64,000 nt of DNA from Saccostrea echinata (Eukaryota): contig NW_026889778.1 of the NCBI RefSeq assembly GCF_033153115.1, positions 27,342,001-27,406,000 of the forward strand, given 5' to 3'. This document shows, piece after piece, positions 1 to 64,000 of the stretch (within the stretch, counting starts at the first letter, position 1; every line of letters starts with the position of its first letter). The position numbers were made by a program, and so were the translations under genes. A model generated the notes under the pieces. That model had not been told where the DNA came from. It searched no databases and saw nothing but the letters and a program-made list of their open reading frames with translations.

Positions 1-158
1 TAGTTTTAAAGTTAATTATGCAAAACACAGACATCAATAATTACTTTGCAAGTGATGTCTACAGTCTTTCACAGATCTTTAACAAATTCCTATTTAAAAA
101 ATCATTCTTAGCCATTTTTCGATTTGAGCAAAACTTTTTTCTCTCTCTTGGATAACAG

Positions 159-10260
<10,102 letters not shown>

Positions 10261-10669
10261 AGAAGGATTTAAACAGATTGATCTTTTATTAAAAAATATT
10301 TCAGATGTGCAAAGATCATGATTTTATGAACACAAAACACTCGATTTTGAAATGCTTGTGCAATACTTGTGCTTTTACCATTTTCATTGAGATGCCTGCC
10401 TTCACATACATGTACTACATGTATATCTCCATTAACTGTGTGATCAATATGCATTTTGGCTCAGAGAACTGGTTCAGAATTACTGGTATCTTCTATTACA
10501 GCTGAAATCACATGATTTTCTCTCTCTTTATATTAGTTTCAACTATGTTTTCTATTCTTTTTCTGCTGCTGTCTTCTATCCTCTGAATTTTATTTGTAAT
10601 TTATCTGTTTTATAGAGATGTACATAAACTGAATTGTATTCAATCATGTGTAGTAGAAATGAAAGGTAA

Positions 10670-10675
10670 AATAAA
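10670..10675 (+). terminator. Candidate polyadenylation signal of KIF11
   Basis: AATAAA about 410 nt after the KIF11 stop codon; weak evidence in AT-rich DNA. Confidence 0.35.
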
Positions 10676-12068
10676 TCTGTAAACTATGAACCATGCATTA
10701 GACTTTTTGTAATATTAAATTGGCATACTATATTAAAAGTTCATTAATCTACAAGTTTAAGGTTGGAATTGAAAATATATGAAAACACTGGGTATGTACA
10801 ATTTAACTCACAAAATGCACAAGAAAGTCCCTTTCATTTGGGATATACATATCAATATTTAATGGACAGACAGGGTTTATTGATTTTCAGATGTGAAGTT
10901 GAAGTTACTGACCGCATGTTTCATATTTGACACAAATTAGGAAAATTTGCTGCAAAAGTTTTGAAAAGTAAGGATCCTCTATCAATTTTTTAAAAAAGAA
11001 TTTAATTTTTTTAAAGAAAATTGAGGAAACCATATCACTTGAAGGTATACAGTGTACATATTGAGTTTGTTAATTAGGTTCTCTGAACCGAAGGCTCAAA
11101 GCTAATTGCTAAGGCCTGGCTTGTGTGTGTAAACTTTTTGAAATGTGGGCCATATCTCGGGAAACCCTTCGCCAATTTTTATCAAATTTGTCACAGAGTA
11201 TCCTTTAGCTTAAGGCTTTCATTTAGATTAATAATGGGGATGTGACCCCTAAGCAAGGGAGCATAATTAGGGAAATATAAAAAAATATAGTGGTTGTTAA
11301 AAAATCTTATGAACCACTGGGAAGATTATTACCAAGCGTACAGATAAGGATACATTGTAGATTTAAATTGTTCAAGGCATCACCCTGTCGCAAAAATACT
11401 GGTCTCAAGGTCACATCAAAACTGACCCAAAATGATATTTTGTTAGAATTAATGATATTTTGCACATTACGAGAACAATGTTCGTAAAATCTTGTCAGTT
11501 GATGCATCTTAGGACTCGAAAGTATGTCACTGTGACCTACTTTAAAAAAAAAATATTGCAGGTATTTATTTCAAGTTGATTTTGATCATATCCTGGACAC
11601 TTTTGAAATTTATGATCATCAAAACTTGTCAACAGATGTATCTGTGAAGTGTGTCAACCAAAAGCTGGCCAATGTGACTAACATTCTGAATTTTAGGGCA
11701 TATTTTCAAAACATTTTAGTTCATTATTTCAAAGAGGTTTAGAGTCATCAAACCTTTTAAGTTGATGCATTTTGGGCTTTAAAACATGTTTATGAAAAAT
11801 TAAGTCACAGTTACATACTTTTTGAATTTTGCAGCTATTCATTTTTATGTTTTAAATGCATATTTTGGACATCAAAGCTTAGGATCATTAAAAATTGTCA
11901 GTTGATGCATACCAAGACCTCTGATTATATCTGCTACTTTTGGAATTTTTAGGCCACTTTTAACTGTTTAAATATTTCAAACAATAAGAGGCTCAGATCA
12001 TCATCAATCTTTGATGCATCATGGGTTCTCACAGTGTGTTTACAAAAAACAGATCATGGTGATCTATG

Positions 12069-12656
12069 AAAGAGCAAGTGCCACTTAGGGCCTTTCTTGG
12101 CCCTGTCAATTTGTGAAAAATCGAAACTGCTCAGTTTTGGCTGACAATGCAGTATTCATCACTTGGACCCTTGGTGACCATGTTTCTACTGAACACGACA
12201 TAATTTTCTCTCTAGTCAATGCATTATGACGTCATGAAATGCGTCATTTTTACCATATCCTTAAAATTCCTTAAAAAATGGCCAAAAGTTGAAGTATTTT
12301 TTTCAATATTTCATATAGAGCACAACCTCTGATCCAAAATATGCGATAACATAATGAAAGATCTGTTTCTGAAAATCATAAAACATGTTTTAATTTTTGG
12401 ATCGAGGGCTGTGCTCATATTTTAATTCTTTGCTGAAGTTAGTCAAATACGCATGTTTTCTGCAAAATTCAAGAACATTACATTTTCACAAAGCCTGCTT
12501 TCCAATACCTGGATTCTCAAAAAGAAATTTTGTGATAGGAAATGAGAGCACCAAGTCTCTACTTTATTTTGATATATGAAATGGGACTGAGGGTGAAAGT
12601 CAATTAATTGATATAAGGACAGGGCCATTTTATGCATAAAGTGAACCTAGCTCTTT
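12069..12656 (+). mobile_element. ~590-bp dispersed element with short AAAGAGC/GCTCTTT termini (copy 1)
   Basis: Closely similar inverted copy at 49234-49820; both copies interrupt other elements at sharp boundaries. Confidence 0.8.
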
Positions 12657-12971
12657 CATGGCTTTAAACATTTTAGATAATACGAGGCTTAGAATCATCA
12701 AACCTTGTCATTTTGGGTCCTCAGTGTTTCAACCAAAAAGTACGTCACTGAACCTGTGTTGTTTTTAATTTCATAATTGTATCCCAATAGACTTGGGCTC
12801 TCACAACTTGTGTTCAGCAAAAATAAATCGTGGTGATTTGCTATGGAATTTCCTGGCTTTATCTAAATATTTTGGATAATAAGAGGCTTACATCATCAAA
12901 TCTCGTCAGCTGATACATCCTGAATCCTTAGAGTGTTTAGACTAATATAAAGCTTGATCACTGTAACTTAT

Positions 12972-13524
12972 TTTTTATGCCCCCGTATCGAAGATTCGGG
13001 GGTATATAGTTTTTGCCCTGTCCGTCCGTCTGTCTGTTTGTCGCAAAAACTTTAACATTGCTCATAACTTTTGATTGGTTGAAGCTATGGCTTTCATATT
13101 TCACATGTGTATTCCTTGTGACAAGACCTTCCTTTGGATACCAACAATTATAGCCCATTGACCTTGACCTTGAAGTTTGACCTACTTTTGAAAAACTTTA
13201 ACCTTGGCCATATCTTTTAAATGGTTGGTGCTAGGGCTTTCACATTTCACATGTGTATTTCTTGTGAGAAGGCCTTTCCTTGGGCACCATTTATTTTGAC
13301 CTTGACCTTGATGTTTGACTTACTTTTGAAAATTTTTAACCTTTTCCATATCTTTCCAATGGTTGCTGCTAGGGCTTTCATATTTTACAAGTATATTCCT
13401 CCAGTACAAGATATTACTTTGGGTACCAACATATTTGATTTGCATTTAAGAAAGTTTAACCTCCTCTTTAACATGTATAAGTTGCCATACAGGAGCATCA
13501 GTGTTTCACAAACACATCTTGTTT
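12972..13524 (+). mobile_element. Helentron-associated (HINE-like) non-autonomous element
   Basis: T-rich start, then ATGCCCCCG(T)ATCGAAGATTCGGGGGTATAT hairpin, GTCC/GTCT microsatellite, internal TGACCTTGACC repeats, and 3' hairpin GTGTTTCACAAACAC followed by CTTGTT. Confidence 0.7.
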
Positions 13525-15061
13525 TAATTTCATAGTAGTATACCAACATTATGGATTATAAAGAGACTTAAAATTATCAAATTTTGTCCGTTGATGCATC
13601 TTGAGTCCTCGGAGTTAGCAAACTAAGTAGGTCAGTCTGACCTTCTTTTTTTTTTTAATTTTATAGTTGTTTCTCAATATTTAGGATATTAAGAGGCTTA
13701 GAATCATCAAACTTTGCTAGCTGACTCACTTGGGTCCTTGGATTCTGTTAACCTAAAAGTAGGTCACTATGATCTGGGATAATGATCAAGTTTTGACAGG
13801 AGATGCATCTTGGGTCCTTGGGCTGTGTCAACTAAAAAGTAGGTCACAATGGCATAGTTTTGGAAATTCACTGCTGTATCTAAATAAGAGGCTTAAAATC
13901 ATAAAACTTTGCTAATTGACTCATTTGCGTCCTTGGACTGTGTCAACATAAAAGTAGGTCACAGTGACCTACTTTTGGAATTTCAAGGCTATATCTTAAT
14001 ATTTTGGATATGAGATCCTTAGAATCATCAAACTCGGTCAGTTGATGCATCCTGGGTTCTCAGAGTGTATTAACAAGGAAGTAGTTGTTGACTTACTTTT
14101 GGAATCTGTGGGCTTTATCTAAGCATTTAGAATAACAAGAGACTTAGGATAGAAATGTCAGGGTTGTAAAATTTATCAGAAGAGCAATTCAAGGCCATTG
14201 GGCCTCTAGTTCATTTTCAACATAGGAACCTTACTCCTCAGGAGCAATGTTCCAAGATCATAAATTATAGGTGAACAGAAATCATAGGTGCTTACTTCAG
14301 TGGGAAAATTACATGCAATAAAAAATGATTAATTATTCTTCTAGGTATAATGGGAAAAGTGTCCTTTGAAAGTGATTTATAAAAAAAAATTCATTGCTTT
14401 TTCCGTTTATAACATTTTAAGTTCTTAATATGATTGAATAATTTGTAACTCTCTAATTGGACATGTTGGATTAGACCCAACAAAATCAAAATTATCTCTT
14501 CTTTATTAATAAAAGAGAATTTTTTCCCGATCTACAGCTCATTTTCAAAAGATGCTGTTAGATTTATTGTCCCATTTGCTTGACAACAATTACTGTACTC
14601 GATTTCGCATCGGGAAAAAGTTCCCTTAATATGAGCATGACGAGAGAGGGGATAAACATACTCTTACCTCAAAGATTAATTCTAACAATTTGGGTTGATG
14701 ATAAGAACACAAAATGACAAAATATGTAAAGATTGAAATATGGGAAAATATAAATTGAATCAGTCAAGAAATATTTCATAATGATTGATAAAAAAAATTG
14801 GTTAGTACATTTTGTCATGCTACATTTTATATAGCAAAAATATAATAATTATCCCAATTTATTGCACTTTGTGTAGTGGTAGGTATGTAAATCAACATGT
14901 TTGTGATAAGACCCTTGACTAAACGGACTTCAAATATTTCTCGGAAAGATACGAAAGTTGTGCCATAATAGTATATTTTCAAGGTATAGTGGTCTTTGCT
15001 CTATGATTTTGATAACCAAAGAATGTATATTTTATGCATACTTTGATTATAATCTTTCAAC

Positions 15062-16348
15062 AACAAGAGGCCCAGGGGCCACATCGCTCACCTGAGCACT
15101 ATGGCTAGGAAAGAACAGAAATCAGTTCAGTCTTGAAAGGTTGAAAAGTTTAAATATAAAAGTGATTCGGGGGTGGGGGTGGGGTGGGGGTGGGGGTCAT
15201 GAATTGAACAAATTTGAATCTACATTATCTGAGGATGCTTCCATTTAAATATGACCAATCATGGCTTTGCTGTTCTTGAGTAGAAGATTTTTAAAGATTT
15301 AACCTATGTATTCCTATGTAAAACTTTGATCACCCATTGTGGCCCCACCCGACCCCCAGGGGTCATGTTTGAACAAACTTGAATGTACACTATCTAAGAA
15401 TGCTTCCATGTAAATATGACCAATCATGGCTTTGCTGTTCTTAAGAAATAGTTTTTTTTTTTTTTTAAAGATTTTTACTATGTGTTCCTTCGTAAAACTT
15501 TGATCACCCATTGTGGCCCCACCCTATCCCCGGGGGGCATGATTTGAACAAATTTGAATCTACACTATCTGAGGATGCTTCCATGTAAATATGACAAATC
15601 ATGGCTTTGCTGTTCTTGAGAAGAAGATTTTTAAAGATTTTTCCTATATATTCCTATGTAAAACTTTGATCGCCCATTGTGGCCCCACCCGACCCCCGGG
15701 GGTCATGATTTGAACAAAATTGAATCTACACCACCTGAGGATGCTACCATATAAATATGACTAATCATGGCTTTGCTGTTCTTGAGAAGAAGATTTTTAA
15801 AGATTTTTTCCTATATATTCCTATGTAAAACTTTGATCGCCCATTGTGGTCCCACCCGACCCCCAGGGGTCATGATTTGAACAAATTTGAATCTACACTA
15901 CCTGAGGATGCTTCCATGTAAATATGACCAATTATGGCTTTGCTGTTCTTGAGAAGAAGATTTTTAAAGATTTTTCCTTTATATTCCTATGGAAAACTTT
16001 GATCGCCCATTGTGGCCCCACCCGACCCCCGGGGTCATGATTTGAACAAACTTGAATCTACATTATCTGAGGATGCTTCCATGTAAATATGACCAATCAT
16101 GGATTTGCTGTTCTTGAGAAGAAGATTTTTAAAGATTTATCCTATATATTCATATGTAAAATTTGATCGCCCATTGTGGCCCCACCCAGGGGTCATGATT
16201 TGAACAAACTTGAATCTACACTACCTGAGGATGCTTCCACATAAGTTTCATATTTTCAAGCACAGTGGTTCTTGAGAAGAAGATTTTTTAATGATGCCAT
16301 TAATTTTTCACGAATTCTTAATTATCTCCCCTTGGAAGAAGGTGTGGC

Positions 16349-16383
<35 letters not shown>

Positions 16384-16499
16384 TTGATACTTTGTGGCAA
16401 GTTTGGTTGAAATTGGCCAGTGGTTCTGGAGAAGAAGTCGAAAATGTGAAAAGTTTACAGACGGACAGACGGACGGACAGACGGTCTACAGACAAAATG

Positions 16500-16544
<45 letters not shown>
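15062..16544 (-). mobile_element. Helentron-associated element with a central Cg170-like 166-bp satellite array
   Basis: Minus-strand start TTTTAGCTCACCTGAGCCGAAGGCTCAAGTGAGC, (GTCC/GTCT) microsatellite, end GCTCAGGTGAGCGATGTGGCCCCTGGGCCTCTTGTT. This architecture matches the known oyster HINE elements. Confidence 0.85.
15195..16290. repeat. Tandem array of about six 166-167-bp monomers
   Basis: CCATTGTGG(C/T)CCCA recurs at about 15334, 15508, 15674, 15841, 16007 and 16171. Confidence 0.9.
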
Positions 16545-16545
<1 letters not shown>

Positions 16546-16980
16546 TGGAGCGAAGACCCACTCATATGGAAAAATTGTGTTTTAGTATGAAGATTTGATC
16601 ATTTTTTCCCTCTTTGGTGCATGTATGCTATTTCGTGGATGAATAATTGCAATCTTTGTGAGATTATTGCGATTTGTGAAGGTTTGAATAAAGTATACCT
16701 TAAAGTTAAATTAAATATCAAAGAAAATTTGTCATAACTGAGATTTAATTTTTCCCTTTTTTATTTGTCATACAATAAGCATTTCGCTCGCCTTGTTCCC
16801 CCATCTTCTTAACAAAATATGCTGTTTAATTATTAAGTTATTGAGATATATGATCTTGTATCAAGATCACGAGGCGAGGCTCTATATCTTTGCTATTGAA
16901 GTCTCAATGTTTTATTTTCTGGAGGAAAAAAAAAACTAGATGCTGTTAATTCTCTCACAACTCAGAAATAACCGCATGTA

Positions 16981-17969
16981 CGAGGGTTGTTCGAAAAGTT
17001 CGTGGACTGATGCGATAAAATTAATACTATATAGTCTATGCTTACAAAATTTGTAATGAATATAAAACAACAAAATTTAAAGAAATGTTGAAAATTTTAG
17101 CTTGATACCTTGAATATTTACCATAAAATAAAAAAGACATCATATGATCACCCGGCGCTGTCGCCATATAGTTTCATGACGTCATAGTTTTTCAATGTCC
17201 GCATTCTCTACCTCATACACTTATCTTGATGAGTTTCCGTGGAGTTAAGTAAAGATTTAAATCCGTCTTGTTTATATGATTTTACATTGTAATAAACAGC
17301 TGGTTTCAATGCATATAATATTGTAGATAGATCTGAAAGATCTTCACTTGATTATAACAGCATATTTGCTTGTCGGAGTTCAACATCTATCACACATGAT
17401 CAACATCTGTCGTCTCTCTAATCTTTGTCGGCGTTTAAAAACAAGTATTCTAAATGCATTTTATTTTTCAGTAGCCCATTTAAATATTTCCTAGGTCTAT
17501 GCCAGTTTTTTCTGAGGGCGAAACCTCATAGAATGTTGGAAAAAGAAACCCACCCCCTTTCTGACGTCATTACAACCCCATAATTGTTTGGACATTTCAC
17601 AAAGATTTTACGATAAAATTTCATAGAACTTACAGAATGGGGTAAAAATTGCAAATTTTACGGTACATTTGTGTCATACCACATGAGTGAATTAACGGGA
17701 TTTTTGAATGACAAATGCTCATATCAAAAATTGAGTTTTTTTCTCAGTTACACTTAGGTAGAAAAAACGTAATCTTCGAGGTTGCGCCGCCTGGACATAC
17801 CATTGCTTTCAAAAACATCAACAATTTATTAAAAAATAAAACTAATGATGTATAGCTTATTATATAAACAAATAAGATGATGCTAATTAAACGTTAAAAA
17901 ATTCATTGATGTATCTTAAGCGGTTTTAATTTTATGGCGCTAGTCCACGAACTTTCCGAACAACCCTCG
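16981..17969. mobile_element. Non-autonomous Tc1/mariner element with TA TSD
   Basis: TA|CGAGGGTTGTTCGAAAAGTTCGTGGACT ... AGTCCACGAACTTTCCGAACAACCCTCG|TA; no intact transposase. Confidence 0.85.
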
Positions 17970-18271
17970 TATATGCATTAGAGTTTGCTTCTAAATGTAC
18001 TCTTCTTGAACCTGGACAACATATTTAAAAAAAAGAAGATGGACGATCAAGTTGTGCAAATTGCCTATTACTTCAAATAAAAAAAATCAAATTCAGTTTG
18101 TGAACTAAGTATTTAGAGGAAAGCTATCATTTTTAAAGGTATCATATATGACAAACAAACTTTTCTATAGAAAAATTCTCTCGGCAAAATTTATTCTATG
18201 GTAAAAAGAATATGATTTTCGTGGGATTTGAACCAAAGTGATGAAATTCCTGAATATAACTTTTTTTGTCA

Positions 18272-19195
18272 TTAATACCGACACGCTTTTCTCTCTTTCT
18301 TTTCACAATCAATAAATGTTAGATAAATTACAATAATTGCATTATCCATTATAAGCAAGACTTCGCGATTTTGTCGTCTCATTTTACTGTTGAATTTTTG
18401 AAGCCAATCGGAAAAAATTACTGATGTCATCCAAGCCTTTTTATTATGTACATAGTCACAGTAAAGTCCAACATTGAAATTTTTAAAACAAAGAGGATTT
18501 CCAGCCTTTCCAATAACAAATGGTTTTAATTTTTCACTGCCATCGGCATTGCAGCAAAGCGCGATAGTTATTCTATCTTTAATTTTTTTCACACCTTTTG
18601 TCGCATCTGCAGTCGTTAATGATCTATCCGGAAGGAGACGATAAAATAAACCAGTTTCGTCAATATTGAACACATTTTTTAATTCATAATTTTTAATAAC
18701 ACTTGCAGCTTTTTGTCTACCATCTGAAATTAATTGAGGGTCAACACCAGCACTTTCCCCAGAAATGATTTGTGAGGAAATCCCATGACGCATCTTGAAT
18801 CTCGATAGCCAACCGTTTGAATAAGAAAATCCAGTAATACCCATTTCTGTTCCGAATTGTTTAGCCTTAGTTTTTAGTATTTCTTCAGAAATTGGTATGT
18901 TTTGTGCCCTCGCATTAGAAAACCACATAAATAAAGCTGATTCCATATCAGCATAATGAGCACTTCTATGACGTTTTCTCGGCGGTGTACCTTCACAGTC
19001 GACATTTTCAAATTGACTTGACTTTGTCAGAATCTCACCAACTGTCCGTCTTTTTACATCAATATTCCAAAGAGCGGTGAAATGGTTTGCCAATTCCTGC
19101 TGGCTCGATTTTGGGTGCAACTTAGAATATTGCACAATTATTTGTTTTTTTTCGTAATCTAAAGTTGTGCGTTTCCTCTTGCCTGGTGTTTCCAT
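18272..19195 (-). CDS. Tigger/pogo (CENP-B/TIGD-like) transposase, C-terminally truncated
   Basis: ORF 18272..19213, first ATG at 19195. Contains a psq-like HTH (KRKRTTLDYEKK), a CENP-B HTH (ESALFMWF...FSYSNGWLSRFKMRH) and DDE_1 motifs NIDETG, KDRITIALCCNADGSEKL, KAWMT and LLIMDNA. Similarity stops after the second catalytic Asp. Confidence 0.85.
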   Translation of the reverse strand: METPGKRKRTTLDYEKKQIIVQYSKLHPKSSQQELANHFTALWNIDVKRRTVGEILTKSSQFENVDCEGTPPRKRHRSAHYADMESALFMWFSNARAQNIPISEEILKTKAKQFGTEMGITGFSYSNGWLSRFKMRHGISSQIISGESAGVDPQLISDGRQKAASVIKNYELKNVFNIDETGLFYRLLPDRSLTTADATKGVKKIKDRITIALCCNADGSEKLKPFVIGKAGNPLCFKNFNVGLYCDYVHNKKAWMTSVIFSDWLQKFNSKMRRQNREVLLIMDNAIIVIYLTFIDCEKKERKACRY

Positions 19196-19571
19196 TATTA
19201 ATTGAAATAACACTGCTATCTTTTAAAAAACAACACCAAAGACTTATGTTTAATTTGAGTTTTATTCAACAATTATCTTTAATTTACCTGAATTCCATGT
19301 CCAGCCAGTCACGCTTCACCGAAACCACTGTCAAAGCACCGTCCGCTATGATGTCTCATTCACCGACACGTGCTAGGTAATTGGCATTGTTATCGAGGGT
19401 TTACCTTAGATAATTTGACTATTTGTTTCTCAAACACAGTGGCGGATGGCAATAAGCGGGGGTGGCAATATAACGGGTGTATTAACACAGGGGGAAATCC
19501 GTTCTTGGAGATTTCTTGGCAATAAGCGGGGGTGGCAATATAACGGGGGGCAATATACCGAGGTAGCACTG
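18272..19571 (-). mobile_element. Tigger/pogo DNA transposon, 3'-truncated
   Basis: Left end TA|CAGTGCTACCTCGG at 19571, duplicated subterminal GGCAATAAGCGGGGGTGGCAATATAACGG motifs, transposase ORF downstream; no right TIR found. Confidence 0.85.
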
Positions 19572-19749
19572 TATATATCGACACATCATGAATTCACTTA
19601 TTAGAAACTTTAAGATAATCATCACAGTCACGCTAAAAATGAACAATAACATTCTTTCAGTTTCTTTGACTAGTGGATTTCCTTTAATTTTTTTTCTAAA
19701 ACGATTCTTTGTTGGTTCCTTAAGACATAGTTGGTGATAATTGTCTCAA

Positions 19750-21200
19750 AGAGTATCTACATAAATTTATAATATCTAGTTTTTTTTTTTACCTGTTTGC
19801 AAAAATATTTATCTCTGCCTATAAAATTAATGCTAAATCTACATTCTAAGAAAAAAAATTACAAAAAATAATTTGACATTCTTTATGCCTCTTTGGAATG
19901 TTGTCATCAATATTTCTTCAAAGTTTAAATTATTATACACAGTATTATCAAACTCTTTCAATAAAAACTTTAATTATAAATGATATATAATTACAACAAA
20001 ATTCTGGTTAAAATTAAAAAAAGTCTCCAAATATTATCAATAAATGTAAAATACCCTCACGTTCAAGTATACAAAGTAAACAGATACTTGAATCTGTCTC
20101 CAGATTGAATAATTAGTACATAAAAATGACACTATGGAAAATTTCAAAGTCTAATTGTACAATATCAGGTGGTTTATTTATTTCCCGTAAGACACACCAT
20201 TTTTGTTAAGCGTTCATCGTCGTAATACATGTATGAAGTTTACTTTTCCAATATTGTTTTAAAACTGGCCTTTGATATATTTTTTGTATAAGCATATTAT
20301 AAAAAAAATTTACAAGTTGGAAAAACTAAATTCTGATTTTTAAACTGTACTAAAAACCGGGAATGAAACAGTCTCTGTTGTATTCAGTTTTACAACAAAA
20401 TTGTTACACTCATCAGAAATTATTGATAAAAAGGTAGTGCAATTGTCTTAGATTGACTGTACATTAATGTCACTGTCTTTTTCTTGAATTATCTCTACAA
20501 TTAAGGATGTTGCTAAAAAAAAAAAAACCCAGGGATCACTTCATAATGCAGAAGTAACTTCAGCAAAGATTAAATGATCCCACCTCAACATTTTACTATT
20601 ATTCATTATTTTGAGGTTACAAAAAAGGCAGTGATTATACACATCTTTCATATTCTCTTTATAATCAACTAAATTCTCTATTGCATACCAAGTACTAAAC
20701 ATTTCTTGATAATACTGTGGTAAATATTGAATGTCTTTTTTATTCAATCGTCTGTATCTGCATTTAAATTGCAAAATTTCGACGAAAAATTCTAAAAAAT
20801 ATACCAGGTATATTTCCATCCAAATTTTTTTTGTAAAACATCAAAACTTTGCCAAAAATTACTGTCTAAATGATACATTTTCAAACAAATGAATAACTTC
20901 AAATCACCGTTTTCCTTTTCTCCAATTTTTGTTTATATGCTACCAATTGTACACCTCGAAGAATTTATCAATTTTGTAAAGGTACGTTTGAATTTTGTTG
21001 ATAGGAATACGCAGACACTTATACTATGTTTATTAGTAGAACTGTGTTAAAAAAAAACTTATGTACTTTCCTTGCAATTATCAGATTTATGAACTATGTG
21101 TAGTTTTCAGATCCTCCAATGCATGAATATATTTAACTAAAAAGATATGTATGCATAAGTACCGTAATCATTTTGTAAATTTAAGTTCTCTTCCAAATCT
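19750..21200 (-). mobile_element. Highly degraded L1/Tx1-like LINE ORF2 3' remnant
   Basis: Fragments such as KENGDLK (KxxGGL-like) and YLPQYYQEMFSTW (LPxFYxxxxxxW) are typical of the Tx1 ORF2 post-RT region; many stops; boundaries approximate. Confidence 0.5.
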
Positions 21201-23198
21201 TTGTTTTTCAGAAGAAAACAAAGAGGTCCAAGTGTCACACATAATTTCCAAAGGACGAAGGATGTTGTGATTTTTTTTTTCATATTTCAATTTTTACATA
21301 GTTCTTTTGTTAAGAAAACTGTTATGAACTGTACAGGTGTTTAAAAATACATATATTATTTTAGGTTGTATTAATGAAAGGTTTTTAGGAAGGCCAATAC
21401 TTTTACATAGTTTTCCAGTTTCAATTTTATACACCGATTATAAGATTATGGTTATCACTTGTCTATCGAAATGATTTTTTTAGATGATGGTTAACAATAC
21501 AGCACGTATGTAATTGTTTATTATAGTGTCATTGTGCACATACAAGACATTTAACATACATTATTTATGAAAATAAAGACTTTGCAGTCCGCCCGTTGGA
21601 TCTATAAGTCATTTTATACACATACAGACACAAAATTCTTAATTGCCTGTTTGGTACAATATTTTTATTATTTTTCATACAAATTGACTTGAGATCTATT
21701 TTTATTGATTTTAAAACTGTACCATCTTTCTATATTTTACTTCTTTTTTTTCAAATTTTGCAAAGAATGGTTGTATAACTTGATATCTCCAAAATGGGTG
21801 TATGCATGTTCAAAAGACAGCTTTGTAAAAATTTTTCAACCATGATAAAATATGTGTTGTTAACCTTAGATATAATCCTAAATAAATTTAAAGAAAAAAT
21901 GGCATGTAAACAGTTTAGATTTTGAGAACTATTCAAAATTAAGGTATTTTGGGATTTTTTTTTCTGAAGACGTGGGCAGATTAAACATCAATTTGTTAAT
22001 GTTTTCCAGTGAAAATCTTCAAAAATTCTCTTAGCAAATGAATGTTTTTGATTGTTAAAAGTTTTAATCTAAATATGAGACAGGTTCTATGAAAATAAGC
22101 ATGCGTTTTATGGGCTTTTAAGTTAGTTTATAAGTTATGTATTCAAATGAAAAAAAATACTAGTTTGACAGAAATTTTTGAAAGCCCGGACCTTAATTAG
22201 AAATGTTTTGAAAACGTTTTAAAAAATGTTATGTTATGTTAAAAATGTCAAAACATTACGGTATAATGTTTTTGAAAAATGTTATGATAACGTTTAAAAA
22301 ACGATACAAAATAACGTAACAGTATAATAACGTTTTAGAAAATGTTTTCATAACATTTTCCCAACGTTTTAATAACGTTGTTGTGCTAACAGGGTTTAAC
22401 TCCACCATATTTTAAAACATTAAAAAAAACCTATAAATTTAATCGAAATAAATTTAAATTTTGTAATTTAAAAAAATTCTTTTTCAAAACTACCTAGAAA
22501 AAAAAAAAAAAATTAACCCCCCCCCCCAAACAAACAAACAAAGAAAACGAAGAAAAAAATAAATAAATAAATTTTTGGCACACATATTTTTGTGAAAATA
22601 ATTGTTTTCCTAAACGTTTTTGCCTAGTAACATTAAATAAAACAAATGAATGATATATTTCCCTCACAAGGCCTATGTTATTGATAGAATTTAAAAAGAC
22701 ATTTTTGTTCATTTTCTGATATTAGTCTGACCCTACATGTATTTACGTCCGTGATGCAAGTATAAACAGTGAGCTCATTGACAATGTCGTGATATCTGTA
22801 ATTGATTTCAAGATCAGTATAGCATTTAGGTGTCTCAAATGACATGAACATAATTTAATAATTAATTTCAAAACATCGGTGGTCGTTTTCAGGAGAGCTA
22901 TAATTGTGAAAACGGCTTTACAGGGGACAATTCATTACATTTTCCTCTCTAAATAATTTGAAAAGTATGATTTTATGATTAAATTAACGACACGACACTC
23001 CAATGAATACAGACTTCTTCCAGCCAAGGTGCGCACCGCGCCAATACGATTTCGTAAAATAAAGAGTCGGTTATGGAAATTTATAATTTTCCGGAAAAAA
23101 AGTGTAGAGTCGGGAATTTGGCTGGAAAAAAAAAATAGCATGTGTCGGATAACGGGAAACACACGTATTTTTAAAGGCCTTACAACACTAACAGTACC

Positions 23199-23229
<31 letters not shown>

Positions 23230-25749
23230 AACTGTAAAATAAATTACTTTTGGTGGTACGATTTTCATATTCTGAGGAAAAATACTGGTTCTTAGTAGTT
23301 TGATTTTATGATTGAGAAAGTGTTCTTTGACACAAATTATACTGTATACTGAACATATTGTGGAGCAAATGGCGAATCTCTTCAGACCCTGAAGACAACG
23401 AAAATTAAAGAAGTATTCTACTTAAGTATAGTAGCGTGGTCAGTTTTTACACCCTAGGTTTACCGGTTAAATGTTAGCATACGGTATTTTGTTTGTTTTC
23501 ATTGTGCATAACGAAGTATTTTTAATTAAAACATTGTGTAAGTATAATGAATAATTAAACATATAAAAAAATACAAGCCTATTTTTAACACCTATCGCAC
23601 TAAAAAATGTCGGAACATTTCCCCCGATCAGACTACGGTTTCTCTATTACATGGAAATAGGCGGAGGCATTTAGATTAGATACTATAAAAAGAAGATCTT
23701 GGTATGATATTTTTCTTTCAAAGACGAATTATATGTTCAAGATTCACAATCAACTACAAATACAATTTTCTATTTACAATACTTTGGCAATAAAAGCTAT
23801 AACAAGATGAACCAAACAAGTCCATGCTTATCGACATAAAACTGAGTACGTTTCAACTGAGAACTAGCACGTATACTGGGGCATTTAAATTACCCGTTAC
23901 GATACAAATCCATGAGGCTTGTTATGATTCTAAACAGGTCATAGAGAGGTTAATAAGTCAGCGAAGAAATTCAAAATCACAATACTTTTAATTAGAAAAC
24001 ATAGAGCACAAGGTTGTTCAACAAAGATATTTTCACCCAACCTTTACACATATAATATACACTTATATTTCAAACTCGACTCTGAACAAACCTGTGCTCT
24101 GTGTTAACGAAAGCTTTGAAGTATGTACCTGTCACTGATTTCTTTTGATATTCATGAAAATCAAAGGACCCTACCTTCAACGCACAGCTTCGTATGCTAC
24201 CTATATCTATTATTTGACATTTTTAGATAATGATTCAAATAATAAAGACAATAGTTAATGATAAAATTTAGTTTTTAAAAAAAAATTGATAAATGTTCGA
24301 AATTTGACGAGTAATCGGGGACCACAGATAAGCCTTATTGAGACTTGTTTTTTCTCTGATAATAGCCATATTACAGTAAATACGTATCAGTTCTATAATA
24401 GCCATTTATTGATGTTCAAATTTTTGCGCCACCGTGTCAGTGTACTACGTCACAAATTTTTGAGTACACATATTTTTCTTGAGTACTGCACGAGCAGTGA
24501 CATTCACTGGAAAGCATTGTTCTCTGGTCTGTACTGATTCAATGCATCTCTGGAATGTGAAGAAATTACTTATTCGGTAAGCCAATTATTTAAACACCAG
24601 CACATCCATATTTACATGTATGCATTTTGTATTTTATTCATGGAACATTATTTTTGATACTCAGGTAATGGTCTATATATAGTCGAGTATATTCGTTAAT
24701 CATTACCTTATTATGTAAAATTACATTTATAGATTCATTATATTGAACACAGTAATTTTTAAATTATTTATAAGATTCATTGATAGGTCCCTTATGTATT
24801 GTTTAGGATAGATGTTAAATGCATTAGGCTTAAACTATGTATCTCAAGAGCAATAACTCTCATATTTTGTTGTAAACACGAGTTTCGAAAGTTAGATATT
24901 TTTTATGCATATTCAGTAATATAATAGAACGTAAACTTATAAAGGATTATTTTTGGTTATAATCTGTGATACTGATAGCATATATTCTGGTGTATATTAC
25001 TAGTCTGAATTGCCTTGGCTTGGCCAATTCCTAGTCCGAATTGCCTCTGTTTATTTGTATTGCATTGTGTTACAAGAATTTTTTTTGTTTGCAATATTTT
25101 ATTTTATTTACTTTACAGTAAATCGTATGTGTCAATTGGAGGATGTCACTCAATATTTTCGTATGCATGATGTGAATCTAGGAATCAATGGGAATTGAAT
25201 AAAAACATACGCATTTACAATATATTTCTCTTTCTCTGGGCATTGACCAGTACAAGTTCCTTTAGTTTGAAGTAACTTCACTTTGTTAAGTTTGTTAAAA
25301 TGAATAAATATTTTCCAAAACCGAAAAAAACCCAAATTGGTTTGTGGTATATTCTTGTGATTTACACCAAATTAGATTTTTTGACTGATTCACAGTATCT
25401 TTTGACTATAAGCTCTGACTAATTAAAATGCTAATATTATATTAGTAAATATGACACATTTCCCTAGGAAATCAGCTATTCACAAAATCATAAATCTGAA
25501 AAAAATACTACAAAGTATCATTAATGAACAATTCAATAGCATAATGCTTATAAAGCCAGATCAACGCAAAGAACAAGTCAAAATAATAAAAATACATGTA
25601 TTTTCCATAGAATGCAAATATTTCCTGTTTTTTGAGAATTGTTCCGTTTTCTATCATCGATCAACTACACAGCCTCATAAAAATTTCCAGCAGCAACATT
25701 TATTTATGATGATTGGTTGATAGTTTGTTGGTTTGGTTAGTTTGGTTGT

Positions 25750-27889
25750 TGGTTATTTGTTTGACGGTTGTTGAAGATTTCTTCATAAACATTGTCTATT
25801 ATTCTTTTTTCTGCAAAGCTAAGAAAATCTTTTTTATTAGCTTTGACAAAAACTCAGTCACCGCATAAGGACTCATAAAAAATAAGGCTAACTCAAGGTG
25901 GTATTTTATTTGTGGCATTGTTTGTGAAATGCCATTGTCTAGAAATACCTGAAAAAGGATAGTACAAACCATAATCACCAGAAAGACTTTTGACATACAC
26001 ACAAAAATTTGTTTCTTTACAAACGACAGTTTTTCAGAAATGGCATTGTACACATCCTCTTCTAGGTATTCTAAATCAGAACCATCCTCACTAGAGGACC
26101 CATTTCCCCTTCTCTTTTCCAAAATGTAAAGGAGGATTTCTGTTTTCAAGTTGAGGATTTCAGCACAATAGTTCAAAATGTAAAACATTGCCATTCCAAT
26201 TACTAAAGCATATCTTAATAGGTTGGGTCTTATCGGTAAAGTAAACAGTGTAATATATACTTCATTCGAAGTGAAAATGTTATAGATGACAACAAGGGTC
26301 TAATCATAAAAAAATAAGAGACGACATACAAAAATATACATAAAAAGAGCAACAAATATACCGACAAGCGATTATTAAAATTGGTAGATGTCTTTTGTTT
26401 TGTGCTCCCTGTGTATTTTCTGTGCGTTCCCTATTATTCTCAAACCCATCATCTCCTCTCGTTTGCTCAACTGGTGGTTGGTTTGACATTTTATCAATAT
26501 TTGCAAGCAGTGCATCTTCTTCGACTCCTTTATTATCCACAGCACCTTCTTTAAATAATTTGGCAATAAGACAGTGAGACGTAAATGAAAAACTAGGAAA
26601 AATACAAAGTAATAAATGGAATGGAATTTGAAACAAATACAAAATGTACACCATTTTACATTCACTCGTACTCTTTTGCATACACCATAATAGAATTTAT
26701 TTTCTATGTAAGTTCCGTAATAAAGTGGCAAGAACATTATTAAAAGTAATAAAGGAAAAATACTGAAACAAATATCAAGAACTTTTCCAGTTTTACGACA
26801 TTCCTTGAAAATAAATTGATGGATTAAAGGTTCACTTGCTCGAACTATATTTATATCCATGTCCATCATCCAATGAAATTCTGAATATCGAAAATATGTG
26901 CGATAATATCCAATTACAGCCATTAAAAGAAAGAGGTAAGACGCTAGTCTTCTTTCAGGCTTTTGAAAGCAACAAAACACCTTGTAAAGCGCTTTCAACA
27001 AGCATCGTTGTAATCCGCATGGTCTGCTGAATTGTGTATAAATAAACAATTTTTCATCCTTTTTATAATCCTTGGAAGAGACTAAAATTAATCTATTCTG
27101 AACCCAAACATATTTCACATCTAATATGGAAAATATCCAAACAAACTGTAATGATAGAAAGAAGCAAAGGATCGTAGTTGCATATGATATCGATTTAGTT
27201 AAATCTTCACTTCCGCCTTCAAATGAAGTGCAAGACAAGTCGTATCCCAGCCATACGGTAGTTGTCCAATATAGAAATTCGCGCCAAAAGTCAATGGTTT
27301 TCTTCCTTTTGCATAAATAATAATCTGTACTGTTATTCAACAATTTGCCCCAGAGTAAAGCGCGGACCTAATCTGTTTCTGTTCGTGTATTGTTGACGTA
27401 CAGAATATGCGTTAAATTTAGGCTCAAAGATAAATGTATTGTAGATATATCAAATCGAAACAAAAAGATTGAGACCAGCTCAAAATCAATAGGTAATTCA
27501 CCGAGAATTTTTCGCTTCTTGTAAATCAGTTGCCAGTCGAGTAAATCATCAAAAATATTACAGAAGGAGCCGATTTTTGTAGTATTTAATTCTAAATCTA
27601 TGTAGTAGAGATAAGGGGGGTCATCTTTATCCTTTTCATTCATTTGTTGTTTCACCTTTTGTACTTCTTTCGGTAAAAGATAGAAATGACAATATTTTAA
27701 CGCTTTTGATTTAGGATATTCAGTATTGTTTATCAAACTGGTATTGGATGTCGATTTTACGTCAGCTGTAGTTTTTCTGTCTTGATTCACAGTGCCATTA
27801 TTAACTTTTTCCTGGATGGAATCTATCAAATTATATCTTAGATTATCTGCTTCTCTCCCGTTGATATTGAGTTTTCCTTTGGTGTCCAT
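25750..27889 (-). pseudogene. Disrupted multi-pass membrane protein gene of unknown function (single large coding exon)
   Basis: ORFs 27368..27889 and 26375..27343 are in the same frame, separated only by one TAG (ETD*VRALLWGKLLNN). Hydrophobic segments continue through frameshifts into 26304..26681 and 25799..26194. A splice acceptor TTTTATCTTTTCCAG lies at about 28026, upstream of the ATG. Confidence 0.65.
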
Positions 27890-30800
27890 TTATATCGTAG
27901 TAGTTGCTATTTCGTTTATCTCCCCTTCTCTGTATGAAAGTATATAAGAGAGCTATTACCAATACTTGAAGTAATACTGCTGTGATGAGTTTTCGAATCT
28001 TAGATTTTGTTTTCATTCTTCCAAGCTGGAAAAGATAAAACCATACAGATCAGCATTAAACCTGTGTGCATCAAAGCGTTATTGATATTCATATATATAC
28101 ATCATCTGAAAAAGTAATGTTTCATTAATGCTTCTTTAAAACTGACATGAAGTCTGAATTATGCGATATTTTTATCCTTGTACGCCTTATTTCATCCCCG
28201 CACGCACTTTTCCCACAATATTTCTTTCAGATACATTGTCTTATTCTACCCCTATATTAACTCCATGGGTTTATCACACTTAAATGATTATCCGGTTTGG
28301 CTGTCGAGATGTACACATCTCCGATAGCAAAGTTTTGGAACACATCATGAGCTAACCGAAAACATATTTTAAACCTAATTATCCGCCAAAACTAAAGGAA
28401 ACCTTTTGAAAGAAGTAAATAAATTTTGAATACTATAGGTGGTTTGTAGAAAAAGTTTGATGCACAGATATTTGTTAAAATTCATTCTGTCCTAGCTTCG
28501 TCTTTAAGAAATTCCATGAAAACTAACCGCATTAGTTGGACATAAAAATTATGCAGAAAATATAATTAGAGCTGAAAAAGTATTTTCTTCTTTAAACATA
28601 CCGATATCGTTGAATTTATTTAAGGATTGACCGATTGTTTATTCATTTTAACTAGATTGAATAAAAATGAATATTTATCAAGGGTTTAGTAATTTTACAG
28701 AAATGAAAAAGAAGTTCTTTACGATTTATTAAATTCTGTACGAATATTGCATAATTATATTTGATCAATTACATAATTTTTTTCTGAATCTATTTTTGTG
28801 CAGCGAATCAGAAATTCTAAAATAATTTTGATTTTTCTGAGTCCGAAGTTAAATTTTAATGCTTAACATATGTATAAAATATTTAGACATATATATTATT
28901 GTCCCTAATCAAATTTAAAATTTTAGTTTCTAGCCATAACCAGTTCATGAAACGTATTTAAAATTTCTATCTGAATATTCTTACTACAACAAGAATAAGT
29001 GAAAGACATTTAAAGATATGAAATATTTTATGAAATTTTTAAAAAAAATTTAAGATATGGTAATTTACATATCAATGAAAAACCAATGATAAGTTCTTGA
29101 ATGACTTCTGAAATATAACTGAAAGGTCACTGAAAGGCGACTGAAAGACGATGGAAATTTTTTCTTTATCAAGTTACATATTTTCCCGCTATCACCACCA
29201 TACAAGTAGATGCACATCCCTTAGCGGGACCCTTGCTGACTGGTCAACTTTCTAGTTTTTAGAGCAAAAACGTCATAATTCATATCTTAAATTTCACGGA
29301 TGATTTTTTAATGACGAAAACTATTAATACTACCCTTGAGTATTTATTCGTGTAAAAAATATTGTCATGTGCATGATATGTTTAAACAGCTTTATATTTA
29401 ATCAATATTTCAAAATTTTTCCCAAGTGCAAAAACGTTGCCCCTCGGTAACAGGAACTTCCTGGAGTGTTGTCAAGTTAAAACTAGATTTCATTGAGAAA
29501 CAAGGCATATGTCACCCCCATTTCTCCTTTGGGATTTTTTTCTTTTGTCAAATTAGATATACATTGTATACTTCAGGAAAAATTGACATTTCAACACTTT
29601 CAGGTGCATACCTTTTCGATCTTCTCAATATATTTGTTTATCCATAAGATGATTTATTTTTTATGATACATTACACACAAAAATCAACTGTAAAAATTTA
29701 CGTATAGCTTATAATTGTAAGAAATGTTACTTCATATTATAATTCATTCAGAATTTGTATCATAAACATTCCATGTAAAAATTAATAATGAAATTATTAA
29801 TAAATATTTACTTACTGCTTGTTTTGTGCTTTAAACCACTTAAAGAAAATCAATATGGTAAGCACCGTTTTTAAATTTACCTGGCTCTGGGGCCATAAAC
29901 TTAACTTAGACGAGCTCAATTTTGATCTCAGTTTAAGTTTTACAAAATTAAAGGGATTCTGTGCGAAAAAAAGAGAATGAGATCAAAGGCGAGCTAATCT
30001 AAATTTTATGCCCCAGAGACTGGACTGTGCACACTTTCAATCAAGCAAATTAGAGTCTACGATGACCGATATCAGCCTGTATGAAATAAAATTACACGGC
30101 CTATACTTTTATCTTTTGTGCATGCACATTTCTTGAAGTTTGTACATGTACAAAAATATAAAAAAAATTAACAATTTCGCGAAAAGACAAGATCTACATG
30201 TACAGTTCTTTAAAATTGTCTATGTATAGACAAAAAATCTATAGCAGTATATAAAAGATTTCGCCGCTATAATTATTGTACATGTACAATTCTTATATTT
30301 AAAATTTTAATTACATTCATCCGATTCTTGCACTTGACTTCTGATACCCCTTAAACAATAAATCACGTAATAATCAACTTGGACCTTTAAATAGCGATTA
30401 AAAGGTGAAGACGGAAACTGTGTTTTAATATAAGTAAGTTTCAAAGACAGATAATAAAATTACCAATGAAATTTGAAACAATTTTTTTGAATGTGTAATG
30501 AGGTATATGAAATTATTAAAATAGCGACCCATAAAAGAATTGCAATACAATCCTCCCTATATAACCTACTGAGTCATTAAACACAAGAAGAATCTGAGTG
30601 ATATGCTCTCCTCCTAACTAATATAATAATCTGTATAACAAATGTGCAAATAGGCTCCTGATGATGGTGGATTTGCAGCTAATTAATAAACTATCAAAAT
30701 CATAAACCTCGTATATATCACACCGCCGAAACACTAGATTATATTAGTGTCGAGTCAAGTGATCTGAGATACGTGGCTGATGGGAGCCATCTTTTTTCTT

Positions 30801-31025
30801 TGAAAAAAAATCGTTTATTTATTGCGTTCGGGTTATCGAAAGTCAAGTAGAAGAATGGTAATTAAAATTTTAAATAGAAGAATTGTACATGTACAGTAAT
30901 TATAGTGACAAAATCATTTATATACCGCTATAGATTTTTTTGTCTGTACATGTACAACCTTTAAGAATTGTACATGGACATTTTGTCTTTTCGCGAAATT
31001 TAAATTTTTTGTATTTTTGTACATG

Positions 31026-31733
31026 TGTAACGTGTTCAGGGGTCCGTACCTGGTTGATTCCAGGATCTCGGGTTTAGATTAATGAAATAACTAAATAATT
31101 TTCTTCTTAAAATGATTGTATTAAATAATTGGCCTGCAAATATATACAGATATGGCCCTTCCCTTACATAGGGGAAAATCACACATGAAGGTCGGCCTAA
31201 TATTTAAAAAAGAAAGTGGGGGGGGGGGGGGCACCAGTTATGCCTTATTCAGGCTCGTAGTGTCAGTCACGATGCCGAGTCCTAATCTACTACTAGTAGT
31301 CCGCCTCTGACAACAGAAGATATACAAAATTGTCCTTATTCAGTCATCCACTGCTATCAGAGACTTACATCTGTCCAGCAAGGCTACCAGGCAAGCCTCT
31401 AAGGGGTTGTCCTCCCGCTATTGTCGGCCTCTAAATGGTTAGTCCAATAACACAATACACTTATTTATTGTGGCAAGTCTTCCCCGTCAGGCAATCCATC
31501 TAGTATTGATAAAATAATTGTGGCAAGCCTCAATATTAGGCAATCCACCCAACTAACCTTGTCTCGCAAATACACTTCTTCTTTCCACTGCCGTTTGGAC
31601 TAAAAGAACCCCGTAGCTTAGCTGCGCTCGTTTATATACCCTTGTTTTAGGTCACGTGATTTGCTACAGCCACAATCAGATCCTCAAAGGCCAACTTGCA
31701 TATTTGGAATACATAAAGCTATAAATCGTTACA
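31026..31733 (-). repeat. Gypsy 3' LTR
   Basis: TGTAACGTGTTCAGGGGTCCGTACC...AAATCGTTACA; direct repeat of 38318-39028; adjacent purine-rich PPT AAGGCGTGGGTAG (31734-31746, -). Confidence 0.95.
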
Positions 31734-31910
31734 CTACCCACGCCTTCGATGACATGCGACCCTCATGTTAACCAGAAAAATATTACCAAAGTTTTTTTTA
31801 TTCAAGCCAACAACTAAATCTACAAAGTTGCTTTACAATGTAGATACTACAAAGTGAACAATTACATAATAACATTTATAAAAACGTTTGCCTCGAATAC
31901 ATTTTTTTCT

Positions 31911-32600
31911 TTACACATTAAACACAATCTTTTCTTTGACAACCCTTGTGTCAACACTACCATTTCTAAATGTCTTGATGGTTTTCGTAGTAATGATTCT
32001 TTTTATTGGCTCTGTCTGAGTTCCAATATCTTCTTTCCTCTTCAATGGTACACTGTCACTCTCTTTTAGCAAGGTGACTTGTACTGCCTTTTCTTCCTTT
32101 CTGTCCCTCTCACTGAACTGTTCCTTTAAAGCACAAGGTTTTCCTTGTGATGCCACTGGTAAGGGGGTGGTTGGCTTACGAAATACTCTTCCCTGTAACA
32201 GGTTATTCTCTGTCTCTTTAGCAGGGATAGGTTCCACCTCGGGTATCGGGTCGTCGCCTTCACTGCTGTCCGATACTTCTCCAATAAGGTCTCCAGGATC
32301 TTGGTTTAGCCAATCCTCCTCCTTTTCTTGCATCTGTTCGTCTCTACTCACACCATCCCTACCACCATCTTTATTTCCAAGCATAATAAGTTTCTCTTGG
32401 GATATACCAGGATGGCATCTTTTTATTTGCCTCGTGAGGTTGCTCTTCTTAGTATTCTTTAAGTCGCATGACTGGCACTGAAAGGTTAAGTAAGTAAGTA
32501 AAGACATGGTCTCTGTACTCTCCTTCACTGTTTGCTGAGAGAGAGAGCACATAGGACAACGTTCAAACTCCTTATCTGGTGTTGATTTCGTCTTCACCAT
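31911..32600 (-). CDS. Gypsy accessory ORF3 (env position): zinc-finger-like N-terminus plus acidic low-complexity region
   Basis: 229-aa ORF between integrase and PPT, in the same sense as pol. Contains CPMC... and CQSC-x12-Q-x4-H; TTTTACTGTTTTTTAG sits directly before the ATG. Confidence 0.7.
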   Translation of the reverse strand: MVKTKSTPDKEFERCPMCSLSQQTVKESTETMSLLTYLTFQCQSCDLKNTKKSNLTRQIKRCHPGISQEKLIMLGNKDGGRDGVSRDEQMQEKEEDWLNQDPGDLIGEVSDSSEGDDPIPEVEPIPAKETENNLLQGRVFRKPTTPLPVASQGKPCALKEQFSERDRKEEKAVQVTLLKESDSVPLKRKEDIGTQTEPIKRIITTKTIKTFRNGSVDTRVVKEKIVFNV

Positions 32601-32699
32601 CTAAAAAACAGTAAAATTTCTAAAATATACATCAAAGAACTGTACAACCTTTATTCAGTAAAAATACATCCAAATACTTTTCTAAGCAGGATTATTTGT

Positions 32700-35600
32700 C
32701 AACATAGTAATCATGAAGCCAAGTAGGTCGTTTTGTAACTTTCTTTGGGCGATCATTGCACGTATAACTGATTGGTGTATCTTTATTACTATTTTCTCAG
32801 TTGCTTGTTACAAATGGTCTTCCTCATTCTGTGGAAGACCTTCACCAGAAAGTGTTTGAGGATTTTTTTTCGGATGCGATCCACGTGTATAATTTGTTCT
32901 GAGCCACGAGACCCACAGTTGACCAAATAGTTTAAATCAGATATCTTTTTGACAATTCTAAATTGGCCCTGCAATAGCTGGCGAATTTAGGTGAGGTTCC
33001 ATGCTTTCTGCGTAGAAAGAATACATATACTTCCTCCCCAGTACTGAAAGTTTTGCACTTCAGTTTCCTATCATGGAAGTGCTTTTGTCTATAGAGGGGT
33101 TGTGAGTTCACGCCTCAACATAAGCATATTAGGAGTTAATCCAGTAGTTTCATGCACGGAAGATCTGTAAGCCAGCACTATATATGGCAAGTGGACATCT
33201 CAATCAGAGTGGTGTTCATTTACAAATCCACGGAGCATTACAGTTAGTGTTCTATTAAACCGCTCAACCATACCATCCAATTATGGATGATAGGGAGTGG
33301 TTACGGGTCTTCTGAACATCTAATAACTGGCACATTTCCCTAAAAAGTTGTCTCGCGTACTGTGGACCCTGATCAGAATGTATTACACCTGGGACACCAA
33401 ATCTAGTCACCACCTCTTCTACTATTTTACCAGTCTTGGCTTCCATATTGGGCATGGGGAAGCACTCTGTCCACTTGGTAAAATAATCTGCTACGACTAA
33501 AATATACCGATTTTCATTCTCAGCTTCTGGTAACTCGCCAAGGAGGTATAGAGAACCCACTATCTGCATTGGCGCTTTAATAGACATAGTAGACCCTTTT
33601 TCATTTTTTACATACTTTACAACCTATTATGTATTGGTAAACAGCTTTTTGTAGACCTGACCAATAGTACGATTGTTTAATTTTTGCCAATGTCTTGTGT
33701 ATGCCAAGATGACCAGTTGTTCTATCGTCATGACAGAACTTTAGAATTGTTCTTCTCTCTTTGCTGGGAACTACAACCTGATTTTTCTGACTTTTTGTTA
33801 TCAAATCATCCCATTTCCTGTAGAGAATACCGTCTTGCAAATCTAACCTGTCCCACTGGGACCATAAAGATTTTATCACTACGACTCTCCTGACACGACA
33901 TTATATTTAGGCGATCATGGGTGATCAACCATTGTTTTACCTTACTTAGGTCTCTGTCTTCATCCTGCAGTTCACCCTAGGAAATCTCTGTGGAGTCATC
34001 TGTTCTATTTTCCTCTGATTCCAGTGTTTGTACAGCATAGATGTGGTCAGTCTTGCATTGCTTGCATGGAATGCAACTTAAGTCTTCCGCATTTTTGTGA
34101 AGTCTACCAGGCCTATGCTCAATATGAAAATCATAACTTGACAGCAATTCAATCCATCGAGCTAGCTGTCCTTCTGGATCCTTGAAAAATTCATTAACCA
34201 TTTCAATGAGCTATGTTCTGTCCTTACGGTAAATGTCGCCCGCGTGGCGCAGTGGTTAGAGCGTCTGCTCTAGAGTCGCGGAGTAAGGAGTTGATCCTTA
34301 CGTCGCGGGTTCGAATCCCACTGTGGGACGTGGAGACCGGTCCTTCGGATGAGACCGTATAAACCGAGGTCCCGTGTCACAGTAAGTGTTGGCACAAAAA
34401 AGATCCCTCACTGCTCAATGGCCGTAAGTGCCGAGTATAGGACAAAATTTGCAGCTCTCCACCGGCAAGTATGAGTGAAAAATTCTCGAGAGGGACGTTA
34501 AACAACAAACAAAAAAACTTACGGTAAATCTTCTACCATACAAATACTGTCTGAAGTGTTTCACAAAGTGTTTCACAAAGGTCAACACTGCTAAAAGCTC
34601 CTTTTGTGTGACACAATACTTCCTCTCTGACTTAGAGAGGCTTTTACTGGCAAATGCTATAAACCTCTTAATTCCATCCTGTAGCTGGGATAGCACTGCG
34701 CCGACTGCCTCGTTGCTGGCGTCCGTATCAAGGATAAACTCCTGCTCAAAGTTAGGAAAGGCCAAAACTGGAGCTGTTGACAACTCTTTTTGTTACTTAT
34801 AAATGGCGCTTTGGCACTTGTCATCCAATCTAAAGACCGTATTTTTCTTTGTAAGGTCGTGCGGAGGTTTGGCCACCAAAATGGCATTTAGACCATAGCA
34901 AAATTAGGCACGAACCTCCTATAATGATCTTACCTCTGTGATGTTCGAGGGGACAGGCCACTTTTTCACTGCCTTTATTTTCTCAGGAATGGTTGCTATA
35001 CCCTTTTCGGATAAAACATGTCCCAGGTATTCGACCTTCTTTGCAAGCAGCGCGCATTTGCGTACCTTCAACTTTTGCCCTGCGGCTAATAAACGGTCAA
35101 ATACGTGTGTCAAATTCAGTATCATTTCCTCTATGGTCTTCCCTATCACAATGAAATCGTCTAGGTAAACAAGACAGATATGCCACTGTACATTTCTAAG
35201 AACTGCCTCCATTAAGCGCTCGAATGTGGCAGGGGCATTACAAAACCCGAAAGGCATCACTTTAAATTGGTACAAGCCCCGGCGGGTTACAAATTCTGTC
35301 TTGTTTTGATCCTTTTGGACATTTCTACCTGCCAGTAGCCGGAGTTAAAATCAAGAGTGGAAAACCACTTGACCCCAGAGAGTTGGTCCAAAGAGTCGTC
35401 TATCCTTGGATGAGTATAGGCATCCTTAATAGTTCTTTCATTAAGTTTTCGATAGTCAACGCAGAATCTTGTTGAACCATCTTTCTTTTTCACCAAGAGA
35501 CTGGTGACGACAACGGACTCACCGACTCTTCTATAACATCTCTTCCTAACACATCGTCAACATGCTTGTTTACCTCTGCTTGCATGTGAACAGGTATACG

Positions 35601-36500
35601 CCTTTGATGCTGCTTAAAAGGGGATGCTTCTCCTGTATCGATTCTATGCTCTGTAACATTTGTCTTACCTAGATCTGTGACAGATGCGGCAAACAGCTTG
35701 GAGTATCGCAATAGCAACTTATAAATTGATTTTGCATTCTTAGCGTCCATACGCTCCACCGTTCTATCATGTATTTCCCTAATATGTTCTGGCATTCTCT
35801 GTTTTTGGAAAAGTCTTTGGTGTCCTTAACACCCGCATAAACGTTTTCAATGGGTGACATATTAGCAAACAACGTCCCCTTGTATACTGATTTAACTTGA
35901 TCAGACAATTTAAACATTCTTACTGGTGCAACTTTCTAACCTTGTACAATGGCTCTAGCGACTAAAGCACGGTCAGACTCAACAAACCGATTTGCAGGTT
36001 CAATTAGCCCTATTTTTGGGACCTTTTCAAACATAGAAGGTATAACAATACACTCTGCCATAACTTCACTACCTGGTGGTATACAAAGATTGCTAGCCAA
36101 AGTGATCCGACAACAACCAACTTTCCCTTCAAGATTTAAGTCATAATCATGCATGATTACCGCCAACTTCTAGTGACAAGGATGTCATATTTAAGTTACA
36201 ATCATTGTCTCTCAAGAAATCTAAAAACCAAGTATACCATCTACCCCTATTTGAGCTACTGCAAACATTCGCACGAAACTCTGATTTCCTAACTTAAAGG
36301 GAATGGCAATTGAACCATCCACCTTAAGAGGTGAGCCATCTGCAGTACCTATTGGCTTACCTATTGGCAATTCATGAAGTTTTGCACTGGAACCAGCAAC
36401 GGAATTAAGGATCTCCGAAAATAGAATACTTATGGTTGCCCTAGAATCTATCAAAAATCGGTCAACATTGCCATGAATTAAGACTTAGATAAACATTCCA
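32700..36500 (-). pseudogene. pol: Gypsy pol (protease, RT, RNase H, integrase), multiply disrupted
   Basis: Protease FLIDSRAT; RT KKKDGSTRFCVDYRKLN, MPFGFCNAPATFERLM, VYLDDF; RNase H ILDTDAS...KELLA; integrase HHCC (HDDRTTGH...CKVC) and IHSDQG; GPY/F-like QGQFRIVKK. Confidence 0.92.
34235..34517 (+). mobile_element. tRNA-derived SINE inserted in the Gypsy RNase H region
   Basis: A box TGGCGCAGTGG, B box GGTTCGAATCC, central domain CTTCGGATGAGACC...AAAGATCCCTCACTGCTCAATGG, (CAAA)n tail, and a perfect 12-bp TSD CTTACGGTAAAT (34223-34234 / 34518-34529). Confidence 0.92.
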
Positions 36501-36599
36501 GCCTCGCCAATTTTATAACTAACTCCTGATTTGTTTGGTTCTTTGTCTCTATTAAATCCTGGTGATGATGCAGGTGCACCCGGTTTGCTTCCAGCTTTA

Positions 36600-37330
36600 C
36601 CAAGAGACTTTCAATAACTAAAGCACTTCGCCTTCACATGTCCTTACCTTTTACAGAAATGACAAACAATCTTACGTTTTTCGACCAATCCCTTGAGATA
36701 CTATTTGTTTACCTTTGGAATTACTAGCGTTTTCGTCCTTGAGAACTTTAATTTCTTTCTGTAGGTCTACAACATCTTTAATCAATATGGCAATCGGGTT
36801 TAACTTCTCAGGTTTCTTCTGTGTAGACCTTGCGTATGTTGCACTTTTATGCATACGTTGGTCAGCAGCAGTAAATGCGTCTCATCCTACCGCATGCCTC
36901 ACAGTGTCGTTTAAATCTACTCGCCTAGCTTGCTTAACTCTTCACCGCAGGTCTCTATCCCGAAGGGCATCTATATATTGTTCTTTAGCAAGCCTTTCTT
37001 TCACTTCAGCTGTATAGTAAGCTAAATTTGTTAGCCTCCTTATATCTTGTCCCAGTTCTGGCAATGATTCCGAAGCTTTCTGTCGCTGCTCACGCAGCTG
37101 AGCTCTAAACAAGAACCTCTCCTCAAGTGCTCTACATAGTAATCTATAATTGCACTTTTCTCCTTCAGGTAAATTGCCAAGAACACCTTTTCTCCTGGCC
37201 TCTTGAAGATACTGCGACGCATACCCATTTCTGCTGTTGTCCACTTATTAAGGCACATATTTCAAAATGTGATTTGAGGCTTGTCAGACTATCTCTTCCA
37301 TGATATATACTAGTAGTCTTTCTAATGCAT
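36600..37330 (-). pseudogene. gag: Gypsy gag (frameshifted)
   Basis: ALEERF...LFRAQLREQRQKASESLPELGQDIRRLTNLAY...EQYIDAL; CCHC knuckle CHFCKR*GHVKAKC at about 36623-36665. Confidence 0.85.
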
Positions 37331-38294
37331 ATGGAGAAATGGTGTTCATTCTTCTCATTTACATATCGGCCATATTGGAGCTATAATGGCGACAGATTCC
37401 ATAAAGGTTTATATAGAGAACGAACAAAAAACCCGCAGATTTTTATATAATAACTATTTCGGATAAAGTTCTTCCGCCGATGTTTAGATTTTTCTTAATA
37501 TTTTCTTCCGGAAATGACAATATTGTTGATGCCAAAGTGAAAGTTGCGACCGCCTTTTTGATTTGAAATTCAGAAGCGAGAATATAATGTTTTAATGAAG
37601 GAAAGAGCACAGAATTGGTGTCTTCATCATTTTTGGTGATTAAATGTAAGTGTTTATTGCAAGTTGACAGAGTTCTTCCGCCGATTAATAGGTGCAGACG
37701 AATGCCTATTTTTATAAAATACAAATGATTTATCATTTCATGAAGAGTTACGACCGCCTTTTTATTTTGAAAAAGGCAATTTCTGGCATCAGTGTGACCT
37801 ACTTATTACCAAAAAAGAAAGAAGACGGTTTCATGAGTTGTCAACTGTTAATAACCCAAAATTCTACCCAAATAACTATGACGGGGGCTTAAAAAAACAA
37901 AACAAGCTGTGCTTGCAGGTTTTAATATAAAAATTTTAAGAAATGGAATATTTCGAGTTTATGCAGGATCTTATGAATATTAATGAGAAATAAATCACGT
38001 GGGAGCAACCTCATGAATAATCTGTACATCATTTCTCCATATGGTGTTTATGTTTTGCACCTGACCCTTGGTATGACCTATCACCTAATGAGGTACGCCT
38101 GCTTTCTGGTATGCCTGAATCCATGGCGTTTGCCTTTTTTACTGTTTCAAGCTGTTTCAGTCAAGCTTTCCTGTAGTCTCTTAAATTCCTTCTCTACAGC
38201 AGCCATCATATTTCACAAATGCAACCCAGCAATAAAGGTATAAGAAAACACAAGCTTAAAAAAAATCAACAAATTTTCAGAATATTGAACCGAG

Positions 38295-38312
38295 ATCCCA
38301 CCGCTGCCACCA
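38295..38312 (-). promoter_or_regulatory. Primer binding site, tRNA-Leu
   Basis: TGGTGGCAGCGGTGGGAT lies 5 nt inside the 5' LTR and is complementary to the 3' end of eukaryotic tRNA-Leu(AAG/TAG) (...AUCCCACCGCUGCCA-CCA). Confidence 0.88.
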
Positions 38313-38317
38313 AATTT

Positions 38318-39028
38318 TGTAAAGTGTTGAGGGGTCCGTACCTGGTTGATTCCAGGATCTCGGGTTTAGATTATAAAATAACTAAATAATTTTCTTCTTA
38401 AAATGATTGTATTAAATGATTAGCCTGCAAATATATACAGATATGGCCCTCCCCTTACTTAGAGGAAAATCTCACTTGAAGGTCGGCCTAATATTTAAAA
38501 GAGAAAGTGGGATGCACCAGTTTTGCCTTATTCAGGCTCGTAGTGTCAGTCACGATGCCGAGTCCTAACCTACTACTAGTGGTCAGCCTCTGACAACAGA
38601 AGATATACAAAATTGTCCTTATTCAGGACGAACAGTCATCCACTGCTATCAGAGACTTACACCGTGTTCAGCAAGGCTACAAGGCAAGCCTCTAAGGGGT
38701 TGTCCTCCCTCCCTTTATGGTCGGCCTCTAAATCGTTAGTCCAATACACAATGCACTTATTTATGTGGCAAGCCTTCACCGTCAGGCAATCCACCTAGTA
38801 TTGATAAAATAATTGTGGCAAGCCTCAGTATTAGGCAATCCACCCAACTAACCTTGTCTTGCAAATACACGTCTTCTTCCCACTGCTGTTTGGACTAAAA
38901 GAACCCCGCAGCTTAGCTGCGCTCGTTTATATACCTTAGTTTTAGGACACGTGATTTGCTACAGCCACTAACAGATCCTCAAAGGCCGACTTGCATATTT
39001 GGAATATATAAAGCTATAAATCGTTACA
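38318..39028 (-). repeat. Gypsy 5' LTR
   Basis: Direct repeat of 31026-31733, followed on the minus strand by the PBS. Confidence 0.95.
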
Positions 39029-39447
39029 CTTGTACAATTTAAAAAAAATGTACATGTACAAAAAATAAAACTATAGGCCGTGTAATTTTGTTTTAGACAG
39101 GCTGCTATCTTGCATTATTGAGGTCACTTACAAATTTCAGTAGTGCAAGGGCATAAACAAGTAAAAAAATTAAAGTTTAGTTTATAAATATGTTCAACAC
39201 CCATTGTTGTTTATGAAAAGCTGCGATCCAATACAGATTAAACAATTTTATTGTTAAAATTATATTTGTATGGCTGCATGCTGAATGTTTTGCAGGTCAA
39301 CTGCATTAAATACATAAATAATTAATTCATTTTCAAGATTTCACCAGGATCGCAACACTTTTCAAATAGCTTAATATTTCTAGATTTTATGTGTAAAAGC
39401 TTACTTTGATCCATTGCGTGTATGCGTTCACTAGAACGATTTATTAA

Positions 39448-39760
39448 GGCCAGACGACACGTTCCTCGAAAATATATAATTTTTCCCAAGAATTTGTCAT
39501 TGAAGTATTACTACTTAGTTTCCTCTCCAAAAATTGAGGTACCTTACCAGGCATTTGGGCTAGATACCAGAGGGTGATATTTCTTACATAATCCTTATGG
39601 GTAATCTTTTGAATTGCCGATGTAACAATTTTTGGTGTACTTATTTTTAAAAACATATTGAAAACAATTTAGAAATCACAAGAGTATGACAATTATGAAT
39701 AATATTTGATATAATACCAAAGTATACAACACATGTATTTCAGGAACGTGTCGTCTGACT
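39448..39760. mobile_element. Short MITE with TTAA TSD (Kolobok-like)
   Basis: TTAA|GGCCAGACGACACGTTCC ... GGAACGTGTCGTCTGACT|TTAA. Confidence 0.8.
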
Positions 39761-40279
39761 TTAAGACCCTTACATTGCCCTCCGATGTCCGTGCATACAA
39801 ATATTCGACAGTATGAGGTGGTTAACTAGGAAATGTACGGAAAATATATGAATAGAATTATAAAAAAGACATTTCATCCATTCTATTTAATTATAAAATA
39901 TATTATTCGTTGTAAAAATATTACGTAATCCCCATCTCGCTGCATACAAACTGCGTCAAGTTTTACGATATGACGTCACATCGCCAAGTGCATTACGATC
40001 AGTGACTTGTTTATACCTTGCTATGTGGGATTTAACTAACTACAAAACAATGGCATAGTAATTTTAAATGTAGTTTAATTCTTTCGTTCACTTTATAATC
40101 GCAAATCATTTCATTTTGTGGTATAAGTTAGGCCCCGCCTTTCTGTAGCCTTAACTGTGCTGCGTATTACCAATGAGAAAAAAATTGAGAAAGACTGTAA
40201 GCTAAACTTAAAGGTTAAGACAACAAGGTCAAAAACCAGAGTGCATTCGGAAAGATCTTGAAACAGAACAGGAAATGCA

Positions 40280-40533
40280 CATTTTACTTGGCACTCAGGA
40301 CCATTGACCAGTGAGGGATCTTTATCGTGCCAACACCTGCCGTCACAATGGGCCTCGGTTTTTAAAGTCTCATTCGAAAGACCCACAACATTCACTTCAA
40401 AGTGCCGAGCGCTTGGCGAAGGAACAGTCGCTACCCTTTTTTTTTTATAGACATAGGTCAGTCGCGGCCGGGGTTTGAACCCCCTACTTTCCGATGACGG
40501 AATCGCTAAACTGACTGAGGCTACCGTGACGGT
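40280..40533 (-). mobile_element. tRNA-derived SINE, 3'-truncated
   Basis: Same head (ACCGTCACGGTAGC...GTTCAAAC) and central domain as the copies at 54525-56358. Confidence 0.8.
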
Positions 40534-40559
40534 CTGTCAAATACAAAAAAAATCTTTTA

Positions 40560-41104
40560 CCATTCAAAGGTTATCAAGAATGTTAAATTTTTTGAGAATT
40601 AGGTCAGACTTCAATATCAAGGAACTGGGGTTTAGAATCATGTTATATTTGGAAACGTGTCGTCTAGTCACAAGTAATGCACATGTCAAAAGAAACGCCT
40701 TATCTTCTCTCATTCAAAACTTATCAGCAATGTTAGAATGTTTGAAAAGTAGGTCAAACTTCAAGGCAAAGTCACGGTGTCAAAGTCATAGTATATTTAG
40801 AAAGGCCTTGCCACAGGTAATGTACATGTGAAATATGAAGGCCCTATAGATCTCTTCTCATTCAAAAGTTATGGCCAAAGTTACAGTAATGTTAAATGTT
40901 TTGAAAAGTAGGTAAAAGTTAAAGGTCACGGTGTTAAAAATCATAGTATATTTGGACAGGCGTTTCACATGTGTATGTGTAATATGAAAGCCCTTTTTTA
41001 TTCGAAATTTCTGACCAAGGTTGAAGTTTTTGTGACTGACAGACGGACAGTTGACAGAATGAGATTACATGTCCCCTCGCTTTCGCAAAAGCGGGGGACA
41101 AAAA
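40560..41104 (-). mobile_element. Helentron-associated element, partial
   Basis: Terminal hairpin GTCCCC(T)CGCTTTCGCAAAAGCGGGGGAC followed by an A-run, GACA/GACG microsatellite, and internal AAAAGTAGGTCAAA repeats. Confidence 0.6.
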
Positions 41105-41686
41105 TGGTGACCACACATTCAGAATCCCAGAGTACCCAGAGATATAGATCAGAAAAGATTTATAAAAAGATAGATACTATCGCTTTAATTCAGTCCAAAT
41201 GTCGAGTCAAATCATCTTATCCTCAATAGTTGTTTTTTTATCCGTGTAGCATGGGTCCGTCTACAACGGTGACAACTGATTACACTGAACAGTGACAGAG
41301 TGAACGGCTTAAATAGGGGCCCTCATATATAACGACTGAATAAAAGAATATAGCGGACAAATTCCTTTTACGAATCGTGATTGGCTTTAACCAACAGAAT
41401 CAGTAGAAGATCTTCCGTTATAACGGAAGAACTTAAAAAGAATAATAATAAATAAAATACAGGATGGCTTAAGACTTCTCCATCTCCCATACAGCCTTGA
41501 AGGACAGACGTTTTTTTCAAGTTTGTTATTTACCTCCTTCCACCCCGCCTCCGCCAAAATTTTTGGTTGTAATTTTATATTTTATATTACTGGAAAATTT
41601 GAATTATCTCCCTTTACAAAATTGGTCTATTTTGCGTTATTCTTTTATACAATCATGTATCGATATAATTTGTGTTGGGGTTGACG

Positions 41687-41835
41687 TTTTTAGATCACCT
41701 GAACTGGAAGTTCAAGAGATTTTCTGATCACATTTTGTTTGCCCTTCCCTCTGTCTCTAAACTTTTCACAATTTCAGCTTTTCTCAAGAACTACTGGCTC
41801 AATTTCAAGAAAATTTGCCACAAAGCATCCGTGGA

Positions 41836-41866
<31 letters not shown>

Positions 41867-42180
41867 GCCATGCCCTTCTTTCAAGGGAATTAGTTAAGTT
41901 CAATTTTGACAATTTTGACACACAAAAGATCCCTCACTGCTCAATGACCCTGAGTGCCATGTATAGGTCTAAATTTGCAGCCATCCACCGGCAAGTGGTG
42001 ACGTCTACATACGAATGAAAAATTCTCGAGATGGACATTATAACAACAAACAAACAAACAGAAACAAAATTGTTTTTGTTCAAATCATGACCCCAGGGGT
42101 ATGGTGGGGCCACAATGGGTGATCAAAGTTTTATATAGGAATATATACAGAAAATCTTTATAAATCTTCTCAAAAACCAG
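41687..42180 (+). mobile_element. Degenerate Cg170-type HINE fragment interrupted by a SINE 3' fragment (about 41920-42065)
   Basis: Similar to the reverse complement of 15062-16544; the inserted piece carries AAAGATCCCTCACTGCTCAATG and a (CAAA)n tail. Confidence 0.65.
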
Positions 42181-42993
42181 ATAGATCTAGCGCTGTAGTC
42201 TTCATTGGAAGAAAATATCATAATTGAAATATTGAATAGTCTTCGGACTATGCACTTCTCCTCTTTTGTGATTGCATGGTAGAAAATTCATGATCTGAAA
42301 ATTTTCACTCATTTCATCGGCTGAAATGCTGTTCAAGAGAAGAAAAATAATTTTCTGGTGATCTAATTTTCATAACGACTTTTTCAAGATTTTTCAATCT
42401 TAAAAAATCGACAAAACGCACAAAAATGAAAATGACACTTTCTCTATAGCATTTATCGAAATGTTTCTGCATATTTTTATGGTTATTCAGAACGTTCCTT
42501 CTCTGCATGCAAACATATTGCAATATGTTTTTATTCCTTTTTTGTTAATATAGTAGGGCCTGTTCTAATGTCTGTAGAAAGGTATTGAAGAAGTACAAAG
42601 CTAAAAAATACCGTTACACAAGAATTATTTAACCTGATAGGAGTACGCTATTTTACTGTTTAAGGTTGTTGCTAAAAACCAACAAAGCTTTAATAAAAAC
42701 CAACAAAGCTTTAAAAACACACAAAATCTAACATTATTAATTAATACAGTAACTTTTTTCCGCGCAATGTTTCTGGACCCACAATCCTTTGCAAATTTAA
42801 GAAAGGAAAGGGAAAAACACACCTTTCAATGATTTTTCAGATAGATGGTATAGATTAAAAATTTGAATTTTTCAGACTTTGTTAAATGGAAATCCGAAAT
42901 GCAACTACACGGGTTGATCCAAAAAAAAATGTCACAACTGCTGTAAAAAAATTATAGATGTATAAACAAAGTTTTACATACTAATTCCAATAA

Positions 42994-43480
42994 TTAGTCC
43001 CCTACCGGTGAAACCGGAGGGGACTATAGGTTTCCTCTGAGTCTGTCCGTCCGTCTGTCCGTCCGTCTGTCTGTCCGTCTGTCTGTCTGTCCCTCTGTCT
43101 GTCTGTCAGTCTGTCCCACTTGGTTTTCCGCACTTTTTTCCTAAACGCTTGCAGATATTGAGCTGATTTTTGGTATGTGAGTGTATCTTGATGAGTTACA
43201 GATCAAGTTTGCATTTCGTTCCGCTTCATTGATTTTTGACGGAATTACGGCCTTTTCATTTTTCACGGGTTTTCCGCAATTTTCTTCTAAACGCTTGTAG
43301 ATATTGAGCTGATTTTTGGTATGTGGCTTTACCTTGATTAGTTATAGAACAAGTTTGCATTTCGTCCCGCTTCATTAATTTTTGACGGAATTATGGCATT
43401 TTCAATTCTTAACGGGAACCAGATTACACTTGCCGGTAGGGGACTAGTATTGCTAATGCAATACTCTCAGAATGCTTGTT
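42994..43480 (+). mobile_element. Helentron-associated element (copy 1)
   Basis: TAGTCCCCTACCGGTGAAACCGGAGGGGACTA 5' hairpin, (GTCT/GTCC)n, two ~140-bp internal repeats, subterminal IR CCGGTAGGGGACTA, and 3' hairpin GTATTGCTAATGCAATAC; inverted copy at 48614-49042. Confidence 0.85.
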
Positions 43481-44453
43481 ATTTTTGTTTTTGCCTTAAA
43501 ATCTGAATCAATTACATAAAATACTTTTTTTTTATTTGTCTATCGCCGCACTGCAAGAATGATACGGCCGTCGATATGATATTTCTTTTCGGCACTTATT
43601 TTCAGTTTATCCGCATATCTTATTAAACCTCTATTGTGCTTTTTTAAATATCTTAACTGCCAATTTGCTATAAAGGCGTTTTGTTTTGAGTAGTTGTTAT
43701 AAAATTATTTAACCTTTGTCCAAATGTTATTTCTTAATTCATTCTTTTTTGCGGAGATCTTATTGTTGCATCTAGGCTCAAGTGCATATATATGGATATT
43801 ATTAACATTAAATGGCATTGAAGCATGTAATCTTGCATTTAAAAAACATACACACATACATTGGAGAGAGGTTTGGGGTTGGGTTTGGTAGTACAATAAT
43901 GCAGTAAATGTACAATACTAATCGGTTTTATTTTCACCTAGCCAACATTTTGATTTGTACACCTGAGACTGTTATATATACATGTATGATCATGAGTAGT
44001 TGTACTTTACCTGAGAATTACGTTCTTAAAGAGAATGAAATAAAACTAAGAATATTTAAATTTAAGCAAGACATTAAACAATTTTACAGATAAGAATGTT
44101 AGATTACTGTACATTAATGTATTTAAAATAAATATACATCTAAATTATTTTTTGAAATTTAAAATTACATAATTATTGATAAAAAAGTGAATTAATTAAA
44201 AAGATTAAAAGTTGTATACAGTCGAAATAGTTTATATACTCTAAACTTAAGTTACCAGTTGTGGATAAAAATATCTGTTTTGATTAAAAAATGTTGAATG
44301 TTAATGATCAAAAGGCATTCAATACCAATTATAGTTTTCTCCATTCTATTGTCTAAGGCGACTTATTGACAATTGTCTGTATTCCCATTTTGTAGTATCA
44401 ATGAATACAAATTTCACGTGGATTCCTTGGACCAAGATTATAGTCATTAATTA

Positions 44454-45719
44454 GGGCCCTGTCACACCAAGCTGCGTCCTCACGGAGTTATTAAGTGTTG
44501 TTAAACTTTTAAAATCGCAGTGGAATCGCAGGAAATTGCACAAATTTCTGTAAAATTTTCACAATGTGAAGATGTCACGGCGTCCCTACGGCGACTCACG
44601 CGTTTCTACGGCGTTCTCGCGGCGTGCTACTGCGTTCCCATGGAGATCTCTTCGCGATTGACTGCGCTACCGCGGAGATTTTACGGCGTGTTAGGAGTTG
44701 TCACCTCGCGTTCACGGCGTTTTCACTGCACTTGCTGCGTTCACAATACGTTCACAATGCGTTCTTCACTATGAATATATATTCAGAAGGCGTGTAAAAC
44801 ATTTTTTTTAAAGATTCAAGTCACATGACGAAAAGACTTTTACTTATGTCAAGAAATATTCTTTAATTAAAATTGATCTATTTGAATAATTTAGTACTAA
44901 ATTATTGATAGTTTTATTATGAAAACCCTTCTTTTTTCAATTATATCAATTCAGATGTGTTTTTATCTTTGATTTTATTATGAATGTAAAAAATAAACAC
45001 ACTGAAAAGTTGTTATAAAATTGTTATAAAAGCAATTCCACCGAAACTCCACTGAAACAACACAACAAGTTTTGGTGTAATTTTTACTTCCCAATTCTAC
45101 TCCCATGCTCCTGGTCAGGAGTGCAAGAAGTACGTTAGAATTATTGCTGATCAAATATGAGGCCATTGCTCTTGTTTTGTGAGCTGGCTGACAGCGCTCT
45201 AACAACGCCGTGAAAGCGCATTGTGATCGCCAACTCTTTGTTGTCGCTGTGTAATTGCAGTCAAAAAAATCACAAGACAATTAAACTCGTTGGAGGCGCC
45301 GTAAAAGCGCGATAGAAACGCAGTGACATCTCCAAGGACTCTGCGAGGTCTCCATGGAAGCGCAGTCTACTATCACTGCGTTCATGCTGCGATCATGTGC
45401 GTCTTCACGGCGTGCGTACGGAACTCCCACTGCGTTGTTGGAGATCTCACCGCGCTGCTACATGTACGGCGATCATACTACGTTTCTACTGCGTTCTTAT
45501 CAGACCGCGATCACACGGCGCGTACTTTGTGCATGCCCAAAGTGCGCGCCGTCCCTTGGCGTTCTAGGAGACCCTATGCGACCCTACCGCGTTCAGTGGA
45601 GATCTCGCCGCGTTGTCACGGCGCTGTAGGAGACTCTACTGCGCTCACCTCGGCGTTTGGCATTTTTTGTGAACGCCGTACGATCGCCGCGAGGACGCAG
45701 TCCCGGGGTGACAGGGGTT
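44454..45719. mobile_element. PIF/Harbinger-like non-autonomous element with GC-rich subterminal repeats
   Basis: TTA|GGGCCCTGTCACACCAAGCTGCGTCCTCACGG ... CCGCGAGGACGCAGTCCCGGGGTGACAGGGGTT|TAA; recurrent CTACTGCG and GGAGATCTC motifs. Confidence 0.75.
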
Positions 45720-47199
45720 TAAGATGTCCACTCATTTTATCATGTGTTGGCCATTTCAAGTTTTAAATGCTAGTATTGGTATGGTTTTGTGATGGGATTT
45801 CAATCTATTATTTAACTCGGAAAATAGCTTCGTTTTTTAATGTGAGTGTGGGACATCTTTATTAGTACCTAATCTTTGTATTTTTTATAAAAGCAATGGA
45901 AATAAGTTTCAATTGTCTTTCCCGCATTTCAGTAAATATTACCTTGTAAATCGACCCAAACCACGTGTTTGTAGTAAAAGTGAAAACGTAGTAGACCGTA
46001 ATGCTCTGCTATTCATTAAGCGGATTGGACAACTGTTCACTTTAAACTACGCTGTGTGTCATAATAACAAGTGACATATAAGGTATTTTCCTCGACCTGT
46101 TTAAAGATATTAGTTTCAGTGATTTTCATTGACCAGATAGGAAAAGCATTTCGATAAACACCCTAAATTAAATAAAAAAAATGAAAATTCAGCCAAAAAA
46201 AAAAAAAAAAAATAACAAGGAAAAAAAATATAGATTTGCAAACTTATGGCTATGAACAGTTTCTAGCATACTGAATGAAGCGCCAAGATCAGAAAGCTGA
46301 GGTAATGTACATTACATATGAGCAAATCTTTAGTTTAATCATGTTACAATTCGACAGTCTTAACCATATTCATGTAGATATAATTATGAGTTGTTTAATT
46401 TGATTCTACAGAAAAGAAATATTTTTAAAATGAAATTGACATTGAAATTCATAAATGTTGTTTACTCTGCTAAATGCTGCTTAAAATCAAATAATTCCAC
46501 TGAATACCAATTCATGCACATATTTATAAATATAAACATGCACAACTTTCTTGAAGTGGAGGCATTTTAACTCTGATGATCTATAAATTCAATGCTTCCG
46601 TCTCCTTTCTCCAGTCTTATAAATCTTTCGTGTAAACATTTGTTGACGTGAGAAAAATTCTTTTCAAGTAGCCTCTCAACACTCACTGGATTCCCTAAAA
46701 CATTGAATGAAAACGTTTGACTAAACTTGAAAACATTTATGTTCAACCAAATTGTGTAGCAACGTTTAAATCATTAATATCAGTATCTGGTTTATTAATA
46801 TATACGACTTTTACTTATTTTCCTTTGTAGGGCCTTTTTGTCAATTTTTTTTTCAAAAACACTGATTTACAGTTTTACAGACAATATACTTGTTTACATG
46901 CATTGGTCAGTTGTTTTATAAATATTTAAATCTCTACATTGCTGACAATGCAGAAGAGGTTCAAGTTTTTCCCGCTTTTTTTGTTGCCATGCTTGTTTTT
47001 TTTTTTAAACATATTTTATTGAGTAAATCAAAAGGATTAAAATGAAATCCTCAAAACCTACTGGTTCCTCTCCTTAAATATTAAGATATGTCATGCAAAA
47101 TAACTGAAAAATTAATTTTACAAGAAATGCAAGTGGAATTTTGTTAGATAACATAGTAATTTAAAATTCACAGGTTTCATCAATAAATTTATGGACAGT

Positions 47200-47348
47200 C
47201 ACAGAATGAATCTCTGCCATTCAGTTAACTGAATGGTGAATTAAAGTCTACTAAAAGGTGACTGAATAGCAGAGCGCTACAATTTAGTGAGCTTTCCAGA
47301 CCTTTCAGTCACCATTCGTTTAACTGAATGGTATAGGTTCATCCTGTG
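47200..47348. mobile_element. Short MITE or internally deleted DNA element
   Basis: CACAGAATGAATCTCTGCCATTCAGTTAA ... TTAACTGAATGGTATAGGTTCATCCTGTG inverted termini. Confidence 0.6.
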
Positions 47349-47777
47349 AGTTGCAAAAAATAGTGTTGTTAATCTGTAAAGGAAAATAAAATTAACATCA
47401 CTCTATAATAACAGATTTGTATCAATAGTGACCAATTCATCAATAAAAAAGGCGATTAAATATATCATTTCTAGCAAACGAATTATTTTTTTACAAGCAA
47501 AGAAGAAACCATATACATCTTCAAATTTACCACTTCAACATAAAATACTATTGATAATACTAAGTCTACACAGATCGTAGTCGTGTCTTACATGTCTTAC
47601 ATGTAATTCAGTAGGTATTATGTTAATTAAGCGTTCTCCAAATGAAATTTGTCGGGGGACTTCTGACTTTGTAAATAAGGTCTTACGGAATACATTGAGT
47701 GAGATAGCTCCTATCGTCTCTACATTAAATGGATTCCTTCATTTCACAGCATCTGGTATGAAAGATCTTTTAATGTA

Positions 47778-48091
47778 AATCAAATACGGTACCAATTTTG
47801 ATGCACCAGATGCGCATTTTGACAAATTATGTCTCTTCAGTGATGCTCATGCCGAAATCCAAAATATTCAAATAAAAAAGACTTTGAAGAGCTGAAAAAT
47901 TGCCAAAGACTGGAGCAAAATATGTTGAAGGATCAGAGCTATGCATCAGGGATATAATCCTTAATTTTGAAATAAATTTCTAAATCTTACCACAGCAATT
48001 GAATATATATCCGTATTTTTAAAATAGTACCGAATTACTTAGTTACTGGGCTGTAGAGACCCTCGGGGACTAACAGTCCACCAGCAGAGGC
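47778..48091 (-). mobile_element. Penelope-like terminal repeat fragment carrying a hammerhead-like motif
   Basis: A discrete ~310-bp insert interrupting the LINE frame; contains CTGAAGA-stem-(A)AAA-stem-ATC. The Penelope assignment rests on recalled oyster repeat sequence and on this motif. Confidence 0.55.
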
Positions 48092-48613
48092 TTAATAATT
48101 TTAATCTGTATCCTGGGACAGTGAATTGTTCTTTATTACGGGTATGATGTTCTGATACATTTTCACGCTTGTTTGGGACAATATCACTCAGATATTCAGG
48201 CACGACCCAACATTTTGAATCTTGAACATGGTAGTCATTTTTGCGATATAGCGCCTGTATTTTAACGTTTCTAAACCAGTTTCGGAGCAAAGTATTTTTT
48301 AGACACAAAAATATGAAGACCTGTGATAATTCTAGTAGCAGATAATAATACTTTTTCAAGCTTTGCAGCATCCCGATAAGAGCAGAATTCCAAAACAACT
48401 GAAATATATTCAAGCCAAGGTCTGATAAATGTAGTATACAATTTTGAAAGGTTATTCCTACAAATAATAAATTTCAGTTTTTTTAAAAAGCCCAAATTTT
48501 CTTATAAGTATTGTTTACAATACCATCAATATATTCAGACCAGCTAAGGTTTTGCCACAATAATAGACCGAAGTGACGATGAACTTGAACAAACTACAGT
48601 CTATCGCCTTAAA

Positions 48614-49042
48614 AACAAGCATTCTGAGAGTATTGCATTAGCAATACTAGTCCCCTACCGGCAAGTGTAATCTGGTTCCCGTTAAAAATTGAAAATGCCA
48701 TGATTCCGTCAAAAATCAATGAAGCGGAACGAAATGCAAACTTGATCTATAACTTATCAAGGTAAAGCCACATACCAAAAATCAGCTCAATATCTTCAAG
48801 CGTTTAAGAAAAAATTCCGGAAAACCCCCAACAATTGAAAAGGTCGTAATTCCGTCAAAAATCATTGAAGCGGAACGAAATGCAAACTTGATCTGTAACT
48901 CATCAAGATACACTCACATGCCAAAAATCAGCTCAATGTCTGCAAGCGTTTAGAAAAAAGTGCGGAAAACCAAGTGGGAAAGACTGACAGACAGAGGGAC
49001 AGACAGGCAGACGGATGGACAGACTCAGAGGAAACTTATAGG
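48614..49042 (-). mobile_element. Helentron-associated element (copy 2, 5' hairpin missing)
   Basis: Reverse complement of about 43025-43480. Confidence 0.85.
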
Positions 49043-49233
49043 AAAATAGCTCAAGCATAACAAAAGAAATTTTATTCTCGAAAAAATGATCTTTGTTTTG
49101 GAAGGGTTGAGTTTTAGAAGCCACTTGTTTAAACACAATTCAAGAACATGTGAATCGTGATTCAGCTTATATTCAATTTCTAATACGTCGTATAAGGATT
49201 GTTGGGGGGAACTTTGATCAGCAAACAATCTAC

Positions 49234-62300: not shown

Positions 62301-64000
62301 TAAATAAATCTCTGAATAAAAAGACAATCGGTAAAAGTTTAAACTAAAAAGGAGAACCCATCTTTTTTTGGATAGAGATACTGGTATCACGGGAGATTCG
62401 AATCCCCTACTATAAAAACGAATGAGGAGGGGTAGGGGCAAACGACCCCTATATGAATAATTCTATGCTCAATTAACTGCTAAGAGGAAAAACGGAAGAG
62501 GGAGATGCCACGATAATTTGCTAAAAAAATTATTATTTTTTTTTTGGTTAAATGATCTAATAAATACATAAAAAAGTAGTCTCTGATAAAAATTACTATT
62601 GTATCAATTTTCTTAAATTGTTCCGATAAAAGCTGGCTTGAAATTGAATTGCTATATGTTTAGGAAATAAATACAGCTTAATGTGGACTTTTTCCCAAAG
62701 CCTTATGATCAATGTTGAAGAAAATAACAACAAGCCCTACATCGACGGAGATATTAGGATTAAAAATATTTATGAAACAGAAGAAACAACAGATTAAACA
62801 ATAGATTAGGCTGTAAAGAAATTACAAACTTCTGATAAATGTTGATATGACGACATCTTTTGAGAATAAATCACTGAGACGGAAAAAGTGCTGGTAACAA
62901 GTGGTTATAGGTGTCATATAATTGGTGTGGTGCAAACGGACTGATTTTACACACATCTTTTATTTTCCATTTTTACAGTGTTCTTTTTGGTTATCTCCCC
63001 GTGACATTACGCGGGCTTATACTGTACATAATACAAGTATATTTGTGGCCAGCTCGCGTTTGTTATTTGTTCGCTATATATTAGCGGGATTTGTGGTGCC
63101 GTCAACTAAAAGCACTACATTATTCAAATGTTAAGAAAATGTTGAAAATCATCAACCACACCAATCGTAAGACAAGAAAGACAATCAAGAAATCTACATT
63201 TTGATAAAGTTGAAAAATAAAAACACTGGTGATGTTTCAAGCGGAAAAAACAGAGGTTCAGGCAAAACTTTGATAACCGTAAAATATGTTTTAAAACAAC
63301 ATTTTTTTTTCTGACTATTGAATTTATGTATGTAATAAAAAAGTCACATTTCGCGTTGAAATCTTGGACGTCGAGTCTCAACTCTGATATGTCGATACTC
63401 CGAAGATCTCGACATTATCTGAAAGTTCCGTTGATTTCGGGATACTACAGTTTATACCTGTACATGACTTTAAGGAAAAGTGTTTAAATAAACAAACAAA
63501 CCTTTCTGCTTTTAAAGAAAAATGTGCAGTAGTGTGGTAACAGGCAAAAATACGAGTCATGTTCTTAAATTTCGAGATTCCGAGAAATTGGCATTTTTGA
63601 AAAAATAACTAGGAAAAAATGTTTTGCCTATTTTACCTTTAGCTTTCAGGACGAAAGCAGATACTAAGTCGCCTATGAAGAGAGTGGAGCGGAAGATTTT
63701 CAAACATTCAAGGGGAATATTGGTCAACCGCATAGCCTCATACAAAAAAGTATAGACATGTATGTTTGACGTAATATTTAATTTTTAAGACATACATGTA
63801 CATTGCATCACTTCGAAATAAGAAAAGCTTTGATGTCAGGGAAGCTGTAATCACGGAGGAAGATGAATAGAGGACCTTAATTGCGTAGAAAAAAAAAATT
63901 CAAGTCTCGCAGGATTCAAATATATTTCGTCAAAGTTGCAATGCAACTGTATTTTATAGCGCTCAGTAAAGTCCAGCTCCGTTATTTGTGCATATATAAA

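Follow-up and report, generated by a model that had tools for sequence, protein, structure and literature searches.

In errantiviruses and foamy viruses, env and Tas/Bel1, respectively, lie between pol and the 3' LTR and are expressed from spliced messages; Tas is a DNA-binding transactivator. Among animal Ty3/Gypsy elements, Cer1 of C. elegans carries a non-env 3' ORF, CERV, which is likewise expressed from a spliced message. According to the available text of its description, CERV is a nuclear regulator of 517 aa that exports unspliced RNA, has a cysteine-rich finger, a C4-type loop and H/M/G domains, is predicted to multimerise, and has no obvious homologues outside nematodes (PMC10309623). 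In plants, the VANC proteins of the Arabidopsis VANDAL DNA transposons have been shown to act in demethylation and are proposed to act on their own family via short DNA motifs (available parts of PMC6719617 and PMC5735166). The accessible portion of the former cites only plant cases of counter-silencing proteins encoded by transposons; for the transposons of animals, the existence of such counter-silencing or regulatory genes is far from settled.

Here, we analyzed a 64,000-nt stretch of the Saccostrea echinata genome (contig NW_026889778.1, positions 27,342,001 to 27,406,000; hereafter the window), the minus strand of which carries a Ty3/Gypsy LTR element with TG...CA LTRs, a primer-binding site (PBS) and a polypurine tract (PPT). 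Its main parts, in the direction of transcription, are as follows.

38318..39028, minus strand: 5' LTR (TG...CA), 91% identical to the 3' LTR
38926..38933, minus strand: candidate TATA box at LTR position 98
38295..38312, minus strand: primer-binding site, common to the whole clade
32692..38209 (ends approximate), minus strand: shattered gag-pol (gag, PR, RT, RNase H, integrase; Pfam matches) with insertions
31911..32600, minus strand: accessory ORF of 229 aa, ATG to stop, decayed, between the integrase stop and the PPT/3' LTR
31734..31747, minus strand: polypurine tract, with a short conserved inverted repeat before it
31026..31733, minus strand: 3' LTR, pairing with the 5' LTR at 91% identity

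The flanks of the element, CAAG and CATG, form an imperfect 4-bp target duplication, and the PBS is presumably of the tRNA-Leu type. Pfam RVT_1, RT_RNaseH_2, Integrase_H2C2 and rve were recognized in the element; the protease match lies below the Pfam cut-off (E=0.026), and the order of the remnants, PR-RT-RNase H-integrase, is that of Gypsy. A SINE-like, tRNA-derived insert occupies approximately 34230-34510 inside RNase H (ARAGORN calls a tRNA-Ser at 34238-34329), and related copies are found near 40285, 41915, 54600, 55737 and 56126. The inverted repeat before the PPT (31748-31770) is kept across families whose flanking sequence is not. The integrase ends at a stop at approximately 32692, and its C-terminal tail, R-x-x-R-x-R-x-x-P-x-W-L-x-D-Y (32692-32750), is conserved in all relatives; we take this tail to be reminiscent of nucleosome-binding motifs.

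The ORF behind the integrase represents an accessory gene conserved in a bivalve Ty3/Gypsy clade; the copy of this gene in the window is dead. A preliminary description of the window had singled out a 229-aa sense frame between integrase and PPT as the longest left open in a shattered element, and this was borne out: the frame, at 32600-31911 on the minus strand, is the longest among 45 frames of at least 60 aa in 29000-41000, followed by a 153-aa antisense frame and a 141-aa frame of RT. The argument that a protein lacking a signal peptide and a transmembrane segment is not env also stands, given a maximum 19-residue Kyte-Doolittle mean of 0.27; with no hydrophobic segment here and a maximum of 0.89 across 38 relatives, we rejected an env identity. 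The name "third ORF" has to be corrected, because intact relatives have a single gag-pol frame, which makes this the second ORF and the third gene. The acidic WLNQDPG region and the RKPT and TQTE motifs pointed out earlier are all present in the window ORF and conserved in its relatives. The two C2H2/C2HC-like fingers do correspond to the finger pair of the family, but both are broken in the window copy. In finger 1, the counterpart of residues ~19-33 of P0002, the nearest relative (44% identity), is found in a neighbouring frame; judging from this alignment, the reading frame leaves and then rejoins within the finger. Finger 2 is without one zinc ligand. Because both fingers are broken, the open frame is no evidence of continuing selection on this copy, and co-option of the window copy was rejected.

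The window ORF has 35 matches in its own genome among the 107 candidates scored, and 33 stretches around such matches were taken for study. The own-genome matches examined sit behind a Gypsy integrase and before an LTR; in seven stretches, representing five families, one uninterrupted gag-pol frame of 1632-1706 aa is followed by the accessory ORF, and the LTRs are 99-100% identical. To avoid selecting on the ORF itself, elements were also chosen by integrase alone (143 matches, 67 loci examined). The accessory ORF was present in 33 of the 43 distinct ingroup elements picked in this manner, and none of the 20 outgroup elements scored above 15 bits for it. The preliminary description had asked whether the ORF occurs in other copies and is linked to Gypsy pol and LTRs; these counts answer in the affirmative, and on the same grounds a one-off insert in the window copy was rejected. 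In a quick integrase tree of 50 rows, from which the window's own shattered integrase was left out, all ORF carriers fall into one clade (SH-aLRT 98) with non-carriers nested inside. The ten non-carriers include L130, L092 and L093, and some of the ten are decayed; L130 is young (LTRs 98.8% identical), has only 287 nt between pol and LTR and serves as a natural control. Since 10 of the 43 ingroup elements, including the young L130, are without the ORF, the ORF may be dispensable.

Full-length relatives, as named in 30 clusters that were consulted, come from Magallana, Ostrea, Saccostrea, Pinctada, Mizuhopecten, Argopecten and Pecten, and database proteins that equal ORFs of the window's own genome carry the label Saccostrea echinata; one relative, P0092, is filed under the genome of a bacterial symbiont (Ca. 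Thiodiazotropha), probably through host contamination. In a protein-family atlas, the best match is a nameless 236-aa cluster, and the other matches are finger families with low recognition. RefSeq often names the relatives "RE1-silencing transcription factor-like" (REST-like), and these names, together with the ORF being the longest frame in a shattered element, might suggest a captured host zinc-finger gene, an unrelated insert or a co-opted host gene. We consider such an origin highly improbable: the own-genome matches examined sit between Gypsy integrase and LTR, the ORF type follows the integrase clade, multi-finger host-type proteins match the fingers only and not the full length, and the fingers of the window copy are broken. 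REST is a single-copy host gene with a long multi-finger array; a host REST identity was rejected for a multicopy, two-finger protein inside LTR elements. Neither an unrelated host gene nor a one-off insert, the two sources considered in the preliminary description, thus explains an ORF whose type follows the integrase clade.

The accessory gene of the elements themselves also carries a signature of constraint. One between-family pair (L051-L053) gave a dN of 0.36 and a dS of 2.6; in seven other between-family pairs, dS is saturated and protein identity is still 32-50%. Within families, the pooled pN/pS was 0.47 over 10 pairs (P=2e-6), and four older pairs gave YN00 ratios of 0.93-1.04, which, as expected, is what decayed copies would give. 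A dN/dS near 1, which had been named as evidence against the gene, was therefore not found between families, where the ratio is well under 1, and these values indicate that the accessory gene is under purifying selection. Its conservation across families and its fixed place behind the integrase agree with the earlier proposal of an element-encoded, non-env accessory protein. The gene is carried by young elements, and its hosts include bivalves that are farmed. Of the oyster and scallop genes listed as REST-like, HIVEP3-like or uncharacterised, many belong to retrotransposons, which bears on the reading of expression studies.

We propose that, in working elements, the product would be made from a spliced LTR-to-ORF mRNA and would act as a dimer that binds DNA and sustains expression of the element. 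We give this reading an even chance; that the effect goes in this direction (activation or anti-silencing) is assumed, as a commitment of the model and not a result. Relatives are ~210-350 aa in length, and the structure modelled for P0002, which is weak overall (pTM 0.26), consists of two classical fingers, disorder and a hairpin. The corresponding parts of the window ORF are as follows.

32571..32600, minus strand: H3-tail-like N-terminus (T3, K4 and T6 in register; 36/38 cluster representatives)
32412..32558, minus strand: C2HC + C2H2 zinc-finger pair, both damaged in the window copy
32250..32312, minus strand: W-x-x-Q-D-P-G motif and acidic serine-rich tract (D 34, P 31, G 31, W 28 of 36)
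32163..32192, minus strand: G-R-x-x-R-K-x-T-x-P motif (R 35, K 32, T 34, P 36 of 36)
32010..32030, minus strand: LC8-type motif DIGTQTE, which fits the motif rules in the available text of PMC6607443
31914..32003, minus strand: C-terminal beta-hairpin, predicted from the P0002 model

The pair consists of a C2HC finger and, a short distance behind it, a C2H2 finger. At the base-contact positions of finger 2 (42 parsed), K/R stands at -1 in 39, N at +3 in 30 (N or Y in 41) and R at +6 in 37; under the recognition code, this residue pattern is that of DNA-binding fingers. Among solved proteins, DNA-binding fingers such as those of CTCF come nearest in sequence, and a fold search of the model gave no match at E<=0.001 in the PDB or among predicted viral structures. 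The nucleic-acid binding proposed in the preliminary description is thus supported by conserved base-contact positions and by matches to DNA-binding fingers. Two fingers alone have low specificity, which speaks against a DNA-binding regulator. In the proposed factor, the finger pair would dock at sites within the element, and recruitment of cofactors would fall to the acidic and R-K-x-T motifs. The latter belong to a set of conserved islands in an otherwise disordered chain, namely W-x-x-Q-D-P-G with the acidic tract, R-K-x-T-x-P and D-x-G-T/V-Q-T-D/E.

The N-terminus matches histone H3 (taken from the same genome) in register, with T3-K4-x-T6 in 36 of the 38 cluster representatives; the same T3-K4-T6 pattern occurred in 9 of 7678 internal 9-mers and in 0 of 106 other N-termini. 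In 37 of 38 relatives, Met is followed by a small residue, which allows the Met to be removed; R8 is present in 21 and R8-K9 in 12. The N-terminus is H3-like in six of seven integrase-picked families; the own-genome count of 14/17 includes L032, which has a mis-parsed start, with two families unparsed, and the profile search is biased toward matches retaining the N-terminus. The T-P-R-K of the N-terminus could alternatively, in our assumption, be a CDK site or a minor-groove motif. Under the preferred model, the initiator Met would be removed, and the exposed H3-like tail (T3-K4-x-T6, often R8-K9) would engage or decoy histone readers or writers.

The same parts could instead compose a self-limiting repressor, with its fingers on the LTR and an unmethylated H3-like tail that brings in a co-repressor, resulting in copy-number control. 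Unmethylated H3-like N-termini of human proteins bind NuRD (available text of PMC8166343), LC8-driven dimerisation serves co-transcriptional transposon silencing in flies (available text of PMC7861614), and matches per family in the S. echinata genome are few, although these counts are lower bounds. We regard this repressor as improbable: R2, which is part of the published mimic definition, is found in none of the 38 relatives (K in 18, N in 18), and the identical anatomy suits activation.

The expression-promoting factor would act as a dimer, and a candidate for the pairing is the TQT motif. In 36 sequences, Q0 is present in 34, T+1 in 29, D-4 in 19 and D/E+2 in 28; a TQT-type anchor with a hydrogen-bonding residue at -4 and D/E/P at +2 was thus found, and residues 174-189, shortly before it, have low pLDDT. 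The same genome contains an LC8 gene. We suggest that the motif would bind this host hub protein, so that two chains are paired and four fingers read DNA; as stated in the accessible part of PMC6607443, many TQT peptides do not bind LC8. Hairpin strands are predicted at 203-216 and 219-232 in P0002, with pLDDT ~70-80.

Three features of the window element relate to expression of the ORF.

32601..32616, minus strand: pyrimidine tract and AG acceptor abutting the ATG
38336..38344, minus strand: donor CAG/GTACGG near the LTR end, cut 38342/38341
38847..38855, minus strand: promoter-proximal donor candidate AAG/GTTAGT, cut 38853/38852, matching 8/9 consensus positions

The acceptor abutting the ATG had been noted in the preliminary description, and it extends to the family: a pyrimidine tract with YAG within 18 nt of the ATG is present in 16 of 18 elements versus 9 of 162 background windows. 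The donor CAG/GTACGG proposed to be joined to it is indeed present at 38342/38341, but LTR-end donors were found in 4 of 14 families, no significant excess over chance (2.5 expected, P=0.23). GTACG is also present in L130, which is without the ORF. A TATA box is located at LTR position 77-147 in 14 of the 14 families examined, and a donor lies 69-107 nt behind it in 9 of 14 families (2.5 expected, P=1.4e-4), an interval that was chosen after inspection. In the gag leader, no donor position was conserved across families. The promoter-proximal donor probably fits better, and CAG/GTACGG is probably not a general donor. A donor just behind the promoter would join the acceptor and lead to translation from the ORF's own ATG.

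The spliced LTR-to-ORF mRNA postulated earlier is supported at its acceptor end, but no such junction was present among the five joints listed in four contig sets (seven RNA runs were found, the best with a share of 0.13, and four were examined, all of them contigs). A relative ~90% alike in a metatranscriptome covers 29 of 30 bins. One contig begins 30 letters before the acceptor, with 19 unaligned; a junction and a diverged intron fit it alike, so it was not counted. Because the acceptor is conserved (16/18 vs 9/162), the accessory protein is likely made from a spliced mRNA, as far as the genomic sequence can indicate. In a RefSeq model, P0183, 60 gag residues are joined before the Met of the ORF, which would bury the H3-like tail, and a metagenome ORF, P0078, fuses gag-protease to the accessory ORF. 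No 7-mer motif common to the LTRs of different families was evident. The LTRs of L048, L052 and L130 contain family-specific short tandem motifs of 7-9 copies each; strong internal LTR repeats are thus found in L048 and L052, but also in the ORF-less L130.

C2H2 fingers can bind RNA, and a promoter-proximal donor with a 3' acceptor would force the export of intron-containing RNA. A Rev/CERV-like RNA factor that attaches to unspliced genomic RNA and thereby permits its export or stabilises it would therefore be a conceivable product. The spliced Cer1 message with its 3' ORF offers a precedent for the export of unspliced RNA, and the RefSeq model shares the gag N-terminus with the ORF, just as the first exons of CERV share the gag frame (available text of PMC10309623). 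We nonetheless think an RNA factor unlikely, because DNA-type base-contact residues are kept in finger 2, the H3-like tail suggests a role at chromatin, inspection of the alignments by eye revealed no leucine-rich export signal that is conserved, and the C4-type loop and structured domains belong to CERV.

The gag-fused model would also permit packaging, and the LC8 motif and the basic motifs could then serve an adaptor for integration targeting or nuclear entry, which, carried along with the particle, would connect the pre-integration complex with dynein/LC8 or with selected chromatin. We find this adaptor quite improbable, since a separate start codon with its acceptor, seen in 16 of 18 elements, speaks for a free protein, and the integrase already has its own conserved basic tail.

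The notion of a dimeric DNA-binding factor can be compared with what occupies the same slot in sister clades, where the ORF type tracks the integrase clade. In 12 of the 20 outgroup elements (L131-L135, L137, L138, L142-L145 and L147, a sister clade with SH-aLRT 99), the slot holds another finger-pair ORF, several with a coiled-coil-like end. These 3' ORFs have an acidic N-terminus, a finger pair and an N-P-x-Y/F-V-D-P-G motif, and some have a TQT; the two tested showed no Pfam family above the cut-off. Four further outgroup elements (L136, L139, L140 and L141) combine a finger pair with a KCTD-type BTB domain (Pfam BTB_2, E=2e-18 and 1.5e-14 in the two ORFs tested), and the product is possibly an oligomer or a ubiquitin-ligase adaptor. 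Fingers combined with a putative oligomerising module thus seem to recur in this slot, which fits a DNA-binding regulator. L141 (G000:C157:14105-22263) is located between two histone H3 genes (C157:5388 and 27228), the spacing of which is approximately twice that of other arrays; this suggests insertion into a histone cluster.

More tentatively, the factor of the window's clade might be a sequence-specific anti-silencing protein that uses its H3-like tail as a decoy and host LC8 for pairing; bivalve Gypsy elements would then be "complex" elements with a regulatory slot, in which the finger-plus-oligomer designs of the sister clades arose independently. We think this fuller picture rather doubtful. 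If true, plant VANC would have a counterpart in a retrotransposon of animals, an H3 mimic would be encoded by a mobile element, and the element would use LC8, the same hub by which flies silence transposons. The four separable motifs of this small natural protein predict H3-reader binding, LC8 binding, a DNA motif and a splice junction.

The conserved accessory gene is apparently undescribed. No description was found in the literature, including the available text of PMC8220671, PMC12440569 and PMC12859917, in a search that covered mainly openly accessible main texts. Studies of mollusc Gypsy clades share hosts and superfamily with our elements; in the main text, as far as available, "ORF" and "zinc" have counts of 0 in PMC6238403, and "zinc" has a count of 0 in PMC10294476.

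Among host proteins, the H3 N-terminal mimics VRK1, PCLAF and BCL11B resemble the accessory family in the small residue after Met, in K4 being in register and in the inclusion of zinc-finger factors (available text of PMC8166343); the accessory family goes beyond this likeness in keeping T3 and T6 and often R8-K9. However, the mimics are host genes and are defined by R2 (iM-Z-R2-X-K4), which is K or N here; since R2 is absent in 38 of 38 relatives, the accessory protein lies outside that published definition. With the LC8-dimerised ASCIZ and Panoramix, as described in the accessible parts of their reports, the accessory protein shares a disordered chain, TQT-type anchors and a presumed nuclear role; unlike these host proteins, it has one or two motifs with a hairpin behind them, and its LC8 binding is predicted. 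ASCIZ is itself a zinc-finger factor. The likeness to errantivirus env and Tas lies in the slot, and unlike env, the accessory protein has neither a signal peptide nor a membrane segment. VANC is similarly transposon-encoded with a proposed action on its own family, whereas here the carrier is an animal LTR retrotransposon and no common target motif was found. CERV, in turn, shares the animal Ty3/Gypsy setting, the non-env 3' ORF and probably the spliced message, and we count its nuclear regulatory role, which is also proposed here, its finger and its predicted multimerisation as a likeness; its greater length, C4-type loop, H/M/G domains and RNA export differ from a protein of ~210-350 aa with C2HC+C2H2 fingers, an H3-like tail and a TQT motif, the two being set apart by description, not by alignment. 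By analogy, the accessory gene would work most like CERV by position and like VANC or Tas by its proposed role, but it belongs to none of them.
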